Source: Selaginella moellendorffii
Taxonomy: Eukaryota > Plantae > Lycopodiophyta
NCBI RefSeq assembly: GCF_000143415.4
Contig: NW_003314274.1
Coordinates: forward strand, 2,772,623-2,836,622
DNA: 64,000 nt
Reading direction: 5' to 3'
Shown: piece after piece, positions 1 to 64,000 of the stretch
Layout of the letters: every line of letters begins with the position of its first letter
Position numbering within the stretch: the first letter of the stretch is position 1
Translations under genes and position numbers: made by a program
Notes under the pieces: generated by a model
The model's database searches: none
Told to the model about the DNA's origin: nothing
The model's input: only the letters and a program-made list of their open reading frames with translations

Positions 1-530
1 AAGTGGAGTCCGAGATGGAGTCCGAGATGGAGTCCGAGATGGAGTCCGAGGTGGACCCGAGATGGACCCGAGTTGGAGTCCGAAGTGGAGTCCGAGATGG
101 ACCCGAGATGGAGTCCGAGATGGAGTCCGAGATGGAGTCCGAGGTGGACCCGAGATGGACCCGAAATGGAGTCCGAGATGGAGTCCGAGATGGACCCGAG
201 ATGGAGTCCGAGATGGAGTCCGAGATGGAGTCCGAGATGGAGCCCGAGATGGACCCGAGATGGAGTCCGAGATGGAGTCCGAGATGGAGTCCGAGATGGA
301 CCCGAGATGGACCCAAGATGGAGTCCGAGATGGAGTCCGAGATGGAGTCCGAAGTCAAGACCGAGACCGGGACCGAGACCGAGACCGAGACCGAGATCGG
401 GACTGAGACCGAGACCGAGGCCGAGGCCGAGGCCGAGACCGAGCCCGAGCCCGAGTCCGAGTCCGAATCCGAGTCCGAGTCCGAGTCTGAGTCCGAGTCC
501 GAGTCCGAGTCCGAGTCCGAGTCCGGAGCC
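1..530. repeat. Tandem array inside the LTR: 12-bp GAGTCCGAGATG units with 11-bp GACCCGAGATG variants, then 6-bp GAGACC/GAGTCC units
   Basis: Read directly; produces the MESE/WSPR/DGVR pseudo-ORFs. Confidence 0.95.
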
Positions 531-1528
531 TGAGAGGGTGAAAGCCCAAAGCGTTCGTCTCCCAGACCCTGGGGGTTTTGGTGAGCCCCAAAAGTATAGT
601 AGGGGGAGGACTGCAGTGGAGCCAGTTTGGCCAGGAAAGGCCAGTTTGGCCCAGGAAGGCCGGACCCAGTGTTGGGTGATGAGCTGCCCACTGGGAAGTC
701 CAAGACTAGAGTGAACACAGACCGACAAGCGGGGTAGCTTGGTGAAGTGTTCAAGAGCCGGCTCTAGTTCCCCCGGGAGATCGACTGGCCGATGCTCCCA
801 GTCCAAGTGTGGGTGGCACTACCTACTTGGATACCTGGTGTGGCTCAACGGAACCCGCTCTAAGCCCATGGCTAGAGCACCCAAGGGCAGAAGGCGAGGA
901 GAGTACCCAGGTGGCTCGCGTAAGGCCACGGTGTTCCGAAATGTTGTCCCAAAGGCCCAGACTGTGGAAAGGAAGAGGAGCAGTCCTCTGGGGTAGTGAC
1001 CAAGGACACAGTCGTGTGGTGAGGAAGTCCCAGAGGACCGTGGGACTTAGTGGTCGGGCCTGTGGGTCTCGGTCCTGTGGCAGTGTTGGCAAACACGGCC
1101 AGGGGCAGAAAGGGACTTAGTGGGGACTGACAGAGGGATATTGGGGAAGGCTATTCCCCTTGTCGGTGGGCATCCTAAGGATGCTAAGCAGTGGATCTGA
1201 GATGACCACTCACGGATGGTTTGCCTAGTCTTGGGGAGCCAAGACTGTGATGCAAGTGGTATTGGACTACCAGTGTGGCAAAGGTGATTGGGCATGGCCT
1301 TAGCGTAACGGGCTGCTATGTCGGTGGTACCTTTGAGTGTTGGTCATGGGATCGGACACGTGGAGCACTTGGACCAAGTGCAAATGTTGAGTGGCATGGA
1401 TGCCATTCTCGGGGCTAGCAAGTCCCAAGTCCTGGATTGGACTTATGGAGGTTGTGAATGAGACTCCTCCAAGTGGTCGGAGGTGTGGTTAAGTGACTAA
1501 AGTAGAATGGAAAATTTAGTCGCTTACA
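1..1528 (-). mobile_element. LTR of a retrotransposon (same family as 6526-8236), cut off by the window start
   Basis: Reverse complement of 6526-8000. Starts TGTAAG on the minus strand at 1528 (plus strand ...gcttaca). Contains the same 12-bp and 6-bp tandem arrays. Confidence 0.85.
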
Positions 1529-3866
1529 GTGAGGCCACACGCCATTCACCACTGCATCAGATGTCTTGAGGTTGCATCCTAAGATGGCGTGAGGCTACAC
1601 GCCATCTGTAACCGGACTGCACTCGAGAGCCCAATCGGTGCATGCCAATGTTGCTACTGAATGGCATGTGGCCTCATGCCATTTTCTACTTGGCCTAAAA
1701 GACTTACCATTTGAAGCCGAATGGAGGCGTGACAATCGAGGCCGGACTCGCTGGCGAATGTGCACTGTGTGTGCAGCGGATCGTAGCAGCAAGGCTACTC
1801 TGCCACTTACAGTTGGAGAGTGGCGCTGAAATCTCCCAGGACGCCAAGTGGGCTGCGTGTGGGTGGCGGAGTTGGCGGCGAAGTTACACACTGGGTGTGT
1901 CTTGAAGTGGACGCCGATGCACACAAGCGCGATGCGAGTGCAAGTGTGATGCAAGCACGAGTGGACGCCGATGCACACGAGAAACCTGTAGAGAAGGTAG
2001 ATGAGCGCAAATGTGAGCGTGATCGCGAGTGGGAGCGCGATGCAAGCGCGAGTGTGCGCACGCGAGTATGAAGCAAAATGCAAAACCTAACCTCACACGC
2101 GCGAAATGTCACGACGGTTGGTAATCCCGCAACGTCATCATTCCTCGGACTTGGGTGCCACCATTAATTTCTGGATCGCCGCGCGCATGCATGCAAGTGA
2201 AATCCAAAAGAAATCCGCAATGTCATCATCCCTTGGACTGCATGCACGTGAAATCCAAAAGAAAGATCATGATTGGGATATCATTTAATACCCTCACTAT
2301 ATTTATATCATGCATGATTGGATATTCCAAAGCATCTTGTATTTCCAAAAATGCCAGATGTTCAGCTAAATAAAGAATGGTATACAATGTCCTTCTTGAT
2401 GACCCTGCAAAGAAGCATCTCGATCGGACACCACATGAGACCACACAAGCCTTATAATGTTTCAGGGGCATTTGCCATAGATCCGACCGTTATTTTGCTC
2501 CAAGATTCTACAGTTTGGTGTGCATTGACCTTTCCATCGACACTGCAAAGGGACATCACAATCAGATGCGGGATCACAAGAAACCAACTTCACTAACTCT
2601 GGTTTCACCAAGATCTACGTAAGGAGTTATGAAATGAAAGGACCCTCTCTATTGAAATGTGTTTATGGTCCTAGGGGCATTGTGACATATCAAAAGATTT
2701 TGCATCAAGTTCTGTATTTTCATGTTTATCAAGCTACTGAATTGCTAAACCCTAAACCCTAAATATGTGGCAAATGCTGCGTGAAGAAAGATGCCCTTTC
2801 TGGGCAAATGCTGTAAGAGGCAGATGCCGAGCAGATGTATCTCAGGCTAGCAAAGGGGACAAACAAAAGCTAGCTATAAACATGACGGGATGCAAATAGA
2901 TTACTAGGCTGGTCTTGCGAAAATCAAAAACCATAATTGAAAACATTGAAAATGCAAAAAGAAAGGTATATAATATTTTTGAATTTTAAGCAACCAAAGG
3001 AATGTAAGTAGGGCATGTGTTTGTAAGTTTAAAAATGCCTCAACCACTTAAATTCCCAAGTAAATAAAGCTGTTTTTATTTTTGGTATAGGTAAACTTTA
3101 TAGCGTGTGGGCTCATGCAATTTTGAACCCAAAAATGCACCAAAAAATGCTCGACTAGCATTATTCTTTGAATGGCGTGTGGCCTTATATTGCCATAAAT
3201 CGACGTACACACACAGCATAATTATTCCTTTACACGGCGAATAATCTTGGCGCGGATTGCTGACATGGCATGGCAAAGTTCGAATCACTGACATGGCACA
3301 GCTGGATCGAGGCAAGGACATGATGTGACAAAGTTCAACGTCCGACAGCAAAGTCTAGAAGCTACTCAGTTTGAAATTTGTTAGAGGAATCATAAGATCT
3401 GGTTTGTCAGAGGATTTGATGTGACGTTCAAGCATGTGTTATTTTTGAATTCTCGAACTCATTCCTAGGTCTATCATTTTTGTGCGCCGTGTTCTTGGTT
3501 CCGCTGAGCGCAGTGAGCGCTACTTGTGTAAGCGGCGTTGTGAGCTGTGGTTTATGCGTCTACGAGCGGTTGCGGCATTGCGAGCGCCATTGCGAGCGGC
3601 AATTTATGCGAGTGGCAGTTTGTGCGAGCGGCGCTACGAGCAGTTGCGGTGGTGCGAGCGGCGCTACGGTACCACTAATGGTATGAGGGCTCATGCCATC
3701 TTGGGGCTTGCAAGTTCATCACTAGCATATTGCCAATAGTTTCTTTACCTGCCTGTAGCTCTGTGTTTATCAAGATGGCATGAGGCCTCATGCCAACTTT
3801 GTGAATGTGAAATTTCACGTAGGTGTCAATAGCATGTTTGAATAATGGCATGTGGCCTCATGCTAT
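1529..3866. repeat. Dispersed ~22-bp palindromes, consensus ATGGCRTGWGGCCTCATGCCAT
   Basis: Copies at 1584-1605, 1661-1682, 3172-3196 (degenerate), 3678-3699, 3775-3796 and 3845-3866, plus a half copy at 1529-1545 abutting the LTR. Confidence 0.85.
2746..2763 (+). repeat. Telobox / short interstitial plant telomere repeat TAAACCCTAAACCCTAAA
   Basis: About 2.5 copies of CCCTAAA. Confidence 0.5.
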
Positions 3867-3948
3867 TGAGGTTGTTTGGTATGTTATGATTTAGGCCATT
3901 CTCCAATCATTTTTTGTATGGTCTTAACTTCTTTTCTGCACTTTCAGA

Positions 3949-5376
3949 ATGGCCTCCGCAAGTGCGATGCATGTTCCCTCCGTGGATCTTAAGAACTGTG
4001 CTACATGGATTCAGACAAAGGTGTTTCTAAACAACCCCGAGGGGGAGGTGGTAGCTGAGGGCTTAGCCACAGTTGTCGATCCAAGAGATGCGGTTGCTAA
4101 TCAAGAATTGGGCTGGGATGATATTGCGATTTTAGAGGTTGTTGACACAGAAGAAAATAGTCTGACTATTGAAAGCATTGTGCGGTGGAAATTGAGGCAC
4201 TTAGTGTTTGAGAATGTGAAGGATTCACAATCAAACACCACTACAACTGATGATAGAACATCTCTTCATGGGAAAAGAAAGTACACCTTCCTAAAGCGCA
4301 GCCAAAGGGATCTGAGCAACGAACCGAAAAGGCAGAAAATGGCGATGGAGGTTCGAATGGTCTCGACAGTTGCTTGTTGCAAGAGGAGGTGCTGTCAACA
4401 TGCTGATTGGGATGCTATTGAAGAGGAGAGAGCAAGATACAAGACATTGTCCTGGAAGGCAGCTCACAATTTTGTGTATGAGGCATTACGGTCATTTGTT
4501 GATGCTTCAGAACATCAGGTGGGGGGCATGGTCTTCCAGAGGGGTTTGGTCTACATGAAGGCATGGAGAATCATTTATGGAGTCCCTCAAACCACATTCT
4601 ACAGAATCAAAACTGAGTTCGAGGAACAAAGGGTTCAACAGGCAGTCCATGGGAACGACGGTACTCACAAAACCAGGGGTCATGTTGTATATGGAGAGGC
4701 AATCTTCAAGAGGTTTGTCGAGACATGTAACGAGCAGCAACCTCATAAAACCCGCCTCTTGGAAGATGGAACACGAGACACCCAACGAGTTCTCCCTTCC
4801 ATGTATACCAAGGGGGCCATATTGGAAGATGTGAATCGGGAACTCCAGAGTAATGGCTACAAGAAGCTGAGCCAATCTAGATTTAGTAGATTGTGGAGCA
4901 ACAGGTTCAGGGATGTGAGTATAGGAAAGTACTCCAGCTTTTCAAAGTGTGACGAGTGCACTGCTATCAAAATCGCTTTGTCGAAGAATTCTTGCATCGC
5001 TCAAGAGCGAGAGACGTTGGTTAGAAGGCGGCTCGACCACAACATCGAGCAGAGAAGCTGCAGGACTGCATATTATCATAACAGGATTCTCTCCATGGAG
5101 AGACCTGACTCTTACCTCTGCATCATCCATGACAAAATGGACCAGAAAAAGACGTGCTTACCTCGACTCAATCCTGCCCCCAAGGCAATCTCTTCATCCA
5201 TGCAGCTGCCTGTGTCTCTGTTTGGCATAATCGCTCATGGGCATGGTGCCCAGAACTATGGGAACTTCTTTGTACCTCTATGGGGTGGCGGGGGTGCAAA
5301 CATAATGATTGCATCCCTAGCAAAACACTTAAGGTCTCTGCAAAGTGCGCAAGGTCTCTGCAAAGTGCAAAGTTAA
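3949..5376 (+). pseudogene. C-terminally truncated DNA-transposase-like ORF (Sola/DUF7869-like)
   Basis: Intronless 475-aa ORF in a TE block. Motifs CCKRRCC, FSKCDEC..H, IIHDKMDQKKTCLP and GIIAHG resemble, from memory, Sola/DUF7869-type transposases. The downstream LQLDN-type catalytic motif is absent. A splice acceptor (tttcag) lies just before the ATG. Confidence 0.55.
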
Positions 5377-5924
5377 ATGACTTCTCTAGACTAGCAATGC
5401 CTCTTGCTACACCTTCACAATTAGATTCGTTAGAAAAAGATAATATTGAATAATATCTAAATGTTCTCACTATTAAGTTATATGTCTGGCTAATAGGAAT
5501 GACGTTCATCTTGGAAAGTTCACCACACGCTCAATGAACAAACAAATAGTGTGTGCGCACATGCCATCGCTCTTCTTTAGCTTCAGATTCGACTTGTTCA
5601 CCTTGACAATGAGATTTATTATACAACCAGATGGACTCAGTCTGGACACAAAGTCACCGCGCTAGTCACCATGCCCCAGATATGTCTAGCCCCTGGACAA
5701 AAAACATATAATTTCACGTCATTTTCAAATACTTGAAAATTTGTACCTAGTCCCATTTTACTGAATAAATCCCACTTTAACGAAATAGAGCTTTAACTCG
5801 CCAATCTCACTTAGCAAGTCATCCAGTCATCGTAACACGGTTCATGCATAAGCATGAAAGTCCTTAATCATCAACTTTCGTTCAAAGCCCTCTCTTTGAA
5901 CACTTGGGAACTACTTCCCCAACC

Positions 5925-6119
5925 TATAAGCAACCAAAGGGAACGACTTGAGAGACGATCCATGGGGTTCAAATATAGAGGGAAAGGGCCCATGAAACAA
6001 GAGTGCACCCCCTTTTCCAATCGGTTAAGGGTCTTGGGATATTTGGGGTTAAGCGTCCTTGGGTTTGAATAGTACTGGGCTGGGTGACCTCCCGGGAAGT
6101 CCAAACTCAGGAGCTTACA
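5925..6119 (+). mobile_element. Solo LTR of a Cassandra-type TRIM carrying a 5S rRNA-derived segment
   Basis: TA(TG)...CA ends, TSD CAACC at 5920-5924 and 6120-6124. Positions 6048-6102 match the 5S rRNA internal control region. Homologous to the LTRs at 9455-10047. Confidence 0.9.
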
Positions 6120-6525
6120 CAACCTTGATAGCCTCGCCTCATAGCCAAGTTCAAAACCACGCTTCTGCTGTTCCACTCTGATTTCGCACACTCTAGGAAC
6201 CATTTACACTTGGCTTTCTAAGTACTTATCTACCCAGAATTGTCTTTGAGAACCTTCAAGGAACTCTGTTCCTTAGCTTCCTAAGGCTTCTCCTTTGCAA
6301 GCTCCCTACTCACCACATGGTCTAACATGGATAATTCCACATTTTAGACTTTCCACGACATCATGGTTGCTAGTAACAACATTTTCGAGCACCCTCTTGA
6401 TTCTCCACTCCCAACTTGCATAACCACCATTGGTTATGCCCTTCGATTTCTATGGTTCAGTTCCTCCCAATACTACTTGCCTTTTGGCCCCATATGTTTC
6501 TTTTGGTTATTCTCCTCTAGACTAG

Positions 6526-8236
6526 TGTAAGTGACTAAATTTTCCATTCTACTTTAGCCACTTAACCCGAACTTTAACCACTTGGAGGAGTCTCACTCAC
6601 AACCTCCATAAGTCCTATTTCGAACTTGGGCTTGCTAGCCTTGAGAATGACATCCCCGCCACTCCACCTTTGCACTTGGTCCAAGTGCTCCACGTGTCCG
6701 ATCCCATGACCGACACTCAAAGGTACCACCGACATAGCAGCTTATTACGCTAAGGCCATACCCAATCACCTTTGCCGCACTGGTGGTCCAATACCAGTTG
6801 CATCACAGTCCTGCCTCTCCAAGACTGGGTCAACCATCCATGAGTGGTCATCACAGATCCACTCCTTAGCATCCTTCGGATGCACACTGACAAGGAGAAT
6901 AGCCTTCCCCAATACCCCTCTTTCAGTCCCAACAAAGTCTCGTCCTACTCATGGCCGTGTTCACCAACACTGCCACTGGGTCAAGGCCCACAGGCCCAAC
7001 CACTAAGTCCCAATGCCCTCTGGGACTTCCTCACCATGTGAATATGTCCTTAGTCATTGTGCCAAAGGTTTGCTCCTCTTCCTTTCCACAGTTTGGGACT
7101 TTGGGGCAACATTTCGGAACACTATGGCCTTACGCGAGCCACCTGGGTACTCTCTCTGTGTTCTGCCCTTGGGTGCTCTAGCCATGGGCTTAGAGCGAGG
7201 TTCCGTTCAGCCACACCTGGTATCCATGTAGGTAGTGCCACCCACACTTGGACTGGGAGCAGCAGCCAATTGATCTCCCGGGGGAACTAGAGCTGGCTCT
7301 TGAATACTTCACCAAACTACCCCGCTTGTCGGTCCGTGTTCACTCTAGTCTTAGACTTCCCAGTGGGCAGCTCATCACCCAACATTGGGTACAGCCTTCC
7401 TGGGCCAAAATGGCCTTTCCTGGCCAAACTGGCTCCACTGCAGTCCTCCACTGCAGCCCCTTACTATACTTTTGGAGCTCACCAAACCCCCCAAGGTCTG
7501 GGAGATGAACGCTTTGGGCTTTCACCCTCTCAGACTTGAACTCGGACTCAAACTCGGACTCGGACTCAGATTCGGACTCGGACTCGGACTCGATCTCGGG
7601 CTTGGCCTCGGTCTCGGCCTTGGCCTCGGTCTCGGCCTCAGCCTCGGTCTCGGTCTTGGTCTCGGACCTAGTCTCAGTCCCGGTCTTGATCTCGACTTCG
7701 GACTCCATCTCGGGTCCTTCTCGGACTCCATCTCGGATTCCATCTTGGGTCCATCTCGGACTCCACCTCAGGTCCATCTCGGACTCCATCTGAGGTCCAT
7801 CTCAGACTCCATCTCGGACTCCATCTCGGGTCCATCTCGGACTCAATCTCGGGTCCATCTCGGACTCAATCTCGGGTCCATCTTGGACTCAATCTCGGGT
7901 CCATCTTGGGTCCATCTCGGGTCCACCTCAGACTCCACCTCAGACTCCATCTCGGACTCCACCTCAAACTCCATCTCGGTCCATCTCAGACTCCATCTCG
8001 AGCACTTCCACGTGTCATGTTTTGGTCCTCTTGTGTCCCCTTTTCTAGAGACTCACTCATGGCTCACCTCGTGCTTGTTCTTCGAGCCCTTCATTGGGAG
8101 TTCCACTCCCACTCTCAACCTTTTCAAGTCAGAGCTTTTAGTCCAAACATGTTACGCTTGTTTGGCTTTCGCTTCGGCCACTACCACGTGGCACCCCTTC
8201 AGCTCAACTTTGGGGCTTAGGGATTTGTGTCTCACA
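6526..8236 (+). mobile_element. Solo LTR, 1711 bp, with internal satellite
   Basis: TGTAAG...CTCACA ends; 5-bp TSD ACTAG at 6521-6525 and 8237-8241. Hexamer and 12-mer arrays at ~7540-8000. Confidence 0.9.
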
Positions 8237-8598
8237 ACTAGGAGGATAGCTTTGCACATTTTACCATGCCTTAGCAAGTATTCATAAAGATGAACCTACC
8301 CAATAGCTTAGGGAGTGGTTCCTCAATCTGGGCATGCTCACCTTATAATCCCACACACCGGGATTACCGTTGCTACTTATGGGCCTCCATATGCCCATCA
8401 CTAGCCTTCCCAAAATCCCATTTTTGGCTTTGTCCAAATCGGGTAGACGGATTCCTTTCATCTCCACAACCTTGGATGTTTAGATGGCATCTCCTATCCA
8501 TCATTCGCTAGGGACTTAGTCCCTTGGGCCTTATCTATTGCCCTCGCGACACTAAACACCACCTTCTGGTGTTCTAGAGTGTTTGGGTGTCCCAATGA

Positions 8599-9399
8599 TG
8601 CTCAGCCATGGGCTTAGAGCAAGGTTCCGTTGAGCCACACCAGGTATCTAAGTAGGTAGTGCCACCCACACTTGGACTGGGAGCATTGGCCAGTCGATCT
8701 CCTGAGGGAACTAGAGCTGGCTCTTGAACACTTCACCAAGCTACCCTACTTGTTGGTCTATATTCACTCTAGTCTTGGACTTCCCACAGTTCATCACCCA
8801 ACACTAGGTTTGGCCTTTCCTGGCCAAACTGGCTCCACTGTAGTCCTCCCCTTACTATACTTTTGGAGCCCACCTTTCTGGGCCAAATTGGCCTTTCCTG
8901 GCCAAACTGGCTCCACTGCAGTCCTCCCCTTACTATACTTTTGGAGCTCACCAAACCCCCCAGGGTCTGGGAGACGAATGCTTTGGGCTTTCACCCTCTC
9001 AAACTAGGGTTCGGGCTTGGGCTTGGTCTCGGTCCTGGTCCCGGTCTCGGTCTTGGTCTCGACTTCGGACTCCATCTCAGGTCCGAGATCGGTCCCAGTC
9101 TCGGTCTTGGTCTCGATCTTGACTTCGGACTCCATCTCGGACTTCATCTCGGGCCCATCTCGGACACTTCCACGTGTCATGTTTTGGTCCTCTTGTGTCC
9201 CCTTTTCTAGAGACTCACTCATGGCTCGCCTCGTGCTTGTTCCTCAAGCACTTTGTTGGGAGTTCCACTCCCACTTTTGACTTTTTCAAGTTGGAGCTTT
9301 TAGTCCAAATGTGTTACGCTCTTTTGGCTTTCGCTTTGGCCACTACCACGTGGCACCCTTTCAGCTCCACTTTGGGGCCTAGGGATTTTGTGTCTCACA
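8599..9399 (+). mobile_element. 5'-truncated third copy of the same LTR
   Basis: Matches 7175-8236 and ends at the same tgtgtctcaca. Has an internal ~75-bp duplication (~8810-8950) and a much shorter satellite. Confidence 0.85.
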
Positions 9400-9454
9400 A
9401 TTGGTTCTGTCACTTTGCTAGTTTAGATCTCACTAAATCTGCTATAGACACCTT

Positions 9455-10047
9455 TGTAAGCTCTTGAGTTTGGACTTCCCGGGAGGTCACCCAGCCCAGT
9501 ACTATTCAAACCCAAGGACGCTTAACCCCAAGTATCCCAAGACCCTTAACCGATTGAAAAAGGGGGTGCACTCTTATTCATAGGCCCTTTCCCTCTATAT
9601 TTGAACCCCATGGATCGTCTCTCAAGTCATTCTCTTTAGTTGTTTACAATCCACCACACTTCCCTGCAAGTTCACGCCCTCGTGAACGGAAGCTAAGAGC
9701 CGCAGCTCTCCCGAGAGCCCCACTCTCTTGACACCCTACCCCTCGGGTTGAGCCTAGCGGGAGCAAACTGGACCAGCCAGATGTCAATCAACATGTGGTG
9801 TGATTCCTTTAGCCAACCAACAGAGTTGGATCTAAGACCGCTCTAATACCAAATGTAAGCTCCTGAGTTTGGACTTCCAAGGAGGTCACCCAACCCAGTA
9901 CTATTCAAACCCAAGGATGCTTAACCCCAAGTATCCCAAGACCCTTAATCGATTAGAAAAGGGGGTGCACTCTTATTCATGGGCCCTTTCCCTCTATATT
10001 TGAACCCCATGGATCGTCTCTCAAGTCGTTCTTTTTGGTTGCTTACA
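9455..10047 (-). mobile_element. Complete Cassandra-type TRIM (593 bp, non-autonomous, 5S-containing LTRs)
   Basis: 194-bp LTRs at 9854-10047 (5') and 9455-9648 (3') with TG..CA ends. PBS TGGTATTAGAGC (iMet-like) at ~9840-9851; PPT GGGAAGTGTGGTGGAT at 9649-9664; TSD ACCTT at 9450-9454 and 10048-10052. Confidence 0.93.
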
Positions 10048-10435
10048 ACCTTCTCTATCTCAATCTTATTACTCATTTTGGAATAATCTTGAATCATACC
10101 AATATAAATATTGCTTTTTAAAACATTAATATTAACTTTTTGTATCAACTTTCTAGGTGTCTCCAACACCTTCTATTGCACATCTTTGTTGTGCAAATTT
10201 TACTTCCCCATTTTAGGGAGTTCTTTACTTGAGGCACTATTATCCTCTCTTTTATCTCATGCCCTGTCATATAAAGACCAAAACATGTTCTAAAGAACCA
10301 TACCACTAACCTAGTAAAACTTTTGCAAGCTTTATCAATATCTTCATCCCATGAGTTTTTCTCATTATGTCTATATAGGCCGATCAAGTGCTTTTGAGTA
10401 TACTTGGTCATTTTATAATGTTCTGATTTTGATCA

Positions 10436-13400
10436 CTAGGTGCTTCTCGGGGATCCAACCTGAAAGGAGTTTATGTTACATAATGAGTACGTTATGTTCT
10501 ACCTCAGATAGATCAGGATCTTTCAATCTGCTCATGATCCTTGCCTGTAATTCCTGAATCTCTTCATGAAGTTTCTCAACCTTTTCACCTGTCTGTTCCT
10601 TTGATTCTAACTCATCCAGAAGTGGTCTATATAAAATCCCTTGTTCGCTATTATCTTGAGAAAGTTGTGGGACACAGCTAGTTTCTTCATTAAGAGTTTC
10701 TTTCGAGAGCTTTGAGCTTTCATGAAGATCCCATGGTTCCAATGATTGCTTTTCAGACGTAGCACCATCAGCTTGCAGTGCTGCTCTTGCTTCATTGTAA
10801 ACGTTCCTCATAGAACCGTTGATCTGTGTTAAAGGCCCGGAACATTGGTTGGCTTTAGCTGACACAGTGTCTGTCCATGACGACAAACTTGAAACAAAAG
10901 CTTTTGTTCTTTGAGAATCTCTATCTGTGACGCAGTTAGCAATATCTTTGCTAATAACAAATCGCATACCAGATCGTAGCTTCATTTCATATTGGAGCCT
11001 TCTTACTGATCCCTCTTCCATGTCCAGCTTTCTTTGCAGCTCCTGATATTCTTGTTGTGCCTCTTGCATCTGCCCGATCTTTTAGCACAAACAACCATAG
11101 AAAATAGAAACAACCTCAGCTTGCTTTTGCATGAGACTACTTTCAAGGTGATGAATACGACCATCACGTGCTCTCAAGGCTTCTGTGAAGTTGGAATTCG
11201 CAACAGACAGCTTTCTTTGAACTTCATTGAGCTCTAGTTCCTTTCTCTGGCAGTCACATGGAAAAGTATGCAACAATGTAATGAGAAAACTGTATTACCC
11301 TGCAGTTCCCCTCAAGAGTCGCATATTGATTTTCACGGTCTTCAAGAAGCCTCCGCAAAGATGCCGCAATTTCAAATGCGCTAGTGAGCTTCTCCTGCGA
11401 CTCATCCGATGCCCCTTCTAATTTCTCTGCAGTATCCTTTAGTGCCTGGACCAGAAAAAATTAAATAGAGAAGAGCCCAATTTGATGTTACTTTTTCATA
11501 TGAAAGGAGTTGTGAAGTCTTTTCAGAAAGCTGAGTTTGAAAGTCCTTCAATGTCCTTTCAAGGGTTTGAATCTCTATGGTATAATGCACTTCGTCAGCA
11601 GTATCTTCTAGATTTTTAAGCTGTAGTTTCTTCTGCATAAAAATGTTGACAGATTGACTTTGTCATCAATGAGTTTCCCACCTGTAAATTTAGAACGTCT
11701 AGTTCAAGCTCTTCAATTCGCATATTCTGCTGTTCGAGATCTCCGTGAAGAGACCCTTCAATAACAGCACCATCTTCTAAAGCGTGTCGTAAGTCTTCTT
11801 CTTGCCTTTCCTTCTCGGCAATAGTTATTTTTAACAAAGCTATTTCTGAAGACATTGCATGAAGGCGATCAATCAGCTGAAGGTTTTCAACATCAACAGC
11901 GGTTGTTTGCTGTTTTTGCTCCTCACATTGTGCCTAGTGTATTTTAGACGCGTCAGCCAGCTTGCAAAGACGGAAAACAGAAGGAACCTTAGCATCAGAC
12001 AGCTCAATGTGAAACTTCGCATTAGCAACAAGCAGGTTGTCAAATGTCGCATGTATCCATCCGTGTAAAGTATTTGCTAAAAGTGTTCCGTGCCTTCGTG
12101 ATGATAAAAGCTGGCTAAGCTGCCCTGCACGTCTCCTCCAAGCATTTTCTTCCCACCAGCAAATTAAAAATTCTCTAGCTATCTGTAGGAAACTCCTTTA
12201 ACACTAGCATAGATTGCACGGAAAAGACGTACTTTTCTATCTCGTCTCTTTCTGCACACACTTGCCTTCATTTCTTTCTTCTTCCTGTATATCCAATATG
12301 AGCACAAAATATCATGTTTATGAACATAAATACTTAATTGCGTGAGACACAAGGTAATCACGCCAAAATATCATCGATGCTCTCTTCAGCGCTTGGTTAA
12401 TTTCTTGCATGGCCAATTTCTCCACCTGTTGTATTTTAACACTTCGTTTCCAGGCGCTAAGACCCTATAATTAAAAGTCAAAGCGGTTTAGAAGAGCCAT
12501 AGCAACTTGTAACAGATATTCAACCTTTAATCCAAGAGCCCGAAGGTATGTTCTGAATGCAAAGGCCATTGAAACCCTTTTCTGCCTTTGAATTTCTACA
12601 AAAGTGTGCCAGCAATTAAGTATAAACTTTTTCTGGTGACTACTGTAAAAGCGAAATGCATTATCCGTGTAATTCTGCTGATTTTTTTTATCGCTCAAAA
12701 ATTGGAGCCATCTGTAAGAAATACTTGATTGAAATATTTAGCATATTATGAATACCTCCACATTGTTCGCTGCTTGCATTTAGACGTGCCACTTTTTGCT
12801 GCTTGCTCGCTTTTCAGCAATTTGATACGCTTGACTCGAACAATTGATTTCCAAGCATATAGAGCCTGTTGGCACAGTAGCTTATTGACGTGAATCTGAA
12901 ATTCCCGCATTTTTATCTTCCTTGGTTTTGCCAACTTTATTATCCAGCAGTGCCACCGCCTTAAGTAATGCTGGCATGTAAACCTTCTCCAGTGCTTTTT
13001 TGCCGCATTTGTAAACTGATGCTCTTCTGCATTCGAAAGCTTTCCCATGCCTAAAACTGCTCTCCAACTATTCACCGTTTGACACAAAGACAACTGCTTT
13101 TTACGTCGTACAGATATTTCAAATCTCTTCTGAGAAATTGTTGCCAATCGCCAGGACCTCCAGCACTCCTCTATTCCTGCCTGTAAGACCTTAAGAGGTA
13201 ACAAATGGTTAAGACACAAACCTTCGCTTGTCGGTCATGGGCCTCTCTGATCTTCAAAGCTCGCTTTGTGGCGAGGCGGAGAGCTGAAAATCCACTCTTT
13301 AAAGATCTGTATTTCACAAACTCTTTCGCCATTATGTCATAATAAGACAGCAAGCGCTGGTTCTGCATAGCCTTCTTGAAATTGTGTAGAGACCTTCGTA

Positions 13401-14536
13401 GTAAGCTCTTCCGGAAGCAATTATCCAGTAGCGTCTCCTTATGTTTCTGTAAGAACAGGTTATTGAACGTTTTCAGTAACATGTAAGAGAAACCTTCAAC
13501 ATCAACTTTTGGAGCTCGTTGGCATACTCGTCAGCTTTATGTGTCAGGTAATCTGTTTCAATAGTTGACGTATTAAGTTTCTCCTCGAGCTGCTTTTTGG
13601 TAATTAAAGCAAGTTCCAGTTCTGCCTGAGCAACAAAGTCCCTGCTGACGAAAATGTCAAGAGGATCAAAGAAAGGTCCTACCTGAATCGCTCTTGCTCT
13701 GGCTTGCGAATGTGACTTTTCACGCAATTCATCATTCAGCCTCGTGATGCGTGATTGGAGGGAAGATCTTTCAAGGTCAAATTCTTCTAAACATTTCCTT
13801 AACGCTTGCTCTAACTCTTTCTTTTCTTTTTCAAGAGATGAGGCCCTGCAAAAAAAATTAAAAACCGTGAAATTTTCTATATGAATTTTCGTACTGGATT
13901 TGCTGAAATTGATGTCACCTTTGAGCCAGCCTGCGTTGCAAATCCAGTGTCTGCTCCATATCTTCATGCAACGTGTTGAGCTCATTTTCTGCTCTCTCCA
14001 CGTTTTCATGGTTCTGTTGCATGTATAGCTCCAGTCTGCATGGCAGCGTTGTCATGGAATATGATCCAATTTTATCCGCGTCACCTTTCACGAAGTTGTT
14101 GGTTGAGACCCTGCAAGCGCTTCTCTCCCTCCACATGAGATTCTAAATCCAACTGCAATGCTGCCACTTGCCGCCTCAAGGTTGCAGCATCCGATGCAGG
14201 CGGTGCCATGAGCCCCTCTGCCCGCAGGCGTGGCCCAATTTTCTGCATGGAAGCTAGCTGAGAGCCCGAAATTGATGCCCTTGCAGCATTAGCAACACTG
14301 ATGGTTCTGGCATCCTCCGTGCCCAAGGCTGATCCGGCTTTGTTGCTGTCACTGTAGCCAGCTGCCCTACTGCTCGAGACGGGCGTGCTATTACCACCGG
14401 GAGAACTGGCGGCTCTGTTGAGCATGTTAGCAGCCAGAATGCTAGAATACGTGGGAGCGGCAGAGCTTCTTCTAGGTCCAATTAGTTCCTGGGCAGGGTC
14501 CGGCTCGTGCTTCCTGTCACCTAGCACCTGCCACAT
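10436..14536 (-). CDS. Multi-exon coiled-coil protein with Sfi1-like (centrin-binding-type) Trp repeats; probable basal-body/centrosomal protein
   Basis: Chain of exons separated by ~50-nt GT-AG introns. N- and C-terminal heptad coiled coils. Central repeats WRSWR, LCQTVNSWR, HYLRRWHCW, ALYAWK, FILNCWHTF. The functional call is inference and the last exon (VGSPRST*) is inferred. Confidence 0.6.
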
Positions 14537-14620
14537 CACTCCGACAATTTAGGGCAATATAATCGCGGTAACGGAGTCGTTTGTGATTCGCACCGGTTTA
14601 TAACAATATGTCCATTATTG

Positions 14621-17600
14621 CTAAAATCGTATACACTTTCTTGCCTTGTCCAGGACATCCCTGCGAATCTTGATAGAGTTGGGAAATAGCTGCATTACAG
14701 CTTGACATATTGCAATCGCGTCCATGTACCTCTTCAATTTAAGGTAGACCCTTGCTAGTTTGTATCCAACGGTGAGGGAAGACCCTCGTTGGTGTTTCCA
14801 CGCACATTGATAGAAATTTGCAGCTTCAGTGTATGCGTTACCTCTCTCCATCGCTACTCCAAGGAACTCCCACGCCTTCGATGATGATCTGTTATAGCTT
14901 ATACATTTCCTACATAGCTGTTCAGCTACGTCCAGCTTACCAGCCTGCTAAAATACATATTGAGAACAACTAAGTGAGAACATATTGTAGACCTGAAGGT
15001 AAGTCTGAGCAAGCATTAGCCAGGCCCTCTCAAAGTTTATCCCTTCATTCCATTTGTATGTCAATCTGTCAATGCTCCGAAGTTCAGCTTTTGCTTTCCC
15101 AGTCTGGTTAAGTATCATTAAAGCAACAGCACGGCAAAGCATTAAAAGGACGTGATCCTTTTCTCTGGCTGCAGCTTTGTTAATTTTTACGAGTGCAGCT
15201 TCAGCATCTCCCTTTTGTCCGGAGTACATTAGACCGAAGCATTCCCAAGCTACCACAGTTCCATATTCTTGTCTAACTTAGAAGAAATTAATTATATATA
15301 AAAAAGATTCACGAAAATGTTCACCTGAATTCGCTTAGCAGTTGTTGAACTTTAGAAACGTCCTCCACTTTCACATATGGAACCGTGAACTCAAGGTTCT
15401 CCTCGTCATGAAATAATTCATCGTCAATATGAGAATAAATTTCAATCATTGCAAGTAGAGCACGTTTTCCCCATTTGGCATCACTACGTGCATAGTTGAA
15501 TAGCTGCACATTTGAAACCACTACTTTTAGATGCTATAGAGGTTTTTAGCATACTTCAACAGCTTGCATCGATTCATTCATATGCTGGGCATAAAATCCT
15601 TTGCAATAATAAAGCCCCGCATCGACATCACGTTTGGACGATTTTTCTGCCTGCACAATGTAATAACTGGATTCTTCAACTCGCCCCAGTCTTCGCAAAA
15701 GCTCAATAATCTATTTACAGATAGGTTAAATTAAACTTCTAAAAGGTGGCTTTAAATTTCATACTTGTTCAAGAACAATGTAGCAAGTAGGATCTCTCTG
15801 AAGGAGTTGCTGCATGCTTGAAAGTGCAGCATCATACATTTCTCTCTGTAGTAAAACCAGAATTAACAGCTTACCACCATCTGAGCTCGTCATATCCACT
15901 TTCAATAAGTTGGCACAATTAACCTCACATTCGCTTAATTCACCCCTGAGGCAATCACTGTATGAAAAACAAGAAAACTTGAAAATTACAGACCTTACTA
16001 AGTGAATGTTGGACAACAACAGAAGTGCTGAAGTATGAGCAGGACAATCGTTCAGGGTTTCGCTTAAAAACAATATGGCGGAGTCCAAGTCATTATTTTC
16101 TTGGCAAACCTGCAGCCCATATTTAACGCAGGTTTTACAACACAATGTATTGTCACCTTTGCAAACTCCAAACAAAAGTCTGCCAGGTAGCTTCCTCGCT
16201 TGGCAGTGACCGTCTGTCTTAAAAAAGCTTTCAGCTTTACAATCTCCTGTGAAGCTAAAGTTAATGAATGATGATATATGATAACATTAAACCTCTGATG
16301 CAGGACTATATCTTCCTTGAGAACTTTGAATCTTCATGGAAAGTAATAAAAACATCAGTAATGTTTTACTTGGAGGAGAATGTTCCATCTTTGCAATGGC
16401 ATCTCTTGTAAGTTGTTCTGCTTTGAGAAAATCTTTCAAAATGAAGTATAATTCTGCAACGAAACACTGACGAACGTTCCAACACGCATCTTAATGACAG
16501 ACCTGCTAAGTCATATTGAACATATTGATAACAAGAGTCCCTTAGATTGCGTCCTAGTGATTTCACGTACAGTGCCTTAGCTCTTTGATACTCATGACAT
16601 GTTATCAATGCGTTCCCAAGCTTTTTGATAATTGATGCATCATTCGGACTGTTCTTCAATGCCGACTCCAACGATTTCATTGCTCGAATTGGATCATTAA
16701 CTTTATTAAATGCGTCAGCTAGCTTCAAATGCATCTGCATTGTAGAAGATCGTAGAACACCTATGCAAGAATAAACCGGACCTTGGCACTTGGGAAAAGC
16801 TCAGCCAGCTCCGAGAAGCACTGTAGAAACCGCATTTTGTCACCTTTATGCTCCAAATATATGTGAGCCATTGCTGTCCTTGCTTCTATTAGACAGTGGC
16901 TATCACAAGGAATGTGGTGTAGTATTTCTATTCCCAAATCAATTTTTCCTTTTGCAACGAAAAGAACAGCTCTAGCTACTTCCACCAAAGCCTAAAACAA
17001 AAAATATTAAGGAAACCAAGTATAAACGATTAAAAAAAACGAACCTTCTCGTGTAGACCTGAAAATAAGCGACTTGCATCATCAATGGTTTTTTCCGCTT
17101 CAGCAAAATTTTGCATTTTTATCTGCATCTTAGCAAGTAGGAAATACAGCATCACTTTATTTGCACTGCTTTCGTCCATTAACATTTTGCCTTGCGTTGA
17201 GTAGTATTCCAGTTTTTCACTGTCCCTGTTCATAGATGGCAGAATGATAGCAGATTCCAATACCTATTAATTACATGGTTAATAGAAAGCTGTAAAAATA
17301 CAAAGGTACTTAACGGAAAGAGCATGGCCAAATTCTCCAGTTAGTATATGTAGATTAGCTTGCAAAGCAAGAAATTTTAGACTTTCTCGGACACTTGAAT
17401 CGACAGTTGATGCTTGCTCTAAATAGGATTGCGACAAATCTATGTTCATACGTTCAAGTTCAATCTACAAGAATAATATTCAAAACGGCTTAAACGCAAC
17501 CTTCTTATACCTGAGCTAAAAGAATATAAGCGCAGGCACAAGTTGAATCGAGCAAAAGGGCAGTTTGAAGAGATTCCTGAGATACTTCTAAATCCCCCAA

Positions 17601-19460
17601 TTCCATATGAGTGCGTGCAAGCATAACATGTGCATTCACGAAACCAGGTGCCGCTGATAAAAGAAGCTCAAGTGCTGCAATCTGTCTAGTAAGGCTAACA
17701 GTGCCATTTCTTGTAGTACACTTTGCAAATAATGCCAGGTAAAGGTGTCCTGCTCCAAGAATCATGTCAGGATCTATTTCTGTATAAAACTGATAGTCTC
17801 GCCTGATCCTTGTTGACTGTTTAAATTGATTTGAAAACTCAAAGTCATATTTATCTTTTGAATTACCTTTAAATGCAATTCCAGTGCTCCGTTAAGAAAC
17901 TCCCAACATGCCTCATGCCGATTCTCAAGCCACGACTGCTGAGCTTTGAGGTAAAAGACGAAAGATGATGTTCCATCCACTGATTGTAAGAGCTTGCTGG
18001 CATCATCAAGATTTTTCAAAATGAGCAAGCATTGAATTACACCATTCGTCGCTTCAGTTTTAACATCTTCCATTTGGGACGCAAGCCTGCAAGACAGATG
18101 TTCTGCTTAAACTAGTCTTCGTGATAAAAATTAAGAATGCCAAGAATGATAACTGGTCACCTGAAACGTGAGATTGCAGCTGAATAGTCTCCTAGAAGAA
18201 AAAACTCCTTTGCCATCTCTAGAAGATATATCCCATTGTTTGGAGCAAGTACCTGAGACTTCTCAACCAGAGAGAGTGTATGATTTAGTACACCTGGTGA
18301 ACCTCGTCCGGCAAGTCTGGCAATAGGTTGGGCAACTATAACATAAAAGATAACAATGTTTGAGCACATTAACAAGCTAACGCCAAAACTCACACTCAAT
18401 GTAAAGTCTTGCATTTCTCGGTTCTTTCTGGCAAACATTTCGCACGAGATTCCCAAGTAGGTACATGGATGTGACAGTACTGTTATTCTTACACAATAGA
18501 AAATGTGTTTGAAGGCGCAGAGCATCAATATTCTCTGGGTCCTATCACATTAAAACTGTTCCCTTCAACAGGACGCTTGCCAGGGGGCAAAATTACCTTC
18601 TGTAGCACTTCTTGAGAAGACTCATAGATACAATCCCAATCCTGTACCAGCATTCCCACCCTTGCCTTCTCACAAGTTGCAGGATAAAACCATGGATATA
18701 GCAGAGCCGCCTTCATAGAACATTTAAGCACATGGAACCAGACGTATTCATGAAAGTACATACCTGATCTAATTCATACATAGCCCTTGTGTATTCCTCC
18801 ATAAATTCAAAACAAGCCGCTTTTCCTAACATTGCGTCCAGACAAGTGTGTTTTACACCAAGAACTTTGTCAAAATTTTGGCTGGCAGCTCCAACCAAGT
18901 CCGCGTTTAGATCAACCTGAGCGATAGTAAGTAGAATCCATCCATGCAAGCACTGAGCCTCAATGTTATCTTGGGATCTTGAAATCCTGAAAATAAAATA
19001 AAATAAAAACTAGATGAAGCGTGTAATTGGTTTAAACCTTGTAACATATTGCTTAGCTCTTTCTAAGTCCTTAAGCAGCAAAGAAAATACGGCAGCTTGA
19101 ATTAGCATTTCGTCAGAAGCGTCTTCTTCTTCATATTCAAGGTTTGAAATAAGCTTTAGAGAAGTCTCTTTATCTTCGCAGATATGAATTTCAATCAGGA
19201 GTGCTGCCATGAGCAGCTCCCGTTCCTCCTTTATAACCCGCAGCTCCAGCAAAATATCTCTGGTCTTAACGCCTGCTACGGCCATCCCGTAGATCTGTGA
19301 ACGGTGCCAATTTAAGAGGAAAGCAAACACGTTAGCTTACTTTCCAAAAATGTAGCAGCCTGTCGTGAGTTTGGGGGAGATACATGTTGCAGATTGACAG
19401 GACATGATTTGCGTAGCCTTTCCGAGCATAGTAGCGAATTAATGCTATGGGGTCCGCCAT
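14621..19460 (-). CDS. IFT139: Intraflagellar transport complex A protein IFT139 / TTC21 (TPR protein), multi-exon
   Basis: N-terminus MADPIALIRYYARKGYANHV. C-terminus VGYKLARVYLKLKRYMDAIAICQAVMQLFPNSIKIRRDVLDKARKCIRF resembles the TTC21B C-terminus ([33 protein letters not shown]). TPR-like exons throughout. Confidence 0.9.
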
Positions 19461-19759
19461 TGCTACCCTAACCTAATTTCATAACAAAAACTAAAAACAG
19501 TACCCACTAGGAAAGGGGAGCCCGGATGAAGATCTGCATTCATCAGTCTCATTGCTTCACAATTGGCACCGCGAGACTGTCAAAACAGCATATAGACAGC
19601 TAGATAAGACATGCAGACTAAAAAACATGAGCAAAATTCTTCTTCAGGGTGTAGGATTTTCTTTCTTTCTATCTATTGTTTTACAACGGTGACCCTGGCG
19701 GTGCTCAACAAGAAGCATAAGACCATTGCAATATACATTGTGAAAAGGTTTGATAATTG

Positions 19760-22740
19760 TTGTTGACAGCTCCACTCTCCACTATTTCTTTATTCTCATT
19801 GCTCCTCCACGCTCAACCTCTCACCTCCCTTGTGCTCCTTGCTCCTGTGCCAGCATTCCTTTTCTCCTCCTCCTCCAGAGAAAAGCAGGAGGTGCTGAGG
19901 AGGCACTGAGAGTCATCCACCATTGTTTTGCTTCTGCTCATCTTCTTTCATGGTATCAGAGATGTTGAGGTTTACACTCTCTATGACATGATCCTAGGTG
20001 GCAGTAGTGCCACATCACTGATCCAACTGTAAGAGTCACGACTATTGATCGTGTATATACACAGTGATGATATATCAGAGTACCATCATTTGCTTCTGCA
20101 TATCTCTTCATGGTATCAGAGCCTTGAGCGCTCCAGATCCAGGGATGATCTGGGGGAGGTATATGCTCTCTATGACATGATCCTAGGTGGCAGTAGTGCC
20201 ACCCACTGATCTAGGTATGGAATCCGGGATCCTCCAATTCTTGTTTCCCTGCATAAAACAAACTTAATAAAGAATAGGATTTGTAGTGTCACTAGCACAT
20301 GCAAGATACAGCTGATGATTCTGCAGCATGCAATTGCATAGCCTAAGACTGCCACCAAAGTTATTGACAAGCTTGTGTGTGTGTCATTAATGATCAACCT
20401 GGAGTTGGGGCATGTCCAACAGCTGCTGGCTGTTGATGCCATGTGACTCCACTCCAATACTGGACAAGAATCTGCAGTGGAACTTGCATTTTTGAGGAGG
20501 CATAGTGTGTTGTACAAGGGAACCCCAACTAGTCCGCAGTGGTTAAGTGTGGATGGAGGTGGTGGTGGGCAAGGCAAACAGCCCCACCCACACCCGGCTC
20601 GGTCCATAACCATACTTACTCTTAGTGGCATTATTCTTGATGGCAACAGATCCCACTAAGGTGCTCCCAGTCTCCTAACACTGGCAGTTGCCCTAACCCT
20701 AACCCTGTCATCCTGGCCATTCATTGTGGATAGAGTAAATCTTATACATCTGTTTCTTTCTACATTTATTTCCTAGCAATATACAATTTATGCTCCTTTC
20801 TAGATTTGATGACATGGCAAAATCCTTGTGAGTTATAAGATGTGACTGTGCCATAATGTAGAAATATCACAGCCACATATCTGGAATGTATAAATTGATG
20901 GCAATACAAAATGACAAATGAGAATCATGTGTTTTCTTGCATGTCATAAAATCTTATCATAAAATGTTAGAATCTTAAATTCATAAATTCATAAAATTCT
21001 TTTACTTATTCTACATTCTTATAGTAGAAGGTGTTATTTCTAAAGCAATGTGACAGATATTTTACTATAGGTGATAGATGATAGTACACAGGTGAAATAT
21101 ATTGAAATGAGTATAGAAGAATGTGATGATTTCTGGCTTTTATCATGTATTAAATATATGTATAATATTTAAGACTAAAATGACATTTGACTTGGACAAT
21201 TTTGTAGTGTGTATGGGATCTTGCTTACACTTTAGACTTGCAAGCTAGTTTGAAAAATCATTTATCATATGAACAAACTTAAAGCATGTTTGTAGTTTGG
21301 TGATATTATGTATTAGTCCATCATCCAGGTCTTAGAAATTGATGTTGAGAAGGTTGGTCTATCTAATATTCTTACTCAAAGATTGGTGAAGACACACTAC
21401 AAGACAACTCCAGAGTTGTTGATTTAATGGAATGGCTATCTAGGAATAAAGCTACATGGGAAACTAAGGATGATGTGAAGGAGTGTTCTGAGTTTTGGTT
21501 ATAACTTAGATAAGATTTCTAAGGATGAGTTTCATAGCTGTTTTACTATATGATTTGAACTATTTTCTCCATTCTCATTCCTTTGTTTCTATGACTATAT
21601 TGTCATGTGAGAAAGCTGTATTGTTTTCTTTCTTTCATGATTGTTTATCATGATATTAGTGTTGTCATTTGCACATCTTTTCTCCATGGCTATATTGCCT
21701 TAGACTCCCTTCATGTAAGGCTCATTTAGCTTCTTGAGGCTAATGTGCTAGTGTGGAGGGGAGAATGACACAAATCATAAGAATATTCTAAGAATATCCT
21801 ATAGCCTAGGGGATTTAAGGCAAGAACACTTTAAAGGTTGGGAGGTTGGCCTAGGGTTTGCTCCTTGTTTGTTTCAATGAGAGTCAGACTTTGAATACTA
21901 TTGGGCAGCAATATTCTGCATATGATCAGCAATTGCTCTCAATTGTTTATGTTTTGTGGATGTGAAAGCATTATCTTTATAGTGTGGTGTTTGTAGTGTT
22001 GACAGATCATAAGCATTTTGTGTATTTGTTCACACAAAAGAAGTTGAACACTAGGCAAGCTTATTAGATGGTCAAACTCAAGGAGCACTAAGGAAGCTAG
22101 CTAGATGGTCAAACTCATGGAGTTTGGAGAGTTTCTTACTGATTATAGTCTAGGTAAAATTGAATATGGTGGCAGATACTTTATTGTGTATTCATTATGT
22201 GACATAATATATGTTATAGTTTTGTCATCATTTAAGTAAGTTGGTCAGCAAGTTTTAGTGTGATTTCTTTGCCTAAATAGAAGCACCTTTCTCATTGGTA
22301 AATGAGATGTTGTACTACAATGGCCATGTGTATTTACCATAGGTGGATGCATTGATTAATGAGGTTATTTTTCACTATCATGATCATCTTGAGGCAGTAA
22401 TTATGGGGGGAAGAAGATGTATGAGTTGATTAAACACAATTTTTAATGAATGAATATACTATTGTAAGTAATATGATCTCTATGAGTGGGTAAGGTGCCA
22501 TAAGAGAAGCTAGGGGGACTTTTGCAACCTTTGCCTATTCTAAATGCATGCTTTGCCAATGAAACCAGAAGTTACAGGAGATGTTATGCTTTAAAATTGT
22601 ATGTATACAAATACTGTAGAGACATGATGAGATAAATGTGATAAGAGAGATATGGAAAAATGATGCCACCTTATTCATACTGCTAATAGGTTTTAGTTCT
22701 CCCTTTCAATGGACACTTGTCAAGTTATCATGTTTGCAAT
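19760..22740 (+). mobile_element. Heavily decayed Ty1/Copia-like LTR retrotransposon remnant
   Basis: ...TTTCA followed by iMet PBS TGGTATCAGAG at 19951 and again at 20111. Followed by ORF-less sequence with only faint pol-like traces; no 3' LTR found; boundaries approximate. Confidence 0.5.
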
Positions 22741-23119
22741 GACTTTTGTTCATACAAACGTATAATAGACAATTATATGGATCCAATCACACAGAAGGCT
22801 TTTACATTATATATGAAGGTAATTCAATTAACATTTTTATTGCAAAGCCACAAACCTCAGAAAAAAAGGGAGTAGCAATAGTCGAAAGTCAATTAAAAGA
22901 AATATCTTTACACATGTTCAAATTTATTTGTGCAAAAGAATTAGATTGAAAGTCCAGTCATTAACCTTCTTTTAAGCTAACAGTCATATAAAAGTCAATC
23001 ACGACTACCTTTTCCAACTGCAGCTGGCTACGATGTGCTTCCAACCTGTTTCCTGCCTTTCTTTCAAACATGAACTTCATTGCCAGAGGATTTCTTTAAA
23101 ACAATACGAAAATCGACAT

Positions 23120-23634
23120 CTACTTTTTGGCTATCTGAGATTTGATCGTTGCAGTCAAACTTGGAATTCGAATTATGTGCTCCCGCACTGCGCTTTCAAT
23201 GCAGTGCTGTGCTTTTTCAGCAATTTGATTTTCTGTATTACGATGGCTATCACGCTCCTCCTCGAACTTTTCTTTGCAGTGGATTATGCTTTTATTGATT
23301 CTTTCCTACAGACTGTAATAGCAACAGGATATTACACATTACGCACTCAAACAGTTACCTGAAACCTGGCGACTTCACTTCTGATCACATTTTGTGCTGT
23401 TTGTGCTGGAATAGAACAATCTTCAATACATGCCTGAATGTTGGTCACTGTCTTGAATGTATCAAAGCAATTGGCTGCGCACTTATAGAAACCTTTCTGT
23501 AGGAAAGGATAAGACAAGACACCAATGTTCGCTGTAAATTAAACCTGTATGTTGAAGAAGATATGCATCTCTAATTCACCCATCGCATTGGTGAAAGCCT
23601 CGTTTAGTTCGCGCTCCAGTCTTTCGGTCTCCAT
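23120..23634 (-). CDS. FAM136A-like (DUF842) protein, 3 exons (23545-23634, 23359-23496, 23120-23305)
   Basis: Spliced translation METERLERELNE...KGFYKCAANCFD...ACIEDCSIP...RFQERINKSIIHCKEKFE...HCIE..IPSL has the CX3C pairs and FQER motif of FAM136A. All three exons are phase 0. Not in the supplied ORF track. Confidence 0.85.
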
Positions 23635-23652
23635 AAGCACAACCTAAAATGG

Positions 23653-26051
23653 CTATGCCTTAACAATCCTCTTATAAGCTGCAAGTGATGCTTCGAGAAA
23701 CCATTTGTCATCGGGAAGAACACTAGACAAAAAGAAATGAGCAAATTTCCTAGAGAGACATCAATTTAGAAACCTCATTGGATCTTGACCATTCAATGCG
23801 AATGCATTACTTGCTAGGGCGATGTTGCCAGCAACCACCTTATACATGACATCTGAAGTGCAGCTTCTTTCAGTGGCGATCTCAATCACGAATTGCATGT
23901 CTAACACGAACTACAGAGGAGAAACAAATTATGTAAGTGGAAGAAGTGACCAAAATTACCTTTCTAAGTCCTATTGAACTAAATGTTTTTGGACCTTCTT
24001 CAACTTGGCTCCAGAAAGATTTGTTGTGCTGGATCGCAGTTACCACACTGGTCAAAATATCTGTAATCAATAGAAGACAGACATGTTCTTGTCCCCGAAA
24101 AACATCTTCCCCTGCTTTAGCTAAGGCGACGACTTTAAAGAGGAGTTGCTGATTAAAGCATGTTAGAAAATGATAAGAAGAGCTAGCATACCTCGAAAGG
24201 TGACGATGGAAATGGGTTTTGTTGCCATTCTGGGTCTGCGGCTTCAGAATAAAGATCGGGAGTCAGAAGTTCTCGATCTTTATCGTACAGAATATCCTTT
24301 ATAAGAATGTTGCATATAGTAGACTTCAACTTCTCACACGTGTGCTGCAGGTATAACTTCCACTCTTTTTGCTGCTCATCATCAATGGAACTGTTGAAAC
24401 TCTCCTGACATTGAAGTAGTGAGCGAGAAACCTTGGGGAGTATATCCTCAGATAAAGCTGTTGCATTGCCCAAGACAACAAGTTTTTGTGACATTGTTTT
24501 TGCTAGTTTTATGTTTCCTTTCTGCAAGATCTGGCCGTCAGGCAGCAAAGCGTCTATAAGGAGATCCACATAGCGCTCATAGATCTTACACAAAGCTTCA
24601 AGGGCCGAGTGGGCCAGCTGAAATCTTGTCAAAGGTTTGACACCATGCAGAAAGTCCTGTAACTAGACTTCCAATCACCACAATCTTTGTTGGCTAAATT
24701 TCCATACCTCGATCAAAATGTTGAACGTGTGTGCACTGCTTGACAAGCGTACATAAATACCCTCTGCAGTGCGATAAGATGCTCTCCCACCCATTCTCTG
24801 ATCATGGAGGGGCTGGATAAGGTTCCAGTCATCTGCTGCAGCTAATGCAATGACGTTGTCCCCAATTCGTACAACATTGGCTGAAACTGCTTCCTCTACA
24901 GATGGCTTGAGAAGACTCGAAAGGTAAGGACAGATTGCAAGTCCCTGGGTTTCAAGGAGAAAACAGTGTCCCAGAGCCATATGCACGCATTCGGCAGCTG
25001 CTCTTAGTCCCCCTGCCGCTGCTAGAGATGAGAGCACATACTTCTTTAGTAAAGTAACAAATTCCTGGGTTATATCTCGTGCCCATAAAACAAGCTCTGA
25101 TCCGCAACTGAAGTTTCCATTAAACACAGCAGCGGAATCCTTTAAAGCCAAGGAAATAGCAGAAAATGCAAGCTGAGAAAGAGCTGCGGTGTAGGCACCG
25201 CCATATGAACTCTTGCTTCTGCATAAACCTTTGATATTGTACAGTAGCCTATTTCGATGAGACACAAGCAGCAAGTCATGAGCTCTTGAGCCTTCACCAA
25301 GTTTCTGAAGAACTGAGCATGTATCACGTAGCTCAACGCCACAAACAGAAGCCTTCATAGTCGAGTTAGCTAGTTCTTCTGCTAGTCGTTCTTTCATTGA
25401 TTTCAAGTTCAATGCAATTACGGCAGCTTCCGATTTCTGGGGTGCATTTTCATCAAAAAACACTCTCCCTTTCTCTAGCTCATCTAAAGCTTTATGTGTT
25501 TTCTTCTCAGCAAGTAAAATTTGGAGATTGTCCAGCAACTCTGGAAACTGTTGTCCCCACTTTGAAGATTTAGTACCTTCTTCTTCCTGGAGAAACTGCG
25601 GATTGCTCACATCTTGTGCGCATAACTCAGCTGATTTTTGAGGTTGTTGCAACAAACAATGAATTATCGCGGCTTGATTAGAAAGTAGATTTCGCACCCT
25701 AAAAAGTGATGTCTCCAGCCATGATATGTCCCGAGTCGCTCTGTACGACCCAAATATTAAAGAAGTCAAGGTAAATCAAGGCATTTAGTAACCTTATGAA
25801 GTAAGTATAATCTCTATGTACATTACTTCTCGAAAATTCTGTACATGTAATTTTTAGATCAATGAGTTCTTGCCGCAGCTTTTTCACTCCCTTCACACAA
25901 AACACGAACTTGGCATTGGAATATTTTTAATTAGACTACTGAAAACCTTTTCACTCATAAGTGGACACTTCGATCGGATGTACTGGTCAATATCAAAAGC
26001 GTCTCTTTCCAAAAGTCGTAAGTCGTTTGCTAGAGCTTCATCCGCTCCCAT
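23653..26051 (-). CDS. EXO84: Exocyst complex component EXO84 (EXO84B-like), multi-exon
   Basis: FDIDQYIRSKC..MSEK; YGGAYTAALSQLAFSAI; SELVLWA; LAAAGGLRAAAECVHMALGHCFLLE; C-terminal FVLDMQFVI..GQDPMSVLPDDKWF. Start could alternatively be 26069. Confidence 0.9.
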
Positions 26052-26231
26052 GGATCGACAAAGAACCATGGCTATGCTATGTTGGCAAACAGAAAAACAG
26101 GAAGACACGTCGTCCCTCAAGACATGTCATGCTGACTAGGATTTCCCATCGGATACAAAGCATCTTCTACGATGGGATGCAGACGGCCATAACCCGTGTA
26201 TGATTTTAGGGAAGAGACTGTACACATAAAG
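26052..26231. promoter_or_regulatory. Putative bidirectional promoter between EXO84 and pyruvate kinase
   Basis: Only ~160-180 bp separate the divergent start codons. Confidence 0.55.
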
Positions 26232-28675
26232 ATGCAGGCAACTCGAGTTGTTCTGCAGGAACCCCTACGCTTGGCAAAAATCCTTGATCCCTCAGAGCAG
26301 GTGCCTAGAATATTTTAGATTCTTTTCAGCTCAGTTCCATTTCTGTTACAGGTTGGACATGGAAATTATCTCTCAATGTCAAAGATTATTGGGACACTCG
26401 GGCCAAAGTCGCGTGCAGTGGAGACAATTGAGGGCATGCTGAAAGCCGGAATGACAGGTAGTTTGAAAGAACCATCATTGCCTCCGGTGAATTGTTTGCA
26501 GTCGCGCGAATTGATTTTTCATATGGAACACCGGAATATCATCAAGAAACAATGGAATTCTTGAAGCAGGCTGTTCGCAATACCCGAACCCTTTGTGGTG
26601 TACGTTTCTGTTTCCAGGTAGCTGATTAGTTTTAATGCCCTCGAGAGTTGAACAGGTTATGATGGATACACTTGGGCCAGAGCTCCAGATTATAAACAAG
26701 AGTGAAACTCCAATTGCTATTGATGTAGATGCCTTTGTCACCTTGACACCAGATCAAAGTAAAGAAGCGTCTTCGAAGTACCTGCCAATAAACTTTCAAA
26801 ACCTTGCTAACGTAAGCTTATTTTAGCTTTATTTTTCATGGTCGCCCTCACACAAATAACTTGTGCAGGTAGTGAAACCAAAAGACACAATCTTTGTTGG
26901 GCAATACCTTTTTACAGGAAGTGAAAGCACCTCAATATGGCTTGAGGTCAGACTCATTTCTCCTCGAAACTATTTCTACATCAAATTTTCAGGTGAATGA
27001 AGTGAAGGGCAATGAAATCGTGTGTCGAGCTAAAAACGCTGCTACCTTAGCCGGGCCACTTTTCACCGCACTGGCTTCTTCAGTGCGCATTGATTTACCA
27101 ACACTAAGTGAAAATGACAAGAAGGTGTGTGCGTCTTCATTTTGCCAGTGAGATTGAGATTTGCTGTTCAGGTCATTGCTTCGTGGGGTAAAGCAAATAG
27201 GATTGACTTCCTGTCTTTGTCGTATTGCCGACATGCAGAAGACGTGAAACAGGTATATGAGTGTCACCCATGAAACCTTTCAACCCTCGTTTGCAGGCTC
27301 GGGCACTTCTTACATCACTAGAGCTTACCAAGACACAAATTTTTGCGAAGATTGAAAATGCCGAGGTTTGCTCAGGTCAGATTCTCTGAAGTTAAGACTA
27401 AATTTGAAACTTAATAATGTTGTAGGGTCTTAAGCACTTTGATGATATACTCAAGGAAGCGGATGGGATTATCCTTTCTCGCGGGAACCTTGGAATTGAT
27501 CTTCCGTCCGAAAAGGTACAGTAATTCTCAAATTGTTATTGACACATACTGTTTTACAGGTGTTTCTCTTCCAAAAAGCTGCTTTATACAAATGTAATAT
27601 GCTTGGAAAGCCAGCAGTAATTACGCGTGTTGTTGATACAATGACTGAAAACCCCAGGCCGACGCGTGCGGAGGCTACAGATGTTGCTAATGCTGTTCTT
27701 GATGGTAAAAGAAGTCGGGTCGTTGATGTCTCAGCTATCCTGTCCATTCTAGGAAGCGACGCTATTTTGCTAGGAGCGGAGACATACAGGGGAAATTTCC
27801 CTATCCAGTGCATTGGAACAGTTCGCCGAATCTGCAGGGAGGCAAGTTCTACTTCTAAATAATAATCACGAGACTAGGATCATTTTCATGTAGGCGGAAA
27901 TTGTGTACAATCAAAGGTTTTATTTCAAGAAAGTCCTTGAATATGTTGGTGAACCAATGGGACATCTTGAATCTATTGCTTCCGCAGCAGTAAGTAACTT
28001 TAAGTACTTTAAGAAGCGATATAACGTTAACAAGTACCAGGTACGATCAGCAACTAAGGTCGGTGCGTCAATGATAATTGTATTTACATCTGCAGGCCAA
28101 GCTGCAAGGCATACGTTTAACTGATTCCCCTTTGTAATTTCTAATGCGGCTAATGCAGGTTGATAGCTAAATATCGACCTCTGATGCCTGTTATGGTGGT
28201 TGTCATTCCACAAATCAGCACCAATTTTATGCGATTTAGTTTCAGTGGGACGTTTACGGTACAGTTGTTCTGAAAACGAGCATATCTGACGTCAATCAAA
28301 TTTACAGACAACTCCTCCTACTGCAACACAAGAAGCAGTTCTAAACAGTAAGATCATGCTGGTATGTGTGTATCCTCAAACTGTGTGTGTGTCCCTCGTT
28401 CACTCTTTTACATTTTCTGTAGGCAAGACAATGCCTGATTGTCCGCGGATTATTTCCGATACTTGCGGATCCTCAGGTAAGAACTTTTTCCTGATATTGT
28501 GTTTAGGCCAGCTCGTTTGCAGGTAAGTACAAGCAATGCTGCGAATGAGCTCGTCTTGAAAATGGCTATTGAGCATGGAAAAATGGCTGGGTGCATCAAG
28601 GCTAACGATCGTGTGGTTGTATGCCAAAAGATTGGTGACTCATCTGTGGTCAGGATCGTAGATATGGCGGCATAG
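26232..28675 (+). CDS. Cytosolic pyruvate kinase, multi-exon
   Basis: [18 protein letters not shown]; [11 protein letters not shown]; [10 protein letters not shown]; FAKIEN; [11 protein letters not shown]; [28 protein letters not shown]; LIAKYRP; [12 protein letters not shown]. Confidence 0.95.
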
Positions 28676-28834
28676 AAACCTTCCTGTGCTGACTATACAA
28701 TCTCAAAGATCTTTTTAATAAGCTCAATTTAGGGCAATTAGCCGAATGGTGTCAAGGGACCAAGGGACACAACCCCCGTCCAAGATGGCATCACCTTTCC
28801 TCACTTTTGAGCAAAAATTGTGGCCAGTGCGTCA

Positions 28835-30013
28835 ATGGCCAGCACAACAAATGCCAGCAGCAGCAATGCAAGAAAGAACAGTATGGTATGCTGCTCGTCT
28901 TCTTCAGGATTACCGCAGCCGATCGCTATGCCACGGAGATGGGGAAGCCTACCACCTTATATGGATTGGAGGCTTTGGGGAAACCTTCCAGATGATCTAG
29001 TCGAGAGGGTCCTTGCTTGGCTCCCCATACCTTCTTTCTTCCGCTTACGGTCCGTTTCCAGGCGATGGCGGTCAATCATGTATTCGAAAGGCTTCATGGA
29101 AATGTGTGCCGACGTGCCACCGAGGGGTTTGTTCTTCCTAAAAGTTGCCAGGTGCCGATGTAGAATGGTAGCTGCATACTACCCCTCTGGGAACAAGTGG
29201 TTGAATATCCCGATTGGTTTTCTGCCCTCTCAAGTCAGCGTTCCTGCAGCTTCTTCCAAAGGACTTATGTGTTTTATAGCTACTCAGTATACTGATGGAT
29301 ATAGCGTTCTACTCGTTTGCAATCCATTGACCAGGTGCTGGAAGGCACTACCACCTATGACAACGCGTAGGTACCCTTTTGTGGTAGCCCTGGTCACTGA
29401 CAGGAAGCTAAGTGCTTACAAAGTTATTGTTGCGGGAGACTATAATTCCTTTGATAATAGGCGGACCACGGAGGTTTATGACTCTGTTACCTCGACATGG
29501 AAACAATCTGGCCCTCTTCCACGAGAAGAGGAGATTACAAAAAACATAGTCGCCTGCAATGGTTATTTATTTTGCTTAAGCCGAGGACCTGGGAATGGCT
29601 TGCTAGCGTACAGCTTGCAGCAGGAAATCTGGATTAAAGTTCGAACAGGCAGAATGCCAGGATACTCTAAGTTTCGGCATCTGGTCGAGTGCAATGGAAG
29701 AATCATTATTGTCGGAAAGGCGTTAAGAAGGCAGGTCCTCGGACTTTATATATGGCACCTGGACCCGCCCACAATGAAGTGGAAGGAGCTGGCAAAAATG
29801 CCCCAGCCACTTTCCGAACAATTTTTTCGGACGCAGTCGGAGTGCTTCTTTTGCAGCGCCCTTGGAGACCAGATATTCATCAGCAGATTTTTCTGCGACA
29901 TAGGACTATTATACAATATCAGTCATGACACATGGCAATGGATCCCGGATTGCCCCAAGATAGCGAATCCATTCATTCTCACCTTGGAACCAGGTTTCGA
30001 TGCAGTTTACTAA
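28835..30013 (+). CDS. Intronless F-box/kelch-type protein
   Basis: F-box WGNLPDDLVERVLAWLPIPSFFRLRSVSRRW; ASSKGLMCF, LVCNPLTRCWKALP, EVYDSVTSTW. First in-frame ATG is at 28835. Confidence 0.9.
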   Translation: MASTTNASSSNARKNSMVCCSSSSGLPQPIAMPRRWGSLPPYMDWRLWGNLPDDLVERVLAWLPIPSFFRLRSVSRRWRSIMYSKGFMEMCADVPPRGLFFLKVARCRCRMVAAYYPSGNKWLNIPIGFLPSQVSVPAASSKGLMCFIATQYTDGYSVLLVCNPLTRCWKALPPMTTRRYPFVVALVTDRKLSAYKVIVAGDYNSFDNRRTTEVYDSVTSTWKQSGPLPREEEITKNIVACNGYLFCLSRGPGNGLLAYSLQQEIWIKVRTGRMPGYSKFRHLVECNGRIIIVGKALRRQVLGLYIWHLDPPTMKWKELAKMPQPLSEQFFRTQSECFFCSALGDQIFISRFFCDIGLLYNISHDTWQWIPDCPKIANPFILTLEPGFDAVY

Positions 30014-30024
30014 ATCAATGAAAT

Positions 30025-32911
30025 TTATGACTCTGTTCGGTTCCAAACGTTACGCAATAAACGGTATCTTTGGGCAAATGCATCTTTGGCTGACAAGTAA
30101 GCAGCCTCCTTCCCGTCAATACAACCATTCTCGACCAACAAAAAGAGAGGTGATTCAAGTTCCTCGAGTTCCTCGTCACTTGTATGTCCCTTGCGAAACA
30201 GGGACGCGCTCCTGGTCTGTGTGGGAGAGGCCATCATTTTCATATCGACAATGTCACCCATGCATGCAGAAGATGGTGGGAAGTATACAACCGGAGGAGC
30301 TGATGCCATGATTATTGTCCCGGGGCTGATGTCCGATTCGCCAACTCTTTGCCTCTCCATAGAGATCTTTGGTCATGCATGAAAAAAACGAAAAGTGAAC
30401 CTCCAAAGCTTAGCAATTTCCCCTACCTCGGCATTGAGAGCTGCCAGAAGGGAAGGTGGAATCGGATCAGGTGCATACTCGTCTGGAGCGAACTTAGAAA
30501 GAACCCTTCTGATCAAAAGCAAGCTTAATGCAGGGCAGACCTATGGTACATTGTTAATCGAAGCACTTATAGAAATTTAAGGGCTACCTCCTTTCTTATT
30601 GATTTTTCCATTAGCATGTCCTTCGGTAGCATCAACAGGTCGCTCATGGCCCGCAACATTGTAAAGTGAGATGTTCCTTTCTGTATGTTTGCTGCAGCAG
30701 CTGCCTCTTCACCAACGTGAGCAGTCAGCGCCAAAAGCCATGTAGACCATGTATTTATCTGCAATGCAATTCTTAGCTCGCAATCACATGAATTGCCACG
30801 AAACCCCTAACATGACCGCACCACATTCTTCAGCTGAGCACCTCCTCCGAAGCTGATACCATCAGGTGGTATAGGAAGAACACTGAGGTCTGTAATGGGA
30901 TCAGAGATGGGATCTGTGGGAACGTTTTCTTCCATATCCCTCAATATGGCATTGAACATTGCAACATCCAACCGTGCAACGCACTGCTCAACAATCTGCA
31001 TTGAACAATTGTCAAATCAGTGAAGAGGGAAGGGGGTCTTACCATTCTTTCTACAACCTGTAAACACCCGCAGTCGTGGCCACCTGCTCGAACAGGACAA
31101 ATCCTTTGCAATGCGTCTAGAAATGCTGCCTTCCATATTTCAATGGATAGCATCCCTTGATGCGAATCTTCAAAAGGCGTAACCACAAAACCCCGCACGC
31201 TTTTTTTTAGTCGTGAAACAACAGAACGCGGAGTAGAAAGCAGGCTCGACTGGTCTACCGCTGATGACTGCATGTGGGGAGTCAACGACTGCATGCAGCT
31301 ACATTAGCTAGATCGACGGATTATGTACCACATATTGACCAACCTGCCACCAGATGCATTCGACGATCCTTCCAAAAATCCATGCCTCAATCCTTTCCAG
31401 CATAGAAGCTAGAGTCGATTTCTCATGCCAGTCATGGAAAGCACTGTCTGAGGCAGTCTCAGGTAATGACGGTGGTGCAGTGTCAAACGCATGCGAAATC
31501 ATCTCCCTCAGAACAGCCACGTTAGACCACCAGAACGTCAACCTGGGAAGAAACAGACAGACGTTTAATATAGAATATGCACGAGCTATCTCTTTGAAAA
31601 CCTTGAGACGTCATTCTCGCAAGCCCGCACAACAACCACAAGACCTGAAGCACAGGTCCTGGCAGTGCTGGCCCTTGTACGTTGGCTAGACTTGTTGCAG
31701 GCATGGATGTATATCCTTGCAAGACGGCGTGCTGGGGCATGAATCTTGTGCGACGAGCTGCCGTGCTGGGCGACAGCAGAATACAAAGCCAGCTCCAGGG
31801 CAGCAGCTTCCTGCAGCTCCCATTTAAGATTTCCCACCTCATCCATCAGCTGCTTTGCTTCGTGTTGAACTGCAACAGCCTTAGCTTCAGCAGCATCCGC
31901 TCTCTGCCTTGCTTCTTCCACTGCCTTTTTATCCAACCTCTCACTTCTCTCGCCCGCACCTTCTGCGTACTTAATCCTTGCGGCTTGTATTACGTTGCTA
32001 GCACCACTGGCCTTTGTTTTTAGGAGCTTACTTTTCTGTTCAACATCGTTGTTCCTTCTAGGTGATGCAGAGTTAAAACTGGGTTTCCTTTGAGACGCAT
32101 AGGCTGATGCAGCAACAGCTGCAGCAACAAATGAAGAGGAAGAAGATGAAGAAAACGAAGAGGATGCTCCGGCTGAGTTAAGAATGCGTTGAACCCTGTC
32201 ATTCCTGGTGCTCGACGGCATGGCTTCTGGATCTGGGGGAACGGTAGCGGGACTGAGAGGAACAGATCTGGAACTCAACTGGGAACTTCCTTCTTCCGCG
32301 TCTTCAACCTCATCTTCGTCTTCGTCCATGAAAGCAGTGATGTCGTCCTCCTCGTCACTAACCAAGGATGCAATGAGGGATGAATATTCCTCTTTGTCCT
32401 CTCTCACTGGTACAGGAGGAACGCTGCTGCTGCTTGTGATGCCTTGTGGAGCAATTGTAAAGGAGAGACGGGGGGTGCCCAGTGAACTAAACTCTTTCCT
32501 TGCCACGGCCACTGGGATGCTTGAAATTGCGTTTCTATTCTGGTCGTTGAGATTTCCGTAGTCTGCAAGGTCCAGCACCGCCCTGCCCAGCGGCTGCCCT
32601 CGCGGGATCCCTTGTTCCGCAGCTTCACATAAGCTAAAGACAATGCATTTCTTTTGGAATCTAGGGCTCTCATGCTTTTTCTCCGGAAACTTGTACAGTG
32701 TAGCGGGGATTGTAAGCGAGTCGTTCAGTATGATCTTGTCCTTGTCTCCACTAACGCACTTGGTGTGCCCTGTTCGTTTCTCACCTCTCTGCCACTGGAT
32801 CATTACCATAGGGGGAAGTGTTACAGACGGCCATGGCTTCACATCGTGGAGCGCAATGTTGTACACTAATCCCACTGGGATACCCTTCTTCTTCCCTATG
32901 CCTAATACCAT
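30025..32911 (-). CDS. NT-type C2 (EEIG1/EHBP1 N-terminal) domain protein with coiled coil and conserved plant C-terminal domain
   Basis: MVLG start; IHDVKPWP-like and LGRAVLDLADYG C2 motifs; ELQEAAALELALYS; HAPARRLARIYIHAC; NDVSRLTFWWSN; ICPVRAGGHDCGCL; RLDVAMFNAILR; SDLLMLPKDML. Confidence 0.85.
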
Positions 32912-33200
32912 TCTAGGTCCAGTAAGCCCGGGCGAGGCTTACTGGAGTCCACACTAGGTCAAAGCCTTTACTGTGCTCAGATCTTGATCGCCCTTGCTCA
33001 TCACGCCATTCCCAAGCCAATCCTCCCTCTAGCCCTAGCTCCCACCATGTCCTTTATCGCTGCCCTGCTGCATCCCAAGAAGTCCCCCGCTGATCTGCCG
33101 CCTGATCCTCTGTAACAAACCCTTCCCCACCACGTCAGATCTCCTTGCCGAGTCATCCCTCCACGTGTTCTGCCTCACTTTGTTATACGGGCTTGTTATT

Positions 33201-33660
33201 GGCCGCTACACCACCCTAGAACTATGTTGAACAAGCAGTGTACGGTGTAGCGGCCCAGCGAAGCAAGTGACGTGGAAAGTGATGTGGCACTTAGAGGAAA
33301 GAAGGGCCAGATCTTGGCGGGAGAAATTTTTCACCTCGTGGTGGAAATTTTTCAGGGGGAGAAATTTCACCTTGGGTTCCATGCCCCCCCTTGGTGACAT
33401 GGCAACCAAAATGAGGGGAAAGGGGGAACCTGGTGTCTACTACTTTGCCACAATGTGAGTGTGTGAGTTTTTGGAAGGGTTCCATGCATCCCCCACTTGA
33501 AAATTTCTCCACCCCAATGACCCCCTTGGGGAAGTTTTTTAGAGGGGAAAATTTTTAACCCCTTGTTCCATGCACCTTACCAGTGACATAGCAATGGAAT
33601 TGGGGGAAGGGGGGAACCCCGTGTCCCCCTTGAAAATTTCTCCTCATGCTTGGAACCTGG
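33201..33660. repeat. 12-bp inverted repeat followed by a degenerate direct repeat of ~190-bp period (probable small TE remnant)
   Basis: GGCCGCTACACC (33201-33212) pairs with GGTGTAGCGGCC (33244-33255). 33355-33440 resembles 33543-33630. Confidence 0.55.
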
Positions 33661-34285
33661 TAGAATAAGTTAATAAAATAGTGCCACGTATAAAAATAGT
33701 AATCACTAGTAATTGCCCAGCATATGCTGCCTCAGTTAGCAAACACATTTTGATTATCATTATTACTTTGAAAATAATGTCTATGTAAGTAATTACTGCA
33801 ATGCAAAAACCTCAGACATCCAACAAATAAAAGATCAAACTGATCACTGTTTGCATCTCGATGTCCTCTTCAGCTAGAAGTATAAGCTGCTTGAGGAGTG
33901 GTGTGAAAAGGAGTGCTCCCGGCCTTGACATGAAGAAAGTTCGAGCGGCTTAAAAGAAAATGCCAGCAGTAAGTTCCTATTTCCTTTTCACCATTACTGA
34001 CTTCATTTGCTTGCATTTTTCTTTTTTGTATTCTCCGGACATCAACATCTCTTATGTCTATGGCTGGAAAACATTTTTGGTGGCTGCCGAGAACAACTGT
34101 GGAATGAAAACAAGTTGGAACGAAAAGGAAAATGAGGGAGTTGAAATGTAAAGAAAGAATTGTAAAACATTTATTGATATATAAATAAAGACCAAAGTTG
34201 AATTGAGACCTTTCACTAATCATCCAATATATTTAAACGAAAGAGCCTCATTGATCATTGCAGTAGGTGGCCCTAATTATTTTAA

Positions 34286-36941
34286 TCTATATATATAAAT
34301 TTAATATAATATTGGAAGTTTCAAACCAAATAATGAAAAATATGCAGCTTATTCACAATGAAATATTTTAGATACTGCTCAAGCAACGGAAATAAAATTA
34401 AAAAACAAACACAATTATAAATGCAATAAGCAAATAATGGGTGGTCTTGACAAATTATTAAAAGAGATAAATCCCCATGCTAATGCATTAAAAAAATGGT
34501 AAGAAATAGAGAATGAAGTGTTAAATTCAACAAATATTCAAGGAGGCATAAGTGATATTGTAATACATATAAAAAGGAATTGGACAACTGATCCAAGATG
34601 ATATAATGCACTAGGTTCAAATGACTTTAAACATTTAGTTGTACAAAGGTGGTATTCATTGATGATTTTTTTTATTATGTCTACTATATACGATATTTTT
34701 AAAACAAAAAATATGTTCAATATGTTTTAAAATATAGTATCAAATCAATGAAATACTCTTTCTTCTATAGAACAAAAACTATATAGAACAAAGAGTATCT
34801 GATTAATTCAATACTACATTATTAAAATTAAACATAAATTTTTTTACAAAGATGGTATATAGTACACACAGTAAAAGATATACTATAAAGTTAAAAGTAG
34901 ATAAAGTAGTGATAGAAATGATATATTTTATAACTTAAAATAGAAGAGTTGAATAGCTTCAGCTATTATATCTTGTAAATAAGTTACACTTTTATAACTT
35001 TTATGATATTGCACAAATATGAGACTATATCTGAGCTAACAGACAACTCAATATGAAGAGATTCATTGATGAATATGTAATAAGTCTGTTATTTACACTA
35101 ATAATTTGTGCATTAATACATGCAAAATAGATAAATAAAATATCATTGAGACAACATTAGACACAATACAAAAGGCTACCATCTTAAAAAATGTGATTCA
35201 TCATCACTTAAAATTTTATTATTAATAAAGAAATCTATGGACCACTTTTTCATTTTCTGATATGTTATGGTTTTAGGAAAAAACAATATTATGAATCATC
35301 AATACCATAATATCAGGATAAAAACTTACCTTTCATTGAAAGATTTTAGCCTTAATGTAAATTTATATAAGAAAAAATAAAACATAAAGGTAACAATAGT
35401 AATTAATTTTAGCATTCTCTCTATATAAAAACATATACAGAAAGAATATTACTTATATAAAATATAATACTTTAATTCTTTTATAGTACTTCTAAAAAGT
35501 ATAAATGTAAATATTATGAAGGGAGAGGATATCGTATACAAATATGGAAAAAATTCTAAAATAAAAATATAATATAATTTTAGAAAATTAGTTTAAATAA
35601 ATTTTAAAAATACTAAATATAATAAAAGAAAAAATAAAAGATCTGAATTAGAATATAAATAAAATAGTTTCTATAGAAAATGATAATTTATAACTTAAAA
35701 TAGAGTAGTTAATAGTCCTAGATACTTGTGTAAAATATTTTCTTATTAGTAATCTTATATTATTTATTAGTATAAATATAAATGGAATTAAACTTATTGA
35801 GATGTCAATTGGCTAAGATGTAGTCTAAGATTTATATAATATCATAAATTTTCTACCACTTTAATCTACATCATATTTATACATGAAAAACATAATAAGG
35901 TATAAATATGATTGAGACAAAATTAGTACATGGACCATATAAAGATATTTAAATATATTATATTGAACCTTCTATATACCATTCATGAATTTTCTGATAT
36001 ATTATAGTTCTACCATAAAGAAAAGATTATATATCATCAAACCCTACTCTACCCCAGTATAGAGTAAAACATTACCATTCATTTATCATCATAAAATTTC
36101 AGCATTCATAACAGTGTTATAAAGCCTTAATTATAAATATAAATACATGAATATAGGGAGATAATAATCTTATTTCAGATTTATAAAAATAACTACAGAA
36201 ATAATGTTTATGATATATAATGGAATACTTTCTATTTTAAATATTACTCTCAAAATGCATGAATATAAATATTAGGTAAAAAGGGAATATCAATGATAAA
36301 TATGTAAAATATTATAATTTTATAAAAGAAAATATAACACATAAATCTAAAATATTTCACTTATTATCATGAAATTCCAAAACATTCAGTCTGAAATGAT
36401 GAAAAGAGAAACTCCATAACAATGTTTATATTTTTTAAATTTAAGAGATGTATGCACTTTAGGTGAGTTTTTAAATATATATTAAATATATTTTTAACAT
36501 CATTATATTTGAGTATAGTTAAGTAACACATATTGTATTAAGAAGAAAAATATAGAGTTTAATAAATCATCAAATAATATTATTTTTATCAAATATATTT
36601 ATATATTTCTAATAAAAAAATTAGTTATTAAAAGAATGACTCATCTGGCCATGGTATCCCACAGTGAGAAATTCTATTTATTGAATATCCAAGACTTCAC
36701 TCAAGAATCAGAATTTTATATATGATATAATGTACTGAGTTATATATATTATGTTATGATGTGTGTTGGTGATAGAAACAACTGTAGAAGAGATTTTTAA
36801 TATAAAGATTATGTTATGTTTAACTATATATCTTATAATTATGATTATTTTAAAAATTACAATTACGCTTACAACTCTTTGAAATTATTAAAATATAAAA
36901 AATAAAGACAATGCTCCCAGCGTAGCTGGGACTTTTGCTAG
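34286..36941 (+). mobile_element. Non-autonomous Helitron (family 1)
   Basis: A|TC start at 34286. 3' hairpin CCCAGC-GTA-GCTGGG, then CTAG|T at 36938-36941. Decayed RepHel N-terminal traces at ~34320-34630 (AAYSQ*NILDT, LLKEINPHA, DPR*YNA). Very AT-rich. Confidence 0.8.
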
Positions 36942-37781
36942 TCATCAAACTCTTTATTTAAAGTTGCTATTTTGGCATCGGCATCACATATTCCATTTTT
37001 ATCCATTTTTACTTATGGTGGATGCTCCCAATCGGATGGACTAAATCTGTGACGCTCCAAAAGAACGGTGAAGATTGTTACATGGTGGCAAAAACGGTGG
37101 TGCCTCTTGAATTCTAGATTCGTAGCTTTGGAAAGTTTAGGTTTATGAAGGAAACTAAATTTATCGAGCAAGATCCTGCAGTTCTTTCCAGATCTTGTGT
37201 AATGAAATTTGAAGCCAGGTACGGTGAATTTGTAATAAATTTTCTTCTTTCTTTTTAAAACTAATGCAATGTCGTTCTGTTGCAGTTTTCTATCGTTAAA
37301 GAATTGAAAGGCAGAGAATATATGAGTGCTGTGTTCTTGCAGTGGTCTGTGTGGAGTACAATCCTAAGATTTTGTGATTTACAGCTGTTTTACAGTTTTG
37401 GAGCCGATCAAAATAACCAGTGTTTGTTTAATGAGAACTGACACATTCTCAAACGGAGATTGTAAGGTGTTGCCGCGTTCCTGGATGGGAACTCTTCTGT
37501 TGTAACGTCCAGTTGGGACTTGGTAATTCTTTCCTCTCCATCTTAGAATTTGATCCAGTGTTTCTAAAAAGATGCTAAACTTACCATGACGGTTGAATCT
37601 CTGGCAGCTATGGCTAGAGTGTGAGCGCAGGGATAGCTCTTGGTGGACATGAAGCTTGGAAGGGACAATTTTTACACTTTACTTCCATCGGTGGGAGTTG
37701 AGTCAAGAAGAACCGATCCATCACAGCCCTGAAGAACAGCAAAGTTAGCAGACCAGAATTTAAATCTTGCAAAGCTCTCCT

Positions 37782-38009
37782 GTCAACGAAACAGTCGTGG
37801 AAGTGCAAGTGAAGAACTCCTGCTGGTATCGTCCTCTCCCAATCGGTGTGCTTGCTAAGGGTGTCCCTGATGATCCTCTCGGCTTAAGTACAGGATCTCG
37901 AGTAACTGTGGTAGCCATTCTTGTGTACTCCACTCTCATCATGAGCCAAAACGCCCAAGCTCAGAGACAGCAGAAGCAAAACCAAAATGTTCCCTCTCCA
38001 ACTTCCCAT
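37782..38009 (-). pseudogene. Class III peroxidase first-exon fragment
   Basis: Signal peptide, then YSRSCT*AERIIRD...IPAGVLHLHFHDCFVD. Has an in-frame stop and no downstream exons. Confidence 0.85.
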
Positions 38010-38835
38010 CCTCAGGTATTGCAGCTTGGCATGTCTTCTTCCTCCTTGAATTTTCTTGGCAGTGATCGATGATCCGAAGATGAGCATCGTTCTGTGATGA
38101 AATGGGCCACTGATACAAGGCTCTTATAATCCAAGCTAAGTCGTCATAAACCGTGTCTGCTGCCTCTGATAAGTGTTTCCATCCTTAAGAAATCCTTTGA
38201 CATGGTCCAAATACAGGGAAGCTAGCGCTCATAATTTGACGAAGTTCAACCTCTGTACAAGAAATAGGAAAATTCAACCAACTAAAGAAAGGTTCTGAAA
38301 CATAGGACATATGTCTGTAGGCTGCGTTTTCTATTCCATTTCCAAGCTTTCACTTTGTTGTGTTTGTTAAGCTTTTTCTTTTTCTTCTTCTTCACGATGT
38401 TCTTGCCCTTCTTTTTCTTCTTGTTTTTCTTCTTTTGGTCTATGATGCTCAATGGTCAATGCTAAATGTATAATGGGTAACGAGATATGAGTCCGATAAG
38501 CTTGCCAATTTGAAATCTTCATTGTTGTCCATTACTTCGTTGCTGGCTACAGGTTAGTATTTATAATTTGTGATATTATTACTTTATCTGGTGTTTGTAG
38601 GAGGACTGCCTTGGATCCCAACAACACAGTTTCTTGCTACAACAGAGGCCATGAATTTTCGAATCTGTAAGAATTTAAAAAATTCTGTACTTATAAAAGA
38701 AAAAAGTACTATACTGAACTGTACCTTGATCTTAGTGAATCAAAATAGCTTTTTTCCTTGCTATGGAATATGTCCAGGTGTGGCACTTGTTTTTGTTCTC
38801 TACCTACCTGCTTTATTCCTATTGTGTAGTACTAT

Positions 38836-38925
38836 TATAGCAAAGACCCCAGCTCCGCTGGGAGATATAACATACTCAAGATAAATAAATCTTATTTTCT
38901 AATTTTACAAAGTTAGACATTTTGA
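38836..38925 (-). mobile_element. Helitron 3' terminus (family 2), minus strand
   Basis: Reverse complement of ...tatctcccagcggagctggggtctttgctat; matches 48290-48373 and 58920-59001. Confidence 0.75.
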
Positions 38926-39449
38926 TTGTTTACAAGGTTAAAAAAAAATTTGTGTGTGTGTGTAATGAGGGAGGTCTTCCCTGCAGGGCGCTGTGGAACC
39001 ACCAGGACCTAGTGGGTGAAGGCACTCCTCTCTGGGGGGGATGCCTACGCACATTATCACACTGCTGCCACCCACACAAAGAATGGGTATTCAACTGTAC
39101 CTTCACACGCTACTTTTGAAAATTGCAAGCCTTTTTGGTGCAGTGAGGGAAGAGTAAAATGTTCTAGATGAGAAAAAAAAAAAAAAAAAAACAAAAGAGT
39201 GAAGTGGCGATCCACTGTAAATTTTCTCTCTCTCTCTCTCTCACACACACACACCTGATTTTTATATCTGACATCAGTAGCACTAAAGAGGAGGAAAATT
39301 CTCTACTGGGACAGAGAGAATAACTACCACATATTTACATGATTCAGAGTCTGCCAAGCATGGAATTTAAGCCAGCCTTTGTGAAAGTTAACAGTGAATG
39401 ATATGGTGTAAGCTTTGCATTGCTTACTTGTTGCTTATTGCTTAGCAGG

Positions 39450-40556
39450 ATTACTGGAGGAGAAGAGATGACTTGCGACAGGCCACCTATAGTCTCCATG
39501 GTTTATGTCAAGTACATAGCTTGATTATGCAAAGTGACTGTTGATATAATATGCTTCTTTCAGTCTGCTGCAACGTAAATGGTATTAAGCATTTTTTAAA
39601 GGTTTTGAAGTACTTGTTTTGACATGACATGGGATGCCAGGTGTAGGGGTTTTGGAGCTTTTTAGGCGCTGAAACAAGCTGGTTGTAAGCCAGATTGCAT
39701 GATTTGTACTACACTAATCTCAACGTTGTTCAATAGCTCTTAAGATGGATCTTATCTTTCAAGCAAGAAATTTTGGTCCTGTCCTTCGTTGGAGTAACTC
39801 AGTTATAGCGCAGGTTTTCCGTGAAATGGAAAGTGTTTGTGTTGAAGCCAGCTTTCTTACATATGGAGCAATCATCGATGGCTGCACCCAAACTGGCGAA
39901 CTCGCTATTGCTTTTGGAATTTACAGGATCATGCTCTCAAAGGTTTATGCCATTTGATTCAACAATTAGCAGCAACTTTATCGTGTTCCCCTTTCGCAGG
40001 TTAGAAAATAAAATCCGATTGAGTCATTTTCAAGTAGCTAATCAAAGCTTCGGTCAGGAGCAGTGAAAAGAGCATTAGAGGTCTTCACAGAGTTGAAGTC
40101 TGAAAGTCCTATAGATCCAAATCACGCCATAATGTGTTTTCTCATGGACGCATGCTCAAAAGCAGGAGATGTAAGTGGTTTTATGATTTCTGTGGCTTTG
40201 TTGTGACAGCCAAATTTTTCAGGGAAACTCCGTAGTTTACACCATGATGCACAAGTGTGGAATCCAAGGATCCCTGGAGCCTTATACAGCAGCTGTTCAT
40301 GCATGCAGCAATCATTTTCCATCTACAATGACATGAAGGAAGAACATGTGAAACCAGATGAGGTAATGATTTGTGATCTAATTTCATTTTGTGTGTTTAC
40401 TTGATTTTCATTGTGCAGGTTTTCTTTAGTGTTTTGATTGATGTTGCTGGCCATGGTGGTAAATTTGACAGCACTTTTGTATTACAAGAAGTTGAAAAGT
40501 ACTCTCTTATTCTTGGTGATGTGATATTCAGCTCCCTAACAGGAGTCTCTAGCACG
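39450..40556 (+). pseudogene. MRL1: PPR protein MRL1-like gene fragment with introns retained
   Basis: KPDCMICTTLIST; VEASFLTYGAIIDGC..GELAIAFGIY; PIDPNH; MKEEHVKPDE|VFFSVLIDVAGH match MRL1 in order. Contains stops and frameshifts. Confidence 0.75.
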
Positions 40557-40896
40557 TGAGTCACTACAATGTTATTGCTTTGAACTTGATGAAATATTTC
40601 ATGGCCAGACAGGGATATTTCTTTAATAAAATAATATTTTATAAATGCATTAAAATTAAATATCAATAATATATATCTGAAAGTTTATAGAATTTTTATA
40701 AAATATGTTAGTTATTTATGTTTTAGCTGAAACATTATCTCATCTTAATGAAACTGAAGTTCATAAATACCTAAACTTTTATAGAGTATATACTTTCAAT
40801 TAAATTAGCTTTTATAGTTTTTTTATTTTAATAGATATCCAGTTTGCAAAATATTTAAACTCATTTCTTGAAGTTGTCCATGATTAAAAATAGTTA

Positions 40897-40922
40897 CTAG
40901 CAGGGATCCCAGCTCCGCTGGA
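40897..40922 (-). mobile_element. Helitron 3' terminus, minus strand
   Basis: Minus strand reads CCAGCGGAGCTGGGATCCCTGCTAG|T. Confidence 0.75.
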
Positions 40923-42789
40923 AAAAAGTAAAGAATGTTTTCAATATGAAAAAATGCAATCATACATACTTTGGGTTAGAACAACACATTTAAAAAAAAA
41001 AATAATAGAACAATGACTTATGATGTTCGTCACTGCACAGAAACTTTGCAGGTGCAAAATGCAGCTTCAGCACTTGCATCCACTCTAGCCGTGTCAAAGA
41101 GGGGAAGAAATTATTGGCAAAGATCCTGGGATTATCCTTTTCTAAGTTTGGTAGTTGACAATTTGTCAAAAAAGAATGGGAGAGTCTCTCTTTGCATTCT
41201 CCCCACCACCAGTAAGTCTTTTAGCAATTCAATGAGCTCTTCATTAGTCTTTGCAACTAAGTTGATTAAGAATACCTTCAAAACCAAGAGAAAGAGTATA
41301 CATCTATAAGTTCAATTACCAGATTCTGGCAACCAGCTCTGGACTCTCAAGAATCTAGAAAAAAAAAAACTTCACTTACTTCTGTTGTCACTACTCCTGT
41401 AAAGGGTCATAGTCTAAACTCCAATCATGAAATTAAGAAGTTCTTTGATGCAACTTGTCTGATCAGAAAACATTAGAAGAGGATTGTTATGGCCCAAGTG
41501 TTGTCGAAGTTGGGTGGCTCAGAAAGGTTGCACAAGTCACTTAGTTCCGGAGGTAGATCCTCTTGTTATATGGCACCACAAACACAATGGTCATCTGGAT
41601 GCTTGTCTTACTCTTTGCATTTTTTTTGAACAATGCTTCAAGGTACAACTGGAGAAATTTGCTAGAGATGCTCATCTTATACATATTATATGTTATGTAA
41701 ATCTGTCTATTCTTTAATTCTTTTAAAGGCATCTCGTTCGTTCTCACTCATCACGTACTATTGATGATGGAAGTGAGGCATGGGAGGCCACTATGTGTAG
41801 CTCCAAGACATGTGTCATACTAACCTTCCCTAAGTTGCATGAGTAGTTGATGTTTCACATATATCTTAGTATTATCTGGCGCACTGAAACAAAGTGGCAT
41901 TGACAATGAGGTAGCCAATGAACTTACATGTGACTTAAGTTGTGTAGACCGGGAAAAAATGGTGAAAGAAATCTATCCAAGAGCTTTTAACTCATGATCC
42001 AATCTTAACAGCAATCCAGGTGGCTTGAAGTACTTGTTTGTTGTGATCACAACTTTCTCAAGCAGAGAATTTGAATTATCTGAGAAGAATCTGAGTAGTC
42101 ATCTGGCTTGATGGGACAACACATTTGCAGTTGAAAATAACAGGAACAAATGTGATGAATTTAACTATGTTCTATGCCTCGTAGATCTTATTAGTGAAGC
42201 CCTCTAAAGCAAGGCCAAGGCCTATTCTCTGTGTTGTATTTATCCTGAAATCCTGACATAAGAACAAAGTCAGATTCCAAAAACTTTTACTGAGTTTGAC
42301 ATGGCAGCATTGTTTTCTACACGCCTGGGAGTGACCCTCTCCTTCTCTAAGCCACACATCCACCAGGCTCCCACACAACTTAAGCACCGTGGAGAGGCTT
42401 ATGGCAAAACCATCACAAACAAACAACTCCAGAACCACCTCCTTGCCAATCCCAGCATCAGTGACATCTATGACACAGCACTGTGGCAAGCCATCTTGTC
42501 AAAGCTGGCTGAGAATCCACCAAGTTTCCACATTTCATGTACATGCCCTGTTTATCAATTTTTCTTATACTATATACCATTGGATGCATTAGAATCAATT
42601 TTGGCTTGTTGGAAATTGTCTTTACGAATGTTAACAGTTAGAATGAACACTACATTACTGAAATCAATGCCATGAACCACTAAAATAGTGACTCGTCTTT
42701 TAAATCTGCTATGTAAACCTGTGAAAAAAAAACTAAAGAAACTACCTGATGCAAACACAGAGTGCAGCTTGTTTTGTATCAGCTTAAGT

Positions 42790-44400
42790 TCTTATTCCTC
42801 ATCATACCACGGGTCTGCTGCTCACACCACTCTGATAACCGAGCCCAGTGATCGATCTCTCCAAGAACATCCTCTTGTTAAATCCATCAAACTCGCAGTT
42901 TCCACCTGTGAGTAGAATCATCCCATCCATAACTCGGCTGACGAGTTAGTTTGGCACTCTCCTCATGGCAATGGATGCCATTTCTCCCACTTCTGCCTGA
43001 TCTACAGGCTGGAAGAATATCTCTGAATCGTTCCACACCAAGTACTATTTGGTAGTCCTTCTCAGTAAGAGGCTGTTGTATTACAAACTCTGGCACTATT
43101 TCCTGCAGTCCGGGTGGTGGCGCTGAAGTATATGAAAGATCAATTTCCTGGAAGTAAAGCAGTTAGAAAGGGAAAAGAAAAGTAGTGACGAAAGTGATAT
43201 ACCTTGAGTTTCGAGGTTAGACGACTGAGTTCTGCTTCATCTTCATCTACATCTTCTTCTACTTCTTCTTTGTAGTCTCTGTCCATTTGCTTGTACATAT
43301 GCCAGTCCTCATCATTCATGCCAAAAGTGTCTTCGTCCAAAGGTTGCTTGCATTAAGAGTTTCATTTGTTCTCTCTACACGGCAGTCAGCCTTTCACTTT
43401 TGACCGTGAGTCTGCAACTACAGTACCATGGCCGTTGGTTGTGCAAACTTTCTGCTGTTTTCTTTGGTCTACCTTTGTTGAAACTTCACAATGCCTGGCC
43501 TTCAACTCCTCTAGATACTTCTCCAGGTTTTCCTATGATGAGAAAGAGTTGTAAATATTTAGAAAGAAAAAGATGTAAAAGATGTACAAGCGATACTCTT
43601 CTTCCATTTGTTGCTTGTGCTCTCTCTGCAGGGACTCTTCTTAACATCTTTGCCTTGCTCAAATGTGTCTATCAAGTGCACAATCCCGATTTTTTGGGTT
43701 TTCTGCCAGTGGTGCTGTTGTTTTTAAAAAAATCTTTGCTTTTTCGCTTCAATTGCCAATGCCAAGCACACAACAGCTGACAAAAAGAAAATTTGATATA
43801 CACAACTGTTCCTTGAATAAAAGGCTTTCTGCATTTTCGAGCAGAGGGTACTTTTGTGATGCTAGAATGTCACCACTATTCACTATCTTTTAACACCTTA
43901 ATGCTTTCTCCGTTAGCTTTACATATACTACTTCAATCAGTATAGATCCCGAAAAAGGTTCTTCAAGTATTCCGCCTCATTTTCTAAATCAATAAGCTTT
44001 GAGGATAGTTTTGCTGCTGCCATTTCTTGAAGCCGCTATCACTGCTTTTCTCTCAAAGCTGCCAGTTCATCCTCCCCAGGCTGCTCTTTTTTAGGTGGCA
44101 GTATCCATGGCACCTACCACCATCTCGTTTTCACTAATGCCTAGGGAGATTATAACTGATGAAATAAATTGCTACAACATTGACACACCGAACTGCTTAC
44201 CTAAAATAGTTTTAGCTCTGCAGTATAGTCAACTGTAATGCAGCTATTCTCTGTTTTTCAAAAACCACATGTGGTAGTTATGCTATATTCAATCAAATCG
44301 CTATGGACTTACAGATATTGAAGGCACAAAAAGCACTTTAGATAATCAGAGACATGAAAGCCTCCTACCGATTTTCTGCAGCATACTTCCATAATAGGCT
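42790..44400 (-). pseudogene. ARP5: Actin-related protein 5 (INO80 subunit) gene fragment
   Basis: VPWILPP..REKQ**RLQEMA; DTFGMNDEDWHMYK..DEDEAELSRL; PLTEKDYQIVLGVERFR; AADP. Contains stops and deletions; N-terminus is missing. Confidence 0.8.
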
Positions 44401-44544
44401 CCTTAATAGATATCTAACACAATACGAGTTTTGAACTTACAACAAAAGCAAAAACTAACAGAGAAACCATCAGTGTATTGGTATAATATGAGTTGTAGCA
44501 AACAAGTATACCATCAGAATTGCACGTGTGTGTGTGCGTGTGCT

Positions 44545-44549
<5 letters not shown>

Positions 44550-44584
<35 letters not shown>

Positions 44585-45005
44585 ACGCACCTGTCCAGTC
44601 GATTACAGTGTCAATCCATAAGGGTGCGAGAACTGGATTGCTGGCCGCGATGGTGGCAAAATCCAGCACCGCCGGCTTGATCCCTGCGATCCAATATTTG
44701 GACTGGATCCCGATCCGTAGGAGATGGCATCGAGGGAATCCCTCACAGAGCTGGATAGCTGGAAGCTTGTGACGTCCTCACTGCAGCAATCATGGCGGGG
44801 GAGCGCCACCATCGCCAGCCACCTGTGTGCCGACGCCAGGTTCTTGTGGCACCAGGATCTCTTTTGGTGCGTTGCTCATCACCATCCCCAGTGCCATGGA
44901 AGATTGATAGGGGAGAGAGAGAGAGAGAGGGAGAGAGAGAGAGAGAGCACGCGAGAGAGAGCATGCACCTGTCCAGTTGGTTACAGTGTCAATCCATAAG
45001 GGTGC
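44550..45005. repeat. Two (GA)n microsatellites, each followed by the same ~45-bp segment
   Basis: gcacctgtccagtyg..tacagtgtcaatccataagggtgc at ~44587 and ~44965. Confidence 0.8.
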
Positions 45006-45036
45006 AAGAATTGATCACGTCCACAATCAGTACAAA

Positions 45037-45309
45037 TATGAAACCCTCAGATACAAAGAGCCATAATAACTGTTTTTAAGAAAGTATTACATCTAAACCT
45101 TTGATTTGACAAATCGAAGGGTAAGAGAATATCTGTCCCCCGATGCCAATAGCACTTTTAAATAAAGAAGTATGAAACCCTCAGATACAAAGAGCCATAA
45201 TAACTGTTTTTAAGAAAGTATTACATCTAAACCTTTGATTTGACAAATCAAAGGGTAAGAGAATATCTGTCCCCCGATGCCAATAGCACTTTTAAATAAA
45301 GAAGTATGA
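45037..45309. repeat. Near-perfect tandem duplication, 134-bp unit
   Basis: Units start at 45037 and 45171; one mismatch seen (aatcgaagg vs aatcaaagg). Confidence 0.95.
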
Positions 45310-48300
45310 TATAGAGAAAAGTTATGAGTAAATCTATGTTCTCCATAAAATTATTATTAAACATCAAGAGTTAGTAACTATTAATGTGGAGTAAATTTTA
45401 AATATTTAAAATTTAAAATTGAGTTAAATTTATATATATAATTCTTTTAGTGCTATTGGTTCATGAGTTTTAGACATGTTGATTAGAAATTGCTAGACAT
45501 TAGCATTTTTAATTTAAGGTATCTAGATAGTGGACATGAAATGAAAGTGTTAAAAATGGGTTTCACAACATGACAAAATGTAAAAATATTGTAACCAAGT
45601 ACCAAAAAGTGAATTTGTATATTAATAATTAACAATTTAAAATTTATCCAGAAAAAGTTTTTTACTTAAACATCAGATAATGGATTTGGTGTTGAGAACA
45701 TAGAAGAAAATTTAAAAGACATATTAGAACAAATATTAGGGATTAGCTTATTTTTTCCTATTTAAAAAAATATTTAGTGATTTATAATTTTTTTAATTTA
45801 TATGTTATTTTTATAGTTTTTATTTTAAAATAAATATTTTTATTTGTATTACATGTATATAATGGTATATCATTTCTATGGAACTATATTATTGATGTCT
45901 TTTATAATATATTAGACCTTAATTTATTCTTATTTTCTATTCTTTAAATTTTAGATTCCGTTGTTCTAATTTTTAAAATAGGATAATGACAAATTACAGA
46001 GGATAAAACGCATTAATAACATTTTGTTCATAAATGATAGGCTTGATACAACAATGTAAATATAAAATAAAATAACCTCATGTTTAATTATATAATTATT
46101 AATTACTATAAAACATTTAATAATGTACTATATAGAAAAGATAATAATATTAATATGAACATATCAATGTGTTAGATGTTAGTATGTTTGTAATCATGTC
46201 CTTCTTTATATTATTTGATAAATAATAAGTAGTATTGCATAATTATTTATTATGGTATTGTTAAAATTAAAGTTTCAAGATTTTTAGTGATATATGATTT
46301 TTAATGTTTTGCTAGACACAATCTTTACTAAAATTGTTTAATGTTTTAAAATTTTTTAATGTGTTTGAAATGATAACTTGCATATAGAGCTTACTAGCAT
46401 GATATCACCTAATTATAATATTAATGAAGTATGGTTTATTATTTTCAACATTGTTCCTATGAATCTGGATATTTAATTGAGAGCTATTCTACTACATTAT
46501 AGCCTAATCACTTTTACCAAGAAGTTCATATAAACCAGACTTTTTAGTATTTTAAAATTGTATTTCTACAAGTTTTCCTTCTCTTTATTTTAAGTTTTTC
46601 TTTCACAAGTATATTTTCTCTTCATCATTTAATTTTCATAGTAATCTTAGTGTTGCAAAATGTATTACACATTCTTGATCTAATACTAAAGCATGTTCTG
46701 GTTGGAAAGGCTTTTGAGGTGTATTAATATTTTATATTTTAAAAAAATTTATTCTCTATATTTTCCAGAGGATCTTGCAAATATGACACATAATTGTGCT
46801 CTATTTGGAAACAATTAACTTCTGTATTTCATTTAAACTTAAGTTACCCTTATGAAAAAACTGGATATTTTAGTCATGCTTAGGTAACAACTCTCAGGGA
46901 TTGACATAATACAATTGCAGAGCAATAACAAAATATTTATATAATATATGTGTCAGTATTTTAAGTAAAGATAAAATGTATGTAAAGATGTTGAAAAATT
47001 ATATAATTTTATGAGCAAGAAGATTAATAGAAAATATATAAGAGGTAGATACTTTTTAAGATATTACTATGAAATGGATTTCATATTTGTATGTATATTA
47101 GATAGTTTATACTTATTAGATACCAAGAACCATTCTCTATTTCCGTGAGGTTTAATATAAACATGGTAGCAATTTGTATAAACTTACTTAGTGAGTTCAA
47201 TATTAATGCAGAGCTCAAGTAGTGAATTTGAATATTAAAATATAAGAATTTCATATTAGGCTTGTAGAAAGTTATTAGTTCAGAACCAGATAATGGATTT
47301 GGTATTTGAAGCAAGAAATAAAATATAAAGATGTTCCTACTCTTTTGAAATACATAATATTATTAATATTAAAAAAATTTATATCTCCAGGTGGATGGTA
47401 AACTAAAGCTTTAATATTTTACTTTATCTTTCCTCATCTTCCATGATTTGTCATGGCAAAGTATTATTTCTACATTGGCACAATTAGCTTTTAATATTAT
47501 TTATCTATTATATAAAAATAAAAGCCTGTCAATACACTAGCAAAAAAGTAAAAAAGAAGCACCAGAAGCTTTTTAGATCCTTTATACATACCCAAATAAA
47601 ACAAAACTTTTGGCACAAGTAATAGCAAATAAGGGACAGTTTTTCTTTCATGTATATAAAATGTATAAAGAATTTGGTGGTTCTCACTCACCATATAACT
47701 ATAGTTTGAATATTTCTTTTAGAGTATTGCATAATTAAAACTTTTATAGAAAAATTACATTATCTTCTTATGTTGCAAATAACTATTCTACATTTCTTAG
47801 GTTTGCTCAATTTATAATTTCTCAATATGTCTAGAACTATTCTCTATTGCCATTGGTATTGGTAGAAATCTGGATAAATTTGCTTATGCATGTTTTTAAA
47901 TGCAAAACGAGATACATAATAGAAATTCTATTATTCTTTAGTAAACTATAAATTTTAAAGGCATCATTACAATTCAGGTAATAAAGAAGTTAACTCAGTA
48001 CACAATTAAATTTATAACTTCACCAAACCAGTTATAAAACCTATTATTCTTTGGTATAATTCTTTGATTTTGTGAAAACTCAATTTTTTTTAAAGGTTGG
48101 CAACAATCTTGTGGATGTGTTTAGGGTTGTGCACCTTTTTGAAAAGGCAATAAAAAAAACTCAAATTTAAATTTCATGATGATAAATAAATGATTTTATC
48201 TTCCTTAACACATGCATTATTATCTAATTGCATTATTAGAGCAAAGTATTACTCTAGAGATGTTTATCTCAACACTGTATACAATAAAAATTTCTAACAT

Positions 48301-48373
48301 TCTAAAATTAGAAAAGAAGATCTATTTATCTTGGGTATGTTATATCTCCCAGCGGAGCTGGGGTCTCTGTTAA
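45310..48373 (+). mobile_element. Non-autonomous Helitron (family 2), 5' boundary uncertain
   Basis: AT-rich. Ends CCCAGCGGAGCTGGGGTCTCTGTTAA (decayed CTAG). 46300-48350 is homologous to 51250-52800. Confidence 0.65.
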
Positions 48374-49049
48374 TCAAACTCTTTATTTAAAGTTGCTATT
48401 TTGGCATCGGCGTCACATATTCCATTTTTAGAATATCCATTTTTTCTTATGGCAGATGCTCTTGATTCAACAATCCAGATCTGTGATGCTCCAAAGCAAT
48501 GGTGAGGATTGTGACATGGTGGCAAAGAGCTTGGTTTTAGGTTTAAGAAACGGTTATTATGGCTGTTCACAAGCCACCAGTGACTTGTGAACCTCTAGAT
48601 ATTACGCTACAAACCATCTGTGGGTATGCGCCATGGAATTTTTTGGGAGTCTTGACTCTTTTCTTTCATTTGTTGTGATGTCTAGGCCATTTTCTTCTCA
48701 CAAACTTGCTCCTGGACAAAATGATGGAGACTGCCAACGAAAGTGGCATCAAGTGAAGAATTGTCAATCTCTCCTCCACCACACACATCACCTCTTACAG
48801 TGGTGGAATCCAGTTCTCACATCTTAATGACAAAGCCTGGTACACCAAACGATTTTCTTTTCTTATGAGCTTACATTCTTTCTTTTTTCTTCCAAAAGGT
48901 ACTCCGACACTAGAGCATACAGTCAATCCAAGCTCGTGAACATCCTCCATGCCAAAGAACTGGCAATGAGATTCAAGGTATTTGTCTAATGCTTTGAAAT
49001 CTCTCCCACCTTTCTCTTTCGTCAATGCTTTCTCTTTCGCTGATTATGC

Positions 49050-49461
49050 CGAAGGAGTTGACATCACAGCCAACGCTGTTCACCCAGGGTTTATAATGTC
49101 GCCTTTGATGTGGCACACATTCTACATAATGAGTTTGTCTGTTTTCGGTTACTTATGGAACTTTGATCTTCATGCAGGGTTTCTCAAGTTCTTCTCCAGC
49201 TTCCTTTGGAAAAATGTGCCACAGGTAAGAAGAATTCTCCCAATTATCTGGAAGTTTTTCATGACTAATATGTGAGTGATCTCTCAGGACGCTGCTACAA
49301 CGTGCTACACGGCTTTACATCCAAGCCTCAAGGACGTCACCGGGCAATACTTCGTGGATTCCAACAAATCCATCTGTAGCACTTATGGCAGAGATCCCGA
49401 GCTCGCTCACAAGCTATGGACCTTCTCCCAGGAGCTTATAGACAAGCATTCTCTGTCCTAA
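49050..49461 (+). pseudogene. Short-chain dehydrogenase (TIC32-like) 3' fragment
   Basis: EGVDITANAVHPGFI; KNVPQ|DAATTCYTALHPSLKDVTGQYFVDSN..LAHKLWTFS; two introns; no 5' part. Confidence 0.85.
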
Positions 49462-49577
49462 AGGTAAAAGGCTGATGGTGCTAGAGAGCGAGCGAGAAAA
49501 CGAGGACAACTTGGCAATGATTTGTGGATAGACTGTATTTACTCTTCTCAAAAGCTTGAGCTTGAGCTTGAGCTTGA

Positions 49578-49921
49578 TCAAAAGTAAGATGCGTTACCTA
49601 CATTGCGCATGACTAAAACTTTGGTTCGAGCATGTCGTCCATCGCGTACTTGACACCCTCTCGTTGGATTGCAGAGTCTTTGATCCCACCATATGGCTGG
49701 CTATCAACGCACATGCTTGGCGAATTGTTGAGGCAAACTCCTCCAGCTTGTGAAGGTCAGATAATCATCAAACAAACAATCAATACTTTATATATCTCAA
49801 ACGCAAAGCTACCTCTATGTGCTCAAATGCATAGAAGGCCTTGTTTAGATCATGCATAAAGATGCCGGCTTGGAGACCGTAATGCGTGTTGTTAGCTTCC
49901 TTCACGGCTTCCTTGAAATCA
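49578..49921 (-). pseudogene. Aldehyde dehydrogenase (ALDH21-like) 3' fragment
   Basis: Minus-strand translation DFKEAVKEANNTHYGLQAGIFMHDLNKAFYAFEHIE|AGGVCLNNSPSMCVDSQPYGGIKDSAIQREGVKYAMDDMLEPKVLVMRNVG. Confidence 0.85.
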
Positions 49922-49959
49922 CTGCATCACCACCAATGTATAAGTATGATAAGATAATA

Positions 49960-51015
49960 TTAGTACTTGGACCATACAAAGAAATTTGATTCATCATCAA
50001 TTGAAATTTACTTATATTAAACCTATCTATATACCATTCACGAATTTTCTGATATATTATAGTTCTAGCAAAAAGAAAAGGATTATATATCATCAAACCC
50101 TACTACAGCCCACTATAGAGTCAAACCTTACCATACATTTATCATTATATAAATTTTTAAGCCTTAATAAATTTTTTATAAAGCCTTAATTTTTAATATA
50201 AATAAATAAATATACAGAGAAACTAATCATAATTCAGATTAAGATTCTCTCTATAAAACATATACAAAATGAATGTTTATAACATATAATAGAATAGTTT
50301 TAAATTTACAAAGTCGTGTAAAAAATGCATGAACATAAATATTAGGCAAAAAGGGAATATTGAAGATAAATATTTTAAATATTTAAAGTTTTTTAAATAA
50401 AATAAAACATATAAAGGTAATACATTAAACTAACTATCATGAAATTAAAGAAATTTCAGTCTGAAAATATGTAAAACTAAACTCCATAACAATGTTTATA
50501 TTTTTAAATTTATAAATGTATGTATTTTATGTGAGTTTTAGATCAATATTTTTTAACTTCATTATATTTTAGTGCACTTAATTAACACTTACTTTAGTAA
50601 GTAGAAAAATTATAGTGTTGAATGAATCATCAAGTAATAATATCTCTTTATGAATTATATAGATTTCAAAAAAAAGAAAAAATTAGTTACCAAAATTCAA
50701 TCTCTAAATGACTCTTCTGGCCATGGGATTCCATAGTGAGGTATTCCATTTATAAAAGATCCAGGACTTCACTCATCAATCAGAGTTTTAAATGTGATAT
50801 AATGTTATGAGTTATATTTATTATGTTATGATGTGTGCTGGTGAGGGAGTCCATTGTAGATGGGATTTTATACATAAAGATTATATGATGTTTAATTAGG
50901 CATGTTATCAATATGATTATAATAAAAATTACAATTACAATTACAACTCTTCGAAATTACTTGGACATTACTAATAAACATGATACTCCCAGCATATCTG
51001 GGACTTTAATCACTA
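49960..51015 (+). mobile_element. Helitron family 1, 3' part (second copy)
   Basis: Homologous to ~35925-36941. Decayed hairpin CCCAGCATATCTGGG at ~50988-51002. Confidence 0.75.
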
Positions 51016-52811
51016 ATTTTCCTCCTAGCATTGATAATTTTATTACGCTATATTAAATATAGTAACATATACAAAATATAATAATACAATTATTTAAGTG
51101 CTAGATATAACTTTATTAAAAATATGAATCATTTTTTTAATCTATATCTGTTTATAATCATGTTTTCATTTATCTAATCATGGTTTTAATTAAAATAATT
51201 GTAATTTTATGCTTGAACTGGAATTTTCTACATTTTTATCTATATATAATTTAATATCCATTGGCTAGAGACAATCTTGAATAATATTGTTGCAATTTTA
51301 AAAGTTTATTAAAGCTTCTAAAGTCATCACATTCATAAGCTTTTATAATCATAACTTCTAGCATGATATCACCTAAATATAATCTTCATAAAGTGTAGTT
51401 TATTATTTTCAACTTTATTACTAACAATCTAGATATTTAATTGGGAGTTCTACAAATTTTTAACCTAAATCTCTTTCCATGAGAACTTCATCTATGCCAC
51501 TTTCTTTAACATTTTAAATTCTTAGTTGTATAAAATTTCTTCTATGTTTTTCCATCTCAAGTATTTTGTCTCTTCATCATTTAAATCCTATAGTAGTTAT
51601 CTTTTATATTATAAGGTACAAGATGTCTTACATACTCTTGATTTATTGGTAAAGTATTTTCTATATTATTGATGTATTAATACTTTTTATTTTATAAAAC
51701 AGCTAATAAAAATATTTTTAAAACTATTATTTCTATATTTCCCATAGAGTTGTATTTTTCCCATAAATGTTACATATAATTTTGCTCTATTTAGAAACCA
51801 TTAACTTTTATTATTTTAAAAACTTAATTTACCTTATGTTCTGATAGGGATTGAGATAATACATATACGGAAAAAGAGCAAGATCAAAAGATTTATGTAA
51901 ACCATATGGTTTATCTATAGAAAATAAATCATTGTGTAAATAAAGAGGCAAAGGATAAAACTCATATAAAGCTGTTGATAGATTTAAGTAAGGTTATGAG
52001 CAAGAAGACTAATTAAAAACATAAAAGATAGCTAATTTTTTAGATATTATTAAAAAATGGATTTGAGATTTATTTGTGTATGAGATATTTAATAGCAATA
52101 TTAGATACCGTGTCATATATGAGACATGAATTCATATTTTTATCATGAAGCTTTAATACAGATTTGTCTTAATACAAACATTATATCTCTATTGTAATTA
52201 TTATATTTGGATGAAGATTAGATATTAGATATTAGTTTGATTTAGAATCTAGAATGTAAACCATTCTCCACTGTTGGCTTATAAAGTTTAATATACATGT
52301 GGTAGCAAGCTAGATAGATTTATTTATGTATGTTTTAAAATGTAAAATTAGATACATAATAGAAATTCTATTATTCTTTAGTAAACTATGAATGCTAGAG
52401 GCATCTTTATAGTTCAGATAAAAATAATTTAACTCAGTATGCAAATAAAATTATAATTTCTCCAAAGTAAGCTATTATTTTTTAGTAGTCTATGATTCTT
52501 TGGTTTTGTGAAAACTCAATAGCTTTTCAAGCATGGCAAAAATCCTGTAGATGTGTTTAGTGTTGTGCACCTTTTCATAAAGGCAATAAGACATCAAATT
52601 CAAATTTAATGATGATAAAAAATGATCTTATATTCCCCAACTCCTGCATTATTATCTATTTCTATTATTGTGCATTTCTCTAGAGATGAATAGTAGAAAA
52701 TTTTAGATAAATCTAGCTTTATATATATTCAAAATTTCTAAAATTGTAAAATTAAAAAAAGAAGACTTTTATATCTTGGATATGCTATATCTCCCAGAGA
52801 TAAAATATATC
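51016..52811 (+). mobile_element. Helitron family 2 (second copy), interrupted by the Gypsy element
   Basis: Homologous to 46300-48350. Ends at tatctcccag with half the hairpin lost. Confidence 0.7.
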
Positions 52812-53272
52812 TGTCAGGAATCCCCCAATCCTTGCCACATTCCTGACTCTCGCCAGATTTCTGACCTGCAGACCACATTCCTGACTCTCGAGACACTTCC
52901 CTATTCCTGACTGTCAAGACACTTCCCGATTCCTGAGTCTCGAGCCACATTCCTGATGATGATGTGGCACCTCCTCAACCTCAGCTATATTTAGGCCGTC
53001 CTCGATCCAAGAGTGGTGGAGCTTCATCAACCTATAGTATATATAGGTTAGCCTTATTCCATTTCTCCACAATCTGAATCAACACCAGTCTAAGGCCTCT
53101 TCTTTGTTTTCACTAGCTTTTTCTCTTTGTCTTTAGCATTTTCCAGTCTTGATCTTGTTGGGGGTCTTGACAGTTTGATTCAGATTGTGTTTTTTCATTT
53201 TTTGATTTAGCTCGTTTTGATTGTTTGATTACCTTTTGCCTTTTTTTCCCCCTTTTTCCTTTCTTCTTGCTA

Positions 53273-54244
53273 ATGGAGTCTCCAAGCCATCCTGATTTCT
53301 TTGCTGAAGTCCTTGCAAAAATCCAGTCTGAGAATACCGAGCTGAAGGCGACCCTTCTTCGCATGCAGCAGGAGCTTGCTTCACTTTCGGCTCAAGGATC
53401 CAGCAAAGTTCCTGAACCGAAGGTGAGCTTCCCGGCAAAATTTTCAGGCAAGCGTTCAGAGCTTCGCGGATTCCTGAACCAGATGGAGTTGATCTTCGCA
53501 CTTCAACATCGGCGGTACCCTACTCCCAAGTCTCAAATCGGCGCAATTGGGACGTTGCTCGAAGGTGCAGCTTTGTCATGGTTTTCTCCTCTTCTGGAGA
53601 AGAGCATGAAAGGGGTCATGGTTCCAGAGCTGATGGATCTTCAATTGTTCAAAGAGAAGCTCGAAGTATGTTTTGGCGAGACGGATCGGGTTCGGGCTGC
53701 TACCACAAAGATGAGACGTCTCTCTCAGGGGTCTCGTCCTGCCTCGATCTATGCTGCAGAGTTCCAACTCCTTGCTTTGGACACTCAGTGGGATGAGCGG
53801 GCCCTGATTGACCAATTTCGTTTCGGCCTCAACAACGGTGTTAAGGATTTGTTGCTCACCATGGAGGATCCCAAGGACCTGTCGGATGCCATCAACAAAG
53901 CTGTTTAATGTGACAATCATCTCTTTGAACGTCGTCAGGAAAGTCACCGCGCCGCTGTTTTTCCGTCCCAGACTCAGGAATCCCAGCTTGAGTCTTCGGG
54001 GCATACTCCTGAACCTACTACTCCAGTTCCAATGGATATTTCTGGTACTCCCCGACTCATTAGAGGGAAGTTGAGTCCTGCTGAGAAGCAACGTCGAATA
54101 TCTCATAATCTTTGCCTCTATTGTGCTGATCCTAATCACAAAGCAGCTGTATGTCCCAAGAAGCTTCCTCGACTGCTCGAGTTCACTCTGCCTCAAAGTC
54201 CACCTCTATTGCAGTCGGGAAACAACCCTGTCCAAACAGAGTAG
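53273..54244 (+). pseudogene. gag: gag with zinc knuckle (premature stop at 53906-53908)
   Basis: PAKFSGKRSELRGFL; LSQGSRPASIYAAEF; CLYCADPNHKAAVC in the same frame after the stop. Confidence 0.9.
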
Positions 54245-54264
54245 GAGCTGTCTGTTTGGACTCC
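54217..54264 (+). promoter_or_regulatory. -1 programmed ribosomal frameshift signal (gag-pol)
   Basis: Slippery G GGA AAC (54217-54223) in the correct gag phase; 6-nt spacer; 11-bp stem GTCCAAACAGA/TCTGTTTGGAC. The protease ORF is in the -1 frame. Confidence 0.85.
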
Positions 54265-57200
54265 CCGAATAAAAATCACTTTTCTTCTTTATCAAGCTCC
54301 TCACCACCTTTCATCAAAGCCACCACCAATTCCCGCAACTTCCGTGTCCCATGTCTCCTTTCTTTCACCGGACAATCAGGACTCAAGGCTTTGGCGCTAC
54401 TGGACTCGGGTGCAACTTCCTGCTTCATGGACACGGACTTTGCTGCCCGACATCACGTTCCTCTTTCTCCTACAATACGGGATCTAAGGGTTGAAGGCAT
54501 CGGTGGGCATTTTGTGTCTCCATCTTCTGGACTTAGGGAAATGTTGCCCGTTCGAGTACACATTGGGTCCACCATCACCGATATCGCCTTCAACATCATC
54601 AATAGCAAGTCCTCCTCTGTGGTGCTCGGTCTTCCTTGGTTCCAACTACATCAGCCTCAGATTTGTTGGAAGGACTTACAGCTCATCTCTCCCACATCAC
54701 CATCTCCCACGGCTTCCCCTGCTGTTCATCGAGTCTGAATCAGGAAAAGTTCCCTAAACTCAAATCGGGGTTCTGTTCCTGACTCTACGAAGTTTTCACC
54801 CTCTTCTTTTTCCTCTCTTCCGTCTTACACTGGACAGTATCCTCATCTCATCATTCCATTTAGTCGTACACCTCCTCCTATCTCCACAATCACTATGCAA
54901 GAACTCCTTCATGAAGAACCTATTTTCCTTTTTGCTTTGCATGTTTTTCCTGTCAGTCTTCCTGAGAAGTATCATGATTTTGGGGATGTGTTTGACAAGA
55001 AAAAAGCTAGTGTATTGCCTGCTCATCGGCCTTATGACTGTCCCATTGATTTACAGGAAGGACCGTCGCCTCCGTGGGGGCCTATCTACGGGTTATCCCC
55101 GTCCGAGCTTAAGGCCCTCAAAGAGTATGTGGATGAGAACCTTGCCTCAGGGTTCATTCAGCATTCGCAGTCCCCAGCTGGAGCGCCTGTCTTCTTTATC
55201 AAGAAGAAGGATGGGAGTTTGATTACCCAGTCCTCAATCGATTACCAAGGTTTGAACAAGGTGACTGTTCGGAACCGTTATCCGCTGCCCCTAATCTCGG
55301 ACCTGTTGGAACGCCTCGGCAGTGCCCACTTCTTCACCAAGATTGACCTCCGTGGCGCATACAACTTGATCCGGATCCGGCCTGGTGATGAATGGAAGAC
55401 TGCGTTCCGAACCCGCTATGGCCACTTCGAGTACACTGTCATGCCATTTGGCTTGACAAATGCTCCAGCAGTTTTCCAACACATGGCGAACAACGTCTTT
55501 CGGGAGTTTCTTGATCAGATGGTGATTGTCTACCTCGATGACATCCTCATCTACTCAAGAACTCAGGAGGAGCATGACGAACATGTACGCAAGGTGCTGG
55601 CGAAGCTGCGAGAACACGGCCTATACGCGAAGCTTGAGAAATGTTCCTTCGATCAGCAGTCTGTGGAGTTCCTTGGGTACATTGTCACTCCTGAGGGTAT
55701 CACAATGGATCCTGCCAAAGTCAAGACTATTCTCGAGTGGGAGCCTCCACAATCAATGTCGGACGTTCAGGTTTTCCTTGGCTTCGCCAACTTCTACCGC
55801 AAATTCATTGATCACTACTCTGATATTGTCCTTCCCCTCACGCATCTCACTCGCAAGGATGTTCCCTTCTCTTGGTCTACTGCTGCCTAGCACGCCTTCG
55901 ATACTCTCAAGGCAGCCTTCAGTTCTGCTCATGTTTTGATCCATGCTGATTCCTCACAACCTTTCTTCATCAAGGCTGACGCCTCCGACTTTGCCATCGG
56001 TGCTGTGCTGTCTCAACTCAGAGCGGATCAAGAACTTCATCCAGTCGCTTTCCATTCTCGGAAATTCCAGCCTGCGGAGATCAATTACGAAATCCACGAC
56101 AAGGAGCTCTTTGCCATCGTGGATTCCTTTGGAGAGTGGCGTTGTTTCTTGGAGGGGGCGGGCCATCAAACAACAGTCTAGACGGATCACAAAAATCTTG
56201 AGTACTTTGCCACTTCTCGAGTTTTAAGCCGTCGTCAAGCAAGGTGGGCACAATTCCTGAGTCGGTTTGACTTTGTTATCAAGTACAGACCTGGAAAGCT
56301 TCAAGGCCTTCCTGATGCTCTTTCAAGGCGCTCCTATCTCAGTCTCAGGCCTGGTAATCCTGCCTTCGATCAACAAGATCAAATTATCCTCGGTCCTAAT
56401 CGGCTTCAAGTTATGGCAATTTCCCTAGCCCCTTAGGACTCCTCCTTGATGGATGCCATCAGAAACAATCTTCAATCCGATGATCTCGCCAGTGACATTT
56501 TCCCCCATCTTCAGGCTGGACACCCTGTGACTCCTGACTACCGGCGATTTGACGAGTTCGAGTTCTTAGATGGCTTATTATACCGTGGGGAGCAGCTTTA
56601 CGTTCCTGAAGGTGATGCTCGAAGGTTGGTCCTAATGGCGTGCCACGATAGCCCGACTGCTGGTCACTTCGGCATTGCGAAAACCTATGAGCTAGTTGCA
56701 CGGGACTTTTGGTGGCCTCACATAGACGCTACATCAAAGCTTTTGTTACCTCCTGTGACACTTGTGCCCGGAATAAGGTACCTCGCCACCTTCCTTCAGG
56801 TTTGCTTCGTTCCCTTTCGGTCCCTTCAGGTCCTTGGGAATCCATCTCCATGGATTTCTTGAGTGATCTTCCAAGTTCTGGAGGCTTCAACAGCATTTTA
56901 GTCGTGGTGGATCGCTTCACAAAGATGGCGCACTTCTTGCCATGTACCAAGGAGTTTTCGGGCGAGGACATGGCAAAACTGGTATTCAGGGAAATTTTCC
57001 GACTTCATGGGATTCCTATAGATGTGGTTTCGGATCGGGGGCCTCAGTTCATCTCTCATTTCTGGCAACGGTTTTTGCAGCTACTTGGAGTGAAGGCCAA
57101 CTTCTCTTCGGCGTATCATCCTCAAACTGATGGGCAGTCCGAGCGAACGATTCAGACGTTGGAACAATTCTTGAGGTGCTTCATCAACTATCATCAGGAT

Positions 57201-57995
57201 AACTGGTTCGATATCCTTCCCCTTGCTGAGTTCTTCTATAACAACTCTATTCACTCCTCTCTTTAAATTTCCCCCTTCTTTGCAAACTCTGGCCGAAATC
57301 CCCGATTCAATCTCTCACTTCCTTCTCCATCCGAATCCTCTCATTCAAATCCCCGCTCTGAGGCATTTGTCTCCAACCTCCAAGAAATCCACAACTCCAT
57401 CTCCTTCCACCTCCATCGTGCTCAGGAATCTCACGAAACATTTGCCAATGTCCATCGTCAGGATTGTCCCCCTTACAATATCGGGGATAAAGTTTGGCTC
57501 CTCAGGCGAAATATCTCCACCACCAGGCCCTGTCCAAAACTTGATTTCAAATGCCTCGGTCCTTTCCCTATCACTGCCATCATTAATCCTGTCACTTATC
57601 GCCTTGCACTTCCCTCCTCATATCAAATTCACCCCGTTTTTTACTCCTCTCTCCTTGAGCCTTATATTCCCAGTCCTATTCCCAATCGGGTCATTCCTCC
57701 ACCTCCACCAGTGCAGCTTGAGGATGGGTCTGAGTACGAGGTTCAGGACATCCTTGATTCCAAGATTTCACGGTCTAAACTCTACTATCTGGTCGACTGA
57801 AAGGGTTACGGGCCTGAAGAACGCACTTGGGAACCTGCGGACAACCTAATTCATTCTCCTGACCTTGTTTAGGACTTCCATCGCCGCTATCCTAGTCGTC
57901 CCAGTCCTCATTCTTTTTCTCCATCTCCCATCCCTCACCGCTCATCTCATCCTCCTCGTCGTTCTCATTCACATTCTCGTTCCACTCGTTCTTGA
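54220..57995 (+). pseudogene. pol: pol: protease, RT, RNase H, integrase, chromodomain; multiple stops and one frameshift
   Basis: ALLDSGATSCF; YLDDILIYS; ADASDFAIGAVL; H-H-C-C zinc finger; SDRGPQF; GPF; EYEVQDILDS..YLVD*KGYGPEERTWEP. Confidence 0.95.
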
Positions 57996-58368
57996 GGAGG
58001 GGGTGCTGTCAGGAATCCCCCAATCCTTGCCACATTCCTGACTCTCGCCGGATTCCTGACCTGCAGACCACATTCCTGACTCTCGAGACACTTCCCTATT
58101 CCTGACTCTCAAGACACTTCCCGATTCCTGAGTCTCGAGCCACATTCCTGATGATGATGTGGCGCCTCCTCGACCTCAGCTATATTTAGGCCGTCCTCGA
58201 TCCAAGAGTGGTGGAGCTTCATCAACCTATAGTATATATAGATTAGCCTTATTCCATTTCTCCACAATCTGAATCAACACCAGTCTAAGGCCTCTTCTTT
58301 GTTTTCACTAGCTTTTTCTCTTTGTCTTTAGCATTTTTCCAGTCTTGATCTTGTTGGGGGTCTTGACA

Positions 58369-59001
58369 ATATCAAGCTCTAAAATCAAGCTTTGGATATG
58401 AAAGCTTCTCTAGCAAGAGTCTCAGAATATAATTGAAAGGGGGAAGAATGCATGTTAGTCGTCATTTCTATTGTCACTTGAATATTCACAACAACAGAAT
58501 TATAACTTGAAATTTTGTACCATATTAATATATAACTAATTTATAGATACTTTCAGTTTAATTTAGATTTATTTGAAGCTATAATATAAACCAAAATATT
58601 TTTTAATCTAAAAATTCCCATAAAAATAAAAAGTTAAAAAAAATTTATATAAAAACTACTCAAACCTAAATATCCTAAGACTTTTAACCAATTGCAAAAA
58701 CTCTTGTTTAAAAACCTTTTTCCTTTATTTAAACTTTTTTGTATCTTCTAGAGAGTCATTCTTTTTGGTTGCATATAATCCACCATTCTTCCTTGGAAAC
58801 TCACAATGTAAATTTATACTACTATATTATAATTCATCTATAATTTATCATTTTTCATTTATCTGATAATTCTTTTATCATTTATCTGATAACAAATTAT
58901 AATACATCTGATAAATTTAACCTTGTATACAATAAAATTAGAAAAGAAGATCTATTTATTTTGGGTATGCTATCTCCCAGTGGAGCTGGGGTCTCTGCTA
59001 G
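58369..59001 (+). mobile_element. Helitron 3' region with intact terminus
   Basis: CCCAGTGGAGCTGGGGTCTCTGCTAG|T, with CTAG at 58998-59001. Confidence 0.8.
58650..58805 (-). mobile_element. Highly decayed Cassandra LTR plus PPT fragment
   Basis: tatcctaagacttttaaccaattgcaaaa...agtcattctttttggttgcatataatccacc aligns by eye with 9533-9670. Confidence 0.65.
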
Positions 59002-59339
59002 TCCTTCTATATTTAAAAGAGCAAGGGCGACATATTCAATCGAGATTCTTTTCAAGCTTAATGGTGGAGATGAAAACACGTGGGAAAAACAGTTGAGAGT
59101 GGAACGTTTTTATTTTTTTAAGGTAAACCAGTTTTTTTTCAATGCAATGGGCATAAGTCATTTTCATTTCCATCTTGCTGCATCTTCTGTTGTTTCTCCA
59201 GCTCTACAAACATGGAGTTATAATCTGTGACAAATGCTATGCTGTTCATTGAAGCATGTGAGCTTCTGTATCAAAGGTAAATGTAAATAATCTCTCTTCC
59301 CAATTTTATGTCCTTTTCCAACAGTTTATGTCCATAAAT

Positions 59340-59723
59340 TCCAACGACTGGACAGACAAAGGGGTTGAGCTTATGCTGTTTATTGGTGGCAATGCAGCTG
59401 CAAATGCTGCATACGAGGCCTTTGTTCCTAAATCTTGGTAAAAGACCCATGCCAGAATCATCCAATCAAGAGCAATTAGTATGAAAGACAAGAATTTGTA
59501 AAGCCATCTATGCGTTTGGCTTCCTCTTGTCAAGAATCGACATTATTTCAAGGCAAGAAGTTTCTTCTGTTCAATGCTTCAATTCTAGAGGTAAAAATTT
59601 TAACTGCAAGGTCTGCAAGGATTTGTTGGATTGATTCGAGTGCATGTAATAAAAGCCATAAACCTTACAGTGAGGGACTTCATGATTGGTGACCCTTATG
59701 TTGTTCTCACCCTAGGAAACCAG
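59340..59723 (+). pseudogene. ARF-GAP + C2 domain (ZAC/AGD11-13-like) fragment
   Basis: VELMLFIGGNAAANAAYEAFVPK; DPYVVLTLGNQ followed by a GT donor. Confidence 0.75.
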
Positions 59724-60009
59724 GTATGTGTCGTTCCTATTAATACAGCTCAAGCAAGTTGAGGAAGATTTGCGAAGCACAAAGGCAAAACATAAAGACT
59801 TTCAGAAGCAAGTTGTAAGAATCTCAAGAGAACTGAGTTTTACAACCATACACGTTTTATCAGCCCTTTCCTAAACCGGCCATAGTCTATTGTTTAGCAA
59901 GATTGGCCAAAGTTAATGTTATAAGCCTCATTATAATAAGAATCAAGCAGTGTCTACCTACTACCTTCTAAATCTCCTCAAAATCTGTGCATACTTGCAC
60001 ACATCTTGG

Positions 60010-60450
60010 ATAGGAGAAATCCCAACACATTGCAATGCAGTCCCGGCATGCTGCAAATTTGGAGAGCCAAGTGCTGAATTTCCTACAAAATAAAGAGTAG
60101 GATCTTGAAAGGCTTCTTGAATGTTCTTTCCTTGCTGCTCTACAATTACCTAGCATGCTAGGTGAAAGTCTGCAAGAATTCACCAGCAATCATCCAGTCT
60201 TGAGCATGTTGCTACCAACTCTACAGTCATGTACAGTTGACCAGCTTCTAGCTTTGTATGAGCACTGGGCCGTGGTGCAGGGATTTATCTGGGGAATCAA
60301 CTCCTTCAATAATGGGGTGTGAACTCAGCAATGTAAACTTGGCTTTCCATTATCTGAAACTAATTGAAAATCCAATCTTTTCAGGTGCTTGCATCCCGAG
60401 TTTGCATACAGATGAATGCTTCACAAACAAACGAAAGCCCATAGAATGAT
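60010..60450 (+). pseudogene. Cytosolic glucose-6-phosphate isomerase 3' fragment
   Basis: KFGEPS; [32 protein letters not shown]; frameshifted afterwards. Confidence 0.8.
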
Positions 60451-60639
60451 CTAAACATAGTTCACAATGCTGCTCAACAGTTATTTAAAAACTTGTTAAA
60501 AAAATAACAAAAAATATGGAATAACTTGTTAAATAATAAAAACAGCATTCGTTTTACAACCCTTCCACTTTTGCCAGAATATGTGGCTACAGGTACGAAC
60601 ACATACTACTCATCATGTTAATTGTGAATGAATTTTCCT

Positions 60640-60908
60640 TTATATAGCTTCCTCCTGATTGGGTTCAACGATCAATGGAGTGTTCTTTTTCATGCGAAAA
60701 TGGTGATAAAGTCTTTTTTGTGTTTGAAGAAAACAGTGAATTCATGTTTGAACTTCTAAACAATGACTATAGAAGTTTCAAATTCAAGACTGATACAAAA
60801 TGGCAAGAATTCCTGTGCAAACAGCAAGCAAAAGTAGGAGACATTTGTAAGATAAAATGTAAAGATGGACAGATTGTTGCAAAGATACATAAAATTAGAC
60901 AATGCTAG
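60640..60908 (+). pseudogene. Possible B3-domain-like fragment
   Basis: LPPDW...KWQEFLCKQQAKVGDICKI resembles the B3 GW..F.....L..GD motif; weak. Confidence 0.35.
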
Positions 60909-62229
60909 AAGAAGCTTACATACTAGCTTTATTCTTTCTCTATGTAGGGCTAAACAGTGCTTTTTGCAAATTCCAGAACAAAACAAAACAAAAAATAGAA
61001 AAAAAAACTTCATTATCTGGCTCTATACTACAGAAGAAAGAAGATACTTGCTCCAGTGTCGGTTGCTACCATGTCTTCCTCACTTCATCGTCGTCATCAT
61101 GTCAGCTGCTGCTTGATCGCCAGTAGTTGTCGTGCAAATTCTCTCCTTCTCAAGCTCCCGATGCACTGCCACCACTAGCAGGAGCACTGTTGGTGTTGGA
61201 TCCTATCAGAACAAACACAGAAAAAAGTTAGAATGAGTGAATGAAGAACAAACAAACAACTCATGAATTTTCAAATACATACCTGGAGGACTTTTCCGGT
61301 CACTATTGTCACCAGCAGCAGCACTGCCTTGATCAGAAGACAGGTTTGTGTTGCCCTCGTCCTCACTACGACCACTGCCGTACTCATTGGCATTGTCATC
61401 AGCTCCCCGATGTCGTGCTGCTAATCGTGTTAAGCGTGCTCTCAAAGAGCCCATCTCGCTTGGACAGACAGCATCTTGCGCCGCCTGAAGCAATGCCATG
61501 CCTGTTAGGCACCAGGTCAGGATAATAGGATAAGGAAAGGGCCCTACAATCAAGTGATCACCCCTTTAGCCAGTTGGCTTAGGGTGTAAGGGATAGGATC
61601 CTAACAATGCCTTCTTGCGAGACAGGATTACAGCCAGAGCCAAGCCCTAGGAGATGGTGACGCACATGAGTAGCTGTACCTGTGCATTAGACGCCACCGA
61701 TATTGCATCTCCCCAGGGCACTAACCTGTCTGACAGAATGGTTCATGCAGAATGCTTGCTTGAGTCTCTCCTCGCCAAGCTCACGAATAATAGATATGGA
61801 GACCTTAACTGAGGTCAATTAGCCTTATAATAAAGACTCCTCAGGGGATCACCGAGTGCTCTTCCGATTTGTTCTCATCGCAAGTTCCGAAGTGTAAGAA
61901 CAAATGGCTACAATAAAACACCAATACATAGTTTCTGTTCTTGCATTGCACCAGAGAAAACTCCAATGTCAGATAATAAATTGTGAGATATTGTTTACTT
62001 GTTCTTGGTTTTTATACTGCTCGAGAAATTCAACATTGTCAGTATGCAGTCTTAGTGAAAATCATAACAAAGAATCAAAAGGAGAGATTTCAACCAGATA
62101 TTTGTTGCATTTCGAAATAATAACTTGATACCACTGCGTTTTGTCTGCCAAACGGATTTGGCCAGTTCAGGAAGTTCTGTCGCCTGATTATTTTGGTTGC
62201 AAAGGTACAAGTCTTTACTGCTATACATT

Positions 62230-63750
62230 GTCATGCATGTTGTTCCAGGATAGCAGTTTAAGGCACTTCAGGATAATCCCAAAGATAACGTCAGTGTAGC
62301 AGAACTGGGCTATCCATTTTTCTACACGAAGCTAGCACGCAGCAACTACAGTGATATCAAAGAAGAGGCCATGGTGGACGTCATTAATGCTGTGAGGAAG
62401 CGACCACAAGGACTTGATGGAGTTTCTCAACTTCTTAAAAGAGTTATATTTGGCTTCTGAATACCTGCTAAAAACTGGAATTACACCCTATCTGCCTATG
62501 TCCAGGACTCTGTTGATCCATGTGCGGACTTGTGTAATGTGATAGTCAAACTGTTGCACAAAATCTAAAAAATCTTTAAATACGTATTTCTATTTGGTCA
62601 GAGCTTCATATTAAACCAAGAACAAAAAGACTTAGACCAGCATGGCTACAAGGAAGCCATAGATCTCTCAAACCCAAAGCAATCTAGCATTTGTGTGTTA
62701 TCCATGAAAAGACTAAGCTCCGCACAGCATCCGTTGAACATTATGTCTTTCATGCTCTGGGGTTCTAATGCATTTGTTTAGCATTGGTTAGACTGTAGTT
62801 CAAAGAAAGATAATCACTTAAAGTTTATCCATAGTGATGAAAAGACCTTGAATTTAAATTTACGAAACAGATATTCTCTATTATAAAAACAGTTACAACA
62901 AGACTAGCTTCAAAACATTTTCACGTGTACCTAGGTTAATCAATACTTTCTCGAGGAAATGGCAGAGAGAAGCAACGAAGCAGAAAAAATGGAGAAGTGG
63001 ATGAAGGCTACAAGTGAAATAGAGAAAAGAGGAATTAAGTGCGTATGCCGTCGTGACTTCATGATAAACGAAAGGTAATTTAGATTTAGATTCGAAAAGA
63101 TGGTTAATGAAACCTTGTGAACGTGATAGATTCTTTCCAACTGACAGTCAAGCACGAAAACTTGATGTGCTTAGGTGTCCACCATCAGAATACATGTATG
63201 GCTTTGCTAGCAGTGATGGGGTCTCAAGAAAGATTACAACATATATAAGCAAAGTCAAACAGTTTAAGAGAATCAACAAGAGAAAGAATGTTGCACCGGG
63301 TAAGTGTGGATGTTATACTCTTTGTTCTCTACTTTTTTTTACAAAAACAAATCTATCACATGCAGGATTCACAGCAGTATTCACAGCACAGATTCTAAAT
63401 GGCAAGAAGTATAATAAGAATCGCCTACCAAACAAAGCAGAAGTACAAAAGGTATTTGATAAAAACACAAGAGGAATCCATCCATATGTCTTCTCAGCAT
63501 TGCATTATGGATATGGCATTCCATTTGACGTGTGTAAGGAACTAAAAAAGGAAACGGCTCAACGGCTTCTTAACAGTATGAATGAGTACCATCCAAAGTG
63601 AGGGGTGGAAAACTGGAAGCCAATCTGTCTTGAAGGCATTGTGCTGCAAATTAGTCTGGACTTTGCTAAAGAAATATTCGAATACAATCCATTCAATGAT
63701 GCCGAAGATATGCTTGACATATGTATGAAGAAAGAATTGTTGTAGATTAG
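62230..63750 (+). other. Unassigned gene-like exons with stops (decayed lineage-specific or TE-borne gene)
   Basis: Coding-like stretches with GT-AG introns (e.g. ~63300-63365) and a TGA at 63599 beyond which the frame continues to ~63747. No recognisable family. Confidence 0.35.
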
Positions 63751-63892
63751 ACTTTATAGAATAAAAGTAATATTAGTCTATGAAAAAATTGTTATTAGTA
63801 TTTGAAAAGAAAAACCAGTTTGACATAAAAGGATCAAAATCATCAGGTTCCAACTGTCATGCATGCAAAGTGTTCCATCAAAAGAGCAACAG

Positions 63893-63969
63893 GCTGCTGA
63901 GGACTACCTTGTCCAACTCTTTGAAGCCATCAATTTATGTGCCCTTCATGGCAAAAAGAGTCACAATAA
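63893..63969 (+). pseudogene. Histone H3-fold exon, CENH3-like, with a 1-nt insertion
   Basis: cag|AAEDYLVQLFEAINLCALH(+g)AKRVTI-A|gtaagt. The EDYLV motif and both exon borders match the penultimate exon of plant CENH3 as recalled. Confidence 0.7.
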
Positions 63970-64000
63970 GTAAGTATTCAAATAACACACACAAAAAGAT

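What the first reader, a model, noticed from the sequence alone, without database searches (positions are those of the whole stretch)
23120..23960. EXO84 stop and FAM136A-like ATG are 18 bp apart, with an in-frame splice acceptor between them: dicistronic mRNA or spliced fusion
EXO84 ends with TAG at 23655-23653 and an intact three-exon FAM136A-like ORF starts at 23634 on the same strand, leaving no room for a promoter. The spacer reads CCATTTTAG|GTTGTGCTT-ATG, an acceptor in phase 0 with FAM136A. Splicing from the phase-0 EXO84 donor at 23959 (…GLRK|gtaatt) to 23643 would give an in-frame EXO84-FAM136A fusion. Alternatives are re-initiation on a dicistronic mRNA or a promoter inside EXO84 exons. 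This is the tightest co-oriented junction in the window and is invisible in the ORF track.
Basis: partly seen in the sequence, partly recalled or inferred. Interest (0 to 1): 0.8.

Follow-up and report, generated by a model that had tools for sequence, protein, structure and literature searches.

The report
EXO84 and FAM136A-like genes 18 bases apart
In the spikemoss Selaginella moellendorffii, an intact gene for a small mitochondrial chaperone (FAM136A-like) starts 18 bases after the stop codon of the exocyst gene EXO84, so their RNAs must overlap; I could get no RNA data to show whether they share one message.

Summary
On the minus strand, EXO84 (7 exons, about 704 codons) stops at 23655-23653. 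A complete three-exon DUF842/FAM136A ORF (137 codons) starts at 23634, after an 18-nt spacer. The window is S. moellendorffii scaffold GL377578.1. GenBank annotates the second gene only as a 109-aa "partial" protein. Its first exon is unannotated; I confirmed it by homology to a stand-alone paralog.

The interpretation could not be tested. Three RNA runs laid zero reads, and no RNA-derived contig or protein for the locus is on record.

Sequence features argue against two readings:
- Algal-type leaky scanning: ORF1 is 2,115 nt, holds 48 AUGs (observed/expected 1.25) and has a strong start context.
- The proposed fusion: an in-frame AG is expected by chance (P about 0.29), 4 of 6 EXO84 donors are phase 0, the fusion would delete 68 conserved EXO84 residues, and no EXO84-DUF842 fusion appears among relatives.

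My best reading (about 50%) is two overlapping tandem transcription units. FAM136A-like would start inside the last, AUG-free 69 nt of the EXO84 coding sequence. EXO84's 3' UTR would run into FAM136A-like.

The scan has already noted at least 16 similar tight gene pairs elsewhere in this genome.

The parts
23653..26069 (-). EXO84 (exocyst subunit) coding region: 7 exons (26069-25947, 25890-25793, 25740-24708, 24656-24192, 24148-23960, 23910-23774, 23722-23653), introns of 43-56 nt, about 704 codons
   Evidence: Pfam Exo84_C at E 1e-14. GenBank calls a 698-aa gene over the same span. Exon phases and open frames checked. The C-terminal exons align with angiosperm EXO84B and with exons in two other plant contigs.
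23653..23722 (-). Last EXO84 exon (…VLPDDKWFLEASLAAYKRIVKA, TAG at 23655-23653)
   Evidence: It is homologous to the conserved EXO84B C-terminal motif DPYS|VLPEDEWF, so the last intron is spliced and this stop is genuine.
23635..23652 (-). 18-nt spacer CCATTTTAGGTTGTGCTT between the two ORFs.
   Evidence: EXO84 and FAM136A-like are in the same frame, with two TAGs between them.
23545..23634 (-). FAM136A-like exon 1 (METERLERELNEAFTNAMGELEMHIFFNIQ), not in the public annotation
   Evidence: 52% identity (E 2e-9) to the N-terminal exon of paralog P0002, with N-termini coinciding within one residue. The GenBank model EFJ29275.1 starts inside intron 1 and is flagged partial.
23359..23496 (-). FAM136A-like exon 2 (twin Cx3C region)
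   Evidence: Pfam DUF842 at E 4e-12. 100% match to P0001.
23120..23305 (-). FAM136A-like exon 3, with TAG at 23122-23120
   Evidence: Pfam DUF842 at E 2e-7. It matches P0001.
23958..23959 (-).
   Evidence: Its normal partner is the acceptor at 23911 (49-nt intron). Use with 23644 would make a 316-nt intron that skips two conserved exons.
23635..23703 (-). The only AUG-free stretch upstream of the FAM136A-like ATG (69 nt). This is my predicted window for its own transcription start. It holds a TATA-like TATAAG at 23676-23671.
   Evidence: the nearest upstream ATGs are at 23704 and 23711, and TATAAG is at 23676. That a start site lies here is an inference and is not shown.
22836..23296 (-). Candidate poly(A) signals: AATAAA at 23296 (inside FAM136A-like exon 3), 22928 and 22841 (AT-rich DNA after the FAM136A-like stop)
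   Evidence: There is no AATAAA between the EXO84 stop and 23296, so EXO84 RNA probably runs at least 360 nt into FAM136A-like. This rests on a motif only and is weak.

Best explanation
These are two separate, functional genes squeezed into overlapping tandem transcription units within a very compact gene cluster.

EXO84 mRNA cannot end within 18 nt, so its 3' UTR runs into, and probably through, the FAM136A-like gene. This makes a structurally 'dicistronic' read-through RNA from which only EXO84 is translated.

The FAM136A-like protein is a small twin-Cx3C mitochondrial intermembrane-space chaperone. I propose it is made from its own short-leader mRNA, whose start site lies inside the last EXO84 exon. 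I predict the start between 23703 and 23640, downstream of the TATA-like TATAAG at 23676.

Shown here: the anatomy, the completeness and conservation of both ORFs, and the features that make leaky scanning and fusion unlikely. Inferred: the internal start site and where EXO84 RNA ends.
For: 1. Both ORFs are intact and conserved. The DUF842 score of P0001 is 90.5 bits. The window copy and its paralog are equally similar to angiosperm FAM136A (29-39% vs 29-36%), and all six cysteine columns are kept. Both intron positions are shared with the paralog. So the protein is very likely made.
2. It cannot be reached by scanning from the EXO84 cap. There are 48 AUGs in 2,115 nt (observed/expected 1.25), and the EXO84 start context GCCATGG is strong. 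Algal bicistrons have short ORF1s (median 291-357 nt), weak Kozak contexts and AUG depletion (PMC11892635).
3. In Arabidopsis, second ORFs of read-through bicistronic RNAs are rarely translated, these RNAs are NMD targets, and 202 of 271 second genes have their own start sites (PMC9768141).
4. The 69 nt before the ATG hold no AUG, whereas a start further upstream would add an overlapping out-of-frame uORF from 23711. A TATA-like motif sits 42 nt before the ATG.
5. The neighbourhood is extremely compact. There are 162 nt between the divergent pyruvate kinase (PK) and EXO84 start codons, and 159 nt between the PK stop and the next F-box start. Short leaders and promoters overlapping neighbouring genes are therefore the local norm.
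6. The two proteins have no known functional link: exocyst versus mitochondrial chaperone.
Against: There is no RNA evidence of any kind, so no start site, poly(A) site or junction was observed. TATAAG is only a near-match to a TATA box, and the implied leader would be very short (about 7-17 nt). The FAM136A-like ATG has a weak -3 base (CTTATGG). Other notes of this scan report assembled RNA running unbroken through similar tight pairs in this genome, which fits either reading. A promoter firing inside an actively transcribed coding exon would be subject to transcriptional interference.
Confidence: 0.5

Rival explanations
1. True bicistronic mRNA. One mature EXO84-FAM136A-like transcript is the only source of both proteins, and ribosomes reach ORF2 by termination-reinitiation or another non-scanning route.
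For: The 18-nt spacer leaves no intergenic promoter. No AATAAA lies between the EXO84 stop and FAM136A-like exon 3. ORF2 is conserved and so must be translated somehow. The scan has at least 16 notes of similar tight pairs in this genome, some with assembled RNA crossing the joint. Bicistronic plant and algal mRNAs exist (CDC26-TTM3 as cited in PMC9768141; PMC7896298).
Against: ORF1 has about 704 codons, 48 AUGs and a strong start context, so leaky scanning is out. Re-initiation after long ORFs is rare (PMC9768141). The junction RNA shows no unusual structure (z = +0.95). Two spliced introns downstream of the EXO84 stop would make such an RNA an NMD target (established plant NMD rules; inference). 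All known translated bicistrons have a small ORF1.
Confidence: 0.2
2. The AG at 23645-23644 is used as a splice acceptor. Either the reader's EXO84(1-636)-VVL-FAM136A fusion forms from the donor at 23959, or an upstream EXO84 exon is spliced onto FAM136A-like (shared promoter, alternative splicing).
For: The donor and acceptor are in phase. The acceptor's pyrimidine content (0.57) lies within the range of the real acceptors of these genes (0.43-0.86). Intergenic splicing is common in Arabidopsis read-through RNAs (158 of 271 loci).
Against: An in-frame AG is expected by chance (P about 0.29), and 4 of 6 donors are phase 0. All eight real introns here are 43-56 nt, against 316 nt for the proposed one. 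The fusion deletes 68 residues homologous to the conserved EXO84B C-terminus. Pfam finds no Exo84 or DUF842 domain in any of the three long FAM136A hits, and none of the 120 listed EXO84 relatives carries a DUF842 domain. The FAM136A-like N-terminus already coincides with its paralog's. Attaching a small twin-Cx3C protein of the mitochondrial intermembrane space (IMS) to a 630-aa cytosolic fragment is functionally implausible (inference).
Confidence: 0.08
3. The FAM136A-like copy has lost its promoter and is not expressed independently. It would be a silent or dying duplicate that rides along as EXO84 3' UTR, while the stand-alone paralog P0002 does the job.
For: A second FAM136A gene with its own upstream region, including telomere-repeat-like promoter motifs (telo-box repeats), exists on GL377595.1. 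No RNA run in the index holds the locus, three RNA runs laid no reads, and RefSeq appears to have no model for it.
Against: The 137-codon ORF, four canonical splice sites and all conserved cysteines remain intact despite 51% divergence from the paralog. Its similarity to outgroup FAM136A equals the paralog's. The zero-read result is explicitly 'no test'.
Confidence: 0.12

Closest known systems
Arabidopsis read-through (polycistronic) transcripts with intergenic splicing (Kurihara et al. 2022, PMC9768141)
   Same: Co-oriented neighbours where gene 1's RNA runs into gene 2. ORF2 is rarely translated from the joint RNA. The second gene usually has its own start site. Splice sites can bridge the two genes.
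   Different: Arabidopsis pairs have ordinary intergenic spacers, and the read-through RNA is a minor, NMD-suppressed by-product. Here the spacer is 18 nt, so overlap is obligatory and not occasional. No RNA data exist for this locus.
Green-algal bicistronic loci translated by leaky scanning (Gallaher 2021, PMC7896298; Duenas 2025, PMC11892635)
   Same: Very short inter-ORF distance (the algal median is 40-183 nt). Two complete, unrelated ORFs lie on one strand.
   Different: Algal ORF1 is short (median 291-357 nt), AUG-poor and has a weak Kozak context. Here ORF1 is 2,115 nt with 48 AUGs (observed/expected 1.25) and a strong context, and the small ORF comes second.
CDC26-TTM3 bicistronic transcript of land plants (as cited in PMC9768141 and PMC11892635)
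   Same: A land-plant locus with two ORFs on one mRNA.
   Different: There the first ORF (CDC26) is tiny, which permits leaky scanning. The order of sizes is reversed here.
Other tight gene pairs noted by this scan in S. moellendorffii (e.g. LpxC-PPR at 17 nt, COX16-PIG-P at 0 nt, APC15-Pol iota at 26 nt)
   Same: Same genome and same kind of junction, with 0-37 nt between stop and start.
   Different: Most have a small ORF1. This pair belongs with the minority that have a large ORF1 (LpxC-PPR, ALP1-like-PPR, AtuA-OPR), for which overlapping genes were judged more likely. These are unchecked AI notes.

Membership tests
DUF842 / FAM136A | Pfam PF05811 above the gathering score | tested here: met
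   P0001 (exons 2-3) scores 90.5 bits against a cut-off of 25.1. Exon 2 scores 46.3 bits and exon 3 scores 31.2 bits on their own.
DUF842 / FAM136A | Conserved cysteines (two Cx3C pairs plus two single Cys) and the conserved three-exon structure | tested here: met
   The alignment keeps all six Cys columns. Intron positions after ...LQ and ...FQ are shared with paralog P0002 and with angiosperm genes, as seen from intron read-through in mispredicted ORFs.
EXO84 (exocyst subunit) | Exo84_C domain and the conserved C-terminal helical region | tested here: met
   PF16528 at E 1e-14. PF27696 is precomputed on the annotated product. The C-terminal exons align with angiosperm EXO84B and with other plant contigs.
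Bicistronic mRNA translated by leaky scanning (green-algal / CDC26-TTM3 type) | Short ORF1 | tested here: not met
   ORF1 is 2,115 nt, against medians of 291-357 nt.
Bicistronic mRNA translated by leaky scanning (green-algal / CDC26-TTM3 type) | Weak start context at ORF1 and AUG depletion before ORF2 | tested here: not met
   The context is GCCATGG (G at -3, G at +4). There are 48 AUGs, observed/expected 1.25, against about 0.5 in algae.
Bicistronic mRNA translated by leaky scanning (green-algal / CDC26-TTM3 type) | Short inter-ORF spacer | tested here: met
   18 nt.
Bicistronic mRNA (any mechanism) | One mature capped, polyadenylated molecule carries both ORFs, and both are translated | tested here: inconclusive
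   Read laying placed 0 reads in 3 RNA runs, reported as 'no test'. No RNA holder is in the index. No RNA-derived product is in the protein collection.
Spliced read-through fusion (conjoined gene) | Donor and acceptor in compatible phase | tested here: met
   but this is at chance level.
Spliced read-through fusion (conjoined gene) | Junction-spanning RNA, or fusion proteins in relatives | tested here: not met
   No reads were available. No EXO84+DUF842 architecture appears among the FAM136A hits or the 120 EXO84 hits. The absence among relatives is real; the RNA part is untested.

The most novel reading that the evidence does not exclude
S. moellendorffii makes the FAM136A-like protein from a genuine EXO84-FAM136A bicistronic mRNA, even though ORF1 has about 700 codons. 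This would need a mechanism other than leaky scanning, such as efficient termination-reinitiation across 18 nt or post-transcriptional cleavage and re-capping. Together with the other tight pairs in this genome, it would point to operon-like expression in a vascular plant.
Probability: 0.13. Interest if true: 0.75.

Novelty: new member of a known kind. Interest (0 to 1): 0.4.

Why it matters
If FAM136A-like uses a start site buried in EXO84's last coding exon, the locus shows how far promoter and coding sequence can overlap in a compact plant genome. It also corrects the public annotation, which lacks exon 1 and calls the gene partial.

If one mRNA feeds both proteins instead, it would be the first land-plant bicistron with a long first ORF, and current scanning models would not explain it. 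Together with the other tight pairs in this genome, that would make S. moellendorffii a system for studying polycistronic expression in vascular plants.

Either way, one long-read RNA experiment plus a 5'-end experiment could settle the question.

Tried and rejected
- **RNA reads.** The look-up of sequencing runs listed no RNA holder of 22600-25800. It listed only three 2026 raw-read runs with the same species label, plus tiny runs holding 0.00 of the words. Read laying on 22400-25400 (3,001 letters, within the operators' limit) laid 0 reads in all three. The tool calls this 'no test', and I do not count it as silence.
- **RNA-derived proteins or contigs.** A search with P0001 returned only P0001 itself. 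A search with the 364-aa EXO84 exon found only the RefSeq model at 99% and nothing else above 47%. Even DNA-derived Logan ORFs of this species are absent, so this absence says nothing about expression.
- **RefSeq model P0052.** It could not be located on a contig.
- **Synteny.** Two other plant contigs carrying EXO84 (L003, L004) show no FAM136A within the 250-640 nt available downstream. Their species are unknown.
- **Duplication history.** There is no EXO84 remnant and no DNA similarity at the paralog locus L002, so only FAM136A was duplicated, and long ago.
- **PDB sequence search** with an EXO84 exon gave nothing useful.
- **RNA fold of the junction.** No excess structure (z = +0.95). A local 10-bp stem pairs the stop region with the pre-AUG region, but it is not significant.
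- **Stop-codon read-through fusion.** Rejected, because two in-frame TAGs separate the ORFs.
- **Exhaustive exon-chain script.** It timed out. I set the exons by homology instead.
- **Literature.** I found no paper on nuclear polycistrons or this locus in Selaginella.
- **Joined spliced models.** All searches were made exon by exon or with stored protein ids.

Full report
**What is in the sequence.** On the minus strand, the last EXO84 exon (23722-23653) ends ...AYKRIVKA-TAG, with the stop at 23655-23653. It is followed by CCATTTTAGGTTGTGCTT (18 nt) and an ATG at 23634. The downstream ORF has three exons: 23634-23545, 23496-23359 and 23305-23120. They hold 30, 46 and 61 codons, and the two GT..AG introns are 48 and 53 nt. 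Pfam places DUF842 (the FAM136A family) on exons 2 and 3, and Exo84_C on the large upstream exon.

**Where the window comes from and how it is annotated.** A representative search with exon 2 returned one 100% match, P0001. P0001 is EFJ29275.1, [quoted passage not shown]. It lies on scaffold GL377578.1 of GCA_000143415.2, and the fetched locus is identical to the window. The GenBank model is 109 aa and begins "LQ", which is translated from the end of intron 1. Exon 1 is therefore missing from the public annotation. Exon 1 is real: it is 52% identical (E 2e-9) to the N-terminal exon of a second S. moellendorffii FAM136A gene, P0002, and the two N-termini coincide within one residue. ATG 23634 is thus the conserved start, and no N-terminal extension is needed.

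**The paralog.**
- P0002 (140 aa) sits alone on GL377595.1 (L002 8001-8753) and has the same two intron positions.
- Telomere-repeat-like promoter motifs (telo-box repeats, TTAGGGTTTAGGGTTTAGG) lie 10-30 nt before its ATG.
- No EXO84 remnant and no DNA-level similarity to the window are found there.
- The two proteins are 49% identical.
- Each is about 29-39% identical to angiosperm FAM136A, and both keep the two Cx3C pairs and two further cysteines.

The window copy is therefore an old duplicate that has been conserved as well as its sister, which argues that it is translated. Human FAM136A was recently described as a chaperone of the mitochondrial intermembrane space (IMS) (bioRxiv 10.64898/2026.08.03.742567).

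**EXO84.** I set seven exons by homology, giving 2,115 nt and about 704 codons; GenBank has 698 aa. The last three exons align with angiosperm EXO84B...PLGLQQ|FYLDMKF...DPYS|VLPEDEWF... against ...SIGLRK|FVLDMQF...DPMS|VLPDDKWF.... They also align with exons in two other plant contigs. The last intron is therefore spliced and the TAG at 23655 is the genuine stop. The long low-complexity tail of angiosperm EXO84B is absent here. The RefSeq model P0052 (564 aa) retains the last intron (ending ...DPMRFLN), skips two exons and uses two alternative sites. Homology does not support it, and I could not learn whether RNA does.

**RNA evidence.** None could be obtained.
- No RNA run in the index holds the 3.2-kb stretch.
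- The three raw-read RNA runs offered under the same species label laid zero reads on 22400-25400. The tool calls this no test.
- The protein collection has no RNA-derived FAM136A-like or EXO84 product from this species.

The central question, one RNA or two, therefore stays open. What follows is inference from sequence and from published systems.

**Tests of the proposed mechanisms.**
- *Leaky scanning.* EXO84's exons hold 48 AUGs (observed/expected 1.25), and its start context is GCCATGG. Translated algal bicistrons have short, AUG-poor first ORFs with weak contexts (PMC11892635). This mechanism is excluded.
- *Stop-codon read-through.* The two ORFs share a frame but are separated by two TAGs (23655 and 23646). 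This is unlikely.
- *Re-initiation.* After about 700 codons this is expected to be rare. In Arabidopsis, second ORFs of read-through bicistronic RNAs are rarely translated, and those RNAs are NMD targets (PMC9768141). The junction has no unusual RNA structure.
- *Spliced fusion.* The arithmetic is right, but an in-frame AG that is open to the ATG occurs in 29% of random 18-mers. Four of six EXO84 donors are phase 0. The proposed intron is 316 nt, whereas all eight real introns are 43-56 nt. The product would lose 68 conserved EXO84 residues. No EXO84-DUF842 fusion exists among the hits.
- *Own start site.* The 69 nt before the ATG (23703-23635) are free of AUG. A start further upstream would add an out-of-frame uORF from 23711 that overlaps the FAM136A-like start. 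A TATA-like TATAAG lies at 23676.

The first AATAAA after the EXO84 stop is at 23296, inside FAM136A-like exon 3. The next two are at 22928 and 22841, in AT-rich DNA past the FAM136A-like stop. EXO84 RNA therefore probably extends well into, or through, the second gene.

**Context.** The locus sits in a very compact cluster. There are 159 nt between the pyruvate kinase (PK) stop and the next F-box start, and 162 nt between the divergent PK and EXO84 start codons. The scan's earlier notes list at least 16 comparable tight pairs in this genome. Most have a small first ORF. The few with a large first ORF, such as LpxC-PPR at 17 nt, were judged more likely to be overlapping genes. These notes are unchecked leads. 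I verified only the species identity myself.

**Verdict.** The junction is real, and the annotation can be improved by adding the missing exon 1. My probabilities for the readings are:
- about 0.5 for two overlapping tandem units, with an internal start site for FAM136A-like and an EXO84 3' UTR that runs into it;
- about 0.2 for a true bicistron;
- about 0.08 for a product spliced through the AG at 23644;
- about 0.12 for a silent duplicate.

This is a new member of a known kind (read-through or overlapping tandem genes in plants). It has a modest chance of being something more unusual, and long-read plus 5'-end RNA data would settle it.

**Limits.** All searches used single exons by reference or stored protein ids.

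Noticed in passing
window 23120-23634 (-): The public GenBank model SELMODRAFT_92880 (EFJ29275.1, 109 aa, 'partial') starts inside intron 1 and lacks the 30-codon first exon. No RefSeq protein for this gene turned up in the 60-190 aa range.
   Followed up: yes
window 23653-26069 (-): The RefSeq EXO84B model P0052 (564 aa) retains the last intron (ending DPMRFLN*), skips exons 2 and 5, and uses an internal donor in exon 1 and an internal acceptor in exon 4. All four choices disagree with homology to other EXO84 proteins. I do not know whether RNA-seq drove them.
   Followed up: partly
window about 26069-28835 (L001 668-3434): The gene cluster is extremely compact. Only 162 nt separate the divergent pyruvate kinase and EXO84 start codons, and only 159 nt separate the pyruvate kinase stop from the next co-oriented F-box gene's start.
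   Followed up: partly
L002 7960-8000 (GL377595.1): The stand-alone FAM136A paralog P0002 has tandem telo-box repeats (TTAGGGTTTAGGGTTTAGG) 10-30 nt upstream of its ATG. The window's spacer CCATTTTAGGTT resembles CCAGTTAGGGTT there, so it may be a decayed remnant of the same leader. The resemblance is too short to test.
   Followed up: partly
window 23644-23701 (-): GTTTCT at 23701 is the same hexamer as the intron 6 donor. Together with the AG at 23645-23644 it would define a 58-nt intron of typical size. Its removal would give EXO84 an alternative, frame-shifted C-terminus (...DDKW-LCLWRPKDWSAN*) that ends inside FAM136A-like exon 1. I have no evidence that it is used.
   Followed up: no
window 22400-25400: Three 10.8-Gb RNA runs from 2026 with the same species label gave not one read on two housekeeping-type genes, out of 9.2 million records read from each. 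Either the runs are not this organism or strain, or both genes are very weakly expressed in those samples.
   Followed up: no
window 19923-23120: About 3.2 kb of AT-rich DNA (GC 0.31-0.35 over 21000-23000) without an annotated gene separates the FAM136A-like stop from the next gene, a TTC21/IFT139-like gene. This contrasts with the tight packing upstream.
   Followed up: no
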